A DNA stretch of 64,000 bases from an uncultured Pelolinea sp. (GCA_964493155.1 CAZBNE010000001.1:26065-90064); one strand, 5' to 3'; numbered from the stretch's first letter, positions 1 through 64,000 are shown. The notes: generated by a model not told the origin, from the sequence alone. Made by a program: numbers and translations.

Positions 1-29
1 TCTTCTGTACAATCAACACATATTAATTA

Positions 30-200
30 GCCGCTCTGGTGCCCGATCCCCCGGATGGGAGGGCTCAAAGGCGAAGCCGGTAACCTTTATGGGAAGTCCG
101 GCGCTGTCCCGCAACTGTAAGGAGATCCATCTCCAAGCCAGGACGCCCGCCAGAAACGGCATTATCACCGCCCTCGCGGACAGGAGGTGGAGCATGCCCG
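30..200 (+). promoter_or_regulatory. Cobalamin (B12) riboswitch aptamer
   Basis: Core GGGAAGTCCGGCGCTGTCCCGCAACTGTAA at 91-120 and B12-box-like AAGCCAGGACGCCCGCC at 135-151, matching the cobalamin riboswitch consensus as I recall it. A terminator and a BtuF-like gene follow. Boundaries are approximate. Confidence 0.8.
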
Positions 201-216
201 AAATAATATGAGCAAT

Positions 217-249
217 CCCCTGACCGGAAGGCAGGGGTTTTTTATTTTT
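217..249 (+). terminator. Intrinsic terminator (riboswitch expression platform)
   Basis: Stem CCCCTG(a)CC / GGCAGGGG with a GGAA loop, followed by TTTTTTATTTTT. It sits about 45 nt before the first ABC transporter gene. Confidence 0.8.
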
Positions 250-294
250 CCTCTGCCCTGTTGTTTGATCGACTCTTAATTGTTCAGAGGATTT

Positions 295-1215
295 ATGAAA
301 AGTAGAACTTCAAAATCACTTCTTGTTTTATTGGCAGGTATTTTTCTGGTGAGCTGCAGTCCTGCCAAAAGCCAATCTGGTCCCATCACGCTCAACGATG
401 ACCTGAATCGACAGGTAAGCCTGCAAGCACCCGCGCAGAAAATTATTACCCTGTCGCCCCCGATCACCGAAATGCTTTATGCGATCGGTGCGGGGGAGCA
501 GATCGTCGGTCGTGATACCTTCTCGGACTTTCCTGAGAATGCGAAAACCCTGCCGGATATCGGTGGTGGATTTGGGGATTATGACCTTGAAAAGATCGTC
601 AGCCTGTCACCTGATCTGGTGGTGGCGGGATCCATTAATACACCTGAATTGGTGCAATCGCTTGAAGATCTCGGGCTGAAGGTCTATTACTTATCCAATC
701 CCATTGATCTGGATGGTACTTTTTCAGCTATTAACTCTCTCGCCAAACTTAGCGGCCATGCTAAAGAAGCGGATAAATTGGTAAAGGATCTGGATAAACG
801 GGTCAATGCTGTCAGAACCACCCTGAAAAGCATTTCAACAAGGCCGGTTGTCTATTATGAACTGGATGCAACCGATCCGGCTAAACCTTATACGCCAGGT
901 CCGCTCACTTTCTATACCTCTCTGATCGAGGCCGCTGGAGGCACTAATTTTGGTGCAGATTTATCCGGTGAATGGGTGCAGGTCAGCCTGGAAGCGCTTC
1001 TCAACACAGATCCCGACATTATCCTGCTGGGCGATGCCATGTGGGGAGTAACACCGGAATCTGTTGCGGAACGCCCGGGGTGGGGAGCGTTGACCGCTGT
1101 CAAGGAAGGGCGCGTACTGCCTTTTGATGATAACCTCATTGTCCGCATTGGTCCGCGCCAGGTAGACGGTTTGGAAGCTCTGGCGAAAATTCTACATCCT
1201 GAAGCCTTTGAATAA
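295..1215 (+). CDS. btuF: ABC transporter periplasmic substrate-binding lipoprotein, BtuF/FecB-type (probable cobalamin binding)
   Basis: Signal peptide with lipobox LVSC. Family-typical layout (ITLSP...DLVV...DIILL). Sits downstream of the B12 riboswitch. ATG 295 preferred over TTG 280, but the start is uncertain. Confidence 0.7.
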   Translation: MKSRTSKSLLVLLAGIFLVSCSPAKSQSGPITLNDDLNRQVSLQAPAQKIITLSPPITEMLYAIGAGEQIVGRDTFSDFPENAKTLPDIGGGFGDYDLEKIVSLSPDLVVAGSINTPELVQSLEDLGLKVYYLSNPIDLDGTFSAINSLAKLSGHAKEADKLVKDLDKRVNAVRTTLKSISTRPVVYYELDATDPAKPYTPGPLTFYTSLIEAAGGTNFGADLSGEWVQVSLEALLNTDPDIILLGDAMWGVTPESVAERPGWGALTAVKEGRVLPFDDNLIVRIGPRQVDGLEALAKILHPEAFE

Positions 1216-1216
1216 A

Positions 1217-2242
1217 ATGCAAAAGCTTGCCCGTCCCCAGTTTCTGACTATTGCCATCCTGTTGGTCGCTATACTGCTCAGTATCGGGGTTGGCAGTATC
1301 TTCATCCCAATCAATACCATTTTTGCCACTTTGTGGGACGCTCTGAGGAACTTGCCACCAGCCACAGCGCAAGCTGAAAAACTTCGCGTCATTCTTTTTA
1401 CACTGCGTTTGCCGCGCACATTGTTGATGGCTTTAACGGGTGCGGCTCTTGCAGGCAGCGGAGCCGCATACCAGGGTTTGTTCCGTAATCCGCTGGCTGA
1501 TCCCTACTTGATTGGTGCAGCTTCCGGGGCAGGCCTTGGTGCGGTGTTTTCGCTTTCATCCAATTGGCCTTCCAGCCTATTGGGTTTTCTGGCTGTGCCG
1601 CTGACAGCTTTTATCGGCGCACTGGTCACCGTTTTCACCGTTTATTCTCTCTCAAGAGTCGGTAACACGCTGCCTGTTACCAATCTGATTCTGGCAGGTG
1701 TGGCTGTCTCTTCTTTCGCTACAGCCCTGACCTCTTTCCTGATGATCAATGCCAGCGGCGAGCTGCGCCGGTCATTGGTTTGGCTGCTGGGCGGCTCAAA
1801 TTTGGCTGGCTGGAAACCCGTCATCGGCCAACTGCCATATGTCCTCATCGGGTTAGCTGCCCTGGTTGCTATGTCTTATCGATTAAATGTCCTGCAGCTT
1901 GGCGATGAACAGGCACAGCAGCTGGGTATCAATGTTTCCCGCAGTCGAACGATCATCATCCTGGCAGCCACACTAGCTACTGCCTCCGCGGTGGCTTTTA
2001 CCGGTATCATCGGTTTTGTAGGGCTGGTCGTACCGCATATCATGCGCCGCCTGTGGGGAGGGGATGTCCGGCGCTTGATGCCGCTCTCCATCCTGGGCGG
2101 AGCCTCTTTTTTGCTGTTGGCAGACATCCTCGCCAGAACATTAATGGCGCCGCAGGAGTTGCCAGTTGGCATCATTACCGCGCTCGCCGGTGCGCCCTTT
2201 TTCCTGCTCATTCTGCGGCAGTCACGGCGGGAGGTGTGGTAA
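1217..2242 (+). CDS. btuC: ABC transporter permease, FecCD/BtuC family
   Basis: Polytopic membrane protein with typical FecCD motifs (LRLPRTL, GAALAGSGAAYQGLFRNPLADPYLIG). Alternative TTG start at 1208. Confidence 0.8.
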   Translation: MQKLARPQFLTIAILLVAILLSIGVGSIFIPINTIFATLWDALRNLPPATAQAEKLRVILFTLRLPRTLLMALTGAALAGSGAAYQGLFRNPLADPYLIGAASGAGLGAVFSLSSNWPSSLLGFLAVPLTAFIGALVTVFTVYSLSRVGNTLPVTNLILAGVAVSSFATALTSFLMINASGELRRSLVWLLGGSNLAGWKPVIGQLPYVLIGLAALVAMSYRLNVLQLGDEQAQQLGINVSRSRTIIILAATLATASAVAFTGIIGFVGLVVPHIMRRLWGGDVRRLMPLSILGGASFLLLADILARTLMAPQELPVGIITALAGAPFFLLILRQSRREVW

Positions 2243-2245
2243 GCC

Positions 2246-3016
2246 ATGCTGCTCAGGGTTAACCTCATTTCTGCAGGTTATGCTGGCAAAGTCATTCTCA
2301 GGGATATTCATTTTGAGCTGCCTGCTGGGCGCATCCTGGCGCTAATAGGACCAAATGGATCAGGTAAAACCACGCTGATCCGTGCATTGAGCGGTGTGCT
2401 GCCAGTTATGGAAGCGGAGGTGCACATCAATGGCACCAACCTTGCCCGATCAAATCAGCAAGAGCGCGCCCGCCTGCTGGCGGTGGTACCGCAGAGCACA
2501 TATATACCTCCTGCATTTATAGTAGATGAAGTTGTAATGATGGGTCGCACACCCTATATCAACTGGTTGGGAAGCACTACACAAAAAGATTCGGAAATTG
2601 CCGAAAGGGCAATGGCTTTGACAGATACCATAAATTTTAAGGGTCGCATGAGCGGGGAACTTTCAGCCGGGGAACGTCAGCGCGTCATTCTGGCACGCGC
2701 CCTGGCGCAGGATACGCCTGTGTTGCTTATGGATGAACCCACATCTCATCTTGACCTGCGTTACCAGATTGAATTCCTTGAACTTTCGGTCAACCTGGCC
2801 AGGGAGCAGAATAAAACCGTGCTGATCGCGCTGCATGACCTGAACCTGGCAGCGCGCTTTGGGGACGAGGTTCTGGCGATGAAGGACGGCACCATCGCGG
2901 CACTGGGAAAAACAGAAGAGGTCCTGCAATCGTCAACCATTGAACGAGTTTTTGGGCTGGCGGTGGATATTGTTAATGTGCCTGACAAGAAGCAGTTATT
3001 AATTGTCCCGGAATAG
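2246..3016 (+). CDS. btuD: ABC transporter ATP-binding protein, BtuD/FecE-like
   Basis: Walker A GPNGSGKTT, signature LSAGERQR, Walker B LLMDEPTSHLD. Confidence 0.85.
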   Translation: MLLRVNLISAGYAGKVILRDIHFELPAGRILALIGPNGSGKTTLIRALSGVLPVMEAEVHINGTNLARSNQQERARLLAVVPQSTYIPPAFIVDEVVMMGRTPYINWLGSTTQKDSEIAERAMALTDTINFKGRMSGELSAGERQRVILARALAQDTPVLLMDEPTSHLDLRYQIEFLELSVNLAREQNKTVLIALHDLNLAARFGDEVLAMKDGTIAALGKTEEVLQSSTIERVFGLAVDIVNVPDKKQLLIVPE

Positions 3017-3154
3017 GAATTTGATGTTCGATTTCCTGAAAGGGGCTTGATCCTTTAGGTCTAAGTTAATTCGAGAAGGTTAAAGCCATGCTTTGATATA
3101 ATCCGCAGCAATAAAGGAATTCTGTCTGTTTTTTAATGGATTTTCAAGGAAAAA

Positions 3155-4738
3155 ATGGCTGTTACCCAAAAGAAAACTTTATTAGTGCTCATGCTTTTAG
3201 GGTTGCTTTATTTCGGCATTTTCATTTTCGCCAATCGGCTGGGTGCCAAAAATGTGGATATGATGGCTGTTTTTGAAGTTGACGAGTATGCCCAGTATCC
3301 ATATCTTGCTCCGATGCTCAGTGGTGGGGGTTCCATTAAACAAGTTGTACGCAATTTTATGGTTTATGGGCATTATTACTACGGTTATCCATTCTACTTT
3401 TTCTCTGGTTTGGTTCTGCTGCCGCTTCGTCTGATCCTGGGGCAAAGTTGGACTGCCAACACCCAATTGAGTATGCTTATCCTGAGACAGATGGTTAATG
3501 TGCTGCCCAACCTGCTCAGCGCCCTGGTATTGACCACCTTTGCCACCCAATTACGTTCCTTCTGGAAGAGTATAGCGATATTCTCCCTGTTATTGATTAC
3601 CCCCGCGCTTGTGAACAATGGATTCTGGTGGCATCCGGATGGGCTGGGGCTTTTATTCGTATCGCTTGTTTTTCTGTGTTTATTACTGGATAAAATGCAA
3701 TTCGGTCAGTTCTTCCTTTTGGCATCTGTTTGCGCAGGATTAGCCGCAGGAGTCAAGTACCTCGGGCTGTTTTTTTTCTTCACGATACCTGTCTATTTGA
3801 TCACGGGAGTCATAGAGAAAAAAATCTCTGTCAAGGCTGCTGCACTAAAGGGTGCTCTTTTTCTGGTGGTCATGCTGCTCGTAGTAGTCATATCCAATCC
3901 ACTTTTGCTGCTGCCGCTTGAGAGGTCTGAACTGATTGCAACACAGCTAAGGCAATTCTCGCGTACCAGCGCAGGTGAAATAATGGGTCGACAGTCGATT
4001 CTTGAAGGTACACAGCTGCCAGGTTGGTTGACGGAACAATATGGCAGCCTGCCCTTTCTGCTATTCGTCAGCGCTGCACTGATTTACGGCTTTTTCAAAC
4101 CCGAGAACAGGATGAAAGCATTATTGATCGCCTCTTACATCCTTCCGCTTTCAATGGTGATATTAAGCGGCGCGCTTCAGCGTCAGCATTACTGGTTGCC
4201 GGTCTTTCTGCCAATGGCAACTTCAATGACCTTCCTTATGCCTGAGTCAATCTCAAGCTTATTTATAAAACCAGTAAAGTGGGCGCAAATTCTGCTCCTG
4301 GGTTTATTAACTGTACAAGGCGTCATTTTTACCCATACCGATTTCAACCGTTTTGATCAAATGTTAAAACGCGAGCAGCAATCCGCGAGTCTGACTTTTT
4401 ATCAAGATGTCAAGGATCTATTCTTCAAGGATAACCAATCTGTCAGTGTGTACAGGGACTGGAAAGTTTATTTTCCTTCAGACGAACAGACTGGGGTTTT
4501 TATGGATTGGGATCTGGCCAGTTACGAATTGATCTCTCAAAGGCAGCCAGATTATCTTTTACTGGAGAAGGTGAATGTGCTCACCTATGGAAATGAGAAT
4601 TTTCTGGCGAGTTCTGCTGATCCTGAACGCCTGTCCCCGATGCACCTTTTTTACTCAGATGCATTAAAGGATAAGATCGAGGGATATCATTTGATTTTTT
4701 CAGACGATTTTGGATTGGTTTTCCAACGGATTGTGTAA
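3155..4738 (+). CDS. Large polytopic membrane protein, possible GT-C fold (PMT/ArnT-like) glycosyltransferase
   Basis: More than 10 predicted TM helices. A DE motif in the first loop (FEVDEYAQYPY), as in GT39/ArnT enzymes. C-terminal soluble domain. Family call is tentative. Confidence 0.45.
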   Translation: MAVTQKKTLLVLMLLGLLYFGIFIFANRLGAKNVDMMAVFEVDEYAQYPYLAPMLSGGGSIKQVVRNFMVYGHYYYGYPFYFFSGLVLLPLRLILGQSWTANTQLSMLILRQMVNVLPNLLSALVLTTFATQLRSFWKSIAIFSLLLITPALVNNGFWWHPDGLGLLFVSLVFLCLLLDKMQFGQFFLLASVCAGLAAGVKYLGLFFFFTIPVYLITGVIEKKISVKAAALKGALFLVVMLLVVVISNPLLLLPLERSELIATQLRQFSRTSAGEIMGRQSILEGTQLPGWLTEQYGSLPFLLFVSAALIYGFFKPENRMKALLIASYILPLSMVILSGALQRQHYWLPVFLPMATSMTFLMPESISSLFIKPVKWAQILLLGLLTVQGVIFTHTDFNRFDQMLKREQQSASLTFYQDVKDLFFKDNQSVSVYRDWKVYFPSDEQTGVFMDWDLASYELISQRQPDYLLLEKVNVLTYGNENFLASSADPERLSPMHLFYSDALKDKIEGYHLIFSDDFGLVFQRIV

Positions 4739-4827
4739 TTTTTTATTAAATCAGTTATGGAAAATAAGTCCTGGATTCACTATTCTAAATTAGAATAAAT
4801 TTCATAATGTTTCCGGAGGTTTGTCAA

Positions 4828-5304
4828 ATGAAAGCGCTTATTGTTTACGATTCATTTTTTGGAAATACTGAAAAGGTTGCCATGGCGATTGGAGGTGCCT
4901 TGGGCAGCTCGAAGGATATCAAAGTCAGCCGGGTTAGTGAAACAAACATAGACCAGTTAAAAGGATTGGAGTTCTTGATCGTTGGATCGCCCACCCGGGC
5001 GTTCAGTTCAACACCTGCAATAAAAACCTTCATCAAGGATCTTCCCCGGGAAAGTCTTGCAGGTATTAAAGTGGCTGCCTTTGATACACGTATGAAGATC
5101 GATGAAAAAACACCGGGCATTCTGCGGTTTTTCGCTGGTATTTTTGGCTATGCCGGCAAGCCAATTTTGGACGGTCTGGTTAAAAAAGGCGGCGAACAAG
5201 TTTTACCAGAGCAAGGTTTTTTTGTTAATGATTCTGAAGGTCCTCTGGCAGATGGCGAACTTGATCGGGCAGAGGATTGGGCTAGAGAGATCAAAAATTT
5301 TTGA
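4828..5304 (+). CDS. Flavodoxin family protein
   Basis: N-terminus MKALIVYDSFFGNTEKVA (flavodoxin phosphate-binding loop). GGAGG lies 9 nt upstream of ATG 4828. Confidence 0.8.
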   Translation: MKALIVYDSFFGNTEKVAMAIGGALGSSKDIKVSRVSETNIDQLKGLEFLIVGSPTRAFSSTPAIKTFIKDLPRESLAGIKVAAFDTRMKIDEKTPGILRFFAGIFGYAGKPILDGLVKKGGEQVLPEQGFFVNDSEGPLADGELDRAEDWAREIKNF

Positions 5305-5688
5305 TCATTTTTTATGCTCCCTGATTTCACTCTGTGAACTTCTTTATATAATTACAGAGCGTTTCGATTCATAGATAGAGTTAAATTCAAGTATCAACAG
5401 GATTAATATCAATCGGTTATTTAATTACCGATCCCTTTCTATCCTCCTGCAGGTATTTTTCTCCGCCCCCATGATATTGATCAATACAACGGTTGTGAAC
5501 TCTGAGTTTTATCAGGCCTTAAGTGATTATATTAACTGGCAAGATTACAATTTGGATTTTTTGATTGCGAATGATTCAAATTAATAATTTTTATTATTAA
5601 TTATGTATAATTAATTACGCATGTTGGCCAAATTTTAATCGTTTTTTATGATCTTTTTATTTTTGATAAAAGGGAGCTAGCAAATAGA

Positions 5689-6810
5689 ATGAAAAGATTA
5701 CTTAATTGGCTCGGGATTGGCAACGCTTTTAACAAGGGGTTAATCGCCAGGATTTTGGTCATTTTGTGTCTTCTATTCGTCCTTTTTGGACTGGTATTCG
5801 TGGCCACACGCCTCGTTGTCAGTTTAATCCCCGGACTACCGGATGCCCACTGGACTGATCTGGTTATTGAATCTGCGATCTTTTTCTCCGGCCTGATCGC
5901 ACTCAGGGAAATACGCTCAGACCACTTGCGCACCGCAAGCAGGGTAATGCTGGGTGCCTTGTTGATCGTTGTCACCATGCAGGCATACGTCATTGGCGAT
6001 CCGGCAAACGATATTGGTGGAGCAATGGGGCTGCTGTTGTTTGCTTTTCTCGCGATTTTGCTCTTGGATCGATGGGATCGTTGGGTAGCAGTTGCATTGG
6101 TTATCCTGATCTTCATCGGATTGATCGTTTTGGCTGCATCAGGAAAACTGCCGCCTGTCATTCAATTGGACCCCTTAAGCAAGACGTTATATATACTTTT
6201 TGTTTGGCTCGCGGTCAGTATCATTATCGCGTTTGTCCTGATCGCGGCAATGGGAGCCATGCGGCGCGAACCGCATCTGATCGAACAATCCATCAAAGAT
6301 TCTGAACAGATAAAAGACCTGGGTGATACCCGCAACAGTGTCGCTTTTCTCAGCACTCATGATGCCCTGACAGGCTTGTATAACCGTCTGTTCTTCGAAG
6401 CTGAGTTCGCTCGTCTGGAGAAAAGCCGTCTCTACCCCATCAGCATCATTTCAGCGGAAATTGATGAGCTAAAAGCGATCAATGAAGTTCACGGGAAAAG
6501 CGCCGGTGACCAGATGTTGATTGCAGCGGCACAGCTTTTTACAAAGGTCTTCCGCCAGGAAGATATCATTTCGCGCTACAGCGGAGTTGATTTCGTTATC
6601 TTATTACCGGGTGCGGATGCCAAAGTGGTTGAGGCCGTTGTTAACCGTGTTAAAAAGCAGCTTGACTCATACAACAAAGCGCATGCCAAGCTCCCCATGA
6701 AGCTCCAGCTGGGTTTTTCCACCGCGGTGCAGGGTGAATCTTTAAAAGGCCATTTAATAATTGCCCGCGAGGTTCTTGAGCATAATAAATTATCCAAAGT
6801 TTCCGCGTGA
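5689..6810 (+). CDS. Membrane-anchored GGDEF-domain protein with degenerate active site (SGVDF) and intact I-site
   Basis: About 5 TM helices, then a GGDEF fold (HDALTGLYNR ... RQEDIISRYSGVDFVILLPG). RxxD lies 5 residues before the degenerate motif. Confidence 0.8.
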   Translation: MKRLLNWLGIGNAFNKGLIARILVILCLLFVLFGLVFVATRLVVSLIPGLPDAHWTDLVIESAIFFSGLIALREIRSDHLRTASRVMLGALLIVVTMQAYVIGDPANDIGGAMGLLLFAFLAILLLDRWDRWVAVALVILIFIGLIVLAASGKLPPVIQLDPLSKTLYILFVWLAVSIIIAFVLIAAMGAMRREPHLIEQSIKDSEQIKDLGDTRNSVAFLSTHDALTGLYNRLFFEAEFARLEKSRLYPISIISAEIDELKAINEVHGKSAGDQMLIAAAQLFTKVFRQEDIISRYSGVDFVILLPGADAKVVEAVVNRVKKQLDSYNKAHAKLPMKLQLGFSTAVQGESLKGHLIIAREVLEHNKLSKVSA

Positions 6811-7102
6811 GCTTCAGCCCAATTAGTTTTTAACGTTTGTAAATCCAACCTTCAATTCAAATCCTGATCCAAGTTCAGTGACGGTTCTTTTAAAAATGAA
6901 CATCCAAGCAATGGTAACTGGCTATGCTGTAAGGACGCGAAATACTGGGCAATCCCTGCAATCCTCAACTTGCCGCGCAGATGTTCAGCAACCAATGCCT
7001 GTGCCTCCCCAATATCTGTTGCCTTTTGGTCGTTTTTTATTTAGCTGACGAAAAGGCACGCAGGTTTACAGGGTAGGTAAAGCCGACCCCGATCATTTCA
7101 AG

Positions 7103-7350
7103 GGTTTGGATCCGCGCCTTCACCCACGCGTTCAGCATTACACCCGATATTGAAAATTTTTTCAAAGGCCTTTCCGTTAAAAGTCAGGCAGATATCAAGT
7201 GTGCCTTCTTCGATTCGCGTAAGAAGATCGACACGAATACTCTCAGGATTTTGTGTTTTTTCGCTGGTATTTTCGGCTTTGCCGCCAAACCGATTCTTAA
7301 CGGTTTGATTAAAAAAGGTGGTGAGCAGGATGCCCACTGGCAAAGGGTGA
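7103..7350 (+). pseudogene. 5'-truncated flavodoxin paralog remnant
   Basis: In-frame translation THAFSITPDIENFFKGLSVKSQADIKCAFFDSRKKIDTNTLRILCFFAGIFGFAAKPILNGLIKKGGEQ aligns with residues ~57-128 of the 4828-5304 flavodoxin. There is no start codon, the FMN phosphate loop is missing, and the C-terminus diverges. Confidence 0.7.
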
Positions 7351-7693
7351 GCTTGAATGGCAGCAGCCTGTGTAAATCAAATCGAATATTTTTATATTTG
7401 TGCTTTTCACATAATCTCTATACATTTTTAGGTCAGTGAGGATCATCTGGCTTTAATAAAATGCAATAACCATGGCCATGCGAATTTGTACAATATGGAT
7501 CATTAGCAGTATTTTTAATAGAAATCTGGGTGTCATTTGGGCACCCAGATTATTAATTCAAGGATGTGTATGTAAAAAAATCCTTATTTTTTTCTTAATA
7601 ATTCATGCTGGTTTATGGTTCTTCGGCAGGCTCTTCGGTTGGCTTTTCTGAAGGTATAGTTGTGGGTGCTCGAGTGGGTGCAGGTTGATAAAT

Positions 7694-8263
7694 TTATGAA
7701 CTTTCTACCTCAATTAGGACAAAGATGCGCCCAAATTTGACACCGTTATTGGCTCTTAATCGCCAGTATCCAGTGTAATTACCCTCCTGGTTGGGTGCAG
7801 ACAACTGCACCAAGATTTCTGTATGATCACCAGGCGCAACATATTCATTCATTCGTACAGAATTGGGACCACCCATTTGGTCACCGCTGGAGAATACCAG
7901 GCGGTAGTCCGGCGTCCAGGTGCAGGAACCAGTGTTGCGCAGGATCCAGCTTTTAGGAAATGCTTCGCCGGATTTGAAGATTGTTCCATCAGGTACTGAT
8001 TCGCCGATCAGCAGCGCCTGATAACAGGGAACTGGAGCATCATCTGGTTCGGGCGCCAGCGTTGCGGTAGGCGGCACTTCTTCGCTGACAAGCACAGGGG
8101 CTTGTAATGCGGTGGCTGTCTTTTTAACAGAACGGGCCTGCATTGTCATTGCAACCGCACCCGCAATAAAGTCGGCATTATGTTGAGCGCTGTTTGGCAC
8201 GATGCAGGCTGCACTGACCATCAAGAGTAATACCACGATTAAAAATACTCTTTCTATTTTCAT
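7694..8263 (-). CDS. Secreted protein with NBR1-like Ig domain
   Basis: Signal peptide, Pro/Thr/Ala linker, then the pattern VPDGTIFKSGEAFPKSWILRNTGSCTW...GNYTGYWRL typical of bacterial NBR1-like domains. GGAGGG RBS. Confidence 0.7.
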   Translation of the reverse strand: MKIERVFLIVVLLLMVSAACIVPNSAQHNADFIAGAVAMTMQARSVKKTATALQAPVLVSEEVPPTATLAPEPDDAPVPCYQALLIGESVPDGTIFKSGEAFPKSWILRNTGSCTWTPDYRLVFSSGDQMGGPNSVRMNEYVAPGDHTEILVQLSAPNQEGNYTGYWRLRANNGVKFGRIFVLIEVESS

Positions 8264-8451
8264 CTGTCACCCTCCAATGAGCTGCAAAAATAAAAAATAT
8301 TTTTTGTCAAAGATATTATAGCAATTTAATTAGAAATTCATCTTTTTCTCAAAAAAATTATTCGGTTTAATGGTGAAAAAGTTGCTTTACCTCAATGTAT
8401 TTGAATCCTCTATGTGTAAATCCTATAAGATCTCTTGCCATGGTTTTTTAT

Positions 8452-8491
8452 CAAAAAACGCAAAAAGTACCGCCGGCTTGGGAGCGACGGT
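8452..8491 (-). terminator. Candidate intrinsic terminator downstream of c-di-GMP riboswitch copy 1
   Basis: Minus-strand RNA ACCGUCG-loop-CGGCGGU (7 bp including one GU), followed by ACUUUUUGCGUUUUUUG. Confidence 0.5.
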
Positions 8492-8711
8492 CTTTTATCT
8501 AAATAAAGAAAGGGCAGATCCTGCACTCATCATCTGTCTGATCACCGCCGCCTATGAAGGTTGTTCAGACGTTATATAACCAGGTGCTGCCCTATCTTTT
8601 AATTTAGTATCAAGACGTTTCGGCATATAAAAAGCGAGCTTAGCTTTTGCCAAGTCCGCCTTTAATACTGTTTGTGTCAGAAACTTCTGTCTGAATTCTT
8701 CTTAAAGAAAA

Positions 8712-8806
8712 TCAGACTTTCGGCGGCCTGGCGATCCATTCCGGTTGACCGGTTTTAGACCCATAGCTTTGCGCCCCTGCCTTTTGGCAGGTTTGCCTTT
8801 ATCGTG
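8712..8806 (-). promoter_or_regulatory. c-di-GMP-I (GEMM-I) riboswitch, copy 1
   Basis: Minus-strand RNA GGCAAACCUGCCAAAAGGCAGGGGCGCAAAGCUAUGGGUCUAAAAC...GAUCGCCAGGCCGCCGAAAG matches the GEMM-I core as recalled from Vc2 (GCAAA, hairpin, ACGCAAAGCC..GG.CUAAA). It covaries with copy 2. Confidence 0.8.
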
Positions 8807-8819
8807 TCCTGATGTATAT

Positions 8820-8848
8820 ATATTACAACTATAAAATCAAAATGTCAA
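8820..8848 (-). promoter_or_regulatory. Sigma70-type promoter for riboswitch copy 1
   Basis: Minus strand: TTGACA (8848-8843), 17 nt spacer, TAATAT (8825-8820). The aptamer begins about 15 nt downstream. Confidence 0.6.
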
Positions 8849-9064
8849 GCCCCAATTATGGCAAAATTATTTTTTTTCCCCCACATGTGGGGGCTCACGA
8901 AATAATGAATAATCCTTACTCTCGTTCGAAAGAAATAACTCAGACTGTGACAGCCCCGATTTCCACCAATCACCTTAAAAATGCCTGATGATGTTCAACA
9001 AGATGCATGTTGCGATTCGCAATATTCAAGACTACTGATTAAATGGTTCGGGGATCGCTTGCTT

Positions 9065-11315
<2,251 letters not shown>

Positions 11316-11332
11316 GATCATCTCCTCTGATA

Positions 11333-11364
11333 AAGAAAAAAACCGCCCCTTAGCAGGACGGTTT
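11333..11364 (-). terminator. Leader terminator (attenuator) immediately upstream of the metA RBS
   Basis: Minus-strand RNA AACCGUCC-UGCUAA-GGGGCGGUU followed by UUUUUUU, then CUUUAUCAGAGGAGAUGAUC-AUG. Confidence 0.7.
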
Positions 11365-11519
11365 GGCAAAATAACGATTCTTAAAAATGTCTAATTAGCA
11401 ACCATCCCAAAAAAATTCAGGCCCGCAAATTGGAGCCATGCGCATGCCCATAGGCATCATGACTGATCTACAGATTCTCATTTGGCCGGTTGCTGCTGGT
11501 CTGGTTTTCACTTCGCAGG

Positions 11520-11548
11520 AGTTTACATTGACATTTTAGTTATGTCAA
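11520..11548 (-). promoter_or_regulatory. Sigma70-type promoter of the metA-metY leader
   Basis: Minus strand: TTGACA (11548-11543), 17 nt spacer, TAAACT (11525-11520). Confidence 0.55.
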
Positions 11549-11689
11549 GCGAAGAAATTTGTTCATTTCATTTTTCACATGCATAATGATTACTATCATA
11601 ATTTAATTATTATTACGATTATTCCTAACCATCTGCACTGTCGCTGTTATCCTTCAGGATGTTCATATGGTTCCTGATTGAGGTCTTGC

Positions 11690-12023
11690 GCCTGTCAATA
11701 TGCTTAAAATACCTGGGTTATTCCTGGTTCAGGGGATGGAAGGGTAGCATTTAGGTGAAGTGGCAGGTTGAGATCAAGGTCTATTAATCCTGATCATATA
11801 CTTGTTTAAAAGAATTCGTTGGTGTACCTTTTTGTCTGGTATGATAAAAACCGTCGAACCTATTGATACCTGGCCGCCGGAGCGGATGTCAAACCTGCTT
11901 GATTTCGCTGATGCCGCAGGTTCACTGGCAACCACAAAAAAAGGCGCAATTTCGGCCATGCTGAATGAAAGCCAGATCAGGGATTACATTCAGAATATAC
12001 CCCGCTGCAGTTTAAGGCAGTAA
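11690..12023 (+). pseudogene. PfkB-family sugar kinase remnant (C-terminal fragment)
   Basis: The ORF tail DFADAAGSLATTKKGAISAM matches the PfkB C-terminal signature. The upstream GAGD-box region is degenerate and broken by stops. No intact N-terminal two thirds remain. Confidence 0.45.
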
Positions 12024-12060
12024 GATAGTATTTTTTTAACAGGAAAAGGAGCATCTCGTT

Positions 12061-13155
12061 ATGGATCATTCTATGAGTTACAACGACATTCTGATTAAAT
12101 ATGCCGAGTATCAGGAAAAAGCCAGAAAGATACTGAAGCCCTCCTGCTATGTTTGCAAGGTTTGTAATGGCGTGGCCTGCGCCGGCCGTTTTACCAATTC
12201 ACTTGAATTTGGCGCCAAGGGCAACAATTTGGGATTTATCAATGCCTATAAAGCGCTTGCCGATATCCGTATAGAACTGGATGTTATGCATGATGATTAT
12301 ATTCCCGATACATCCATCGAGCTTTTTGGGCATACTTTCGATCTGCCGGTTTTCGCCTCACCCATTGGAAAAATCCTCACGGATTACACCTTTGACAGCC
12401 CTTTCTTCAATAATAACGACAGGTATGCTGACGCGCTGGTCAAAGGCGCTTATGAAGCGGGTGGTATGGCATGGCTGGGTGACAATAAAGCACAGGATTA
12501 TTTTCCGGGTCAGATTGCTCCGATCAAAGATGTCAACGGCGTTGGCGTTCCTACCATTAAGCCCTGGGCAGACCGCCAAGAGTTTAGCAAGCGCGTAAAA
12601 ATGAGTCTTGATATGGGTGCGATGGCGCTCGCTACTGACCTGGATGCTATTGGATTGGGTTACCAGTATTCCGGCAAAGCTGGCTCAATAAATGAGGGCG
12701 TCTGCGCCAGAAATGTAAAAGAAATGAGGGAATTTGTTAAATCCGTCGATGTGCCGGTGGTAATCAAAGGCATCATGTCGGTAAAAGCCGCGCTTAAAGC
12801 TGCTGAAACCGGAGCATACGCCATCCTGATCTCCAACCATGGCGGTAATGTGGTTGAAGGAAGTATGGCGCCCTGTGATGTTGTCGAAGATATCTGCAAA
12901 GCAGTTGGGGGGTCGATTAAAGTTTTCGCAGATGGCTGCGTACGTTCCGGCGAGGACGTTTTTAAAATGCTGGCGCTTGGTGCAGAAGCTGTTGGTATTG
13001 GCCGCCCGTATGTGGTGGCTGTTTATGGCGGTGGACAGGATGGCGCCAATATCTATACTCAAAAGATCTACTGCGAGCTGCAGAATATCATGCGCCTGGC
13101 CAACTGCCAAAGCCTGAAAGATATCACCCGTGATAAATTGGTTATCCGAAAATAA
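12061..13155 (+). CDS. FMN-dependent alpha-hydroxy-acid dehydrogenase/oxidase family protein with N-terminal Cys cluster
   Basis: TIM-barrel FMN_dh motifs (VVIKGI, ILISNHGG, GIGRP). N-terminal CYVCKVCNGVAC (CX2CX2CX4C). AAGGAG RBS. Confidence 0.7.
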   Translation: MDHSMSYNDILIKYAEYQEKARKILKPSCYVCKVCNGVACAGRFTNSLEFGAKGNNLGFINAYKALADIRIELDVMHDDYIPDTSIELFGHTFDLPVFASPIGKILTDYTFDSPFFNNNDRYADALVKGAYEAGGMAWLGDNKAQDYFPGQIAPIKDVNGVGVPTIKPWADRQEFSKRVKMSLDMGAMALATDLDAIGLGYQYSGKAGSINEGVCARNVKEMREFVKSVDVPVVIKGIMSVKAALKAAETGAYAILISNHGGNVVEGSMAPCDVVEDICKAVGGSIKVFADGCVRSGEDVFKMLALGAEAVGIGRPYVVAVYGGGQDGANIYTQKIYCELQNIMRLANCQSLKDITRDKLVIRK

Positions 13156-13183
13156 AATAATACTGGATTAGGAGGTATCGATC

Positions 13184-14038
13184 ATGGGTAAACGCTATCG
13201 CTCTGAACTGGTAGGTGCTTTTGGCGATCCCATCGATGAAAATCCGACTGGAGTAATGGAAGAAGCTGCCTTCGCTGCAAAGGGTCTGGATTTTCGTTAC
13301 CTAACAATAAATGTAAAAAAGGTTCATTTGAAAGCAGCCATGGAAGGCATACGCGCCATGAATTTCCGCGGCATCAACCTCACCATCCCGCACAAGGTCG
13401 AAGTTCTACAATATCTGGATGACCTTTCTGAGGCAGCCGAGATCATCGGCGCGGTTAATATGGTCGTCAATCGGAACGGCAGGCTTTGGGGAGAAAACAC
13501 AGACGGCAAGGGTTATCTGACCTCACTGACGAACGCCGGCATATCGCCAGCGGGAAAGAATATCACCATTCTCGGCGCGGGCGGAGCGTCGCGCGCGATC
13601 AGCGTGGAATGCGCCCTGGCGGGAGCAAGGAAGATCACGATCGCCAACATTGAAAAAGAACAGGGTGAGGTTCTGGTTGACCTGCTCAGGAAACGCACCA
13701 ATACAGATGCGAACTTTGTGATGTGGGATAAGCCTGTCGAAGTTCCTGCTGATACCTATATCCTGTCCAACGCAACATCGGTAGGTTTATATCCCAACGT
13801 GGATCAGAAACCCAACATTAATTACGATTCGATTCATTCCGGTATGGTTGTGACAGACGTGATCTTTAACGACCCCAACAGCCTGTTCCTGCAGGAAGCG
13901 GCCAGTCGCGGCGCAAAAACTATCAATGGGCTGGGTATGCTGGTCAACCAGGGTGCCTTGAACTTTACCTTATGGACCGGTGTAGAAGCGCCAATTGAAA
14001 TTATGACAAAAACCCTTAAAAAAGAGTTTGGTTTGTAA
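13184..14038 (+). CDS. Shikimate/quinate dehydrogenase family protein (AroE-like, noncanonical substrate loop)
   Basis: NLTIPHK, IGAVN, NTDGKG and the Rossmann GAGGASRA motif are present. The canonical HSxSP loop is replaced by DENPTG. Confidence 0.75.
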   Translation: MGKRYRSELVGAFGDPIDENPTGVMEEAAFAAKGLDFRYLTINVKKVHLKAAMEGIRAMNFRGINLTIPHKVEVLQYLDDLSEAAEIIGAVNMVVNRNGRLWGENTDGKGYLTSLTNAGISPAGKNITILGAGGASRAISVECALAGARKITIANIEKEQGEVLVDLLRKRTNTDANFVMWDKPVEVPADTYILSNATSVGLYPNVDQKPNINYDSIHSGMVVTDVIFNDPNSLFLQEAASRGAKTINGLGMLVNQGALNFTLWTGVEAPIEIMTKTLKKEFGL

Positions 14039-14141
14039 GCCAAAAATCCGCAGACCAATTCGGTTCTGTGATTTAAATTACATCGGCCTGTTTACTTCGA
14101 AAAGCAGGCTGCTCATGAATAATTACATTGATCTATTCTTT

Positions 14142-14813
14142 TTAAATGACATTTACCAGATCGGCAGTAGATCTCAGGATCAGATCAGCGCCAGCCTGCC
14201 TTAAGCCTTTTTCCCGGCCAAAGCCGCACAGTACGCCAACTGACTGCATCCGCGCCAGGCGAGCCGAGCGGATGTCTACTGGTGTATCGCCCACCATCAG
14301 GCAGTTTTCCGGCGCGATCGCCAGTTTTTCAGCCGCATAAAGCATTGGATCAGGATAAGGCTTGGTGTGCCTAGTGGACTGCGAGGTAACAATTACTTTA
14401 AAAAGTTCGCCTAATCGAAATTGATCAACAAACGCCCTGCTGGAGTGCTCATCGCGGGCGCTGACGATACCCAGCGAATATTTCTCCGCCAGTTTGCTCA
14501 ACATCTCACCTGTTCCCGGTATTAGCCAGTATTCCCGCAACCTGTGCTTGCGCCTGCGGGCGCGCCAATCCAGTAGTTTGATGAACAGGCTGTCCAGGTC
14601 AAATCGGTCGGCCAGGTTATAGATAGCATTGCCGGGCGATTCTGCGCTCATCACAAGCCAGCGCGCGATTGCCCGGCGTTTGTTTTCATCCAATACCATG
14701 CGTAAAGGACTTATTATCCTCTCCGCTTTTTTCATTATCTGGTCATCAGTGTCGCTCAGTGTCCCATCAATATCGAACAGGATCGCTTTAATTTTCACGG
14801 CATCCAGAGCCAT
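14142..14813 (-). CDS. HAD-superfamily hydrolase (phosphoglycolate phosphatase-like)
   Basis: Motif I FDIDGTLSDT, motif II VSAR, motif IV GDTPVD. Confidence 0.75.
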   Translation of the reverse strand: MALDAVKIKAILFDIDGTLSDTDDQIMKKAERIISPLRMVLDENKRRAIARWLVMSAESPGNAIYNLADRFDLDSLFIKLLDWRARRRKHRLREYWLIPGTGEMLSKLAEKYSLGIVSARDEHSSRAFVDQFRLGELFKVIVTSQSTRHTKPYPDPMLYAAEKLAIAPENCLMVGDTPVDIRSARLARMQSVGVLCGFGREKGLRQAGADLILRSTADLVNVI

Positions 14814-14821
14814 ATTTATCC

Positions 14822-16114
14822 TCAGTTATTGGTAACGTAATCGATCGCGTAGAACGCATCCTGATATTCAGGGTGGATCTTGAGCGCCGCGCGAAACAGG
14901 TTGAGCGCATCTGCATTACTTCCCTGGCGATAGAAGCCCCATCCGCGCCATAACATGGCTTCTTCAGATGTTCGTGTTATCCCAAGCGCGTACTTGGTCA
15001 GTGCCATCAGATCATCTGTCCGCATCGAATGAAAGTAAGAAATGAAAGGCCCAAACTGGTAGCGCAGCATACGCGCTGGCAGCCCGATGGTACGCGCAGT
15101 ATCATATGCTGCCGCGGCATCATTGTAGCGCTCAAAATAAGTGAGGTTGGTTCCGTAGTTGAACCAGACATAGGCATTACCCGGATCAGAGCGAGTTTCC
15201 TTTTCGGATACCTCTAGGGCTTTCTGGCGGTTGGTTTCCACATCCCAGTTCTCACCTAGAACACTCTCAAGTGTACTTTGCATTTCAGCGGGGAAAGCCA
15301 TTATATAGACATAATTAAATGACTGCCAATTCTTGACCAGCTCAGCATAAGATATCTTCTGGTTTGGACCGATTTCACTATCATGGACGGTGAACTGCTG
15401 CGCACCATCATCATATCCGGTCACCAAAAGGTAATGTCCTGCCCAAAGATCGTCATCCGGCCAATATTGTCGATCTGTCTTAAAAGTCTCTTCGATCATC
15501 ACCGGGAAGCCGGCAGCTAGCAGCTTTTTGAGAATATCCAGGTCGCCGCCCACACGGAACTCGGCATTCAGCCAGCCCGAGCGCGTACGCACGTAATAGA
15601 CCAGTTCGTCCACATTGACATTACGGTCATCGCGGGTGGGCTTGATCACCTCGGAAATATCATACTGGTCGCCTTTCCAACCATAATAGCGCAGGTATAG
15701 TGCCAAAGTGGCAGGACCGCAGTTGTTCCAGTCCTGCTTGTCGCGCGTTTCATCATAAGCCGGAGGTGTGAGCTGGATGCGGTTCGGGATGGGTGTCGGC
15801 ACCAGGGTTGGAGTGGGTGTATAAAGCGGTGTGGGTAAGGGCTCAGGCGTTTCAGTTGGAGGCGGAAGGGACGGTGTGACCAGAGCCATACCCGACTGCA
15901 CATTCACAGCCGGAGTGGGCAGTTTGTTGACTGGATTGATCAGCATGCGCACGTAAGTCAGCGCGATATCCATCCGCCAGGTAAGCGCCCGGTTGATTCT
16001 CGGGATCTGAAACAATCCCAATCCAAGAAGAGCCAAGGCTAAGAAAGCGGAGATAAGTTTTAAACCCAGGCGGCGTTTTCCGCGCCGGTAGGGCAAATAA
16101 TCAGGGTTTTGCAT
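14822..16114 (-). CDS. Membrane-anchored C39-like cysteine peptidase domain protein with C-terminal TPR-like repeats
   Basis: N-terminal TM anchor, Pro/Thr linker, NNCGPATLALYL (C39-like catalytic Cys context), helical repeat C-terminus. Confidence 0.55.
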   Translation of the reverse strand: MQNPDYLPYRRGKRRLGLKLISAFLALALLGLGLFQIPRINRALTWRMDIALTYVRMLINPVNKLPTPAVNVQSGMALVTPSLPPPTETPEPLPTPLYTPTPTLVPTPIPNRIQLTPPAYDETRDKQDWNNCGPATLALYLRYYGWKGDQYDISEVIKPTRDDRNVNVDELVYYVRTRSGWLNAEFRVGGDLDILKKLLAAGFPVMIEETFKTDRQYWPDDDLWAGHYLLVTGYDDGAQQFTVHDSEIGPNQKISYAELVKNWQSFNYVYIMAFPAEMQSTLESVLGENWDVETNRQKALEVSEKETRSDPGNAYVWFNYGTNLTYFERYNDAAAAYDTARTIGLPARMLRYQFGPFISYFHSMRTDDLMALTKYALGITRTSEEAMLWRGWGFYRQGSNADALNLFRAALKIHPEYQDAFYAIDYVTNN

Positions 16115-16190
16115 TTCGCTATCTTACCACACCTGATTTCGAGTAATTAATTGGATTATTTTAGTCTTATTCACTGTTATAATCGCGGGC

Positions 16191-17504
16191 GTGAAATATT
16201 ACATCTGGACTGAAGGCTGCCAAATGAACACCGCGGATTCGCTGCGTGTGGCTGCTGCTCTTGAAAAACTTGGTTACAGCGCCTCTCTCAAAGCGGAAGA
16301 GGCAGATGTTGTGGTACTTAACACCTGTGTCGTGCGGCAGAGCGCCGAAGACAAAGCTGTCGGGCGTTTGACCTCGCTTAAAGCACTCAAATCCAAGAAT
16401 CCCGACCTGGTGATCAACTTAATGGGCTGCCTGGTCGGCATTCGCGGCGCGGCTGAGATGAAAGCGCGTTTTCCGTTTGTTGATGTATTCTCCCAGCCTT
16501 CCGACCCGCACCCCCTGATCGATCACCTCACTGGCGTATCCCGCCAGCAGATGCTGCAGCGCGATGCGCACATCGAAGATATTTTGGATTCCGATTATGC
16601 CTACACTCTGCCGGATTCCCGCAGCGCGCACACGGTTTCGGCGCTTTTGCCGGTGGTTTTCGGTTGCTCGCACGCATGCGCTTATTGTGTCATTCCGCTC
16701 AGACGTGGGCATGAGATCAGCCGACCGCCACATGAAATATTGGCAGACGCCAGATCGCTGGCGGTGCAGGGTGTAAAAGAAATCACACTTTTAGGCCAGA
16801 TCATCGACCGCTACGGGTTGGATCTGGATGATAAACCGACACTCAGCAGCCTGCTGCGGGAGATGAGTCGCATTGACGGTCTGGAACGCATCCGTTTTCT
16901 TACCTCACACCCCAATTGGATGAAAGATGATCTATTAGACGCGGTTGATGAACTCCCCAAGGTGATGCCGCATTTTGAGCTGCCGATCCAGGCTGGAGAT
17001 GATGCGGTACTGCACAATATGCGTCGCGGATATTCAGTTGAACAATTTATGCAGACAGTTGAAAAGATCCGTTCATGTTTCAGTACAGTTTCTATTGCGA
17101 CTGATCTGATAGTTGGATTCCCGGGTGAAAGCGAAGCACAGTTCAATCATTCAGTGGCAGTACTGAAAGCCATGCGGCCGGATATAACGCATGTCGCCCG
17201 CTACTCGCCTCGCCCAGGCACGCTTTCAGCACTTACCATGCCCGACGACATTCCAGATGAAGAAAAGTTGCGTCGTTTCCGCGTCATCGAAACACTTCAG
17301 GAGCAGATTACCAGTGAGATCAATCAAGCCTATCTGGGCGCCAAAGTGCCTGTCCTGTTCGAGGAAAAGAACAAAGATCGCTGGCGCGGGCGCACATCTA
17401 CCAACAAGTTGGTCTTCGCTGAAAGCGCTCAGGATCTGCGCGGCCAGGTTTGCAATGCCGAAATCACTTGGGCCGGACCATGGTCCATGATCGCTGTGGT
17501 GTAA
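16191..17504 (+). CDS. miaB: tRNA-i6A37 methylthiotransferase MiaB
   Basis: N-terminus YIWTEGCQMN, radical-SAM CSHACAYC, TRAM C-terminus. The GTG start must lie upstream of the first cluster Cys. Confidence 0.9.
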   Translation: MKYYIWTEGCQMNTADSLRVAAALEKLGYSASLKAEEADVVVLNTCVVRQSAEDKAVGRLTSLKALKSKNPDLVINLMGCLVGIRGAAEMKARFPFVDVFSQPSDPHPLIDHLTGVSRQQMLQRDAHIEDILDSDYAYTLPDSRSAHTVSALLPVVFGCSHACAYCVIPLRRGHEISRPPHEILADARSLAVQGVKEITLLGQIIDRYGLDLDDKPTLSSLLREMSRIDGLERIRFLTSHPNWMKDDLLDAVDELPKVMPHFELPIQAGDDAVLHNMRRGYSVEQFMQTVEKIRSCFSTVSIATDLIVGFPGESEAQFNHSVAVLKAMRPDITHVARYSPRPGTLSALTMPDDIPDEEKLRRFRVIETLQEQITSEINQAYLGAKVPVLFEEKNKDRWRGRTSTNKLVFAESAQDLRGQVCNAEITWAGPWSMIAVV

Positions 17505-17521
17505 AATTTCTTTCTGTCCCA

Positions 17522-18235
17522 ATGAAAATGGTTAAAACGTTCCTTCTCATGCTTACTGTCGGTCTGGGCTTGTTGGCCGGCTACTATGTGATGCGGATTG
17601 CTTTCCGCCCTGTTCGCTATCTACACTTCATGGAATATATGCGCGATCCGGTCGGGCATAAAGAATGGGCGGTGTCAGCCAATCAGCGCTGTGCAGATGC
17701 CCCCTTTCAGCACCCGACAGATGGTTACATCGGATTTTTATGGGGTGATTCTTTTCGTATCGGCCACAGCCACCAGGGACTGGATATTTTTGGCGGCGGG
17801 GAAGCGGGTATTACCCCGGTTTACGCAGCGTTTGATGGCTTTCTGACACGCCAGCCCGATTGGAAATCCAGCCTGATCATCCGCATTCCTTCGGACCCCC
17901 TGCACCCGGGCACTCAGATCTGGACCTATTACACCCATATGGCTGACCAAAACGGCAGATCATATATCACTTCTGACTTTCCGCCAGGAACCAGTGAGGT
18001 TTTTGTAAAAGCCGGCACACTGCTTGGCTACCAGGGCAATTATTCTGGTACGCCGAACAATCCCGTGGGAGTGCATCTTCATTTTTCGGTCGTGAAAGAT
18101 AATGGCAGCGGGCGATTCTTGAATGAACTGGAGATCAAGAACACCCTTGATCCTTCTCCTTATTTCAACCTGCCTGTTAACGGGAAAGAAAATAAAAAAG
18201 AAATTCCAGTCTGCGGTGCTGCTCCGCTTGAGTAA
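17522..18235 (+). CDS. M23 family metallopeptidase
   Basis: TM anchor, HQGLDIF and HLHFSV motifs. ATG 17522 avoids overlap with miaB. Confidence 0.75.
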   Translation: MKMVKTFLLMLTVGLGLLAGYYVMRIAFRPVRYLHFMEYMRDPVGHKEWAVSANQRCADAPFQHPTDGYIGFLWGDSFRIGHSHQGLDIFGGGEAGITPVYAAFDGFLTRQPDWKSSLIIRIPSDPLHPGTQIWTYYTHMADQNGRSYITSDFPPGTSEVFVKAGTLLGYQGNYSGTPNNPVGVHLHFSVVKDNGSGRFLNELEIKNTLDPSPYFNLPVNGKENKKEIPVCGAAPLE

Positions 18236-18275
18236 ACAGCTATAATTTTTAAATCCTGATTATTTTTAAAAAAAG

Positions 18276-19109
18276 ATGATTTCTTATCGCGACATTTCTG
18301 CTGGTTTGCAGGACCTGGGACTTGACCGCAGCACTCCCGTCCTTGCACACATCAGCCTACCAAAGCTGGGCGAGGTTAAAGGCGGGCTGAACACCATTAT
18401 GGGTGCTCTGCTTGCCACTGTTGATAATGTCATGATGCCAACCTTCACCTATTCAACCCTGATCATTCCTGAAAGCGGGCCTGATAATAATTTGGTGATC
18501 TACGGCAGCGGACGAGAGACCAATTTAAAGGCTCAGGTTTTCTCGCATGACCTTCCTGGTGATGCACCTGATAATCAGGCATCTGAAGCACTGCGTGCCT
18601 ACCCCGGTGTGTATCGCTCCAGCCATCCGGTTTTCTCCTTTACGGGCCTGGGATTGGATGTTGCCTTGGTCGATCATCCAGCTGACAATCCGTATGCACC
18701 CATCGCCGAGCTGCGCAAATTAAATGGGTGGGTATTGCTTCTGGGTGCAGAGCCTTCAGCGAATTTCAGCCTGCATTTCGCCGAAAAACTGGCTGGCCGT
18801 AAACAGTTCACACGTTGGGCGCTGGGCACTGACGGCATCCTTGAGATTCAAAATTTTCCAGGCTGTTCAGAAGGTTTTCATAAAATAAATTTTTATATGC
18901 AGGAAGAGCTTCATACAGTGCGAATTGCAGATGTCTTCCTGCATGCGATGAAACTGGAAACACTGCTGAATGTAGCGGTTGCTTTAATCAATGAAGATAC
19001 TTTTGCCCTCCTGTGCAATAACATCAACTGCCCGCACTGCAACTTGGTTCGGGAATCTATCAAGGCGCAATTTTCACGCCAGTGGCATCCGGAAAGTCGG
19101 TTGGAGTGA
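18276..19109 (+). CDS. AAC(3)-family N-acetyltransferase-like protein
   Basis: The N-terminal pattern LGLDRSTPVLAHISLPKLGEVKGGLNTIMGALL...VMMPTFTY resembles aminoglycoside 3-N-acetyltransferase family proteins. Confidence 0.5.
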   Translation: MISYRDISAGLQDLGLDRSTPVLAHISLPKLGEVKGGLNTIMGALLATVDNVMMPTFTYSTLIIPESGPDNNLVIYGSGRETNLKAQVFSHDLPGDAPDNQASEALRAYPGVYRSSHPVFSFTGLGLDVALVDHPADNPYAPIAELRKLNGWVLLLGAEPSANFSLHFAEKLAGRKQFTRWALGTDGILEIQNFPGCSEGFHKINFYMQEELHTVRIADVFLHAMKLETLLNVAVALINEDTFALLCNNINCPHCNLVRESIKAQFSRQWHPESRLE

Positions 19110-19161
19110 TTATGTTATACTGGCAGCGAAGCACTGAAACTGGTGCGGAGAAAGGATCCGC

Positions 19162-20013
19162 ATGAAAGAAATTGCGACGGATATTTTAATTGAAACTGAA
19201 TATGAAGGTGTGACTGTAGGCGCCATCCGAACGGCAGCGGGCGTGGTGATGGTGGATACGCCCATCAATCCCAAAGATGCCTCAGCGTGGCGCACCACCT
19301 GCACCCGCTCTTCCACCGGATCAGATCGGCTGCTGGTGCTCCTGGATGAGCATTTCGACCGCGTTTCAGGCGCAACCAACATCAAATGCCCGGTGATTGT
19401 GCATGAAAAAACCTCCCAGGCGGTTTCATCCAAACCATCCTTAAAGAACCAGCCGCCTGACGAAATGGGCGCGGCATGGGAGACAAATCCTGAACCAGCG
19501 GTTACCACGCGCTGGATCCATGCCGAGATCACCTTTACAGTAAATATGGCTATCAACTGGGGAGATGACCCCATCCTGTTGGAACATCACCCGGGCCCAT
19601 CCAAGGGCTCCACCTGGGTTGTTGTACCGCAAAAGCATGTGGCGTTCATCGGAGATACTGTAACACCCGGGCAGCCGCCATTCTTCGCCAACGCGGATAT
19701 TGACACCTGGCTGGAAAGCCTGCATGAATTGCAGCTGGCGCGCTTTAAGGATTTCATCCTCATTAGCGGGCGCGGATCTTTGGTTACGATCGACGATGTT
19801 AAGGACCTGGAACATTTTCTCAAAAAGGCTGCACGCAAGCTGGAAAAATTGCGGCCATCTAAAGCCAAAGCCGAAGAGATAGAAACATTGGCAGCAGAAT
19901 TAATGGAAGATTTCACCTCCAAAAACAAACGTGAGGCAGAACAATTCTTAAACCGCCTGTCTACCGGCATCACGCAGTATTACAGCAGCCACGCTTCAAA
20001 AAAATCAGACTGA
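19162..20013 (+). CDS. Metallo-beta-lactamase-fold protein (degenerate metal motif)
   Basis: The pattern VVMVDTP...LLVLLDEHFDRVSG resembles an MBL HxHxDH region but is partly substituted. Confidence 0.4.
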   Translation: MKEIATDILIETEYEGVTVGAIRTAAGVVMVDTPINPKDASAWRTTCTRSSTGSDRLLVLLDEHFDRVSGATNIKCPVIVHEKTSQAVSSKPSLKNQPPDEMGAAWETNPEPAVTTRWIHAEITFTVNMAINWGDDPILLEHHPGPSKGSTWVVVPQKHVAFIGDTVTPGQPPFFANADIDTWLESLHELQLARFKDFILISGRGSLVTIDDVKDLEHFLKKAARKLEKLRPSKAKAEEIETLAAELMEDFTSKNKREAEQFLNRLSTGITQYYSSHASKKSD

Positions 20014-20028
20014 TCCTGAAGAGGCAAT

Positions 20029-21090
20029 ATGACAACTCTCCGTCATCTCCCGTTGGTTGAAGTAACACGCGGACGGATCGTTGAATCAGTGCATTACGGC
20101 AGCCTATGTGCCGTGCGGCCTGATGGCAGTATCTTGTTCACTCTGGGAGACTCCAAAACCAAATTCTTCCTGCGCTCCTCAGCCAAACCCTTCCAGGCGC
20201 TCGCGTTTCTGGAACGCGGCGGTGCGGAATACTATCGCCTGGAACCTCGCGAGGTCGCGCTGATCTGCGCGTCTCATTCAGGAACGGAGGCGCATATTCA
20301 AGCTCTGGAAGCACTGCAGCGAAAAGTGGGTATTACTGAAACCAGTTTGCTGTGCGGCGCTCACCTGCCATACTCACAGAAAAGCTCCGACCTGTTAATA
20401 AAACAGGGCATCTCTCCCCGTCCAAACCATAATTACTGTTCCGGCAAACATACTGGCATGCTGGCCTTTGCCAAAATGATCGGCGCATCGCTGGAAGATT
20501 ACCTTGATCCTTCCCATCCCGTTCAGAAAGCCATTCTGAATACATTTGCGGAAATGTGCGGATTAAAAACTGAGGAGATCGAACCTGGTATCGACGGCTG
20601 TACTGCGCCTGTTTTTGCGGTGCCATTGACAAAAGCCGCGGCGGCTTATGCACACCTCTGCCAGTCGGATGATCTGCCAGAAAAAAGGGCTGCTGCCTGC
20701 CGGCTGATCACCTCATCTATGTGGGCTCATTCAGATATGGTTGCAGGACCTGAACGCTTTGATACAGATGGTATGGCCGCAGGCAAAGGGGCTTTCATTT
20801 CCAAAGTTGGTGCTGAAGGATATCGCGCGTTGGGAATTTTTCAAGGAAAAGCAGCTGGTTTTGATTCCAGCATTGGCATAACCATGAAGATCAGCGATGG
20901 CGACCCGATCCTGCGCGCTGGCGCGCTGATCGCTATGAATGTCCTTAAAGTTTTTGGCGTTTTGGATGATGGGCAGCGCGCAGCGCTGAAAGCTTATGAC
21001 CGGCGCCCGTTTTTTAATTGGCGCGGCAAGGAAGTTGGCGAGATCCGCCCCACCCCTGAACTGATCCGATCTCTGGCGGCTCTCGGATAA
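20029..21090 (+). CDS. Asparaginase II family protein (Rhizobium-type)
   Basis: Motifs VESVHYG, LRSSAKPFQA, CASHSGT, CSGKHTGML are typical of this family. Confidence 0.7.
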   Translation: MTTLRHLPLVEVTRGRIVESVHYGSLCAVRPDGSILFTLGDSKTKFFLRSSAKPFQALAFLERGGAEYYRLEPREVALICASHSGTEAHIQALEALQRKVGITETSLLCGAHLPYSQKSSDLLIKQGISPRPNHNYCSGKHTGMLAFAKMIGASLEDYLDPSHPVQKAILNTFAEMCGLKTEEIEPGIDGCTAPVFAVPLTKAAAAYAHLCQSDDLPEKRAAACRLITSSMWAHSDMVAGPERFDTDGMAAGKGAFISKVGAEGYRALGIFQGKAAGFDSSIGITMKISDGDPILRAGALIAMNVLKVFGVLDDGQRAALKAYDRRPFFNWRGKEVGEIRPTPELIRSLAALG

Positions 21091-21797
21091 TGGTCAGAAA
21101 ACTGGAAGTTCCGCCGCCTGACGGACAGCTTACAGCTAAAGCGCAAAAAATATTCCAGATACTGGCAGGTGAATTTGGCCTGCCTGATTGGCGCCCCCCG
21201 CTATCAGCATTGGATGAACTGGTTTCTACCATCCTTTCACAGAATACCAACGACGTCAACCGTGATGTCGCTTTCAACCACCTGAAGGAGATTTTCCCTG
21301 TATGGGAAGCAGTGCGCGACGCGCCTGTTGATGATGTGATCGAAGCCATCCGCCCGGCAGGCCTGGCCAATCAGAAAGCCCCGCGCATACAGGCTATTCT
21401 GCGCCAGATCACCGAAGAGCGCGGCTGCCTCGACCTGGAATTTTTGAGCAGTTTTGGGCGAGATCAGGCGCATGCCTGGTTGAGCCGCTTTAAAGGTGTC
21501 GGGCCCAAGACGGCTGCTATTGTGCTGCAGTTTGCACTGGGGATCCCTGCGTTTCCGGTGGATACCCATGTTTACCGCGTCAGCGAGCGGCTTGGGCTGC
21601 GCCCTGACAAGATGAATGTTGAAGACACACATATCTGGCTGGAAAGATTGTTTAAGCCTGACCAGTACGGTCCCGGCCATTTGAACCTCATCCGGCTTGG
21701 TCGCGATATCTGCCATGCGCGCAAGCCGGAATGCGGGCGCTGCCCATTGAAGGATTTATGTGACTATTATCAGGATCACCAAAAACCTTTACGATAG
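21090..21797 (+). CDS. nth: Endonuclease III / HhH-GPD DNA glycosylase with [4Fe-4S] cluster loop
   Basis: HhH motif GVGPKTA, VDTHV, C-terminal CX6CX2CX5C (CHARKPECGRCPLKDLC). The start overlaps the upstream stop by 1 nt. Confidence 0.8.
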   Translation: MVRKLEVPPPDGQLTAKAQKIFQILAGEFGLPDWRPPLSALDELVSTILSQNTNDVNRDVAFNHLKEIFPVWEAVRDAPVDDVIEAIRPAGLANQKAPRIQAILRQITEERGCLDLEFLSSFGRDQAHAWLSRFKGVGPKTAAIVLQFALGIPAFPVDTHVYRVSERLGLRPDKMNVEDTHIWLERLFKPDQYGPGHLNLIRLGRDICHARKPECGRCPLKDLCDYYQDHQKPLR

Positions 21798-21940
21798 AAT
21801 GTTGTTACTTCTATCCAAATATTCCGCAATGTTCAAGGATCACTTCCCGGCGAAAAGCGCTTTGTAGCCCATGCATTTTCCGAGACCATAGTACTTTCGA
21901 AGCAATGTTGCCCCGACTGAAAGGAAAGTAATGTGTGGGT

Positions 21941-21971
21941 ATAAGAAAAGGCGGTCGGGAATGACCGCCTT
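21941..21971 (-). terminator. Intrinsic terminator of the DUF3048 gene
   Basis: Stem AAGGCGGTC / GACCGCCTT with a GGGAAT loop. The minus-strand RNA continues UUUUCUU. Confidence 0.6.
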
Positions 21972-22020
21972 AAAACAACCTCATAGCCCCCAGACATATA
22001 TGCCTGGGAACAAATATCAA

Positions 22021-23280
22021 TCAATTCCCAAGTTTGAAGTAAACGCCCCAATAACCGGAACCCTTGCTTCGCCCTGCTGCCAGCTGGTTATACTTTTCCG
22101 AGTTCACGGTCTCCCAATAAGCCACGTAATTCGGCACGATCTCTACCCAGGTCTGGCCGGGCTTGAAAGCGATCGGAACACCATCCGCGTCCATGAATCT
22201 GATCGGGCGCAGCCGTCCAGTAGTTTTCTCATATTCCTCGCTCAAAGTGGTCCAGTAAATTTCCTGCATTACGCCATCTCTAAAGAGCAGTGCCTTGCCG
22301 CGTTTAACATATAAAAGCTCCAGATCAATCAGGGTTACCTTCTGAACATCATGATCGGTGAAAAGTACCACAACATTTTCGTAAGTCAGCGGTTCGCCAT
22401 TCAGGCGGTCTGTCTGCTCGATAAAGGTAGCGCCATCGGCGTTGTCCTGCCAGCGGTGATAAGAGCCGTCTGTTTCGTTAAAACGCCAGAATATCTGGTT
22501 CTTAAAGGCATAGAAGATCCACAGGGATTGCGCTTTCTTTCCATCCTTCGGGATCTGGGGATCAAATACCATGCCGCTCAGGTTCATTTCACCCAAAGCT
22601 TTCTGGTTGGCTTTTGCCACATCCTTCAGTCTGTCCACCGGCATAAGGGCGCTGTTGATATCATGGTTGTCATCGCCATACACATTGACGTAATCCTTTA
22701 ATTGTGCAGCCACTTTGGAAAAGGCAGAAGCCATGACAATGAATCCGTTGTAAAGTTTGCGGATGTGTTCATAGGGAAGGCGCCCGGATCGGACAGGTCC
22801 GACCACAGGTATCGGCAGTTCTCCAGTATCCGGGACTGATGAGCGTGGATAGTCGCCGTAAAACAGTGCCAGATAGCGCGTCATGCCTTCGCCGATGAAC
22901 ATTTCAAACACCATCGGGCTGTATGAGAGCCCGGCCTGAGGGCGCGCGGAGGGTGGAAAGTTGGTTACCGACACCAGCGCCGGGGGCAGCAGCAGATTTT
23001 CAGGATCCTCGACAGGAAGGCCGGTCAGAGGATTTATGGATGACTCCGCTTCATGTGCGGCGCCAAGTTCTTGTACAGTGCTTTCCGGCTCATTGGTTGG
23101 CCGCACCTGATCATCTGAATCTTCAGATACACCTGCGGTTTCAGGTATCGGAGTTGCAATCGGGTCTGGAGAAGAATTTTGATTGTTGGTTTCAGACATT
23201 GCCGATGCTGAGTCTAATTGGCACACCGTGAGCGTAAAAGCGGCGATGATGGATAAGGTTATTAATTTTCTTGCGTTCAT
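22021..23280 (-). CDS. Secreted DUF3048-family protein
   Basis: Signal peptide/lipobox (LTVC), low-complexity linker, then NPLTGLP...ARPQAGLSYSPMVFE...typical of DUF3048. Confidence 0.7.
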   Translation of the reverse strand: MNARKLITLSIIAAFTLTVCQLDSASAMSETNNQNSSPDPIATPIPETAGVSEDSDDQVRPTNEPESTVQELGAAHEAESSINPLTGLPVEDPENLLLPPALVSVTNFPPSARPQAGLSYSPMVFEMFIGEGMTRYLALFYGDYPRSSVPDTGELPIPVVGPVRSGRLPYEHIRKLYNGFIVMASAFSKVAAQLKDYVNVYGDDNHDINSALMPVDRLKDVAKANQKALGEMNLSGMVFDPQIPKDGKKAQSLWIFYAFKNQIFWRFNETDGSYHRWQDNADGATFIEQTDRLNGEPLTYENVVVLFTDHDVQKVTLIDLELLYVKRGKALLFRDGVMQEIYWTTLSEEYEKTTGRLRPIRFMDADGVPIAFKPGQTWVEIVPNYVAYWETVNSEKYNQLAAGRSKGSGYWGVYFKLGN

Positions 23281-23342
23281 CTTTTCCTTTTTACAGCGGT
23301 TGATTATTCATCTTTTCCCGCCGCTTAATAACAAAAAAGATC

Positions 23343-23420
23343 TTCAGCAGCCTGGCAGTCATCACTTGCGTTTTAGACCCATGGCTTTGCGCCACCGGTT
23401 TTCACCGGATTTGCTTTTTT
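23343..23420 (-). promoter_or_regulatory. c-di-GMP-I (GEMM-I) riboswitch, copy 2
   Basis: Minus-strand RNA AGCAAAUCCGGUGAAAACCGGUGGCGCAAAGCCAUGGGUCUAAAAC...GACUGCCAGGCUGCUGAAG. GAAA tetraloop hairpin. About 60 nt upstream of ATG 23280. Confidence 0.85.
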
Positions 23421-23440
23421 CGATCTATTGTTATACAGCT

Positions 23441-23468
23441 AATATACCACGAATTGTAAAATATTCAA
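23441..23468 (-). promoter_or_regulatory. Promoter for riboswitch copy 2 / DUF3048 gene
   Basis: Minus strand: TTGAAT (23468-23463), 16 nt spacer ending in TGG, TATATT (23446-23441), giving an extended -10. Confidence 0.5.
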
Positions 23469-23676
23469 TTGGAAAATATGGATATTTTTTACCCGGCAAA
23501 AATCGTGCTGAATAAAGAAATAATTCATCGATCTATATCGATTTTTTTATCCTTGTTCATCCACGGTTAATCATTTTTTCCCTATTGACAAATTTTAAAA
23601 AAGTCTTAAACTTATGGTATAGTGGTATGACCAACATACCACCCAAATGATCGTTATTGATGCAAAAGGAGAAAAA

Positions 23677-24432
23677 ATGAAAACAAAAATCTTTGCTCTG
23701 TTGATCGCAGGAGCACTTTTTCTTTCAGCTTGCGGCGGATTGCCGAGCCTGGGGATTGGCAGCGCTGCAAAAAATGCTGAGGAAATGGAGCTTCAGGAGA
23801 TCAAGCCCAGGCCAACCGAAGCTGTACTTACAGATGCCGCCTTTTTCCGCGATGAGCTTGATAAAGATATCAACAATGATTGGGGCTTGAAAGTCATTTC
23901 AGGCCTTGAAGAACAATTGGTCAGCTCGCAGGTCAATGGCAAGTTTCGCATGCAAACTTTGCCGCCCAATGATGTCAACTATGTTTTCCTGAACAAAAAG
24001 CATGCGTATAAAGATGTTATCGTGCAGGCGCAGGTTGAAAACTCCGGCCAGCTTGACAATGCTTTCTCGCTTATCTGCCGCGCCACAGAAGCTGGCTGGT
24101 ATGAATTCCGCATCAGCAGCAGCGGATACTATGAACTTCTGCGTTTTGACCAGTACAAGAAGAACGAAGGCCGTAACGCATATACAAGTTTCATTGAAAA
24201 ACGTGTCGGCAGTTCTCTGATTAAAAGCGGGCTGGACAAGAACGTGTTCTCCCTGTCCTGCGTTGGTGATGTCATTACTGTCTTTATTAATGGCGAACAG
24301 CCCTACTGGGAAAAACGCCCGCTTGCCGTACAAGATAATTCATTCAGCGAAGGTACCATCGGCTTTGGCTTTGCAGGTTATGGCCAGACATTGGATGCTG
24401 CGTTCGATTGGGTGGAAGCGGTAAAACCTTAA
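23677..24432 (+). CDS. Secreted lipoprotein with ConA/LamG-like (DUF1080-like) domain
   Basis: Lipobox LSAC. The pattern NAFSLICRATEAGWYEFRISSSGYYELLRF...GTIGFGF...FDWVE is shared with the 45643-46335 paralog. AAGGAG RBS before ATG 23677. Confidence 0.55.
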   Translation: MKTKIFALLIAGALFLSACGGLPSLGIGSAAKNAEEMELQEIKPRPTEAVLTDAAFFRDELDKDINNDWGLKVISGLEEQLVSSQVNGKFRMQTLPPNDVNYVFLNKKHAYKDVIVQAQVENSGQLDNAFSLICRATEAGWYEFRISSSGYYELLRFDQYKKNEGRNAYTSFIEKRVGSSLIKSGLDKNVFSLSCVGDVITVFINGEQPYWEKRPLAVQDNSFSEGTIGFGFAGYGQTLDAAFDWVEAVKP

Positions 24433-24454
24433 GCAAGTCCTTTGAATGCGAAAA

Positions 24455-24486
24455 AAGGAAGGTCGCCCTCGCCTTCCTTTTTTTCA
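24455..24486 (+). terminator. Intrinsic terminator
   Basis: Stem AAGGAAGG / CCTTCCTT followed by a T run. Confidence 0.75.
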
Positions 24487-24493
24487 TTTAACC

Positions 24494-24521
24494 TTGCGAT
24501 GAAAAATGTTTCCGATATAAT
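24494..24521 (+). promoter_or_regulatory. Candidate promoter of the NurA / HAS-barrel / HerA operon
   Basis: TTGCGA (24494-24499), 16 nt spacer, TATAAT (24516-24521). Confidence 0.5.
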
Positions 24522-24556
24522 CACCATCATGGCCGAGTCAGAATGGGGATCCCCGT

Positions 24557-25705
24557 ATGCCGCTTAACTATCTTCAGCTACAACCGCAGATCGAACAATA
24601 CGGCCAGCGCGCTGTCATGAACAGTCAGGATCTCGACGCCAAATTGAAGATCGCTCTTGAATTATTGCATATGTGCGGCCGGCAGCATACCGGTATCCGT
24701 TCTACGCTCAATGAAAAAATTACAGGAAGCCGGCAAGGCGACCGCACTGCACTGCTTTCATATGAACCTGCAGATTCTGCGGTAGATATCCCGGTAACAG
24801 ATTCAAATTATATTTTACTGACGTCTGATGGCTCACAGATCATCCCCGATCCGCATGATGCCCTGCCGGTTGCGCTGATCAACACCAGCCGGTTGTGTTA
24901 TGAACCTGGCAGCGGGCGGGCCCCGCAAGTGGAGGTTTTCACACGCTTCCTTACAGATGCCAGTGGTCAGATCGAACTGGATCAGGTCAGCGAAGACCTG
25001 GTCTCATTGAAACGCGATGTTGAGGAATTGCGTGTCCTGGCGGAATGGCAGAATGACTCCGGTCATCAGGTCATCGCGCTCGGTGACGGACCTCTGGAGC
25101 TTTTCCATCAACCGCGCAGTGCGGCGGATTTTGCCAATGCCTTTGATATGTATCAATCAGCGTTACGTGATTTGCGGAGTAATAAAGCAATCATAGCCGG
25201 ATATACCGACCGGCAGCGCTCGCCTCTGGTGATCAAAATGCTTGAATCTTTGGATGAAAAATTTCATCTGGATGGACTGGATGACCTGGTTTTGTTTAGC
25301 GCAGTGCTTGAACCCGGTCAACGCTCGGCGATTTTTGAGCTGTGGTCCACTTCGAGCCAGAAGTACACGGGCGATCTGGCACTACATTTTTTTTATCTGA
25401 ATGTTGGCAGCAAGAAATTCCCGTGGCTTGCTCGTGTTGAAATTCCCGCCTGGGTGGCTGCTGATGCGGATCGGGTCAGCCTGCTCCAGAACGCTCTGCT
25501 TGAGCAGTGCCGCCTGATGGGTACCCGCCCCTACCCTTACCTGCTGCACCGGGCGCATGAAGAAGCGGTGGTGCATTTTGATGAAAAAGAACAGTTGATC
25601 GCCCGCCTGGCGCTCGAGCTTCAGCGCCATGGGCTGGGGATTAGCACTCAATCCAACAAACTAAGCGCCAAAGAACTGCAATCAAGGACAAGGATGGCAA
25701 AATGA
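24557..25705 (+). CDS. NurA-domain nuclease-like protein
   Basis: NurA-like motif order: LLTSDGSQI, ALGDGPLE, AGYTDRQRS, YLLHRAHEEAVV. Confidence 0.65.
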   Translation: MPLNYLQLQPQIEQYGQRAVMNSQDLDAKLKIALELLHMCGRQHTGIRSTLNEKITGSRQGDRTALLSYEPADSAVDIPVTDSNYILLTSDGSQIIPDPHDALPVALINTSRLCYEPGSGRAPQVEVFTRFLTDASGQIELDQVSEDLVSLKRDVEELRVLAEWQNDSGHQVIALGDGPLELFHQPRSAADFANAFDMYQSALRDLRSNKAIIAGYTDRQRSPLVIKMLESLDEKFHLDGLDDLVLFSAVLEPGQRSAIFELWSTSSQKYTGDLALHFFYLNVGSKKFPWLARVEIPAWVAADADRVSLLQNALLEQCRLMGTRPYPYLLHRAHEEAVVHFDEKEQLIARLALELQRHGLGISTQSNKLSAKELQSRTRMAK

Positions 25706-26319
25706 GCGAAATTCATATCGGGCGCCTGCTGCGCGCCAATACCCGCGGATGTGTGGCTGGTTGCCAGATCAATCAGCCTTTTCCGGCTTTCGGTTCAATG
25801 GTCAGCATCCCGCTGGATAACGGCCTAAAAGCGTATGGTTTGGTGACCGATATCCATATTGACGATGACGGGCTGGTACGCCAGCTGGCCGCTTCAGACA
25901 GTCTGCCCGAAGAAGTCATTCAGGATAACCGCCTGAACCGCAATGTTCCTGTGGAATTGAGCGTGCTTTTCATCGGTTCTTCTGACAATGGCAGGGTTTC
26001 GCACCTGCTGCCGCCCCGTCCGCCATTATCTCTTGACCGTATGTTCACCTGCCCGGATGAAGAGATCCGTGCTTTCACATCCTCCGGACGCTTCAGTTAT
26101 CTGCGCCACATCCTGGGTGCGCTGGACCTGCCCGCACCTGATCTGCTGGCCGCGCACCTGATGCAGGCGGGCAAGGCGCATGCCGCCGAAGCCAATGCGG
26201 TCTGGGCTAAGGAAGCCATCCAGGAGATCATCACTCTGCTGCGTGATAATCACGCGGCGCTCACGGCGGTGCTGGGCGCAATCGCCGATGCCTATCCGGG
26301 TTTTGCGGTAGAAGATTAA
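25702..26319 (+). CDS. Uncharacterized protein with HAS-barrel-like N-terminal region
   Basis: ATGA start/stop overlap with the upstream gene. The N-terminus IHIGRLL...FGSMVSIPLDNGLKAYGLVTDIHI parallels the N-terminus of the downstream ATPase (VGYVVS...EGSFIVIESGDWQFYGIAIDLQL). Confidence 0.5.
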   Translation: MSEIHIGRLLRANTRGCVAGCQINQPFPAFGSMVSIPLDNGLKAYGLVTDIHIDDDGLVRQLAASDSLPEEVIQDNRLNRNVPVELSVLFIGSSDNGRVSHLLPPRPPLSLDRMFTCPDEEIRAFTSSGRFSYLRHILGALDLPAPDLLAAHLMQAGKAHAAEANAVWAKEAIQEIITLLRDNHAALTAVLGAIADAYPGFAVED

Positions 26320-26330
26320 GGGAGTCAGCC

Positions 26331-28076
26331 ATGGCAGAATTAAAAACATCCTCTGAAAATCCCCCCCAATCGGTAGGTTACGTGGTCAGCGGGGGATTAA
26401 AAGAAAACCTGAACGTGCGCCTCACCGTACCGGCGCATGAGGTTCAGGAAGGTTCGTTTATTGTCATTGAAAGCGGTGATTGGCAGTTCTACGGCATCGC
26501 CATCGATCTGCAGCTGGGCGCCACCGACCCGCGCTTTGCCGACGAACAAAGCGAAACTCGTCTGCCGCCAGCCCTGGCAGCGCTGCTGCACGGGCAGACC
26601 TTGTTCACAAATCTGGTAGTAATGCCCGCGCTGATGCTTGAACGCGGCCCTGATCCCGAAGGTGCAGATTATGCCAAGGCTTATCCTGTTTGGCGTGCGC
26701 CTATTGACGCAGGCGACAAAGAAGAGCCGCGCCCCATGCCAGTCAAAACCCTGCCCGCTCACCACGCGCAGGCGCGCCTGGCCGCTTCCGGGGATATCGC
26801 CGAGATCTTTGGCGACCCCGGGCAACCGGGAAATTTTACCGTTGGCACTACCCGCGAGCAGAATCATCCGGTCTGCCTAAACCTGGAAAAATTCGTGCAG
26901 CGCTCTTCAGGCATTTTCGGCGCTACCGGCACCGGCAAATCTTTCCTGACGCGTATTTTACTGACAGGCCTGATCGACCACGACAAAGCCTCGGTTCTTG
27001 TATATGACATGCACAATGAATACGGGCTGGACGACACCGCCTCAGACACAGGCAAGAATGTGATCGGACTGCGTACCGCTTTCGGACGCGCCAAAGTTCA
27101 GATCGTCGGTCTCGGTGCTGATACAAAGATTCGTGAAACCGTACCGGATTTCAACCTGGTTCTGGATTACAGCGACATCACCACTGCTGATATCGAACTG
27201 CTGACGCGCGAGCTGAACCTGAAAGAAACCACCCCGACCACACTGGATGCCCTGGTGACCTCCTTTGGGCAGGATGGCTGGTTCAAGGAATTTAAGGAGA
27301 TGAAAACTGATGCCTGGGTTGAGGACGCCGATGGCAAGAAAGTGCCGGCGCCAGGCAGCGTTGCCCACTGGGCGAACAGCAATGGAGTTAATGTTATGGC
27401 AGCCGAAGGGCTGCACAGCAAGCTTAAACGCGTTTTCAATCTGGATTACATCATTGAAAACCCTCCTTCTGACAGCATCCGTGACATCATCGAGGCCTTG
27501 AAGAAGGGCAAGCATATCGTACTCTCCTTCGGCAGGCACGAGACAGACCTCGACTATTTGCTGGTTTCCAATTTGCTCACACGCCGCATCCGCGACGAAT
27601 GGGAAAAGCTGACCAATGCCTTCCGCAGCCAGAGCGCCCCCGAACCGCGCCCTCTGGTGATCGCCGTGGAAGAAGCCCACAAGCTACTCAATCGTGAGAT
27701 GGCGGCGCAGACTACCTTCAGCACCATCGCCCGCGAAATGCGCAAGTATTATGTCACGCTGCTGGTCATTGACCAACGCCCGTCGCAGATCTATGACGAG
27801 GTTATGTCGCAGCTTGGAACGCGCGTGTGCGGCTGGCTGGGGGATGACGATGATGTCAGCGCGGCACTCTCAGGCCTGGCTTCACGCGATGCGCTGCGCG
27901 GCATGCTGGCGCGCCTGCAGCCCAAAGAAGAGGTGCTGCTGCTGGGCTGGGGTGTTCCCATGCCCATCCTGGTGCGCTCCAGGCGCTATGATCAGCAGTT
28001 CTGGAATGAGATCAAAAGCGCAAATAAAGGTGATTTTAATCGGGATAAAACGATCAGCACGATGTGGCCGGGCTGA
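26331..28076 (+). CDS. HerA/FtsK-superfamily ATPase (DUF87/HerA-like) with N-terminal HAS barrel
   Basis: Walker A GATGTGKSF, Walker B-like LVIAVEEAHKLL, LLVIDQRPSQI. AAGGGAG RBS. Confidence 0.75.
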   Translation: MAELKTSSENPPQSVGYVVSGGLKENLNVRLTVPAHEVQEGSFIVIESGDWQFYGIAIDLQLGATDPRFADEQSETRLPPALAALLHGQTLFTNLVVMPALMLERGPDPEGADYAKAYPVWRAPIDAGDKEEPRPMPVKTLPAHHAQARLAASGDIAEIFGDPGQPGNFTVGTTREQNHPVCLNLEKFVQRSSGIFGATGTGKSFLTRILLTGLIDHDKASVLVYDMHNEYGLDDTASDTGKNVIGLRTAFGRAKVQIVGLGADTKIRETVPDFNLVLDYSDITTADIELLTRELNLKETTPTTLDALVTSFGQDGWFKEFKEMKTDAWVEDADGKKVPAPGSVAHWANSNGVNVMAAEGLHSKLKRVFNLDYIIENPPSDSIRDIIEALKKGKHIVLSFGRHETDLDYLLVSNLLTRRIRDEWEKLTNAFRSQSAPEPRPLVIAVEEAHKLLNREMAAQTTFSTIAREMRKYYVTLLVIDQRPSQIYDEVMSQLGTRVCGWLGDDDDVSAALSGLASRDALRGMLARLQPKEEVLLLGWGVPMPILVRSRRYDQQFWNEIKSANKGDFNRDKTISTMWPG

Positions 28077-28524
28077 TTGGAAGCAGCCAGAAGAGCACAA
28101 CGCTGATGACGATACCCAGAATGACACCGGTGATGACCTCAAAAGGCGTGTGGCCGAGTACTTCTTTTAATTCTTTTTCGGGAATGCCGGTGCCTTCAAA
28201 AAGAGATTTCATCATTTCATTAATGCGTTCAGCATGGATGCCCGCCTGTCGTCGCACACCGGCGGCATCATAAATAACGACCATGCTGATGGCAAATGAC
28301 AGCGCGAAAAGGGGTGAACCAAAACCTTCCTGTAGTCCGATCGCCAGGGTTACTGAAGTAACCAGCGCCGAATGAGAACTGGGCATGCCGCCGGGGCTGA
28401 AAATGATGCCCCAATTCCATCTCTTATTAAAAAAATAATCCAGCGGCGCCTTAAGGAACTGCCCGATGCCCCAGGACAGGATGGCAGCTATAAGCACATT
28501 GTTATGAATGAGGCTGCACAGCAT
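28054..28524 (-). CDS. Divergent PAP2 family (DUF212) membrane protein
   Basis: GGMPSSHSALVTS motif, 4 TM helices. ATG 28524 preferred over TTG 28542. Confidence 0.7.
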   Translation of the reverse strand: MLCSLIHNNVLIAAILSWGIGQFLKAPLDYFFNKRWNWGIIFSPGGMPSSHSALVTSVTLAIGLQEGFGSPLFALSFAISMVVIYDAAGVRRQAGIHAERINEMMKSLFEGTGIPEKELKEVLGHTPFEVITGVILGIVISVVLFWLLPISPATSC

Positions 28525-28525
28525 A

Positions 28526-28762
28526 TCAGTTCTTTTCCTCAAGCTCAGTCTCTTCCCCTTCAGCAGTCAACTGGCGCACCTTAAGCTCCGCTTTTTCCAG
28601 CAGTTCCTGACAGTGTGCGATCAGTGCCTTGCCGCGCTCGAACATGGCCATGGTGCCTTGCAGATCTCTGGATTCACCTTCCAAAGCAGAAAGCAGGATT
28701 TCAAGTTCCTCTAATGCCTGTTCATAGCTCATGTCCTGTACGGACGCAGATGTTTTTGCCAT
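28526..28762 (-). CDS. xseB: Exodeoxyribonuclease VII small subunit
   Basis: The SYEQALEELEILLSALE... helical hairpin is typical of XseB. GAGGGA RBS before ATG 28762. Confidence 0.85.
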   Translation of the reverse strand: MAKTSASVQDMSYEQALEELEILLSALEGESRDLQGTMAMFERGKALIAHCQELLEKAELKVRQLTAEGEETELEEKN

Positions 28763-28778
28763 CGGTTTTTCCCTCAAA

Positions 28779-30002
28779 TTATTTCTTGATCTCATTTATA
28801 GAAGCGTCAAAAGCGCCATCGTGCAGGAGCACATTCACGCACTGGCCTAATTTTACCTGTTGAATGGACGCTGCCACCACGCCGCTCTCATCACGGACCA
28901 GGGCGTAACCGCGTCGCAAAACGTTATATGGATCCAGCGCTTTCAAACTCGCGCTAATGGAATCCAGGCGAGCGCTTTCAGCGCGCAGGAGTGTTTTGAT
29001 CCCGGCTGCCAGCCTCAGCGACAGGTCATCCAGGCGCTGCATACCCTGCCGAACCTGCCAGCGCGGTGAAAGACCTTCGAGTCGGTGGGCGTTTTCTGTC
29101 AGGTGATAACGCCTTTCATCGATTCCAGTTTTCGTTATTCGTGAAAGCTGAAGCGCAAGAGAGCGCAATTCAGACTGGAGGTCGGCCATATCCGGCACAG
29201 CCAGCACAGCCGCCCCGGTGGGTGTGGAGGCACGCAGGTCAGCCGCGAAGTCTGTCAGTGTGAAGTCGGTCTCATGCCCGACGCCGCTGATGACCGGCAC
29301 TATTGATGCGGCTACTGCCCGTACCACACGCTCATCATTAAAAGCCCACAAGTCTTCCAGCGAACCGCCGCCGCGTCCGATAATGATGACATCAGGTTTT
29401 TCAGAATAGTTCAGCGCCTCGATCGCCGCTATGACCAACGCCGGGGCAGATTCGCCCTGGACGGGAACGGGCGCCAGCACAACCTCAACCAGCGGGCAGC
29501 GTACCCGCAGGATGTTGAGGATATCCTGAAAAGCGGCGCCGCTGGCTGAGGTGACTACGCCGATGACCTTTGGCAGGCGCGGAAGCGGGCGTTTGCGTTC
29601 TTCGTCAAACAGGCCTTCCATTTCCAGCCTGGCTTTCAGACGCAGGAATTCCTGATACAGCAAGCCCTCACCGGCAGCACGCAGTCCATCCACATATAAC
29701 TGGTACTGCCCGCCCTGCTCATAGACGCTCACCGCACCATGTGCTTCCACCGCCATACCGTCGCGCAAGGCGGCGCTCAGACAGCGCGCCTGCTCGCGCC
29801 AGATCACACAGCGCAGTGAGGCATGCGCATCCTTAAGGGTGAAATAGATATGACCGGATGATGGCCGTGAAAGGTTGGAGATCTCGCCCGACACCCATAC
29901 ATTCGCCAGGTTTTCGTTGCTTTCCAGCACCGCACGGATGTATGCGGTCAGATCTGCGACCGAATACACCTGCGGGGTTGAAGCCAATGGATCATTTTCC
30001 AT
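28779..30002 (-). CDS. xseA: Exodeoxyribonuclease VII large subunit
   Basis: OB-fold N-terminus (VWVSGEISN...GHIYFTLKD), catalytic region GRGGGSLEDLWAFN. Confidence 0.9.
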   Translation of the reverse strand: MENDPLASTPQVYSVADLTAYIRAVLESNENLANVWVSGEISNLSRPSSGHIYFTLKDAHASLRCVIWREQARCLSAALRDGMAVEAHGAVSVYEQGGQYQLYVDGLRAAGEGLLYQEFLRLKARLEMEGLFDEERKRPLPRLPKVIGVVTSASGAAFQDILNILRVRCPLVEVVLAPVPVQGESAPALVIAAIEALNYSEKPDVIIIGRGGGSLEDLWAFNDERVVRAVAASIVPVISGVGHETDFTLTDFAADLRASTPTGAAVLAVPDMADLQSELRSLALQLSRITKTGIDERRYHLTENAHRLEGLSPRWQVRQGMQRLDDLSLRLAAGIKTLLRAESARLDSISASLKALDPYNVLRRGYALVRDESGVVAASIQQVKLGQCVNVLLHDGAFDASINEIKK

Positions 30003-30086
30003 GGGATTAGCATACTCTTTATGGGAACTGGTGTCAATTGGTCCGCCAAATGGGATAGAATATTTCTGAAAGGAAAATCAAAGCCT

Positions 30087-30572
30087 ATGGATCACATCTG
30101 GTCGCCCTGGCGCATGAAATATATCGGCCGGCAGAAAACCCCGCGCGGCTGTATCTTCTGTAAAGCCGTTCAACGGGAAGACGGTGTGGACAACCTTATT
30201 GTTATGCGCGGCAAGCTGGCTTTTGTGATCCTCAATCGCTATCCCTACACCAGCGGCCATGTAATGGTGGTGCCTTACACCCACGCCAGCACTATGGCAG
30301 AACTGGATGATGCATCGCTTGCTGAGGTAATGTGCCTGATCCGCCAGGCGATCGCTGCTATAAACACTGTTTATAAACCTGAAGGCTTTAACATCGGCGC
30401 CAACCTGGGCGCGGTGGCGGGTGCGGGAATTACCAACCACATCCACTTTCACGTCGTCCCGCGCTGGGGCGGCGACACCAATTTTATGACCTCCGTCAGC
30501 GGCACACGCGTACTGCCTGAAGATCTGTGTGATACCTATCAGCGCCTAAAAGAATCCTGGCCAAAAGGGTAG
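30087..30572 (+). CDS. HIT family hydrolase/phosphorylase
   Basis: WSPWR N-terminus, NRYPYTSGHVMV, histidine triad HIHFHVVPR. Confidence 0.8.
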   Translation: MDHIWSPWRMKYIGRQKTPRGCIFCKAVQREDGVDNLIVMRGKLAFVILNRYPYTSGHVMVVPYTHASTMAELDDASLAEVMCLIRQAIAAINTVYKPEGFNIGANLGAVAGAGITNHIHFHVVPRWGGDTNFMTSVSGTRVLPEDLCDTYQRLKESWPKG

Positions 30573-30622
30573 ATCTCGCATGCCACCCTCATCCGAATTT
30601 CAAATAAAGTGGGTCTTGACTC

Positions 30623-31483
30623 TTGTCTGATAAAGATAATATCCTGTTGAGGTCCGCTGCCTGGGCTGCGCGTATCCTGCCCGCGCCGGTCAAACGCGCC
30701 TTTTACAGGATCCCTTTCCTCGCCCGGCTGATTCGCGGCTCTCTCAACAAAGCCGCGCCGCAAGGCATTACTGAAGTAAAGATTGCCGCCGGGGTGCTCG
30801 CAGGGTTGCGCATGCATCTTGATCTGCACGCTGAAAAGGATTACTGGCTGGGCACGTATGAGCCCGACCTGCAGATCGCCGCGCAGCAATATATAAAATC
30901 GGGCATGGTGGTCTATGACCTTGGCGCCAACATCGGTTACATCAGCCTGATGGCAGCCCGGCTGAGCGGGGAAAGCGGCAGGGTGGTTTCTTTTGAGGCG
31001 CTGCCCGCCAACATTGAGCGCCTGTCTCAGAACGTTGCTCTAAATACCTTACAGGACCGGATTCAGATTGTTCATGCTGCGGTGGTGAATAAGCCCGGGG
31101 ATGTTACCTTTCTGGCTCACGCGTCCGGTGCGATGGGCAAAGCAAAGGGATCTGCCGGGCGTGATGAACATTACACGCAGGCTATCCAGGTTGCCGGGAT
31201 CGCGCTGGATGATTTTGTTTTTCAACAGGGGAATCCGCCGCCCGCAGTAATCAAAATGGATATTGAGGGGGGCGAGGGCCTTGCGCTGGCCGGCATGCCG
31301 CGCTTGCTCAAGGAAGCCCGGCCATTGCTGCTGATCGAACTGCATGGCCAGGAAGCCGCCCGCCAGGTTTGGGACTGTCTGCAAGCCAACCGTTATACCC
31401 TGCGCGCCATGCGCGTTGGCTCAGTTCCGATCCGGTCGCTAGAAGAACTGGACTGGAAGGCGTACGTTATCGCCTCACCCTAA
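30623..31483 (+). CDS. FkbM-family SAM-dependent methyltransferase
   Basis: VYDLGANIGYISL SAM-binding loop and C-terminal IKMDIEGGE. Non-ATG (TTG) start, so the start is uncertain. Confidence 0.65.
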   Translation: MSDKDNILLRSAAWAARILPAPVKRAFYRIPFLARLIRGSLNKAAPQGITEVKIAAGVLAGLRMHLDLHAEKDYWLGTYEPDLQIAAQQYIKSGMVVYDLGANIGYISLMAARLSGESGRVVSFEALPANIERLSQNVALNTLQDRIQIVHAAVVNKPGDVTFLAHASGAMGKAKGSAGRDEHYTQAIQVAGIALDDFVFQQGNPPPAVIKMDIEGGEGLALAGMPRLLKEARPLLLIELHGQEAARQVWDCLQANRYTLRAMRVGSVPIRSLEELDWKAYVIASP

Positions 31484-31505
31484 CACTAAGCCAGAGAATT
31501 AAACC

Positions 31506-31531
31506 AAAACCGGCGCTCGCGCCGGTTTTTT
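31506..31531. terminator. Bidirectional intrinsic terminator
   Basis: GC-rich palindrome CCGGCGC..GCGCCGG flanked by an A run and a T run, between convergent genes. Confidence 0.75.
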
Positions 31532-31555
31532 ATTGGGGCCTTAAGCATTCCAGAT

Positions 31556-31753
31556 CTACTGCTCTTCGGGCACGACCAGCATCATCACCAGGTACGCCCA
31601 GAAGGTGGCACCGCCGGCAAACAAACCAAGCACAAACAGCAGGCGCACGATGGTGGGGTCGACATCCACGTATTCAGCCAAACCGGCGCAGACGCCGGAG
31701 ATCATGCGGTTGTCCCTGGAGCGGTAGAGCCGTTTAACATTGTTGTCAGACAT
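31556..31753 (-). CDS. PspC-domain small membrane protein
   Basis: LYRSRDNRMISGVCAGLAEYVDVDPTIVRLLFVL. AAGGAGA RBS. Confidence 0.8.
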   Translation of the reverse strand: MSDNNVKRLYRSRDNRMISGVCAGLAEYVDVDPTIVRLLFVLGLFAGGATFWAYLVMMLVVPEEQ

Positions 31754-31871
31754 TGTTATTCTCCTTTTTTGATAATCTATATCTCATATACGCAGCACGA
31801 ATCCTGTGGTTGCGCTTAAGTTGTTCAAAACCAAATGGCAGAACTTTCGTATTAATCAGTACGAGGAAGAA

Positions 31872-32096
31872 ATGAAGAATAACGTGCAAACTACTCCCTG
31901 GCTGCTCTGGCCTCTTAAAGCTCTGCTGGATCTGATCGAAGGTATCATCAAATTGACCGGCCGGCTTGTAGCCGCGGTTTTCGGGCTGGCAATGATGATC
32001 GTCGGTGTTGTGCTGACTATCCTGGTCATTACCGCCCCGCTGGGCATTCCGATGATCATCTTTGGTTTTCTTTTGATGATACGAGGAATATTCTAA
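31872..32096 (+). CDS. Small two-TM membrane protein, unknown function
   Basis: GAGGAAG RBS before ATG 31872. Hydrophobic helices. No recognisable family. Confidence 0.4.
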   Translation: MKNNVQTTPWLLWPLKALLDLIEGIIKLTGRLVAAVFGLAMMIVGVVLTILVITAPLGIPMIIFGFLLMIRGIF

Positions 32097-32286
32097 ATAT
32101 TATGTGAGGTGAATATAGAGCTGATTTGAAAATCTACTCCTAATTTGGTCCTACTTAACTGCTAAGCCATTCTGACTTTACGTGCGCTGTGATGCTTAAC
32201 CCGGTGCTTGAGGTATTGTAGGTTGAATATGTTAGAAATGCTATAATAAGTTTTGAATTGCGAAATCAATAATCCAGGAGGTTGCA

Positions 32287-32757
32287 ATGAAAGGTAATGA
32301 AAAAATTCTTGAAAAATTGAATGATCTTCTTTCAGATGAGCTCACTGCAGTTAATCAGTACATGGTGCACGCGGAGATGGATGACGACTGGTCATATTCC
32401 CGCTTGGCTGAAACAGTTGAAAAGCGCGCTATTGACGAAATGAAGCACGCCGAGAAACTGATTGCCCGTATCCTTTATCTTGAGGGTATGCCAATTGTCA
32501 GTTCCTACAAAAAAATAAATATTGGCTCTGATGTGGAAAAACAGATTGGTCATGACTGGGACGCAGAATTTGGCGCGATCAAATCCTATAATGACGGCAT
32601 CAAGCTGAGTTCGGAGCTCGGAGATAACGGGACTGAACAACTTTTGAAGGAAATATTGAAGGACGAAGAAGCACATATTGACTGGCTGGAAGCCCAGAAA
32701 GACCAGATAAGCCAGATCGGTATTCAGATGTACCTTGCTGAACAGATCAAAGAATAA
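32287..32757 (+). CDS. bfr: Bacterioferritin
   Basis: MKGNEKILEKLNDLLSDELTAVNQYMVHAEM and ferroxidase-centre Glu/His spacing (DEMKHAE, EEAHIDWLE). AGGAGG RBS. Confidence 0.9.
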   Translation: MKGNEKILEKLNDLLSDELTAVNQYMVHAEMDDDWSYSRLAETVEKRAIDEMKHAEKLIARILYLEGMPIVSSYKKINIGSDVEKQIGHDWDAEFGAIKSYNDGIKLSSELGDNGTEQLLKEILKDEEAHIDWLEAQKDQISQIGIQMYLAEQIKE

Positions 32758-32777
32758 TTTTTTACATACGGTTATAC

Positions 32778-32807
32778 AAAAGCCGGGGCGCATCCCGGCT
32801 TTTTTTC
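32778..32807. terminator. Bidirectional intrinsic terminator
   Basis: Stem AGCCGGG / CCCGGCT flanked by AAA and TTTTTTT, between bfr and gatB. Confidence 0.75.
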
Positions 32808-32838
32808 TCTAAAAATTCTTGTTTTTGAAAAAACTTCT

Positions 32839-34293
32839 TTAAGAGAGCAATTCTTTCAGGATCTGCCCGACGATTTTCGCGTCAGCCTTGCCCTTCATCT
32901 CGTGCATCACCTGGCCCACAAACCAGCCCATCAGGGTCTCTTTGCCGCCTCTATACGCCGCAACCTCATTGGGGTTGGCATCCACGATCTTCTGGCAGGC
33001 GGCGCGGATGGCGCTGTCATCGGTCACCTGCGCCAATCCCAGTTCTTCAACCAGTACTTTAGGTGCCTTGCCGCTTTCGTTGATCTTCTGCAGCAGTATT
33101 TTGCCGGTGGTGATGTTGATCGCGCCCGCATCAACCAGGCTGATCAGTTCAGCTAGGAATTGCGGTGTCAGTTTTATTTGTTTTATATCCAGCCTCTGCT
33201 CATTGATCATGCGCAGGACGTCATTCATCAGCCAGTTGGATACTTTCTTGGCTTCGCCTTTATAGGCTTTGGCTGCACTTTCAAAATAATCCGAAAGTCC
33301 GCGTTCCAGGGTCAGGATATCGGCATCATACTCGGGCAGGCTGTATTCAGTCATAAAACGCTGGCGCCGTTCAAGGGGACGCTCCGGGAATTCCGCCAGG
33401 ATCTGTGCTTTCCACTCCGGGCTGATCTCCAGCGGCAGCTGGTCCGGCTCGCGGAAGTAGCGGTAATCCGCCTCGCTTTCCTTTGAGCGCATTTTGCGCA
33501 GCGTGCCGCTATCCTCATCCCATTCCAGTGTCCAGGATTCAATGGGTTTGCCTTCTTCCACATCGCGCCTCTGGCGCTCGATCTCCTTGCGGATGGCGTC
33601 ACGTACGGCATCAATGGAGTTGACATTCTTAATTTCGGTCTTCTGGTTAAGAACTTCGCTGCCCTTGATACGGATGGACACATTCGCATCGCAGCGCAGG
33701 TTGCCTTTTTCCATGTCGGCATCCGAGACGCCCAACCAACGCAGCAGCTGGCGCAGGCGTATCAGGTACTGTGCAGCTTCGTCGGCAGTGCGCAGGTCGG
33801 GTTCAGTGACCATTTCAACCAGCGGCACGCCGCAGCGGTTAAAGTCCACCAGCCTGCGCCGGCCGGCGTTTTTGGTCTTGCCGGCATCTTCTTCAATATG
33901 CAGCCGGTTGATGCGCACGTGGCAGATATAGCCTTTGTCCTCCGGGTCTGCTGCAGCCGGGATGGGCAGGTCGACAAAACCCCTTTTGGCCAGCGGCATA
34001 TGGAACTGTGAGATCTGAAAACCCTTGGGTAAGTCGGCATAGAAATAGTTCTTGCGGTCAAAACAGGATACCGGCTGGATTGCGGCATGCATGGCTTCAG
34101 CCAGCAGAACCGCTTTCTCGGCAACTGCCTTGTTGAAGACCGGCAGCACTCCGGGCAGCCCGGCGCAAACAGGGCAGATGTTGGTATTCGGCGCGTCTTC
34201 CCATGAATTCGCCTTGCAGGAGCAGAAAACCTTGGTGCGCGTGTTCAACTGGATATGAGTCTCCAGGCCGATCACAGCTTCATAGTCGGTCAT
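32839..34293 (-). CDS. gatB: Asp/Glu-tRNA amidotransferase subunit B
   Basis: YEAVIGLETHIQL N-terminus, C-terminal YqeY-like tail. ATGA overlap with the gatA stop. Confidence 0.9.
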   Translation of the reverse strand: MTDYEAVIGLETHIQLNTRTKVFCSCKANSWEDAPNTNICPVCAGLPGVLPVFNKAVAEKAVLLAEAMHAAIQPVSCFDRKNYFYADLPKGFQISQFHMPLAKRGFVDLPIPAAADPEDKGYICHVRINRLHIEEDAGKTKNAGRRRLVDFNRCGVPLVEMVTEPDLRTADEAAQYLIRLRQLLRWLGVSDADMEKGNLRCDANVSIRIKGSEVLNQKTEIKNVNSIDAVRDAIRKEIERQRRDVEEGKPIESWTLEWDEDSGTLRKMRSKESEADYRYFREPDQLPLEISPEWKAQILAEFPERPLERRQRFMTEYSLPEYDADILTLERGLSDYFESAAKAYKGEAKKVSNWLMNDVLRMINEQRLDIKQIKLTPQFLAELISLVDAGAINITTGKILLQKINESGKAPKVLVEELGLAQVTDDSAIRAACQKIVDANPNEVAAYRGGKETLMGWFVGQVMHEMKGKADAKIVGQILKELLS

Positions 34294-35894
34294 GCGGCAC
34301 CTCCTCTCAGGATGGCAGGGCGCACTTTGCGCCAATCCGAGTCTGCTGTGGCTTTCTCGTATGCATGTGTCAGTTGCAGCAATTTTCCCTCAGAAAAGTC
34401 AGCACCCAGCAGCTGCAATCCGATCGGCAGTCCTTCAGCGTCGAATCCGCCCGGGAAGGAAATGCCGGGTGAACCGGAATGGTTGGCCGGTACAGTGAGC
34501 TGGTCGCCATACTGCATCAGCACCGAATCGCCGTAAACGCCCTTCATCGGGTAGGCCGTGGTGGGTGTGGTGGGCGTCAGCAGCGCATCCAGCCGGTATT
34601 TCCCTTTAGGATCAAAAGCATCGTCAAAGTCGCGGCGAATGAGCGTGCGCACGCGCAGCGCCCGGCGGTAGTACTGCTCGCTGTATTGCGCGGCGCTGAC
34701 GTACATACCCATCAGGATGCGCAGTTTGGGCTGCAGGCCAAAACCTTCTCCGCGCGAACGCTGGTATAGATCTTTCAATTCATTAACCGGTCTTTGTGTG
34801 CGGTAGCCGTATTTCACTCCGTCAAAGCGGTGCAGGTTCGATGCGGCTTCCACGCGGCTGATGACAAAATAGGCCGGGATGCCATAGCGCGTATTGGGCA
34901 TGGGTACATCTTCAACGATCTCCGCGCCCAGCGTTCGATAAACTTCCACCGCCTTGAGCACAGCGGCTTTGATATCATCCGGGACTTCCTGTTCATGATA
35001 ATTGCCGGATCGCGCGTCAGGGAAGGTGATGCGAAAATAATCAGGTGAAAGCCCGATGCGCATGCCTTTGATATCCTTATCAATCCCTGCCAGATAATCC
35101 GGTACTGGCACTTCCGCCGCGGTGGCGTCCTGCCTGTCCGCTCCGGCGATGGCGTTCATCATCAGGGCGGCATCTGCCGCTCTGCGCGCCACCGGCCCGG
35201 GGCAATCAAGCGAAGAACCGAACGCGATCAGCCCGTAACGGGATACGCGCCCGTAAGTGGGCTTAAAGCCGATCACACCGCAGAACGCAGCCGGCTGGCG
35301 GATGGACCCGGCAGTATCGGTACCTAACGAAAGATAAGCTTCACCTGCCGCAACAGAAGCCGCGCTTCCTCCCGATGATCCGCCGGGAACATGTGCAGGA
35401 TTCCAGGGATTGCGTGTGGAGGGCTTGAAGGCCGATGATTCAGTGGATGAGCCGTGTGTGAATTCATCCAGGTTAACCTTGCCAAGCGGGATCCCGCCTG
35501 CCTTGAGCATACGCTGAACAGGTGTTGCAGTGTAAGGCGATACGAAATTAGCCAGCATTTTCGACGCGGCTGTGGAAGGCGTATCCTTCACGCAGAAAAT
35601 GTCCTTTACCGTAAAAGGAATTCCCGCGAGCGGACCAGGATCCTCGCCTGCGGCAAATTGGCTGTCTATCTCCCGTGCGCGCGCCCGTGCTTTTTCGGGC
35701 ATCAGGCTGATAAAGGCATGGATCTTGTGCGTATCTGCTTCGGTTTCAGGTTCATTATCCAGCGCGCCAGGTCGGCCGTCCACTGCTTCAATACGTGTAA
35801 GGCAGGCATCCACAACCTCCAATGCCGAGGTCTTTCTGGCGCGCAGCATGTGTGCAATTTCAAATGCGGAAAGGTCGCAAAGTTCCATGGTCAC
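34290..35894 (-). CDS. gatA: Asp/Glu-tRNA amidotransferase subunit A (amidase signature)
   Basis: Amidase signature GGSSGGSAASVA and DTAGSIRQPA. Confidence 0.9.
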   Translation of the reverse strand: MTMELCDLSAFEIAHMLRARKTSALEVVDACLTRIEAVDGRPGALDNEPETEADTHKIHAFISLMPEKARARAREIDSQFAAGEDPGPLAGIPFTVKDIFCVKDTPSTAASKMLANFVSPYTATPVQRMLKAGGIPLGKVNLDEFTHGSSTESSAFKPSTRNPWNPAHVPGGSSGGSAASVAAGEAYLSLGTDTAGSIRQPAAFCGVIGFKPTYGRVSRYGLIAFGSSLDCPGPVARRAADAALMMNAIAGADRQDATAAEVPVPDYLAGIDKDIKGMRIGLSPDYFRITFPDARSGNYHEQEVPDDIKAAVLKAVEVYRTLGAEIVEDVPMPNTRYGIPAYFVISRVEAASNLHRFDGVKYGYRTQRPVNELKDLYQRSRGEGFGLQPKLRILMGMYVSAAQYSEQYYRRALRVRTLIRRDFDDAFDPKGKYRLDALLTPTTPTTAYPMKGVYGDSVLMQYGDQLTVPANHSGSPGISFPGGFDAEGLPIGLQLLGADFSEGKLLQLTHAYEKATADSDWRKVRPAILRGGAA

Positions 35895-36220
35895 TCCAGG
35901 GTGGTATGCGGAATATCAGGGACGATAATATAGCCTTCTTCGAACTGGGGCGTCTGGGCAGTGATGGCTTCGACTTCCGGGCAGGCCTCCCAGATATCAT
36001 CACGAAGGGCGGGCTTGTGCTCCGGCGGGTAAGGCACCCCGTGTGAAGCGGCAGGCAGATCATGATCCAACTGTATGGCCCCCAACTCGCGGATGGATGT
36101 CAACTGCTTGTTCAATTCATGCCTTAAGTACTCTGCCTGGCTGCTTTCCAGTTCCAGAGCTGCCAGCTGAACCAGATGATCAAATACTTGCGGAGAGATT
36201 TCCTCTTGAGGTCTGGTCAT
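35891..36220 (-). CDS. gatC: Asp/Glu-tRNA amidotransferase subunit C
   Basis: Small protein immediately upstream of gatA with a 4-nt overlap. GatC-like LAALELESSQAEYL pattern. Confidence 0.75.
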   Translation of the reverse strand: MTRPQEEISPQVFDHLVQLAALELESSQAEYLRHELNKQLTSIRELGAIQLDHDLPAASHGVPYPPEHKPALRDDIWEACPEVEAITAQTPQFEEGYIIVPDIPHTTLE

Positions 36221-36343
36221 TTTTCATAGTCCTCCTTGGAGTCAGATTTCCCATGCAGTATATCATGCTGGTCCAGCTTCCACTTCGGGAAGGATCACAG
36301 GGCTGGATGCTATAATCCACCCAGACCAGCAGAAGTATCTTTT

Positions 36344-36781
36344 ATGATGAAAAAAAACGAGGCTGAACGGAAAAACGGCGCCTGGCGCAGGATCATTTTA
36401 CTTTTCCTGCTGCCCATTTATGCGCTTATCGGCTGGTTGCGGTTGCATGAATCATTAGATTACTGGAACTATCTGATCGAATTGAATATTTGGCCGCGTC
36501 CGCTTTACTTTGCCATTACCGGCGGGTTGCTGGGTTTGGGTTTCACGCTCGCCTGGATTTTCCTGCTGTTAAAGTTCAAGACCAGCGCTCGTTACAATCG
36601 TATCCTCGGGTTTATCTTCATATTCTGGTTCTGGGCAGACCGTATTTGGCTGAGTTTGCGGGAAGCGTTTTTCAACCAGCTTTTTTCTGCTTTTTTTATC
36701 ACCGCGGTAACGCTGGGTTGGATGTTCCTGCTGATCAATAAAACAGACTTTAGGCAAAAGGTGAGATCTGATGAGCCATAA
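36344..36781 (+). CDS. Integral membrane protein, unknown function
   Basis: 4 predicted TM helices. Start chosen at the MMKKNE ATG pair. Overlaps the next gene by 11 nt. Confidence 0.45.
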   Translation: MMKKNEAERKNGAWRRIILLFLLPIYALIGWLRLHESLDYWNYLIELNIWPRPLYFAITGGLLGLGFTLAWIFLLLKFKTSARYNRILGFIFIFWFWADRIWLSLREAFFNQLFSAFFITAVTLGWMFLLINKTDFRQKVRSDEP

Positions 36782-37367
36782 ACTGGAACAGGAAGTCAAG
36801 TTCTATCTGCATGATCTTAAGACATTTGAGGAGCGGCTGATCGCACAAGGGGCTCGCCTCAAACTGGAACGATGCCTTGAGATTAACTTACGCTTTGATA
36901 CACCGGACCGGCGCTTAAGCAGATCTTTTCAGACCTTGCGCTTGCGGCAGGACAAGATCTGCCGCCTGACATGGAAGGATGCCGCCAACCTGTCGGGAGA
37001 GGTCAATGCGCGTGAGGAGCTTGAAATTGAGGTCAGTGACCTGGTTACCGCGCGCACCATTCTGGAAAAGTTAGGCTTTGAGCTGATGCTGGTGTATGAA
37101 AAATACCGCAGCGCTTACATGCTGGGTGATGTGGAGATCTCGCTGGATGAAATGCCCTTCGGTCATTTCTGCGAGCTGGAAGGAGCGGATATCGGAAGCA
37201 TCAAGTATGCAGCGGCTCTTTTAGATCTGGATTGGGAAAGCAGAAGCGCACTCAGCTATCTGGCTCTTTTTAATAATTTAAAAGAAAAGCTTGGTTTGGA
37301 CATGAAAGATATGACCTTCGAAAATTTTAAGAAAATCAAGGTAACAAGGCAAGACTTGGAATTTTGA
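36771..37367 (+). CDS. CYTH-domain protein (class IV adenylate cyclase / triphosphatase-like)
   Basis: EQEVKF start (ExExK motif), LRLRQD, REELEIEV are typical CYTH strands. Confidence 0.7.
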   Translation: MSHKLEQEVKFYLHDLKTFEERLIAQGARLKLERCLEINLRFDTPDRRLSRSFQTLRLRQDKICRLTWKDAANLSGEVNAREELEIEVSDLVTARTILEKLGFELMLVYEKYRSAYMLGDVEISLDEMPFGHFCELEGADIGSIKYAAALLDLDWESRSALSYLALFNNLKEKLGLDMKDMTFENFKKIKVTRQDLEF

Positions 37368-37382
37368 CTTTTCTTTCCTCAT

Positions 37383-37907
37383 CTAATATTCAAATCCCGC
37401 TTCAAATTCTGCCCGGCGTACATCCATCTCATCCCAGATGGGTTTCGGCACATATCCCCTGATGATTTCGATCACCTCTTCAACCTTCTCGCGCTCCTGG
37501 CGGGCTAAAATGGAAACGCTGGGGATCACATATTTCTCCTTGCCAACATTGATCATCAGGCTTGTGCCCTGCCCGCCCAGCAGCGGCTGGCCGGTTGACC
37601 ACTTTGAGCGAAACACCCCTTTTTCGGCCAGAGTTTCATAAAGAGCATCCATATCTGAGTTTTGAAGATCGAATGTAGTCTCCCATAGATCGTCTGAATT
37701 ATCAGGCGCGTAACCGGGTTGAAATGAAAATGTACCAGAGAAATCCGGACTAATCGAAATAATATAAGAGTAATGGTAAGGAGGCGGCAAAGCTCCCGTA
37801 TCCCATTCAAGGGTCAGGCTGAAGTCTTCGGGCCGGGCAGCCTGCCCTCGTGAGCAGGCGGTCAATCCCAGGCACACGATAAACAGCGCCCAACTTACTG
37901 TTTTCAT
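37383..37907 (-). CDS. Secreted lipoprotein, unknown function
   Basis: Signal peptide with lipobox LTAC. No recognisable family. Confidence 0.5.
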   Translation of the reverse strand: MKTVSWALFIVCLGLTACSRGQAARPEDFSLTLEWDTGALPPPYHYSYIISISPDFSGTFSFQPGYAPDNSDDLWETTFDLQNSDMDALYETLAEKGVFRSKWSTGQPLLGGQGTSLMINVGKEKYVIPSVSILARQEREKVEEVIEIIRGYVPKPIWDEMDVRRAEFEAGFEY

Positions 37908-38069
37908 AAGTACCTCCGTTCCAATTGATGTTCTTTCATGATAATTAATTATAGGTACACCAATTTTTTTGATGAAAGATAGTTTTGATAAATATGACTT
38001 TAAGCGTACACGATTTATTGATTTCTTCTATAATACATGGGTTTTTTATACCTTTTTTGGAGAGACATT

Positions 38070-39563
38070 TTGCCTGAAAATTACGACATCATTATTATTG
38101 GCGGGGGCGTTGTAGGCTGCTTGACCGCGCGTTTTCTCTCGCGTTATCAATTAAAAATTTTGCTGATCGATAAAGAAGAGGATATCGGTTCAGTCACCTC
38201 AGCGTCCAATACCGCCCTGGTTCATCCCGGGTATGATCCGGTCACCGGTTCCCTGAAAGCCGCCCTGAATGTGGCTGCTGTTCCCATGTGGTCGTTGTTG
38301 GCCTCGGAACTCAACTTTGCATACGAGAACAGCGGTGATTATGTTGTAGCAGTTGGGGATGAAGAACTTCCCAAACTGGATGCGCTTTATCAGCGCGGCA
38401 TCTGCAATGGTGTTTCGGGCATGCGCATGTTTTCAGCGGACGAAATGCGCAAACGCGAACCGCTGATCAATCCGTTGGTCAGCGGCGCCTTGTTTGCCGA
38501 AACAGGCGCGATGTGCGACCCGTTTGGGCTCACTTTGGCAGCCGCAGAAAACGCTGTAATGAATGGCGTAAAGATCCTGCGTGAAACTGCCTTTATAGAT
38601 TTCATTATGGCAGGTCCACGTATCATAGGCATCCGCACCAACCGCGGAGATTTCTCCTGCCGCTGGGCGATCAATGCCGCCGGTCTGAATTCAGATATGG
38701 TCATGCATCAGGCCGCTGTGCGCCCTGAATTCCACATTACTCCGCGTAAAGGCGAATACCTGATCATTGACCGCACGGAATTTCAATTGAGGTCAGTTTA
38801 TTTTCCTGTGCCGACCGCTGTGAGCAAGGGTATTTTAGCAACCGCTACCGTTCATGGCAACACCGTGCTCGGCCCGACAGCGCGGGATCAGGAAGACAAG
38901 ACCGACAATGCCAATACCCCTGAAGGGCTGGCCGAGGTACTGTCGGGCGGAAAAAAGCTGGTTCCGGCTGTGGAAGTGCGCCATGTGATCGCCATCTTTG
39001 CCGGGCTGCGCGCAACCGGTAATGCCCCCTGCGAGACTCCCGGCGTTTCATATCACCATGATTTCATTGTGGAGATCCCGCAAAAAGTACAGGGGTTGGT
39101 CAACCTGGGCGGCATCGAATCACCCGGGCTCACCTCTTCCCCGGCTATTGCACAGCGTGTTGTGGATTTGTTAAATGACGCCGGAGAAGATCTTAAAGAA
39201 AAGAAGGAATGGAATCCCATCCGCCCGGCTCGCCCGCAGTTCCGCCATATGACGCACGACCAGCGCCGGCAAGTGATCGCAAAGGATGACCGTTATGGAA
39301 AGGTGGTCTGCCGCTGCGAGAATGTGACTGAAGGCGAGATCGTCGCCGAAATCCATTCACTGGTGCCAGCGCGCACATATGACAGCATCAAGCGCCGCAC
39401 CTGGTTGGGCACTGGCCGCTGCCAGGGCGGTTTTGATATGCCGCGTGTCACGCACATTTTGGCGCGTGAACTGGGCATTTCAGAACTGGACGTCAGCAAA
39501 AAGGGTACAGGCTCGCGTTTCCTTGTCCGACCTACCAAAGAAGTTGAGGCAGCCGATGAATAA
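38070..39563 (+). CDS. FAD-dependent oxidoreductase, GlpA-like, with BFD-like [2Fe-2S] domain
   Basis: DIIIIGGGVVG dinucleotide fold, C-terminal CRCENVTEGEI...GRCQG. GGAGAG RBS before TTG 38070 (alternative ATG 38037). Confidence 0.75.
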   Translation: MPENYDIIIIGGGVVGCLTARFLSRYQLKILLIDKEEDIGSVTSASNTALVHPGYDPVTGSLKAALNVAAVPMWSLLASELNFAYENSGDYVVAVGDEELPKLDALYQRGICNGVSGMRMFSADEMRKREPLINPLVSGALFAETGAMCDPFGLTLAAAENAVMNGVKILRETAFIDFIMAGPRIIGIRTNRGDFSCRWAINAAGLNSDMVMHQAAVRPEFHITPRKGEYLIIDRTEFQLRSVYFPVPTAVSKGILATATVHGNTVLGPTARDQEDKTDNANTPEGLAEVLSGGKKLVPAVEVRHVIAIFAGLRATGNAPCETPGVSYHHDFIVEIPQKVQGLVNLGGIESPGLTSSPAIAQRVVDLLNDAGEDLKEKKEWNPIRPARPQFRHMTHDQRRQVIAKDDRYGKVVCRCENVTEGEIVAEIHSLVPARTYDSIKRRTWLGTGRCQGGFDMPRVTHILARELGISELDVSKKGTGSRFLVRPTKEVEAADE

Positions 39564-40830
39564 TCGCAAATATGATGTGGTTGTAGTCGGCAGCGGCCCG
39601 GGAGGGCTGGCTGCGGCAATCGCCGCCAAGAAAAATGGCGCGGATCGCGTTCTGGTCATCGAACGCGATCTGGAGCTGGGCGGTATCCTGCTACAGTGCA
39701 TCCATAATGGCTTTGGCGTTGAGGTCTTTAAAGAAGACCTGCCTGGCCCTGCCTACGCCCAGCGCTTTATTAAAGAAGCCAGGGACCTCAAGGTGGAAGC
39801 CATGCTGGACAGTATGGTCCTTGAGGCATCATCCGATCGGAGTCTGTTTGTTACCAGCCGACAGGGTGGCATTCAGGAAATAAAAGCCGGGGCTTTGGTG
39901 TTTGCCATGGGCTGCCGTGAACGCACGCGCGCACAGGTGCGCCTGCCCGGCACGCGCCCGGCAGGCGTGTTTACCGCCGGTACTGCCCAGCGTTGGGTGA
40001 ATGTGGAAGGATTCATGCCCGGCAAGCGTTTTGTCATCCTCGGTTCTGGCGATATCGGTATGATCATGGCGCGTCGCCTGACTTTTGAGGGCGCCAGGGT
40101 TGAAAGAGTGCTTGAGATCATGCCATTTCTTTCCGGCCTCACCCGCAATTATGTGCAATGCCTGCAGGATAACGACATCCCGCTTCAGCTTCAGCATACG
40201 GTGAAACGCATCATCGGCAGCCGGCGTGTTGAAGCCGTCGAAGCTGTGGCAGTTGATGACCATTGGCAGCCCATCCCGGGCAGCGAGGAGATCATTCCCT
40301 GTGATACGCTGCTTCTTTCTGTAGGGCTTATCCCTGAAAACGAGCTTTCACGCCAGGCCGGCGTTCGGCTTGATCCAGTAACCGGCGGTCCCATCGTGGA
40401 TAACCGCTTCCAGACAAGCGTGCCGGGGGTGTTTGCGGCCGGAAATGTGGTGCATGTATATGACCTGGTGGATTGGGTTACCGAAGCCGGCTATGAAGCT
40501 GGCAAAAGCGCTGCCTTGTTCGCTCAGGGCAGGCTGGCTCAGCCTTCAAAACTAGTCTCAGTGTGTGCCGGTGAGAATGTGCGCTACGTTATCCCCCATA
40601 CGATTGATCTGCAGGCATTGGCTGATGACGCTATCGCCTTACAGATGCGCGTCCGCCTGCCAATTGAAGCGCCAGTGTGGGTGGAAGCTGTTGCAGGTAA
40701 TCATCAGCTAGCGCGCCGCTCGCTGCCTTATGCCCGCCCGGGTGAGATGGTCACGCTCAACCTTAAGCCTGAAGCCGCACAAGAGCTCCAAAAATCAGAT
40801 AAACTTGTGCTGAATATTTGCAAACGTTAA
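39556..40830 (+). CDS. Pyridine nucleotide-disulfide family FAD/NAD(P) oxidoreductase
   Basis: DVVVVGSGPGGLAAAI and a second Rossmann fold ILGSGDIGM. ATG 39556 overlaps the upstream stop by 8 nt. Confidence 0.75.
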   Translation: MNNRKYDVVVVGSGPGGLAAAIAAKKNGADRVLVIERDLELGGILLQCIHNGFGVEVFKEDLPGPAYAQRFIKEARDLKVEAMLDSMVLEASSDRSLFVTSRQGGIQEIKAGALVFAMGCRERTRAQVRLPGTRPAGVFTAGTAQRWVNVEGFMPGKRFVILGSGDIGMIMARRLTFEGARVERVLEIMPFLSGLTRNYVQCLQDNDIPLQLQHTVKRIIGSRRVEAVEAVAVDDHWQPIPGSEEIIPCDTLLLSVGLIPENELSRQAGVRLDPVTGGPIVDNRFQTSVPGVFAAGNVVHVYDLVDWVTEAGYEAGKSAALFAQGRLAQPSKLVSVCAGENVRYVIPHTIDLQALADDAIALQMRVRLPIEAPVWVEAVAGNHQLARRSLPYARPGEMVTLNLKPEAAQELQKSDKLVLNICKR

Positions 40831-40834
40831 AATC

Positions 40835-41206
40835 ATGATAAATCTTTCTTCTGAACCAACCGAAATCATCTGCGTCGCCTGTCCCAAGGGCTGCCGCCTG
40901 GATGCGCGCCGTGAAAATGGCGAGATCCTGGTGACACATGAAGGCTGCAAACGCGGCAGGGAATACGCTGTGAGCGAGATCACCGACCCGCGCCGCATGG
41001 TCGCTACGACTGTACGCGTTGAAAAAGGAACTCACCCCCTGCTGCCAGTCTATACCGCCAGTCCTTTCCCCAAGCAAAAGATCACAGAACTATTGAAAGT
41101 TCTGCGCGCGTTAAGAATCCCCGCCCCTGTATCCGTCAATCAGGTCATCCTGCCTGATGCGTTAGGGACAGGCATCGATGTCATCGCCAGCCGCGATTTA
41201 GATTAA
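40835..41206 (+). CDS. DUF1667-domain protein
   Basis: ICVACPKGCRL...EGCKRG Cys pattern. This is the usual third gene after the two oxidoreductases above. Confidence 0.7.
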   Translation: MINLSSEPTEIICVACPKGCRLDARRENGEILVTHEGCKRGREYAVSEITDPRRMVATTVRVEKGTHPLLPVYTASPFPKQKITELLKVLRALRIPAPVSVNQVILPDALGTGIDVIASRDLD

Positions 41207-41389
41207 TTATTGGGTATCTATTCCTCCCCATTTTTTTATATCCCTTCGCGAGGGCAAAGTGCTGAAAAAACCGATTTCGGCGGTTTCAAGCCGCCGACAC
41301 GAGGTGCTGATGGGGAGGGAACAGAAGGGAGGGTCTTGGTAATCAGCAAGTCAATTTACCAACAATTTAAGATACACCAAGGAAAGATA

Positions 41390-42082
41390 TTAATTCGAAG
41401 TGGTTTTCGTAGGTGAAGGGGAATAAGTCGAAGGGATCGCGTGGTAGAACTTGCAGAATATATCACCGTTGTCATTCACGATTCCCCAGCGTGTCACCTG
41501 GAGTTCAGTTGTTGGTTCTGTAGGAATCTGAATATCGATGACAATATCAACAGTTCCAGAGGGCGAGACATCGTTTGGCAGTGGATAAGTATGGCTGGAG
41601 CTGAGATCTGAGCCGCCCAGCCATTTAACATAGTATTCGCTGCTATTCCAGGTTACGATTCCGGTGTTGCGGATGGTCCAAACCATATCATAATTAGCCC
41701 CGGTCATTTGTGGTTTATCCGCGGGATTTTGAGTTACATATTCACAGATATATATATCCGGCGTGTGTGTCGCGAGCGGAGTTCCTGAGGTGCCTTCAGA
41801 TCCGCTTGAAATTCCGCCGCTGCTACCGCCTGCCCCGCCGGGAGCTGAAGCAGTCACAGCAGTATTTGAAGGGACAGAGAGTGATTGTGTTACGGATGCC
41901 GGTATTGGTGTTGCAGATGGATGAAGGATTGACTGGACGGTGATCTCCATGACAGCTGTTTCAACAGCCCAGGTCTGAATCGCGCCAATATCCAGGGTTG
42001 GTTGGGCAGCGGTATTGGGTGCGCAGGCGGCCAATAATGCATAAATCACCACGGCAGGAATAAGCCTGTTCTTCATCACCAT
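41390..42082 (-). CDS. Secreted NBR1-like domain protein (paralog 2)
   Basis: Lipobox LAAC, Ser/Gly linker, MVWTIRNTGIVTW...VDIVIDIQIP pattern. Confidence 0.6.
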   Translation of the reverse strand: MVMKNRLIPAVVIYALLAACAPNTAAQPTLDIGAIQTWAVETAVMEITVQSILHPSATPIPASVTQSLSVPSNTAVTASAPGGAGGSSGGISSGSEGTSGTPLATHTPDIYICEYVTQNPADKPQMTGANYDMVWTIRNTGIVTWNSSEYYVKWLGGSDLSSSHTYPLPNDVSPSGTVDIVIDIQIPTEPTTELQVTRWGIVNDNGDIFCKFYHAIPSTYSPSPTKTTSN

Positions 42083-42144
42083 TCTTCAGATACCCCAATT
42101 TCTTTGGATCTATGGTTATTATATAAGCGAATTCCCGTTAATTT

Positions 42145-42186
42145 ATAAAAAAAATGAGGCTGTCTCAAATTAGACAGCCTCATTTT
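42145..42186 (-). terminator. Intrinsic terminator
   Basis: 12-bp stem ATGAGGCTGTCT / AGACAGCCTCAT. The minus-strand RNA is followed by a U8 run. Confidence 0.85.
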
Positions 42187-42196
42187 AATTTAAAGC

Positions 42197-42916
42197 TTAA
42201 GGTTTGGGAGTCAATGTCGGGTAAGGGGGATAAGTGGATGGGATATTGTTCCAGAATTCACAGATCAATCCGGCTTGTCCGCTTTCCATATTCCATGCCA
42301 TGGTAATGCCAGGAAAGTCTACCGGATTGGTTGGCACGTTGATATCCACATAGATGTCAATCGTATCCCCGGGTTCGACATTCTTGTTAATATAGAAATC
42401 GTCTTTAGAAGTGACGTTTTCACAGCTTGTACAGGTTTCATCAAACTCAACAAAAACATCATTTGCCCACCAGGTGGTGGTGCCGACATTTTTAATGACC
42501 CAATGCCGGTCATATTTCCATCCGGTCATTTGCGGTTTGTCTAAAGGATATTCATCAATGATTTGGCATTTCCAGGCATCCGGGGTTGCGGTTGGGACCT
42601 TAGTTCCGCTGCTGCCGCCTCCTCCACCCGTGCTGCCGCTCTTATTACCGCTGCTTCCGCTGGAAGAACTTGATGGGGGCAGCGGGGTTCCAACCGTCGC
42701 TGTCGGCAGGGGAGTGAGGGTTGACGGAACGGATGTGGCAGTTGGGTTCAGTGCTGCCTGTACCGTCATTTCAGCAACAGCTGTTTGGACCGCCTGAGTA
42801 CGGATTAATAGCATATCCGGCGTCGGTTCTGTTGCAGCTTTTGGAGCGCAGGCTGAAAGCAGTAATACCGCGATGAGCGCCAAACCCAGGCTCGCAGTTT
42901 TTATTTTTACATTCAT
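42197..42916 (-). CDS. Secreted NBR1-like domain protein (paralog 3)
   Basis: Lipobox LSAC, Ser/Gly linker, RHWVIKNVGTTTW...IDIYVDINVP. GGAGGA RBS before ATG 42916 (the track uses GTG 42943). Confidence 0.6.
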   Translation of the reverse strand: MNVKIKTASLGLALIAVLLLSACAPKAATEPTPDMLLIRTQAVQTAVAEMTVQAALNPTATSVPSTLTPLPTATVGTPLPPSSSSSGSSGNKSGSTGGGGGSSGTKVPTATPDAWKCQIIDEYPLDKPQMTGWKYDRHWVIKNVGTTTWWANDVFVEFDETCTSCENVTSKDDFYINKNVEPGDTIDIYVDINVPTNPVDFPGITMAWNMESGQAGLICEFWNNIPSTYPPYPTLTPKP

Positions 42917-43069
42917 CGTGATCCTCCGATCAATTTCCGGCACTTATCTTAAAACCGGGGTTATGCCGTATTGTTAACTGAAAAAGACGGCTTGTCAAGG
43001 TGGTGAAATGGCTTCAGAGAAGCTATTTTCAGGTTTTTATTGTAACACTACACCAAAAGATGCAAACCC

Positions 43070-43408
43070 TTAGAGTATCAGGATGATTCCCAGGAGTATT
43101 TCTACTGCGAGGCTGATGAAATTTGATTGGACCAGTGATTTATCCACAAACATCGAGACAGCCCGTACAAGCCCCACACCCAGATATGCGATACCAAGCA
43201 TCAAATACATGTCATTTGAATTAAAGATAAGCGGCGCAGCACCCAGGGCAATAAAGAATCCCCCCAGGACAGCGCGTACTTCAGTGATGCCGCGTCCCCC
43301 GGGAAGTTCCAATCCGGTGAAATTGCGCACTTTCAATGGCGCGGCAAGCGCAAATACGCCTGTGGCAATGGTAGCCAGGGATGAAATGATTTTGAGTAAC
43401 TCAAACAT
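43070..43408 (-). CDS. Small 4-TM membrane protein (DUF4345-like)
   Basis: 112 aa, four hydrophobic helices. Family call is from overall resemblance only. Confidence 0.45.
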   Translation of the reverse strand: MFELLKIISSLATIATGVFALAAPLKVRNFTGLELPGGRGITEVRAVLGGFFIALGAAPLIFNSNDMYLMLGIAYLGVGLVRAVSMFVDKSLVQSNFISLAVEILLGIILIL

Positions 43409-43545
43409 GTTTCCTCCGCAAGCAGAAAATATGAGACCATTATAAAATCGTTTTACATCTCGCCTTTCAATAACGATTCTCCAAAAAATATGAACTGCAT
43501 AAAAAAATATTTCGGGTCAAGTCATAGTGATGGCGATGATACGCG

Positions 43546-43686
43546 TTAGTCGATTGAATTGAGTTTGCGGTGCATCTGATCAGGGTAGATTGAGAAAATG
43601 CGAATAGGGTGAAAGAACGCACAAATAATGGTGTAAATGAATTCAATAATAAAAATTTCTGAATCTATGCCGCTCAGTTTCTCCAT
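43546..43686 (-). CDS. Candidate small ORF (46 aa, one hydrophobic helix)
   Basis: ATG 43686 is preceded by GAGG at 8 nt. MEKLSGIDSEIFIIEFIYTIICAFFHPIRIF... Lies in a 438-nt gap. Below the ORF-track cutoff. Confidence 0.2.
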   Translation of the reverse strand: MEKLSGIDSEIFIIEFIYTIICAFFHPIRIFSIYPDQMHRKLNSID

Positions 43687-43794
43687 CGGATTTGCCTCAG
43701 CCGAAAAAAGGATCACTAGAAGAAACCTTCAGGTAGGCGGATGAAGCCATGTATCTTGAAAAGAAATCTAAAAATAAAACCACCTGTTTAACCA

Positions 43795-43845
43795 GCTTTA
43801 AAAAAAACAGCCGCTAAATTGAATCTCTTGCGGCTGTTTTTTTTA
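43795..43845 (-). terminator. Intrinsic terminator after the PspC-domain gene
   Basis: Stem CAGCCGC / GCGGCTG flanked by A8 and T8 runs, so it is structurally bidirectional. Confidence 0.75.
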
Positions 43846-43846
43846 T

Positions 43847-44158
43847 TTACTTTGCTTTATCGTCGGTAGTTTTTGCTGCACTTGATCTTTTTACGGCAGC
43901 CGGTTTGGGCGCTTCCACCTGCTTGGGTGATTCGGATTTTGGTTTTTCAGCAACCTCAACACTTGCAGTCCCGACTGCAGGTTCAATGGGCATGATGATC
44001 CACAGGATCACATAGATCCAAAATCCGCCCAAAGCCAGGAACAACAGCAATACAAAAGCCAGCCGGATGGCGGTTGGGTCCACATCCAGATACTTTGCCA
44101 CACCGCTGCACACTCCAGCGATCATTACGTCAGATTTACTTCGATATAATCTTTTCAT
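43847..44158 (-). CDS. PspC-domain membrane protein with Lys/Ala/Pro-rich tail
   Basis: LYRSKSDVMIAGVCSGVAKYLDVDPTAIRLAFVLL. Confidence 0.8.
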   Translation of the reverse strand: MKRLYRSKSDVMIAGVCSGVAKYLDVDPTAIRLAFVLLLFLALGGFWIYVILWIIMPIEPAVGTASVEVAEKPKSESPKQVEAPKPAAVKRSSAAKTTDDKAK

Positions 44159-44210
44159 TTCTCACACTCCTTCATAATGATCTACGCAAACTTTGTAAGA
44201 AAGTTGCCTT

Positions 44211-45596
44211 TTATTGGTATCGTGCGGCTGTGATTGCTTTCAGGTAAGCTGCAGGCGAGCCGCAGGAATACCCCAGCGGAGCTTTGGGCTGCTCAAAACT
44301 GTTAACATCAAAATACATCACGTCTGGTTCAGCTTGCCCGTCATAGGTAATTTCCACCTTGCATAGTTTTCCAATACCCTGGTTTTCCTCCTCTAATAAC
44401 CTGGTATTGATGGGCTGCCCTTCCGGACCTGTCAGCCAGGGAAGACATTGGCGTTCGTCAATTCCCTCGATGCGCGGGTCATATCCGATTCTCACCGGAT
44501 TTTCAGGGGTAAATCCGTATGATGCGTCTGTTGCATTGATGCATGCGTCGCCAGGTGCGGCAGTTGGTTCAGGCAGGGTGCTTGCCAGAACGGTCTGGTC
44601 ATGCGCCCAGGCGGGGTAAAAATCTTCACCAGGATAGTCTGTCAGCCTGTCCAATCCATTGCCATCTGCGCCAATGATAAAAATGTCGCGATTGCCTTCC
44701 ATGTCAGATGCGAATGCGATCAAGCGGCTGTCAGATGACCACGCCGGCACTTCAACAACAGATTTGTAAAAAGTCAGTTGTTTTGGATCTGCCCCATCTG
44801 TGCCCATCACATACAGGTTCGCGAAACCATCACGCCGCGAGATGAACGCGATATGTGTATTATCCGGCGACCAGGCGGGATTGGAATCCGCTGCCGGATC
44901 ATTGGTTAAACGCATCAGTGAACCGCCATTTTTATTCATCTTGTAAATCTCGGCATCCACATCCCGTGTAGTTGAAAAGACGATCCACTCCCCATCCGGT
45001 GACCAGGAAGGAAAAAGATCATCTTCGGAACTGTTGGTCAGCCTTTTTACATTGCTCCCGTCAGAATCCATGCTATAGATCTCATTATTTCCATCGCGAT
45101 TGGATACGAAAGCGATTTTCTTCCCATCAGGCGACCATGCAGGCAGCACATCATTGGCGCTGTTTACGGTCAGGCGAGTCAGTTCAGTTCCATCAGCATT
45201 GACCACATAAATCTCAGGTCCGCCCTCCCGGTCAGACGTAAACGCGATCTTGGAGCCATCAGGAGACCACGCTGGAAAAACATCCACAGCTGGATTATTG
45301 GTCAGACGGCTGAGAGCTGAACCATCTGCATTCATCACGTAGATCTCAAAGCCGCCATCGCGGTCAGATTGAAAGGCAAAGCGCCCGAGCGGTGGCAGGT
45401 TCAATGGGCGGGCAGTGGGTGTGGGTGTAGGTGTGGCTACATTATCCGGCGCCCTGGTAACCCAGGGTATCGGTGTCTGTGTTGGCCAGGTCCAACCTTC
45501 ATTAATTTCAGTTAGTGTGGATTTAGTAATGTTCTGCTGGCATGCTGCCAGCAAAAGCGTCGAGATAATAAATATATGTAGTAATCTGATCCGCAT
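44211..45596 (-). CDS. Secreted TolB-like beta-propeller (PD40 repeat) protein
   Basis: Lipobox LAAC. At least six repeats of the form D..P.WSPDG..IAF.S.RDG..EIY. Confidence 0.8.
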   Translation of the reverse strand: MRIRLLHIFIISTLLLAACQQNITKSTLTEINEGWTWPTQTPIPWVTRAPDNVATPTPTPTARPLNLPPLGRFAFQSDRDGGFEIYVMNADGSALSRLTNNPAVDVFPAWSPDGSKIAFTSDREGGPEIYVVNADGTELTRLTVNSANDVLPAWSPDGKKIAFVSNRDGNNEIYSMDSDGSNVKRLTNSSEDDLFPSWSPDGEWIVFSTTRDVDAEIYKMNKNGGSLMRLTNDPAADSNPAWSPDNTHIAFISRRDGFANLYVMGTDGADPKQLTFYKSVVEVPAWSSDSRLIAFASDMEGNRDIFIIGADGNGLDRLTDYPGEDFYPAWAHDQTVLASTLPEPTAAPGDACINATDASYGFTPENPVRIGYDPRIEGIDERQCLPWLTGPEGQPINTRLLEEENQGIGKLCKVEITYDGQAEPDVMYFDVNSFEQPKAPLGYSCGSPAAYLKAITAARYQ

Positions 45597-45642
45597 TTAA
45601 TCCTCACATGGGCAGTCCCTTTTCATAAACATTAAGAGGTGT

Positions 45643-46335
45643 TTATGGCTGCGTGACACTGAAATCATCAAATGCTATTATCACGCCTGCCTCTTCAAAT
45701 GCCCCGGCGATCAATCCAACATCACCGTTTTCAAAACTTTTATCCTCGCGCGCATCCACCGGATCACCATTCACTGCCAGAGCCAATGATCTGCCAATGC
45801 ATTCAAAGTGGATGGTGTTCACCGCTGAACCTCCCAGTATGGAAGGCACCGCTATCATCGTATCCTGACCAAGCAATTTATATACACCATCTTTCATTCG
45901 AAAAATTCCTGCATAACCGTCGCTGCTGACCTGCGCTGAATAAAAATTCTTTTCATCCTGAAAACGGCAGATCACCCCGTAACTGTTGTTAACCGGTCCG
46001 CTCTTCCTTGCCGCTTTGACTTCAATGATTGTATCTTTGAACAGCTTATAAGGGTTAGCGAACAGGTCAGTATTGGGTTCATTGATTGAAATTTGGTAGG
46101 TCTTGTTTTTATAGTCAGTGGTCCCGATCTCGCCAGAAAAACGATCCCAGCCGCTCTTTACCTCAGAAAAATCGTCAAAAAAAAGCTGGCTGGTCTGGGT
46201 TGGTTTGGAAGACTCCTCCAAAAATGTTGATACCAGCGGAAGGTTATCGCATCCGGTCAGAATAACGGCGGCAAGTATGATTGATATGACCACTTTTTGG
46301 TTTTTCTGCAGCAACTTGTTAATAATCGTCCGCAT
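45643..46335 (-). CDS. Secreted lipoprotein with ConA/LamG-like (DUF1080-like) domain
   Basis: Lipobox LTGC. FFDDFS...NSYGVICRFQDEKNFYSAQVSSDGYAGIFR...GDVGLIAG...FDDFSV. Paralog of 23677-24432. Confidence 0.55.
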   Translation of the reverse strand: MRTIINKLLQKNQKVVISIILAAVILTGCDNLPLVSTFLEESSKPTQTSQLFFDDFSEVKSGWDRFSGEIGTTDYKNKTYQISINEPNTDLFANPYKLFKDTIIEVKAARKSGPVNNSYGVICRFQDEKNFYSAQVSSDGYAGIFRMKDGVYKLLGQDTMIAVPSILGGSAVNTIHFECIGRSLALAVNGDPVDAREDKSFENGDVGLIAGAFEEAGVIIAFDDFSVTQP

Positions 46336-46466
46336 TATTTATCTCCGCACCCGGGATAAGGCGTGCTCGCGTCATTATCTGGCTGTACACTACCCTGGGT
46401 GAAAGTAAATTCACTGAATAATTCAGGCATAGTATAGCTTATCTGGGCTTTACATGATCTTAAGTC

Positions 46467-47882
46467 CTAAATGTAAAAATCAACCGCCTTGTCCAGGGCA
46501 TAATCCAGGGTTGAACGAACGATCTCGGCGAAAGTGGGGTGCGCATGGATGATCTCACTGACATCCTCAATGTCGGTCTTCAGCGCGATCATATTAGCCA
46601 CCTCCTGCATGATCTCTGAGACATTATGTCCAATGGCTTGTGAAGCCAGGATCTTGTTGTCCTTAATCCACATCTTAAGAAAGCCTTCCGGGTAATCTTC
46701 AATTCCCGCGCGAAGGTTGATCGAAAATGGCACTTTGACCACTTTCACGCCGTTAAGATCCTCTGGCACGCTGCCAATGCCGACGATCTCTGGCATTGTA
46801 TAAATAACTGCAGGAATAACTTCGTAATCCATTTTTCGCAGCGGTTCACCGGCAGCTTTCATGATATTCTCGGCTGCCACGATCCCCTGTTGAATACCCA
46901 CATGGGCAAGTATCGAACGTCCAGTTGCATCTCCAACCGCCCAGATACCCGGCACATTGGTGCGCTGATGATCATCTACTCCTACACCTTTGCGGGTGAA
47001 TTGCAAACCGAGTTTTTGGTATGTTTCTTCATGCACCACTGCATTGCGGCCAATGGCGATTAGCGACATGGGCGCAGCGATCTCAACGATCTTCCCGCTG
47101 CGCATATCCTCGGCTTTCATCACGCCATTTTCAAGCGACAGGCATTTATGGGCAGTCAGGATCCGAACACCCCTTTCTTCCAGGATTCGGGTGATCTCAG
47201 CAGAAATATCTGCATCCATCAATGCCAGTGCCCGCTCCAGGAATTCAACTATGGTCACCTTGCTGCCCAAATTTGAGAAAATGGTCGCGAATTCCAGCCC
47301 TATCACACCACCGCCGACAATGGTCAATGATTCCGGAAGCTTGTTGATCGAGATCAACCGGTTGCTGCTGACGACTGAAGGGTCCTTCGGATTGATAAAA
47401 GGCGGGATAAGCGGCTGCGAACCGGTGGAAATGATTATGTTGTCACCGGTCAATTCAATTGGCGCGCCTTCATAATGCATGCTTTCGCCATCTTTATCCA
47501 ACTTGCCTTTGCGGACCAGCATTTTTCCGGGAGCGGTGATTTCTCCCTCGCCCTGAAAAATATCTACATTATGGTGCATCAAAAGGTCTGTAATAAATTC
47601 ACGGGTATGAACGACCACCTGATCGCGCCTTTTGGCAACTGCAGGAAAATCAACCTTGTATGAATTCACCTTGACGCCGTACTTACCGCTCTCGGCTACG
47701 GTTTTTGCGATTTTGGCTGATTCGATCATTGCTTTGCTGGGAGTGCAGCCCCAGTTGGTGCAGATCCCGCCGATAAAGTCGCGCTCAACCAGCGCCACCT
47801 TGCCGCCTAATTGTGAAATGCGAACTGCTGCCGAATGGCCCGAAGGACCTCCGCCCATGATTATTGCCTTGTAATGAGTCAT
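46467..47882 (-). CDS. lpd: Dihydrolipoyl dehydrogenase
   Basis: GGGPSGH FAD fold, redox-active CTNWGCTPSK, C-terminal HAHPTFAE. Confidence 0.9.
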   Translation of the reverse strand: MTHYKAIIMGGGPSGHSAAVRISQLGGKVALVERDFIGGICTNWGCTPSKAMIESAKIAKTVAESGKYGVKVNSYKVDFPAVAKRRDQVVVHTREFITDLLMHHNVDIFQGEGEITAPGKMLVRKGKLDKDGESMHYEGAPIELTGDNIIISTGSQPLIPPFINPKDPSVVSSNRLISINKLPESLTIVGGGVIGLEFATIFSNLGSKVTIVEFLERALALMDADISAEITRILEERGVRILTAHKCLSLENGVMKAEDMRSGKIVEIAAPMSLIAIGRNAVVHEETYQKLGLQFTRKGVGVDDHQRTNVPGIWAVGDATGRSILAHVGIQQGIVAAENIMKAAGEPLRKMDYEVIPAVIYTMPEIVGIGSVPEDLNGVKVVKVPFSINLRAGIEDYPEGFLKMWIKDNKILASQAIGHNVSEIMQEVANMIALKTDIEDVSEIIHAHPTFAEIVRSTLDYALDKAVDFYI

Positions 47883-47981
47883 ATGATCTCCAATATATTT
47901 ATATGACTAGGTTAACCCCCTTAAGGCTTTTTAAATCATATGTGTTCTATTAATTATTTATCTCGGTTTATTTTTATGAGA

Positions 47982-50039
47982 TCAAAATACACGAACGCGA
48001 TTGCGTCCGGTCTCTTTGGCTGAATAAAGCGCAGCGTCGGCTGCTGCCAGTAATTTTTCAAAACTACCTCGGGGTTTTTCCATCTCCGCCACCCCGATGC
48101 TCACTGAAACCGATACATCCCCTTTTTCACTTTTAAGGCGCAAAGAGGAAATAGCCGTGCACATCCTTTCTGCCGCGTGCGCGGCAGCAACCACTTCAGT
48201 TTCAGGTAACAGCACAACAAATTCCTCACCGCCATAACGGCACATTACATCCACCTTGCGCAGGATGGCGAGGCAGATATCGGCGATCTCTTTCAGAATC
48301 TGATCGCCAACCTGGTGGTCGAAGGTATCATTGATCTTTTTAAAATGGTCAATATCCATCATTATGATGGACAAATGCTTTTTGTAGCGCTTGGAGCGTT
48401 CTATCTCATTTTCTGCGTAAGCGAAGAAATACCGCCTGTTATAAAGTCCGGTCAAACTGTCTGTTATTGCCAATTTTTCCATTTCTTCAAATAGTTCCGC
48501 GTTTTCAATTGCGATCGCCGCCTGGTCAGCCAATGCTTGCAGTCTGCCAAGATATTTGGTTTCAAAGAAATCGGGTTTGGCTGAATCGAGATCAATGAAT
48601 CCCAACAATTTTTCCTTACGTTTGATCGGCGCGCCGATATAAGAGCGTATCCACTCCAATCCTGGAACGTCTTTTATCCATTCAGGATCCGCCCAGGTAT
48701 CCGCAATGTGGATGGGCTTTCCGCTGTCTGCCATTTTTTTAAAATTCGGCAGGTCCTCATAATTTTGCTCTATCGATTGGATCAGCTCGCGCCTCGTAAA
48801 TTCTTCATATCCCTTCATTTTTACGAATCGGGCTATATCTTGCTCATCGACGAGGGCGATATCTGCTGCATCATGCGGAACTACCTTGTCAATATTATCC
48901 AGTATTCTTTCCAGCACTTCATCCAGATCTAGGGAACTGTTAATAATAGATGCAGTGTCTGCCAATGCTTCAGCAAACTGGCGTTGTTCCTTTTCTTTGA
49001 TCTCACTGATCTTGCGCCTGGTAATATTCCGGAGTGAAATGATCTGACCTGTGTTGGTTTGATCCCCACCAGGAATACTATCAATTTTGACATCCAGAAA
49101 GCGAGGCGGATCGCCGGAAATATCCAGTTCAACATTAATATTTTGTTTATCCCTTAAGGGTTCTATCAGTTCAGAATAATCCTTAAACATATCCCAGATC
49201 GACATCCCAATTGGTGAAGGGCCTTCATACCCCGAAAGTTCGATTGCGGATGGGTTGATATCAACTACCCTGTCATTTCTATCCAGTACTATTAGACCAT
49301 CCGGCATGTTGTCAACCAAAGTATTACGGGCGATCGGGATCAGGTCAAACAATTGATTCCGAAATATCATCCATACCACAACCAGTGCACTGAAAGTAAA
49401 AGCCAGTGTGGTAATATCCAGTCCTTTCACCGGGCTTAACCCAAGAACATAAATGATGTTCGCAATCCATGAAACAGCCATTGAAATGAAGATGATGATC
49501 ACCTGGTTTCTTTTTTTTGGGGTTGATTTCATCAAATATCTGATCAGCCAATATGTACCCGCCATCAGTACCAGGTAACTGAAACCGATGTGCACTGGAA
49601 ACCACAGGCCATGGTCATATATCGCAACATGATTGACAGAATTTGCAGGTATGAGTATTTCTTCCCACAACAGACCATGATATTCGCTTGTAAAAGCCAG
49701 GATCAGAGTGATGGATGGAATTATCCAGATAAGGTATCGCGGAAAATTTTCCAAAAATTTTTTCTGGTCAGTGTATTCGGCTGTGAACATAAACCAAAGT
49801 GGAGAAATAGTTACAGCACCCAGATACTGAATTTTCGACCATGAAAGCTTACCGGCAACACTAAGAGCTCCTGCCTCAAAAATTGAAGCAAAACTCCAGA
49901 TAGCCAGAGCGAACATCATAAGGGCAAACTGCTGGTGCCCAGGATTTGCTTTGCGTTCCAGCACTGCCGCTGCGGAAAGGAGCGACAGGATGCCCGCGAT
50001 CGCGTAAGCAAATGAAAAGGGTGGAAATGAAAACAGCAT
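47982..50039 (-). CDS. Sensor diguanylate cyclase: N-terminal 7TM, PAS, GAF, GGDEF (GGEEF)
   Basis: 7 TM helices, PAS and GAF-like regions, SLTGLYNRR, I-site RKVD plus RYGGEEF. Confidence 0.85.
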   Translation of the reverse strand: MLFSFPPFSFAYAIAGILSLLSAAAVLERKANPGHQQFALMMFALAIWSFASIFEAGALSVAGKLSWSKIQYLGAVTISPLWFMFTAEYTDQKKFLENFPRYLIWIIPSITLILAFTSEYHGLLWEEILIPANSVNHVAIYDHGLWFPVHIGFSYLVLMAGTYWLIRYLMKSTPKKRNQVIIIFISMAVSWIANIIYVLGLSPVKGLDITTLAFTFSALVVVWMIFRNQLFDLIPIARNTLVDNMPDGLIVLDRNDRVVDINPSAIELSGYEGPSPIGMSIWDMFKDYSELIEPLRDKQNINVELDISGDPPRFLDVKIDSIPGGDQTNTGQIISLRNITRRKISEIKEKEQRQFAEALADTASIINSSLDLDEVLERILDNIDKVVPHDAADIALVDEQDIARFVKMKGYEEFTRRELIQSIEQNYEDLPNFKKMADSGKPIHIADTWADPEWIKDVPGLEWIRSYIGAPIKRKEKLLGFIDLDSAKPDFFETKYLGRLQALADQAAIAIENAELFEEMEKLAITDSLTGLYNRRYFFAYAENEIERSKRYKKHLSIIMMDIDHFKKINDTFDHQVGDQILKEIADICLAILRKVDVMCRYGGEEFVVLLPETEVVAAAHAAERMCTAISSLRLKSEKGDVSVSVSIGVAEMEKPRGSFEKLLAAADAALYSAKETGRNRVRVF

Positions 50040-50140
50040 CTTTTTTCCCTTTTTCGCGCCTAAAATTTTACCACCTTATAAATAAAGGATTTTTGTACGT
50101 TTGGGATTGTGTGGATTGGTTTAGAATTTCATTCGAATCA

Positions 50141-51184
50141 TTAGATGATTTGAATTTGCGCTTCAGGGATGATTTCACCGATTTTCCAGAATAACGGCTT
50201 GGTTTTTAAGGAAGATAAATATTCCTGATACTGTTCTTCACTAACGGCTGCCAGCAGCCCCCCGCTAGTTTGGGGATCAAAAAGCAGCATTTGTTCCCAG
50301 TCCCTAAGGTTGCCGTTAAATTGAACATGTGGGCGATAGAATTCGAAATTATCATAAGCTCCGCCCGGAAAGATCCCTTTTTCAGCGTAGAACTTTGCGC
50401 CATCCATGAATGGTAACTCTTTATATTGAATTCTCAACCCTTTGCCGGATGCCCTTGCCATCTCCCAGGCATGCCCAAGAAATCCAAAGCCTGTGATGTC
50501 TGTTGCCGCAAGTGCGTTCATTTTTATGATCGCCTCTCCCGCCCGCTTATTGAGCGTTTTCATCCAGGCAACTGCTTTTTCCAAATGATCTTTTTCAACC
50601 TTGTCCTGTTTCAGCGCGGTAGTGATCACGCCTGTTCCAAGCGGTTTGCTCAGCAGCAGCACATCCCCCGTTTTTGCCCCGCTTTTCCTGAGGATCTTTT
50701 CTGGATGGGCAAAGCCCAGCGCCATCAGCCCGTATTTGGGCTCATCATCCTTGATCGTATGTCCGCCGGCGATGACCACCCCGGCTTCCTTTGATTTTTC
50801 GATCCCGCCGCGTAGGATTTCCGAGATCACGGGAAGAGGCAGGTTTCCGGGGAAAGCCGCCACATTCAGTGCCAGAAAAGGCCTGGCCCCCATGGCGTAC
50901 ACGTCTGAAAGGCTGTTGGCGGCAGCGATGGCGCCATAATCGTATGGATCATCCACAACGGGTGTAAAGAAGTCGGTGGTAACAACCAGTGCGCGATCTT
51001 CGTCCAGCCGCCAGACGGCAGCGTCATCAGGCTGCTCTAATCCGGTGATCAGTTCAGGATAATCTTCACGATTTATTAATGGAGTTAACGGCTGCAGAAC
51101 CTGCGCCAGCGCTTCTGCGCTAAACTTGGACGCTCAACCTGCGCAGGATGATAAGGCGGTTAACCTGATTTCTTTTTTCTTCAT
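50141..51184 (-). CDS. selD: Selenide, water dikinase (selenophosphate synthetase) with selenocysteine at codon 17
   Basis: ATG 51184. N-terminus MKKKEIRLTALSSCAG-TGA-ASKFSAEAL aligns with E. coli [20 protein letters not shown], placing the TGA (51136-51134) at Cys17 and the Lys at Lys20. The rest is AIR-synthase-like SelD. Confidence 0.85.
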
Positions 51185-51268
51185 GATTATTCACGTAACC
51201 TGGATTTTATCTTAACTAATTCCGGCAGATTGAATTTGAATTAAATACTGGTTAGAAAACGCGCTTCT

Positions 51269-52876
51269 TTATTCAGCCAGGCAGGTACGATCACGGCCTG
51301 TCGCTTTTGCCTGATAAAGTGCTTCATCAGCAGCTATTAAAAGCGCATCGCTGTTCATGCCATTCTCTGGAAATGTGGCAATTCCCATAGAAACAGAAAT
51401 ATTGACGCTATTCTCGCCGATCAGCAGCGCCATTGTTTTGACCGCGTTACGCCACAATTCTGCCCGATGAAAGGCGGATTCTTTAGTCATTTCAGGCATA
51501 ACCAAAACGAATTCATCCCCGCCGTATCGGCTGACACAATCACTCCCGCGAGTCTCTGATTGAAGCAGCTTGCTTAAAGCAATGATGACATCATCACCGC
51601 CCTTGTGGCCGTAGGTATCATTTATTTTTTTGAAAAAATCAATATCGAGCATAATAATGCTCAATGGATAATTATTACGCAGCGCGCGTGAAATTTCCCG
51701 CGAGAGTGTTTCTTTTAGGAAGCGCCGGTTATATATACCTGTAACCGGATCGCGCATCGCTTGTTCGTGCAGTTGATCCTGCAATTCCCTGATTTCTCCC
51801 AGCTGTTGCTTAAGCCGTTTGTTTACAGCGCGAAGATCCTTTTCAGCCCGCTTGCGAGTGCTGATATCATCCAGGATCACCACCCAACCCAGAAACCTTT
51901 TTCTCTGGTCTCTCAAAGGGGTTATATGAACATCCAGGTATGCTTTGTGTGGTGCCCGAGTCGAAATCTCAATTCTTTTTGTTTCCGTCTTATCAAAATA
52001 ATTTTTAACCTTCTTCCAAAATCCTTCCAGGGTTTGGATCTGGGCACCCACATTTTTGTTGTGGCCGATCGAAAGCATTTTTGCAGCAACCGGGTTGAAG
52101 TTGATTATCCGCATGCGTTCATCAATGGTCAAGATACCATTTTTTACATTCTCATAGATCAATTCATAGGCAATCGGGACAATATCCAGGAAGCCGCTTT
52201 TGAACATCCCCCATGCCAAAACTAATCCAGTGAACAGAAAGCCGATCGAAACCGTGTCAAGACCTGGAAATGGATTAAGGTTCAGGACATAGATCAGAAA
52301 ACCAATCCACGGGATGATCGAAGCAATCAAAATGATTCGACTTTGTTCGCGATAAACTTTTTGTGAGCATACGGGGGATAAAAGCAGAACCGCAGTCCCA
52401 ACAGATACCATGACAAAAACATAAGCCACAGAAATCCAAAAAGCTGGACCGTGATGATAAATAAGGCTGTTGCTACCAGGCGGACCCGGTGTAAATGCAT
52501 CCCAGATCAAGCCATGCATCTCATTGGTCGCTGCCAAGAGAATCGTGATCAATGGGATTAAAAAAAATAACACTAAGGTGATGTGTGTTACCCGTTTTCC
52601 CCGACTGCCGAATTGCAGAGCAAAAAGAACAAGCAATACTGGTGAAGTCTGTGCGCCAAGATAGACCATCTTTGACCAGAATATTTTTAAATCCAAAGGT
52701 ACTGCTGCGGCTTCCAATCCGTTGCATAAGGCCCACTCGGAAACAGCCATAAATAAAAGAAAAAGCGGCCAGCCTCCGCGTGAGTTGCGCCGCTTCCATA
52801 TTATGATGGATACAGCGATTGCTACCAATCCGGTCAGCAACTGCGCGATGGAATATGCAGTCAATTCATAGAGCAT
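51269..52876 (-). CDS. Sensor diguanylate cyclase: N-terminal 7TM, PAS, GGDEF
   Basis: 7TM domain paralogous to that of 47982-50039. PVTGIYNRR, I-site RGSD plus RYGGDEF. Confidence 0.85.
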   Translation of the reverse strand: MLYELTAYSIAQLLTGLVAIAVSIIIWKRRNSRGGWPLFLLFMAVSEWALCNGLEAAAVPLDLKIFWSKMVYLGAQTSPVLLVLFALQFGSRGKRVTHITLVLFFLIPLITILLAATNEMHGLIWDAFTPGPPGSNSLIYHHGPAFWISVAYVFVMVSVGTAVLLLSPVCSQKVYREQSRIILIASIIPWIGFLIYVLNLNPFPGLDTVSIGFLFTGLVLAWGMFKSGFLDIVPIAYELIYENVKNGILTIDERMRIINFNPVAAKMLSIGHNKNVGAQIQTLEGFWKKVKNYFDKTETKRIEISTRAPHKAYLDVHITPLRDQRKRFLGWVVILDDISTRKRAEKDLRAVNKRLKQQLGEIRELQDQLHEQAMRDPVTGIYNRRFLKETLSREISRALRNNYPLSIIMLDIDFFKKINDTYGHKGGDDVIIALSKLLQSETRGSDCVSRYGGDEFVLVMPEMTKESAFHRAELWRNAVKTMALLIGENSVNISVSMGIATFPENGMNSDALLIAADEALYQAKATGRDRTCLAE

Positions 52877-52951
52877 CTGTCTATTTTATGATAAATTTGG
52901 TTATATGTGATATTGATTCCAGCTTGTCTTTTTTTTACAGGAGAGAGTAGC

Positions 52952-53293
52952 ATGAAAAATAGAACAGTCTTTTTATTAACACGGAACGGGATGGGTGATG
53001 GCCCATCCGATCTTCAAAAGAACTTGATAAAAAAATTTCTTCAATTGTCCCTGGAAAATGCGGATATCCCGGCAAAGATACTTTTTTATACCGATGGTGT
53101 CAAATTGGCATGTAAAGGTTCTGAAGTAATAGACCTATTAAGGCAATTTGAAGAAAAAGGGGTTGAACTGGTTTTGTGCAGCACCTGTTTACAGAGATTC
53201 GAATTATCACAAGAGATTGAGGTTGGTGTGGCTGGCAGTATGGCAGATATTATTGAAGCATTATCAAAATCAGAAAAAGTTATCAGTCTGTAA
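52952..53293 (+). CDS. DsrE/DsrF-like family small protein
   Basis: 113 aa. VFLLTRNGMG...LVLCSTCL pattern. GGAGAG RBS before ATG 52952. Confidence 0.5.
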   Translation: MKNRTVFLLTRNGMGDGPSDLQKNLIKKFLQLSLENADIPAKILFYTDGVKLACKGSEVIDLLRQFEEKGVELVLCSTCLQRFELSQEIEVGVAGSMADIIEALSKSEKVISL

Positions 53294-53316
53294 AGACTGA
53301 TTTGGTAATTTATTAA

Positions 53317-53832
53317 ATGAATAAATTCAAACTATTCTTCATCTGGCAGGATGACAAGGAAGAAGCCTGGCTCAATGTCTTATCCTCAAAAGGGCTGCAG
53401 CTGGATTCTGTCAGCTTTCCTTTTACCTATCATTTCATCAGTGATTCCTCAAGGAATTACATCCATCACCTGAACGCGTCAAAAGGGGCTGGAGTAAATC
53501 TGGCGGCTTTCGAGGAAACTTATCAAAGATCGGGCTGGAAGCATATTGGGCGGATGAACGGATGGCACTATTTTCAGAAAGCGGCTGCTGAAAGCGATGA
53601 CCTGATTAATAAATGGGGCAATAAATTAAAAGCTGACAAGTATCAGGGGTATATGATGGCTTTGGTAGGGCTGCTTCCATTTTTATTGATCATTTTTCCC
53701 GCATTAGGAAGACGATTCGCAGCGCCGCTTTTTGATGTACTTCGAATAGCCTACTTTGTCTTTTTGGGGCTTTACACTCTGGTCACCTTCAAGGTTTATC
53801 AACGTGTTAACCAACTGCGGGATCATTCGTAA
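53317..53832 (+). CDS. DUF2812-domain membrane protein
   Basis: N-terminus EEAWLNVLSSKGLQLDSV...YHF and two C-terminal TM helices, typical of DUF2812. Confidence 0.55.
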   Translation: MNKFKLFFIWQDDKEEAWLNVLSSKGLQLDSVSFPFTYHFISDSSRNYIHHLNASKGAGVNLAAFEETYQRSGWKHIGRMNGWHYFQKAAAESDDLINKWGNKLKADKYQGYMMALVGLLPFLLIIFPALGRRFAAPLFDVLRIAYFVFLGLYTLVTFKVYQRVNQLRDHS

Positions 53833-53924
53833 CACCTATTCAAACCAGATCATTGAACCGGACAGCAAAGGATAATAATTAATTCCTGTATACTGTTTAG
53901 CAGTACAGTTTGTAAGGATCAACC

Positions 53925-55037
53925 ATGAATATTCTGCCGGTTACTTCAAAAAAAGAACTGAATGCATTTATTGATCTTCCTTATACTTTTTACAGGCATG
54001 ATCCCAATTGGGTTGCGCCTTTGCGTAGTGAAGCGCACGGGCAGTTTGATCCGATTAAGAACCCCCTGCTGGACCATTGCGAATATCAGTTGTTCTTGTT
54101 ACTGGAAAATGATGTGCCCGTTGGGCGAATAGCTGCTTTCATTGATATGCTGGCTTTGGATTATTGGCATGAGAAAATTGGATTATTTGGATACTATGAA
54201 AGCCCCAGGGATTCTGCGGCATCCAAAATGCTCCTGGAATCTGCCAGCCAATGGCTGGAGCACAAAGGCATGACCGCCATGCGCGGCCCATGGAGTTTTG
54301 TCTCGCAAGAATGGGGTTCAGTGCTTGAGGGGTTCTCTCCTCCGCCGGTTGTTATGTCTCCTTATAATCCGCCTTACTACAACCAGCAATTTGAAGACTT
54401 TGGATTATCAAAGACCAAAGACCTGCTGGTATATTACATTGATGCCCGCGAGGGCTATCAGATCCCTGAACGTATTCTGACAATGACCGACAAGGTCGCC
54501 AGCCATTACGGCATTCATGTGCGCCAGATGGATGTGAAGAATTTTGACCGTGATGTTCAGACTGTTATCGCTTTATCCAACGAAAGCCTGGCCATCAATT
54601 GGGGATATTCACCGGTCACAGAAGCAGAGGTTAAGGCAATGGCGCGCGATATGAAACCGATCCTGCACTCTAAGGCGGTGGTTTTTGCCGAAGATAGCCA
54701 GGGGAGACCGGTCGGTTTCGCGATCGCTATTCCGGATGTAAATCAGTTGATCAAGGGCCTGAACGGGCGCATGCTTCCTTTTGGTATATTCAGATTGTTA
54801 TTCGGTCTGCCGCGTCTCAACCAATACCGCATGTTCGCACTGGGTGTAATTCCCGAGTATCACGGCAAGGGGGTCGACAGTCTGATCTACCGTGCCCTTT
54901 ATGAATCCTGCTTCAGCCAGACGTTACGCATGGAGATCAATTACATCCTCGAAGATAATTACCCCATGAACAACGCGGTCATTAAGCTGGGTGCCAAACC
55001 TTTGCGCAAGTATCGGGTATATGAGAAAAAGATCTGA
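53925..55037 (+). CDS. GNAT-like acyltransferase family protein (about 370 aa class)
   Basis: N-terminus FIDLPYTFYRHDPNWVAPL and C-terminal EYHGKGVDSLIY (acetyl-CoA loop-like). Confidence 0.5.
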   Translation: MNILPVTSKKELNAFIDLPYTFYRHDPNWVAPLRSEAHGQFDPIKNPLLDHCEYQLFLLLENDVPVGRIAAFIDMLALDYWHEKIGLFGYYESPRDSAASKMLLESASQWLEHKGMTAMRGPWSFVSQEWGSVLEGFSPPPVVMSPYNPPYYNQQFEDFGLSKTKDLLVYYIDAREGYQIPERILTMTDKVASHYGIHVRQMDVKNFDRDVQTVIALSNESLAINWGYSPVTEAEVKAMARDMKPILHSKAVVFAEDSQGRPVGFAIAIPDVNQLIKGLNGRMLPFGIFRLLFGLPRLNQYRMFALGVIPEYHGKGVDSLIYRALYESCFSQTLRMEINYILEDNYPMNNAVIKLGAKPLRKYRVYEKKI

Positions 55038-55044
55038 TCTATCA

Positions 55045-55652
55045 ATAGATCCCCTGCTTGATCAGATCAAAAATAGCTTCGGCATTCGATTTCAATATCA
55101 TCAACCAATGTCGGTCCTTCTTCCGGTGATAATTGCCTCAATCGCGCGGTGTAGCGGCTAACAATTATTCAAGCATTAAATGCACCTGCCTTACAGCAGT
55201 ATCATCATCAACATCGTCTTTCAGCTTGAATTGGTCTAATTTTTCGGCTGCCTATTCCAGGCTGATGGCAGGATAGGCGACAAATCGCATGGTCATTTCA
55301 TCCTTCAATTCATCCGGGATTTCAAAAAAACTCTATAAAAGAAGCGATAAAGCAGCGGTTCTTGCTGCACAAATTTAACTTTAACTCGCAGCAGCAGCCT
55401 GTTATAAAGATCTTCCGGAATTTTCTCTCTGGTTAGGCTTCTATTTTTTTCCGTGAATCGTTAAACCGCCTCATCCAGTGCGTACAGGAACATTGCCTTC
55501 TTGCTGCCGAAAAAATAAAACAGCGTCCCTTTAGGAATGCCCGCTTTTTGGACAATGGCATTGGTCGAAGCTCCTTTGCAGCCATTTTCTGTGAACTCTT
55601 CCAGGATTACTTCAAGCATCCATTCCTGGTCGGACTTGGGGATCTTGGGCAA
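55045..55652 (-). pseudogene. TetR-family regulator, disrupted (nonsense plus frameshift)
   Basis: Intact HTH (TNAIVQKAGIPKGTLFYFFGSKK), then an in-frame TAA at 55463-55461. The same frame continues IPEDLYNRLLLRVKVKFVQQEPLLYRFFY. It then shifts at a T7 run to EIPDELKDEM... Confidence 0.65.
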
Positions 55653-55661
55653 AATGGATCG

Positions 55662-56555
55662 TCATGACTCATTTAAACGGTAATGTGCTGTGAATTGGGA
55701 ATTACGGAAAAATCCAATATTCTTAAATAGCCTTATCCATCCCAGTTTTGGATGGTTGGAATCCATATAGAACCATTTTTCAAGGAATTCAATGCCATCG
55801 TGCCAAGCCTCCAGATCTCGCGCGTCAGAAACGCCAAATTTAAAAGCCGCATCTTTGCTCATTTTTAACCGGCTCTTCATTTTCATTGCGGCAATTTTTC
55901 CCCAAAAACCTTCCACCCAGGTGCGGTTGGTGAGTTCGCAGACCAGTTCAGATCCGGGAAAGCGTTTTTGTATCTCCAAAACGAGCGCCTTAACGCTTTC
56001 TTTTGGCAAATACATGAATACACCCTCTGCAAGAAATATAATGGGTTTGCGAAAAACCGAGACTTTGTCCATCCAGTCCATTTCCAGTATTGACTGGCCG
56101 ATCAACCTATAACGGTCAGTGGGATTGACCAATTGTTTTTTACATGCGATCATCCCCGGTAGATCGATATCGAAAAAGTTTACTTTTCCGTTATCAACGC
56201 GAAAGAAGCGGGTATCCATCCCGCAGCCCATATTTACAACCACGCCTTCCGGGTGGTTTCGTAAAAAAACGCGGGTATATTCGTCATATTTGTTAGCTCT
56301 TAGCGGAATGTGGACAGACAGCCTTGGATCGATCGATCGGGAAGTAAGCCGTTTGCCCTTTTTTTCCTTGTTTTTCTTAAGTATCTGATCAAGTTTTTCT
56401 GCCAGTTCTTCAGCTTTTTCATCCCTCAGAATAGGATTTTGCGAACGGCTTTCCGCTGCCCTGGAATACAGTGTCAGCAGCGCAGTCTCTTCAACACCTG
56501 AAAAATCCACTACATTTCCGGTTGTGATCATTTGCGTATTCCTTACTGACCACAT
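55662..56555 (-). CDS. Class I SAM-dependent methyltransferase (leucine carboxyl / TcmP-like O-methyltransferase family)
   Basis: VVNMGCGMDTRFFRVD SAM loop, LAEGVFMYL. Confidence 0.7.
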   Translation of the reverse strand: MWSVRNTQMITTGNVVDFSGVEETALLTLYSRAAESRSQNPILRDEKAEELAEKLDQILKKNKEKKGKRLTSRSIDPRLSVHIPLRANKYDEYTRVFLRNHPEGVVVNMGCGMDTRFFRVDNGKVNFFDIDLPGMIACKKQLVNPTDRYRLIGQSILEMDWMDKVSVFRKPIIFLAEGVFMYLPKESVKALVLEIQKRFPGSELVCELTNRTWVEGFWGKIAAMKMKSRLKMSKDAAFKFGVSDARDLEAWHDGIEFLEKWFYMDSNHPKLGWIRLFKNIGFFRNSQFTAHYRLNES

Positions 56556-56620
56556 GGTCAGTAGCAGAATAAATTAAAAACCACCCGCTGTCAAGCGGGC
56601 GGAGCGGATGATGCCTTATT

Positions 56621-57232
56621 TTAACCATTTCGTTTTGATTGTTCTGTCATGTGCCGCGCCCATTCCGATTTATTAGAGCTTACATGCCGATAATTGATGA
56701 TCTGCTCTAAAAGCTCACCGGGCTGATCAGAATCCAGGATCATTTTTCGGTGCGGATCGTAGATAAACTGTTCTTCAACCGCATGATCCAGGAACTCAAG
56801 CAGCTTGTCGTAATAACCGCCCGCATTCAGCAATCCGCAAGGTTTGGAGTGGATGCCGAGTTGCAGCCAGGTGAGCATTTCAAAGAATTCCTCATAAGTT
56901 CCATATCCCCCGGGCAAAGCGATAAAGCCATCCGCAAGTTCAGCCATCACCGATTTACGCTCGTGCATGTTATGCACAACCTTAAGCTCAGTTAATCCAT
57001 TTAAAGCGATATTCTGCGCTGCCAATGCCCGGGTAATTACGCCGATCACCTTTCCGCCGGAGGCGATAGCCGACCTAGCAACCTCACCCATCAGTCCCAC
57101 GCCCGAGCCGCCATATACCAGGGTTATCCCTCGCTGTCCGACTTCCGCGCCAAGATTTTTGGCTGCACCAAGGTAACCAGGTGATCTCCCCGGGCTTGAG
57201 CCGCAATAAACGCAAACGCTTTGTATCGCCAT
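56621..57232 (-). CDS. LOG family protein (TIGR00730-type nucleotide phosphoribohydrolase)
   Basis: VYCGSS, LVYGGSGVGLMG, LPGGYGTYEEFFEMLTWLQLG. Confidence 0.85.
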   Translation of the reverse strand: MAIQSVCVYCGSSPGRSPGYLGAAKNLGAEVGQRGITLVYGGSGVGLMGEVARSAIASGGKVIGVITRALAAQNIALNGLTELKVVHNMHERKSVMAELADGFIALPGGYGTYEEFFEMLTWLQLGIHSKPCGLLNAGGYYDKLLEFLDHAVEEQFIYDPHRKMILDSDQPGELLEQIINYRHVSSNKSEWARHMTEQSKRNG

Positions 57233-57264
57233 TTTAATGAATTCCCTTATTGGTTTATAAAGAT

Positions 57265-57906
57265 TTATATCTTATAAACCCCGTCATAGTTCAATCCGAG
57301 TGTTCCTGCGTCAAATGATCGCTTGTCTACCGGAGAGAGAATTTCCGCCTGTTCAGGGGTGATCAACGGGATCAATTTGACCTTATATAGGTGTTTCTCC
57401 ACTGCATCCAGGCCTGTGGATTCTGTCATCCAGTTCAGATGATCAAAGCGCGTCAAGTGAACCGGGCGTGAATAAGTGCGCAGTGTTTTTTCGCCTTTGA
57501 TATTAAATGAATCATCAAAATAAGTCAGCACAAGCTCGCGCAATGTGCGGTGGATGGGCTCTCTGAAACGCAAGCCGCTAAAATTGGATTTGGCGATCGC
57601 TCCCCAGCAGCCATTGATCTTGAATAATGCCAGAATGTGGTCATCATCCTTTCCGGGGTCCGGTTGCATATCGATGATCATGGGTTCAAACCCCAGCATG
57701 CGCAGGGCTGTGGCAGCAAATAATCCGCCGTCTAGGCAATGCGCTTTTTTCTGGCGCAGCACCTCAATCGCCGGCCTGTTTTCTTCACCCCCCGGATACT
57801 CAATCGTATCCAGAAAAGCCTGGATCTTATAGGGTGAATTCAGGCTTAACATGAATTTTTTTTCTGATATGGTGAGCTGATCCAAAAAAACCGCTAATGC
57901 GTCTAT
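57265..57906 (-). CDS. Transglutaminase-like cysteine protease-fold protein
   Basis: KAHCLDGGLFAATALRMLG (Cys) followed by DDDHILALF (His). ATG 57906 removes the overlap with the upstream LOG gene. Confidence 0.5.
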   Translation of the reverse strand: MDALAVFLDQLTISEKKFMLSLNSPYKIQAFLDTIEYPGGEENRPAIEVLRQKKAHCLDGGLFAATALRMLGFEPMIIDMQPDPGKDDDHILALFKINGCWGAIAKSNFSGLRFREPIHRTLRELVLTYFDDSFNIKGEKTLRTYSRPVHLTRFDHLNWMTESTGLDAVEKHLYKVKLIPLITPEQAEILSPVDKRSFDAGTLGLNYDGVYKI

Positions 57907-57928
57907 CATTGTGACTCCACTGGATGCA

Positions 57929-58498
57929 TTACAGGGTTGCAGTTGTCTTTTTGTTAAAAGCTGAAAACAATTCAAGAATTTTATCCGGATTTTTTGCGGT
58001 TAACAGCAGATCGCGAACAGATCGGCTGATAAATCCCTGGTTTAGAACAGTGTCCATGAACTTCAGCAATTGGTCAAAATACCCGTTCACATTCAGCAAT
58101 CCGCAAGGTTTTTGATGCAATCCCAGCTGCGCCCAGGTCAGAATTTCAAAGAATTCTTCCAGCGTACCCAGTCCGCCCGGCAGCCCGATGAACCCGTCTC
58201 CCAACTCTGCAAACATGGCTTTGTGCTCATGCAGGTCTTTGGCAATTCGCAAATCTTTGAGCTGCTCGAAAGCCTTATCTTTTTCCACCAGAAATTTTGG
58301 CATCACGCCGATGACCTCGCCGCCGGCTTCCAGTGCTGCCCTGGCCATCGCCCCCGCCATGCCATCCTTTCCGCCGCCGTAAACCAGGCTGATGCCTCTA
58401 TTTGCGAGGATTTCACCCATGGCGCTGGCGGTCTTTAAATAATCCGCATCTGTTCCGGTGCTGGTGCTGCAGAAGACAGTTATTCGTTTAAAATCCAT
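57929..58498 (-). CDS. LOG family protein (second paralog)
   Basis: VFCSTS, LVYGGGKDGMAG, LPGGLGTLEEFFEILTWAQLG. Confidence 0.85.
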   Translation of the reverse strand: MDFKRITVFCSTSTGTDADYLKTASAMGEILANRGISLVYGGGKDGMAGAMARAALEAGGEVIGVMPKFLVEKDKAFEQLKDLRIAKDLHEHKAMFAELGDGFIGLPGGLGTLEEFFEILTWAQLGLHQKPCGLLNVNGYFDQLLKFMDTVLNQGFISRSVRDLLLTAKNPDKILELFSAFNKKTTATL

Positions 58499-58767
58499 TA
58501 CTCTTCCTTCACTTTTTCCACGACAATCGTTCCTCGGCTTAACAACGCCGCAATGGCGCCGATCGCCGCGAGCTGCGGCGCAAGCAGCGTGCCGACGATC
58601 CCGAAGGTCAGGGGAACGTCGATCAGGTTGCGCCCTTCTTCATTGCGGATGATCACTCGCCTGATATTGCCTTCATGCGCCAGTTCCTTGATCCTGGCCA
58701 GCAATTCTTCGCCTTTGATCTCAAATTCTTCAGTATAGGTCTTTTCTTCAGTCATTTTTTTCCTCAA
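58498..58767 (-). CDS. DUF4342-domain protein
   Basis: GNIRRVIIRNEEGRNLIDVPLTFGIVGTLLAPQLAAIGAIAALL is typical of DUF4342. 1-nt overlap with the LOG gene. Confidence 0.65.
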   Translation of the reverse strand: MRKKMTEEKTYTEEFEIKGEELLARIKELAHEGNIRRVIIRNEEGRNLIDVPLTFGIVGTLLAPQLAAIGAIAALLSRGTIVVEKVKEE

Positions 58768-58793
58768 AATGGTTTTTCCGGATTTTCAATTCC

Positions 58794-59510
58794 TTACTTG
58801 GAAATGATCATGCTGCGATTGGTCGTGGAAAGCAAGCCATAAGTCCATGAACCCCCGCAGAATTGTTGAATAAGTTCCGCCAGTTCTTCCCCGGTTTTTT
58901 CAATTTCATTTTCCGCAACCGGTGGCAGCCCGTCTAGATTAAATTCGATCAAGGTCGTGGTGAGTTCTGTCAGGGTATGGTTGGATTGGCGCCATACCCA
59001 GCGTCGGGTCAGTACCGCGTCGCCTTCAGCGAAAATGAATTCTCCCTTATCTGGATGCTCCATCCGATCAGATCCAAAAGGGAAAAATTCTTCATTCCCG
59101 CTGGCTGCCCGCAGCGCGATTTCCTGGCTGACATGATTCAGCGAATGCCCGCCGACCGGAAGCAGGCGACGCAGGGATATGATATTGCCAATGTCCACCA
59201 GCGCGTTGATGGATGGCAGTTCATTGCCGTTGATCACCCTGCGCGCCATCGCTTCCAGCGAAGGCCGGTACTCGCTGGGCTTGATGCCCAAAGAGCGGAA
59301 CGCCTCGCGCCAGGATACAATACTTGGATGCGTAACCAGCGTCTCTGCATTTACCTGACTCCTGAGTTGGACTTCCGCTTCGCGCAGCAGCGTGATCAGT
59401 TCTGGCGGCGAAGCCAGATTTTTCACATCCCTGGCGACAACCACTCCCCTGATAAATTGGGGGAAACGTTCAAATATTACATCTGATATGGAATACTGGA
59501 TTTTTGTCAT
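58794..59510 (-). CDS. B3/B4 tRNA-binding domain protein (PheT-related stand-alone)
   Basis: WREAFRSLGIKPSEYRPSLEAMARRV...LPSINALVDIGN pattern of B3_4 domains. Confidence 0.65.
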   Translation of the reverse strand: MTKIQYSISDVIFERFPQFIRGVVVARDVKNLASPPELITLLREAEVQLRSQVNAETLVTHPSIVSWREAFRSLGIKPSEYRPSLEAMARRVINGNELPSINALVDIGNIISLRRLLPVGGHSLNHVSQEIALRAASGNEEFFPFGSDRMEHPDKGEFIFAEGDAVLTRRWVWRQSNHTLTELTTTLIEFNLDGLPPVAENEIEKTGEELAELIQQFCGGSWTYGLLSTTNRSMIISK

Positions 59511-59591
59511 TAGTTAATTGTATTCGACTATCTGTATGCTGTTGCTTGGTAAAATCATGATATCTTTATTAAATTTTCATCAGGAGGATGC

Positions 59592-60647
59592 ATGGATCAC
59601 AGCCTGCCAAAACCCGAATTCTTTAAAGCGCCGCTCGATATTTACCAGTATCACGACATGCCATATTTACGGCTGGGAAATTCCGGATTATGGGTGCCCA
59701 AAGTAGGCCTGGGAACCTGGAAGTTCGGCCGTCCTGAAACCGGCGATGAGGCGCGTGTGGACCAGCCCACAGCCATGCGCATATTCGACCGCGCTCTGGA
59801 ACTGGGTGTGACCTTCTGGGATACCGCGCCGCGCTATAACAACGCATCCGGCAATTCTGAACGTGTTATTGGCGAATGGTTTAAAACCAATCCTGACCAG
59901 CGCCGCAATATCATTATCGCCACCAAGGTGTATGGCGGAATGGATGGGCTGACGCCCAACCACTGCCGCCTGACGCGCGGCAACCTGAAAGAATCCGTTT
60001 ATGCCTCCCTTGAAAGAATGCAGATTGACGTTATTGATCTGCTTTATTTTCATCATTACGATCCAGTCACACCTCCTGATGAGACCTTCAGCGCGCTTGA
60101 GGACCTGGTTGAGGATGACCTGGTGCGCTATTTAGCCATCTCCAATTTCACGATCGAACAATTCCAGCAATACAGCGCCATGGAAGCCGCCTTCAGCCCC
60201 CGTTCGCGCATCCTGGCAGTCCAGAACCAGTTCGACATCCTCAGGGGTGAGCACCCGGACTATCCGGGCGTGCTGGAGTATTCCAGCCAGATCGGCGCAT
60301 CCTTCATTGCCTACAGCCCGCTGGCAGAAGGCTTTCTGACCGACCGCTATGTGGACATTTCCAAAGTCAGTAAAGGCGATCGCATCTTTGATCAGGGTAT
60401 GTTGAAGGATCTCGCTTCAAATGAGAACCTGGGGAAACTCAAGAAATTGGCTGGCCTGGCCAATGAATTTGGTTTGGAATTAAGCCAGCTGGTATTGGCG
60501 TACACGCTCACGCTCCAGGGCATGGGGCCGGTCATCCCGGCTGCATCCACTGTCCAACAGTTGGAATCCAATGCCAGGGTCGGCCAGATCGGGTTGTCAG
60601 AAGATCAGCTTCGATCAATGCACAGGATCCTTACATCTTCAGTTTGA
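59592..60647 (+). CDS. Aldo/keto reductase
   Basis: LGTWKFG, FWDTAPRY, LYFHHYD, AYSPLAEG. AGGAGG RBS. Confidence 0.85.
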   Translation: MDHSLPKPEFFKAPLDIYQYHDMPYLRLGNSGLWVPKVGLGTWKFGRPETGDEARVDQPTAMRIFDRALELGVTFWDTAPRYNNASGNSERVIGEWFKTNPDQRRNIIIATKVYGGMDGLTPNHCRLTRGNLKESVYASLERMQIDVIDLLYFHHYDPVTPPDETFSALEDLVEDDLVRYLAISNFTIEQFQQYSAMEAAFSPRSRILAVQNQFDILRGEHPDYPGVLEYSSQIGASFIAYSPLAEGFLTDRYVDISKVSKGDRIFDQGMLKDLASNENLGKLKKLAGLANEFGLELSQLVLAYTLTLQGMGPVIPAASTVQQLESNARVGQIGLSEDQLRSMHRILTSSV

Positions 60648-60656
60648 TCTGCTCGA

Positions 60657-61076
60657 TCACTTGACTGCCAGCACCGGGCAGCTTGAGTGGCTGATGACCT
60701 TGTTGACCTGGCTGCCCATCAGTAATCCGCGCAGCCCGCTCATACCGCGCGCGCCCATGACAATCAGGTCGCACTCCTTGTTTTTCGCGGTATCCAGGAT
60801 GCTCTCTGCCGGCGAACCGAAGAGCAGCTCATCATGTACAATCAGATCCTTTCCAAGGATCTGTTTTGCATCCTGTAATAATCCTTTGCCTTCCTTTGTC
60901 AGCTGGTTAATAACCTCAGTGATAAAAGGTTCACCCAATGTAATTGAAACCATATCCATAACGCACACCAGCCACAATTCTGCGTTCTCCTGCTGCCTGG
61001 CCAATTCCCCCGCCAGCTGCGCCGCCCGCCTGGAGTTATCGGATCCGTCATAAGCGATCAGGATCTTCTTGAACAT
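60657..61076 (-). CDS. Universal stress protein (UspA family)
   Basis: KILIAYDGSDNS, VMGARGMSGLRGLLMGSQVNKVISHSSCPVL. GGAGG RBS upstream of the ATG pair. Confidence 0.85.
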   Translation of the reverse strand: MFKKILIAYDGSDNSRRAAQLAGELARQQENAELWLVCVMDMVSITLGEPFITEVINQLTKEGKGLLQDAKQILGKDLIVHDELLFGSPAESILDTAKNKECDLIVMGARGMSGLRGLLMGSQVNKVISHSSCPVLAVK

Positions 61077-61247
61077 CATCCACCTCCAAAACTTCTTCGG
61101 TTGATTATTTATAACCAGGAAATGGTAAGGTATCAATTTCAGTATAGCATTAATAACCTGTCAGCCAAAAACCATTAAAGTCCAGCTAAATATGGATTGC
61201 ATATAAGACTATTTTGTGTAAAACCGGGATCAGATACGGGAAAAAGC

Positions 61248-61886
61248 TCAAGCCACGGACAATTCTTTTATCAGTACTTTCGCGTACCGACGGGTCTTTG
61301 GGCTTTTGCTGGTTTTCTGCCGTTCAATAAAAACCTTCACAGCGGGTGGTACATTAAGTTTTGAATAGTTTTGCCCCAGCAATATCAACACATCAGCATT
61401 AAAAAGCGCTTCCTGTCCGGGTTTATAGCGTGTGGTTTTTTCATGTTTCAGCAATAATGTCACCACATTCGACAGCAGGTCTTGCCTGTGACTGACGATC
61501 CGCGCCAGATTGCGCAGGCAGCACAACCCGGTCGAGAATTTTTGGTCATTGAGCAGCGAGAGGTATTTGTCCTTTATTTGATCAAAACGCAGTTCTTTGT
61601 CCACCTTGATCAGCCCGGCAAGCAGAGTCAGAGAAAAATCGCGGTGGTAGGAGTTCGGGTGATCCAGGAGCTGGCTGATTGAATTCCAATATGCATAGAA
61701 GATTTCAGGCTGTCGGGAAATTGCTTCCTCGAGAATATAGAAGCAATGGTAATAAACCATGATATCCCTGTGGCTGCCCATCAGGCGGAAAACCTCATCT
61801 CTCATGGTATCCTCCCGAATGACCGTATCCGCCATTCCGGGCAGATCAAAATTCTCTCTGGCGATTTCGTTTATTAATGAATCCAT
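61248..61886 (-). CDS. Hypothetical all-helical protein
   Basis: Long ORF with coding-like composition. No family recognised. Confidence 0.4.
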   Translation of the reverse strand: MDSLINEIARENFDLPGMADTVIREDTMRDEVFRLMGSHRDIMVYYHCFYILEEAISRQPEIFYAYWNSISQLLDHPNSYHRDFSLTLLAGLIKVDKELRFDQIKDKYLSLLNDQKFSTGLCCLRNLARIVSHRQDLLSNVVTLLLKHEKTTRYKPGQEALFNADVLILLGQNYSKLNVPPAVKVFIERQKTSKSPKTRRYAKVLIKELSVA

Positions 61887-61942
61887 CTGTCATTAAAGAA
61901 AGAAAATATAAACTTCTTGTCAAGTATATATTAATTCCTGTT

Positions 61943-61980
61943 AAATAAAAACACGGCTGATCTCTCAACCGTGTTTTTTG
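61943..61980 (-). terminator. Intrinsic terminator after the NSS transporter gene
   Basis: Stem CACGGCTGA / TCAACCGTG. The minus-strand RNA is followed by UUUUUAUUU. Confidence 0.65.
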
Positions 61981-61985
61981 AAGAA

Positions 61986-63380
61986 TTAGAGTTTAATTAT
62001 ATTTAATCCGCCGAGTAAAACCACAAAGAGGAGAACAGGCGTGATGTAGCGGATAATAAAGAATATCGCCTTATTGATACCTTGATTGGATAATTTTCCA
62101 TTGATGCTGAGCGTATCCTGAACCTTGCCGATACCCCATACCCAACCGACGAAAATGGTGATGAACAACCCGCCAACAGGCAGCAGCAGGTTAGAGGTTA
62201 GATAGTCATACAGGTCGAAGAATGTCTTGCCAATAATGGTGACGTTCGCCAGAGTGCTGTTAGATAATGCCGCCGGTAAGCCGACCAGCGCCAACAGGAC
62301 TGCCACGCTGATGGTGGCACGTTTGCGCGGGATTGAAAAACGTTCTTCCATGAAAGCGACTGGCACTTCAAGCAGCGAGAGCATCGCGCCGGTAGCGGCA
62401 ATGCCTGCCAAAATGAAGAACAACACCATGAACACGCCGCCAAAAGGCATGGAGGCAAAAACCGATGGAATGGTGATGAACAGCAGTGAAGCTCCGGCAT
62501 CAGGTTGAAAACCAAAGGCAAATACTGCCGGGAAGATGGCAATACCCGCCAGGATCGATATGAGCATATCTGCCAGGGCAACACGCAGTGCTGTACCTGC
62601 AACGTTCTGATCTTCATGGAAATATGAACCGTAAGTGATCATGGTGCCCATCCCTGTGGACAATTTGAAGAAGGAAAGACCTACAGCGGTCAGGATCACA
62701 GAGGCTGTGATCTTGCTGAAATCAGGTTTGAAAAGGAATTTTAATCCCTCGCCTGCGCCCGGCAGGGTCAGGCTGCGGATGCAGATCACGATCAAAATGA
62801 AGAAGAGAATGGGCATCAGCCGGCTGGTCGTTCGTTCAATCCCCTTGGAGGCGCCCTTGATGATAATGAATGTGATCATTGCCAGCACGATCCACTGCCA
62901 AACCAATGATAACAGCGGATTGCTGATCAGGTCGGAAAAGGCTTGTGATGTGACCGCGGGATCAATGGAGAGGATTCCGCCGCCAATGGCTTTGAAAATA
63001 TATGCGAAAACCCAGGCAGCCACTTCGCTGTAGAACGCCAGGATCAAAAACGCGGACAGCACGCCGGCAGCCGCGACCAACCACCAGGGTTTCTTCTTGT
63101 CAGGAGTTTCCTTAACCATCGCATCAATTGCGTTGGCGCGGGCTCTGCGCCCGATCATCTGCTCCGAGATCATTGCCGGCAGACCTACCAACAGGGTGCT
63201 CAACAGATAAATGAACAGGAAAGCCGCTCCGCCATTCAAGCCGGTGAGTGAGGGGAATTTCCAGATATTGCCCAGCCCGACAGCCGAGCCGAGTGTGGCG
63301 AAGATCACTCCAATTTTACTGGTAAAGATATCGCGTTTTTTAGGCGCTTCGTTTGGTGAAACTTTCGTCGATGAATCCAT
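61986..63380 (-). CDS. Sodium-dependent transporter, neurotransmitter:sodium symporter (NSS/SNF) family
   Basis: GSAVGLGNIWKFP hallmark, about 11-12 TM helices. AAGGAGAG RBS. Confidence 0.9.
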   Translation of the reverse strand: MDSSTKVSPNEAPKKRDIFTSKIGVIFATLGSAVGLGNIWKFPSLTGLNGGAAFLFIYLLSTLLVGLPAMISEQMIGRRARANAIDAMVKETPDKKKPWWLVAAAGVLSAFLILAFYSEVAAWVFAYIFKAIGGGILSIDPAVTSQAFSDLISNPLLSLVWQWIVLAMITFIIIKGASKGIERTTSRLMPILFFILIVICIRSLTLPGAGEGLKFLFKPDFSKITASVILTAVGLSFFKLSTGMGTMITYGSYFHEDQNVAGTALRVALADMLISILAGIAIFPAVFAFGFQPDAGASLLFITIPSVFASMPFGGVFMVLFFILAGIAATGAMLSLLEVPVAFMEERFSIPRKRATISVAVLLALVGLPAALSNSTLANVTIIGKTFFDLYDYLTSNLLLPVGGLFITIFVGWVWGIGKVQDTLSINGKLSNQGINKAIFFIIRYITPVLLFVVLLGGLNIIKL

Positions 63381-63407
63381 AATACTCTCCTTTTAAATTT
63401 TTAAAAT

Positions 63408-63433
63408 GTAAAAAATGGCAATCGTGGATCGCC
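63408..63433 (-). terminator. Leader terminator (attenuator) upstream of the NSS transporter
   Basis: Minus-strand RNA GGCGAUC-CAC-GAUUGCC followed by AUUUUUU, about 28 nt before the start codon. Confidence 0.55.
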
Positions 63434-63537
63434 GCTGAATCTATGCGCACATAGATACTTCTTGTGCGCATATCACGGGACAGAACGGAACTTGCCGGGA
63501 TGGAGACAAGCGTCAAACGGTCGGTCTTAAGCACGCG

Positions 63538-63566
63538 ATTATACCAGACATCTTGAAATGTCATAA
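63538..63566 (-). promoter_or_regulatory. Promoter of the NSS transporter leader
   Basis: Minus strand: TTATGA, 17 nt spacer ending in TGG, TATAAT (63543-63538), giving an extended -10. Confidence 0.55.
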
Positions 63567-63604
63567 GAGTCATTTCTATTAATAAATTGTTGTTATGATG
63601 AATA

Positions 63605-63650
63605 TTAAAATAAAACCGAAGCGTGTGATACCAACAATTACGCTTCGGTC
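63605..63650 (-). terminator. Intrinsic terminator of the upstream aldo/keto reductase gene
   Basis: Stem AACCGAAGCG / CGCTTCGGT. The minus-strand RNA is followed by UUUUAUUUU. Confidence 0.7.
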
Positions 63651-63678
63651 GCCTTAAATTTGTTGATTGCTTGTCAAA

Positions 63679-64000
63679 TTAGACTAAAGCCGTCTCAATT
63701 TGTTCTATCACCTCGGGCGTGATCTTTTCCACGCTCTCCATCGCTTTCAGATTCTCGCGCAGCTGCTCCACACGGCTCGCGCCCAGGATGACCGAGCTGA
63801 CGTTGCAGTTCTTCAGCAGCCAGGCGATGGACATCTGCGACAGGCTGACGTCCAGCTCTTCCGCCACCTTGCCCAGTTTTTTTACCTTGCCCGCCAAATC
63901 CGGGCTTTTGGCTTTTTCGGCCAATTCTTCATGTTTCTTCAATGAGGCGCGCGATCCTTCCGGGATGCCGTTGACATACTTGCCAGTCAGCAGGCCGGAA
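63679..64000 (-). CDS. Aldo/keto reductase, C-terminal part (5' end outside the window)
   Basis: The frame is open to the window edge. LSQMSIAWLLKNCNVSSVILGASRVEQLRENL is typical of Kv-beta-like AKRs. Confidence 0.75.
   Translation of the reverse strand, partial: SGLLTGKYVNGIPEGSRASLKKHEELAEKAKSPDLAGKVKKLGKVAEELDVSLSQMSIAWLLKNCNVSSVILGASRVEQLRENLKAMESVEKITPEVIEQIETALV

Follow-up and report, generated by a model that had tools for sequence, protein, structure and literature searches.

In archaea and in Deinococcus, the HerA hexamer pumps double-stranded DNA along its central channel and into a dimer of NurA, which is seated on a crown made up of the N-terminal HAS-barrels of the six HerA subunits. 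The role of NurA-HerA in bacteria is disputed, deleting the genes has mild effects in Deinococcus and Thermus (PMC9960219), and a 2026 study argued that archaeal HerA-NurA shreds both DNA strands and is possibly antiviral (PMC12977600). The question is raised again by a locus in a 64,000-nucleotide stretch of DNA from an uncultured Pelolinea sp. (the window), where a third gene, encoding a protein of 205 residues, lies between nurA and herA (Table 1). What is this middle protein, and does the trio process DNA ends for the cell or does it defend the cell against phages? An earlier note on this DNA proposed an uncharacterised three-component variant, consisting of NurA, a protein with a HAS-barrel only, and HerA, and left the choice between defence and DNA processing undecided. 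All three domain assignments hold, and neither Pfam, NCBIfam and PADLOC nor the literature searched has a name for the middle gene. The trio can with reasonable confidence be regarded as a vertically inherited chromosomal NurA-HerA machine of the Anaerolineae for DNA-end processing, with a lineage-specific third subunit that would act at the docking interface between NurA and the HAS-barrels.

The three genes were described by the earlier note as tightly coupled, and the ATGA overlap and the 11-nt gap that it listed are both present. The overlap between nurA and the middle gene has AAGGA upstream of it, while the gap before herA contains GGGAG. The 5′ boundary of the operon is a hairpin (ΔG −22 kcal/mol, z −5.2) that also ends the upstream lipoprotein gene and that none of 200 shuffled sequences equalled in stability. 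Hence the terminator claimed previously stands, while the promoter claimed with it is present as a sequence and is plausible by its position alone, 35 nt upstream of the start of nurA; four promoter-like sites were found in the region and 3.1 ± 1.9 were expected, which is no excess over chance. At the other end, the convergent gene that was said to close the unit encodes a DUF212 protein. It shares 23 nt at its 3′ end with the 3′ end of herA, and it forms the 3′ boundary of the operon and is outside the system.

Table 1. Features of the nurA-herA locus, in nucleotide positions of the window.
Feature	Position	Strand	Residues	Evidence
Intrinsic-terminator-like hairpin with flanking A-run and U-run	24442-24491	+		RNA fold and sequence reading
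Sigma-70-like promoter candidate, TTGCGA-16-TATAAT	24494-24521	+		Consensus scan, 10/12 matches
nurA, predicted NurA nuclease	24557-25705	+	382 aa	ORF list; Pfam PF09376, AF2 model, Foldseek, conservation
ATGA overlap, nurA/middle gene	25702-25705			
Middle gene, complete	25702-26319	+	205 aa	ORF list
Middle gene, N-terminal part, predicted stand-alone HAS-barrel	25702-26052	+	aa 1-117	AF2 model, Foldseek, sub-threshold Pfam, hhalign
Middle gene, C-terminal part with stop codon, predicted acidic helical domain	26053-26319	+	aa 118-205	AF2 model
Gap, middle gene/herA	26320-26330		 	
herA, predicted HerA/FtsK-superfamily ATPase	26331-28076	+	581 aa	ORF list; Pfam DUF87, PADLOC, PDB sequence match, conservation
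HerA, own HAS-barrel (approximate)	26373-26660		~aa 15-110	
HerA, DUF87 ATPase core	26841-27590		aa 171-420	
HerA, Walker A GATGTGKS	26919-26942		aa 197-204	
HerA, Walker B VEEAH	27666-27680		aa 446-450	
Convergent DUF212 (divergent PAP2) gene	28054-28542	-		ORF list; Pfam PF02681, 8.5e-49

The product of nurA matches Pfam PF09376 over profile positions 7-254 of 254 with 73.8 bits (cutoff 21; E = 2e-20), and the NurA domain comprises residues 91-339. This family is present in 120 of 120 homologues among the matches listed, several of which carry the NCBI name ‘DNA double-strand break repair nuclease NurA’. In a Foldseek search of the PDB, the AF2 model (pLDDT 89.3) is most similar to Sulfolobus NurA (2ygk; E = 7.9e-11, TM 0.51/0.59), with Argonaute PIWI, EndoV and RNase H as the next matches. 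As judged from sequence and model, gene 1 is an RNase H-like NurA nuclease. An enzyme of this family would be expected to form a toroidal dimer and to have Mn2+-dependent 5′-3′ exo/endonuclease activity that HerA stimulates. The NurA-type motifs that had been read from the sequence (DGS, GDGPLE and HRAHEE) are present and conserved. In alignments of about 54-70 orthologues, D91 in DGSQ (residues 91-94), D177 and E181 in GDGPLE (176-181), H334 and E335 in HRAHEE (331-336), and also E157, are invariant or nearly so (≥95% of 70), and the conservation of these candidate catalytic residues suggests that nuclease activity is selected.

Similarly, the herA product is recovered by DUF87 (PF01935) with 98.7 bits (cutoff 23.2; E = 6.6e-28), the Walker A and Walker B motifs are conserved among 59 orthologues, as expected from the earlier note, and 200 of the 581 positions are at least 95% conserved. 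The HAS-barrel-like N-terminus noticed at the same time matches PF09378 weakly in the window protein (E = 0.049, residues 15-74) and clearly in its relatives, where 19 of 21 orthologous N-termini match this family (best 4.7e-8). The best PDB sequence match is Sulfolobus HerA (4d2i, 7e-17), and Deinococcus HerA is absent from the matches at E ≤ 1e-3. The protein also scores below the cutoff of every curated NCBIfam equivalog searched for archaeal double-strand break repair or anti-phage HerA (NF040937, 66 bits, cutoff 800; NF040819, 66, cutoff 970; NF042943, 60, cutoff 800; NF042944, 53, cutoff 850), and on sequence grounds it is a distinct HerA subfamily. HerA belongs to a superfamily of pumping ATPases (FtsK-HerA), shows weak NCBIfam matches to CedD, VirB4, TraB and EccC, and is better conserved than the other two proteins, and a possible role of archaeal HerA in cell division has been raised (PMC12977600). 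These points would fit a DNA pump of the HerA/FtsK type, with which these filamentous bacteria would segregate chromosomes, transfer DNA or clear DNA from the septum; NurA and the middle protein would be accessory to it, and the system would not be a repair nuclease. This is very improbable, however, since HerA proper is matched best, far above the conjugation and secretion ATPases, the catalytic-type residues of NurA are conserved, and membrane-anchoring or secretion genes were not found among the linked genes.

The middle protein matches no curated family in Pfam (the HAS-barrel PF09378 included), NCBIfam or PADLOC. That it resembles the HerA barrel, as first suggested by the sequence of its N-terminus, is borne out by fold searches and by recurring sub-threshold Pfam matches. 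With the AF2 model (pLDDT 87.2, pTM 0.82) as the query, the best 50 Foldseek matches in the PDB are all HerA chains, headed by 4d2i (E = 1.7e-6, 23% identity over 125 columns) and including DUF4297-HerA chains (rmsd ∼3 Å), with TM-scores that are modest (0.34-0.42 of the query) because the alignment covers the barrel part only. HAS-barrel is the only recurrent Pfam family among 42 diverse relatives, 13 of which have sub-threshold matches to it (best 24.8 bits, cutoff 25.2). A local match to the barrel of the cognate HerA is found by hhalign with a probability of 39% and 15% identity, and so remote a relation indicates that the middle gene is not a recent duplication. The barrel contains a helical insert (residues 57-78) and is followed by helices at residues 119-126, 134-138, 145-161, 167-179 and 184-197, which are modelled with high pLDDT, and relatives of this C-terminal domain were not detected in Pfam, NCBIfam, PADLOC or PDB sequence searches. 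Invariant in the family are the motifs DDDGLVRQL (residues 54-62), NR-NRNVP-E (76-85) and LPPRPPLSLD (103-112). The protein is acidic (pI 5.2 overall, 5.45 for the barrel and 4.96 for the C-terminal domain), as is the N-terminus of HerA (pI 4.6). Taken from the model and the remote matches, the middle protein is a HAS-barrel that stands alone, is old and has diverged, and that carries a helical C-terminal domain.

The middle protein had been called an orphan, which is wrong. More than 5,500 homologues are known, and the protein is present in at least 545 species-level genomes, every named one of which is from the Chloroflexota/Anaerolineae. Synteny of the trio extends over hundreds of genomes: of 82 Anaerolineae loci, all 82 have nurA directly upstream of the middle gene and 73 have herA downstream. 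In a subgroup of middle proteins that are 35-41% identical, nurA is directly upstream in 71 of 80 loci, and the misses are mostly contig ends. The middle gene is translationally coupled to nurA, the two overlapping at 38 of 76 junctions, mostly by 4 nt. There are rare loci where nurA is not upstream (L110 and L112), and some Bellilinea-like genomes have no herA within 6 kb. Such loci would fit a middle protein that is outside the machine, either as a separate nucleic-acid-binding barrel of the OB/S1 type (guarding, for example, a 3′ single-stranded tail) or as a passenger of the operon; small beta-barrels often bind nucleic acid, and one homologue has been named ‘RNA-binding protein with RPS1 domain’ by JGI. 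Nevertheless, this explanation is quite improbable, given that the acidic pI is atypical of a DNA or RNA binder, that there are no OB or S1 proteins among the best 50 fold matches, and that a near-invariant and often overlapping linkage to nurA in two subfamilies of such low identity is hard to explain for a passenger. Across genera, identities are 62-89% for HerA, 48-85% for the middle protein and 34-74% for NurA. Both nurA and herA are intact and strongly constrained, and purifying selection is strong. Mirror-tree correlations are 0.80-0.85; in partial correlations the middle protein follows NurA (0.53) more closely than HerA (0.29), which is weak evidence.

The trio could also be a module against phages or other foreign DNA, in which HerA would load linear invading DNA, NurA would destroy it and the middle protein would sense or regulate, in parallel with Sir2-HerA and DUF4297-HerA. 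The best PADLOC match of HerA is to a defence-associated HerA model (PDLC04105, 5e-29), with weak scores on the NCBIfam anti-phage HerA models, the effector docks at the HAS-barrel face in known HerA defence systems, and an antiviral role of HerA-NurA was proposed in a study of T. kodakarensis (PMC12977600). In addition, one divergent relative of the middle protein is located in a toxin-antitoxin-rich island (L168) and another, without recognisable NurA, in a mobile-element-like block (L167). It is only for these two divergent relatives that a defence-island or mobile setting was found, while the window locus and its orthologues across genera are in housekeeping synteny: 26 of 82 loci share DUF212-xseB-xseA, an endonuclease III-like gene lies upstream, and HIT, ferritin and gatB are further conserved neighbours. 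Exonuclease VII (xseAB) and the endonuclease III-like gene constitute a housekeeping or DNA-repair context. No defence genes are present among the genes flanking the window locus (∼8 kb each side), NurA and the middle protein have no PADLOC match, and searches of plasmids, phages, IMG/VR and BFVD gave no match to the middle protein. Moreover, the wide occurrence and high conservation of the family differ from the patchy spread that is typical of defence systems.

A link to recombination also bears on this point. No Mre11/Rad50/SbcCD-like gene had been seen nearby, which is true for ∼8 kb on either side of the trio; the 64-kb window has no ORF of 700 or more residues, and an SbcD-like protein gave no tblastn match to it. 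A gene for an Mre11/SbcD-like protein does, however, follow herA in three distant lineages (L085/L087, L088 and L162), and RecA-RecX are near the trio in L085, while Rad50 was not seen beside the Mre11-like genes of these lineages. Such linkage also argues against defence, which is unlikely. The choice that was left undecided is therefore shifted toward housekeeping DNA processing by the xseAB synteny, the purifying selection, the absence of the middle protein from plasmids, phages and viral contigs and the occasional linkage to Mre11/SbcD-like and RecA-RecX genes, and the trio most likely serves recombinational repair or the processing of DNA ends rather than dedicated phage defence.

Like the NurA-HerA of Deinococcus radiodurans (DR_0836/DR_0837; PDB 7wrw/7wrx) and Thermus thermophilus, the trio is bacterial, chromosomal and not linked to Mre11-Rad50, and, as in Deinococcus, a HerA of the hexameric translocase type with an N-terminal HAS-barrel is combined with an RNase H-like NurA, known here from genes and models. 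Deinococcus NurA docks on the HAS-barrel crown with a 6:2 stoichiometry, but the nurA-herA operon has two genes (PMC9960219), whereas here a free HAS-barrel gene coupled to nurA lies between them, and the window HerA is nearer in sequence to archaeal HerA. The archaeal Mre11-Rad50-HerA-NurA operons (Sulfolobus, Pyrococcus, Thermococcus) contain the same two enzymes, to which the best NurA structure match and the best HerA sequence match belong, and they resemble the trio of the three lineages with an Mre11/SbcD-like gene. They differ in that the order here is nurA-X-herA, mre11 and rad50 are missing from the window and Rad50 from beside the Mre11-like genes elsewhere, and the extra HAS-barrel subunit is absent from the archaeal operons. 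In Sir2-HerA/Nezha, DUF4297-HerA and TdpAB, the HAS-barrel face of the HerA hexamer is a platform for the partner enzyme, as it may be here by analogy; the fold search with the middle protein also recovers HerA structures of anti-phage systems, and PADLOC HerA models match the window HerA. However, the partner here is NurA rather than Sir2, DUF4297 or TdpB, the barrel-only protein is extra, the context is housekeeping with inheritance that appears vertical, and the NCBIfam anti-phage cutoff is far off (60 versus 800 bits). Csm6 is a CARF-HEPN ribonuclease of type III CRISPR signalling. The nurA-csm6-herA clusters beside CRISPR arrays in Pyrobaculum, cited in PMC12977600, are a precedent for a third gene between nurA and herA, although the middle protein here is modelled as a HAS-barrel and is not Csm6, and there are no CRISPR-associated genes in the immediate flanks. 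The same domain type (HAS-barrel, PF09378) makes up the N-terminal beta-barrel crown of F1-ATPase alpha/beta and of HerA, which is six-membered, stabilises the ring and binds partners (PMC3326311). Unlike in these proteins, the barrel here is not fused to an ATPase; it is encoded as a polypeptide of its own, to which a C-terminal helical domain is joined.

How might such a subunit act in a DNA-end-processing machine? Removal of the HAS domain from Sulfolobus HerA abolished NurA binding while oligomerisation was kept (PMC3326311), and in Deinococcus the HAS domains touch NurA through a negatively charged face of HerA (PMC9960219). Since the HAS-barrel is where NurA docks, the middle protein is predicted to bind the HerA-facing surface of NurA or to stack onto the HerA crown. 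It could sit between nuclease and motor as an adaptor or collar, or be a safety catch by which NurA is held until HerA is loaded on DNA, and under both options it would tune the timing and manner of NurA cutting. Judged by the modelled fold, the middle protein is probably a subunit of a new kind in this machine, with a regulatory or adaptor role. In the literature searched, NurA-HerA is nowhere described with a stand-alone HAS-barrel partner, and what the Anaerolineae appear to add is a previously undescribed, free-standing copy of NurA's HerA docking domain, placed between nurA and herA.

A HerA hexamer translocates double-stranded DNA into a NurA dimer that is seated on a crown of HAS-barrels, the N-terminal HerA domains (PF09378) onto which the nuclease docks. 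The assembly has a 6:2 stoichiometry (PMC9960219), and Sulfolobus HerA without its HAS domain loses NurA binding while keeping the ability to oligomerize (PMC3326311). In Deinococcus, every NurA protomer makes ionic contacts with four HAS domains, HerA contributing the negatively charged face (PMC9960219). In these two-protein systems the HAS-barrel is part of HerA, whereas the operon in the window adds a free HAS-barrel protein, encoded by a gene, here termed the middle gene, that is located between nurA and herA.

The two enzymes are what the earlier note had proposed. The product of the first gene is NurA, with an end-to-end match to the Pfam NurA family (73.8 bits, E = 2e-20) and a confident AlphaFold model (pLDDT 89.3) whose closest PDB fold neighbor is Sulfolobus NurA (2ygk, E = 7.9e-11), followed by other RNase H-like nucleases. 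This fold search provided the identity where a search of PDB sequences with the NurA profile retrieved no NurA and only spurious homeodomain matches. Residues D91, E157, D177, E181, H334 and E335 show no or almost no variation in 54–70 orthologues, and several orthologues in Pelolinea and Anaerolineaceae already carry the NCBI name 'DNA double-strand break repair nuclease NurA'. The third gene encodes HerA, as shown by a match to the HerA central domain DUF87 (Pfam, 98.7 bits), by PADLOC HerA models and by a top PDB sequence match to Sulfolobus HerA (4d2i, 7e-17). Its Walker A (GATGTGKS) and Walker B (VEEAH) motifs are both conserved in 59 orthologues, among which 200 of the 581 positions show an identity of 95% or more. 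The HAS-barrel suspected at its N-terminus gives a faint match for the window protein (E = 0.049), yet 19 of 21 orthologues have it (best 4.7e-8). This HerA represents a distinct subfamily, and its scores stay below every curated NCBIfam equivalog cutoff, for repair and anti-phage proteins alike.

Coordinates of the trio and of other features, in the window unless a locus label (L) is given; such labels denote loci of middle-gene relatives in other genomes or metagenome contigs
Feature	Location	Strand	Length	Remarks
ORF	3155-4738	+	527 aa	No Pfam match at E <= 1e-5
ORF	19162-20013	+	283 aa	No Pfam match at E <= 1e-5
Lipoprotein gene	23647-24432	+	261 aa	Predicted; lipobox LSAC; no Pfam match
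Candidate promoter	24494-24521			TTGCGA-16-TATAAT
nurA	24557-25705	+	382 aa
Middle gene	25702-26319	+	205 aa
herA	26331-28076	+	581 aa
herA/DUF212 overlap	28054-28076		23 nt	Shared 3' ends
Diguanylate cyclase genes	47982-50039; 51269-52876	-		N-terminal 7TM sensor (HisKA_7TM) and GGDEF
Mre11/SbcD-like genes	L085:9284-10519; L088:10122-11414; L162:5715-6974		~411-430 aa	Canonical SbcD/Mre11 phosphoesterase motifs
Divergent trio	L168:6823-10227			Weak NurA match; HerA 533 aa
Middle gene and herA	L167:3971-6315			Logan SRR8925804 contig, 61 kb; HerA 572 aa

An ORF listing returned the same three reading frames as the earlier note, with the ATGA overlap of the first two genes (and AAGGA just 5' of it) and the 11-nt spacer before herA, which contains GGGAG. 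The proposed upstream terminator is present: 3' of the lipoprotein-like gene the sequence forms a strong hairpin (dG −22 kcal/mol, z −5.2) followed by a U-run. The proposed promoter does occur as a sequence, but such sites are not enriched: four promoter-like matches were observed in the region against 3.1 expected from shuffled sequence, which is not commoner than chance, so it is position that backs this candidate. Downstream, the convergent gene, which encodes a DUF212 protein, overlaps herA, with no terminator-like site detected between the two 3' ends. The lipoprotein gene is directly upstream of the operon, with the terminator hairpin between it and nurA, and keeps this neighborhood in 12 of 82 loci.

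The middle protein had been described as an orphan, and this is incorrect since 5,528 homologues were counted at E <= 1e-3 in a 90%-clustered collection; an exhaustive search of 50%-identity representatives gave 367 clusters, nearly all with a length of ~200 residues. No match was found in Pfam, NCBIfam, PADLOC or PDB sequences, and searches of the latter with the single sequence and with a 42-member profile returned only noise. Its likeness to HerA is detectable only by fold and by Pfam profile. Modelling from an alignment of two subfamilies gave a confident structure (pLDDT 87.2, pTM 0.82) with a six- to seven-stranded barrel (residues 3–116, with a helical insert at 57–78) followed by a helical domain (residues 119–197). 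The barrel noticed earlier is borne out by the best 50 PDB fold matches, all of which are HerA (top 4d2i, E = 1.7e-6, 23% identity), from the archaeal repair, Deinococcus, Sir2-HerA, DUF4297-HerA and TdpAB complexes. HAS-barrel PF09378 is also the sole Pfam family that recurs among diverse relatives (13 of 42, all sub-threshold, the best at 24.8 bits vs a cutoff of 25.2). Both the middle protein (pI 5.2) and the HerA N-terminus (pI 4.6) are acidic. A recent duplication of the neighboring HerA barrel is rejected, as hhalign of the family against cognate HerA N-termini gave only a 22-column local match (probability 39%, 15% identity) and the score dropped when a longer or global alignment was forced. 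This remoteness, together with the predicted fold, points to a stand-alone HAS-barrel, old and diverged, that has a C-terminal domain of its own.

The trio is widespread, with a middle-protein relative in at least 545 genomes in a scan of one genome per species; the best 80 of these all come from Anaerolineae, among them Pelolinea, Leptolinea, Bellilinea, Longilinea and Anaerolinea, and the closest among the matches listed is from Pelolinea (85%). It is syntenic, with nurA immediately 5' of the middle gene in all 82 loci and herA downstream in 73. The first junction is overlapping in 38 of 76 loci, mostly by 4 nt, while insertions of more than 150 nt separate the middle gene from herA in 20 of 66, and in Bellilinea-like genomes (L021, L025, L030, L033, L045) nurA and the middle gene are adjacent with no herA within 6 kb downstream. 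Hence nurA and the middle gene form the tightest unit. Inserts of 0.4–4 kb before herA recur (L010, L018, L024, L029, L040, L044, L049, L053, L059) and leave the nurA junction intact; among them are small genes of the GxxExxY/four-helix-bundle type, a ~269-aa Metallophos-like ORF (L044, L049) and a gene pair of 226 and 600 aa (L040). A subgroup that is 35–41% identical has the same gene order, with nurA preceding the middle gene in 71 of 80 metagenomic loci; the misses are mostly contig ends, with L110 and L112 as true exceptions. Across genera, identity is highest for HerA (62–89%), followed by the middle protein (48–85%) and NurA (34–74%). In a mirror-tree analysis the middle protein co-varies slightly more with NurA, a weak preference in which shared phylogeny dominates. 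Four of nine over-long family representatives join NurA and middle-protein segments, in garbled frames that look like frameshift or read-through, and were not counted as evidence of fusion.

Is this a repair or a defence system? In the window the trio is preceded, in order, by genes for asparaginase II, an endonuclease III-like glycosylase, DUF3048 and the lipoprotein, and followed by those for DUF212, xseB, xseA, HIT, a methyltransferase, ferritin and gatB, of which the DUF212-xseB-xseA order is kept in 26 of 82 loci. No defence genes occur among the flanking genes (~8 kb on either side) and, as the earlier note stated, no Mre11, Rad50 or SbcCD lies near the trio in the window. Three lineages of the distant subgroup (L085 and L087, on one contig; L088; and L162) have an Mre11/SbcD-like Metallophos gene 3' of herA, which in L085 overlaps herA and is followed ~1.5 kb beyond by RecA and RecX; no Rad50/SbcC was seen beside these genes. 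A 415-aa protein 3' of herA in locus L083 was considered as a divergent Mre11 and is unrelated. Searches of plasmids, phages, IMG/VR and viral structure predictions found no relative of the middle protein. A role in repair or recombination is favored for the window locus, given that it sits in housekeeping synteny, is broadly distributed and conserved, is missing from mobile elements and is occasionally linked to Mre11 or RecA. Defence nevertheless carries some weight, as HerA-effector defence systems share the same architecture, archaeal HerA-NurA may be antiviral (PMC12977600), and two divergent relatives are in variable or mobile contexts. One, the L168 trio, has toxin-antitoxin genes (PhdYeFM, Gp49/HigB with HI1420/HigA, and MazE) and a methyltransferase fragment as neighbors, a setting that resembles a variable island and differs from the window. 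In the other, L167, a homologue 34% identical to the middle protein overlaps the start of herA, with no recognizable NurA upstream, in a one-strand block that resembles a mobile element or a prophage-like module for replication and carries, besides numerous small unknown genes, those for a LexA-like repressor, MoxR and a VWA protein, UvrD helicase and DnaG primase. Elsewhere in the window are two ORFs without Pfam matches and two paralogous diguanylate cyclases ~1.2 kb apart, the longer of which adds PAS and GAF domains.

The role of HerA-NurA, in repair or in the destruction of foreign DNA, is itself debated, and knock-outs in bacteria have mild or paradoxical phenotypes (PMC9960219, PMC12977600). 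In vitro, HerA together with NurA tends to break down both strands, and the existence of a regulator has been proposed (PMC12977600). The operons described here encode a second HAS-barrel that is free, acidic and translationally coupled to nurA, and we infer that it would act at the NurA/HAS interface, where it would serve as a collar or adaptor, or else hold NurA as a decoy until HerA is engaged. A bolder and rather improbable proposal is that the middle protein is a built-in NurA-HerA switch, mimicking the HerA crown at the surface where HerA docks on the NurA dimer, or adding an extra collar between the two enzymes, and sets the choice between shredding of both strands and resection of the 5' strand only. 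If so, it would be an analogue, made of protein, of the chi/RecBCD switch, and would supply the missing regulator which, according to recent archaeal work, HerA-NurA requires to generate recombinogenic 3' tails.

In the literature we found no description of NurA-HerA in Chloroflexi or of a stand-alone HAS-barrel partner, and nothing usable on whether Chloroflexi have RecBCD/AddAB. The NurA and HerA enzymes are known and partly annotated, and it is the three-subunit architecture that is new, although not categorically so. The middle-protein family, with more than 5,500 sequences in about 367 clusters at 50% identity, has neither a curated-family match nor a functional name. A whole bacterial class with a conserved third subunit made of the NurA-docking domain provides a testable handle on how the motor-nuclease interface is regulated, and a HAS-barrel that exists as a separate polypeptide bears on partner recruitment by ring ATPases, including those of the Sir2-HerA and DUF4297-HerA defence systems.
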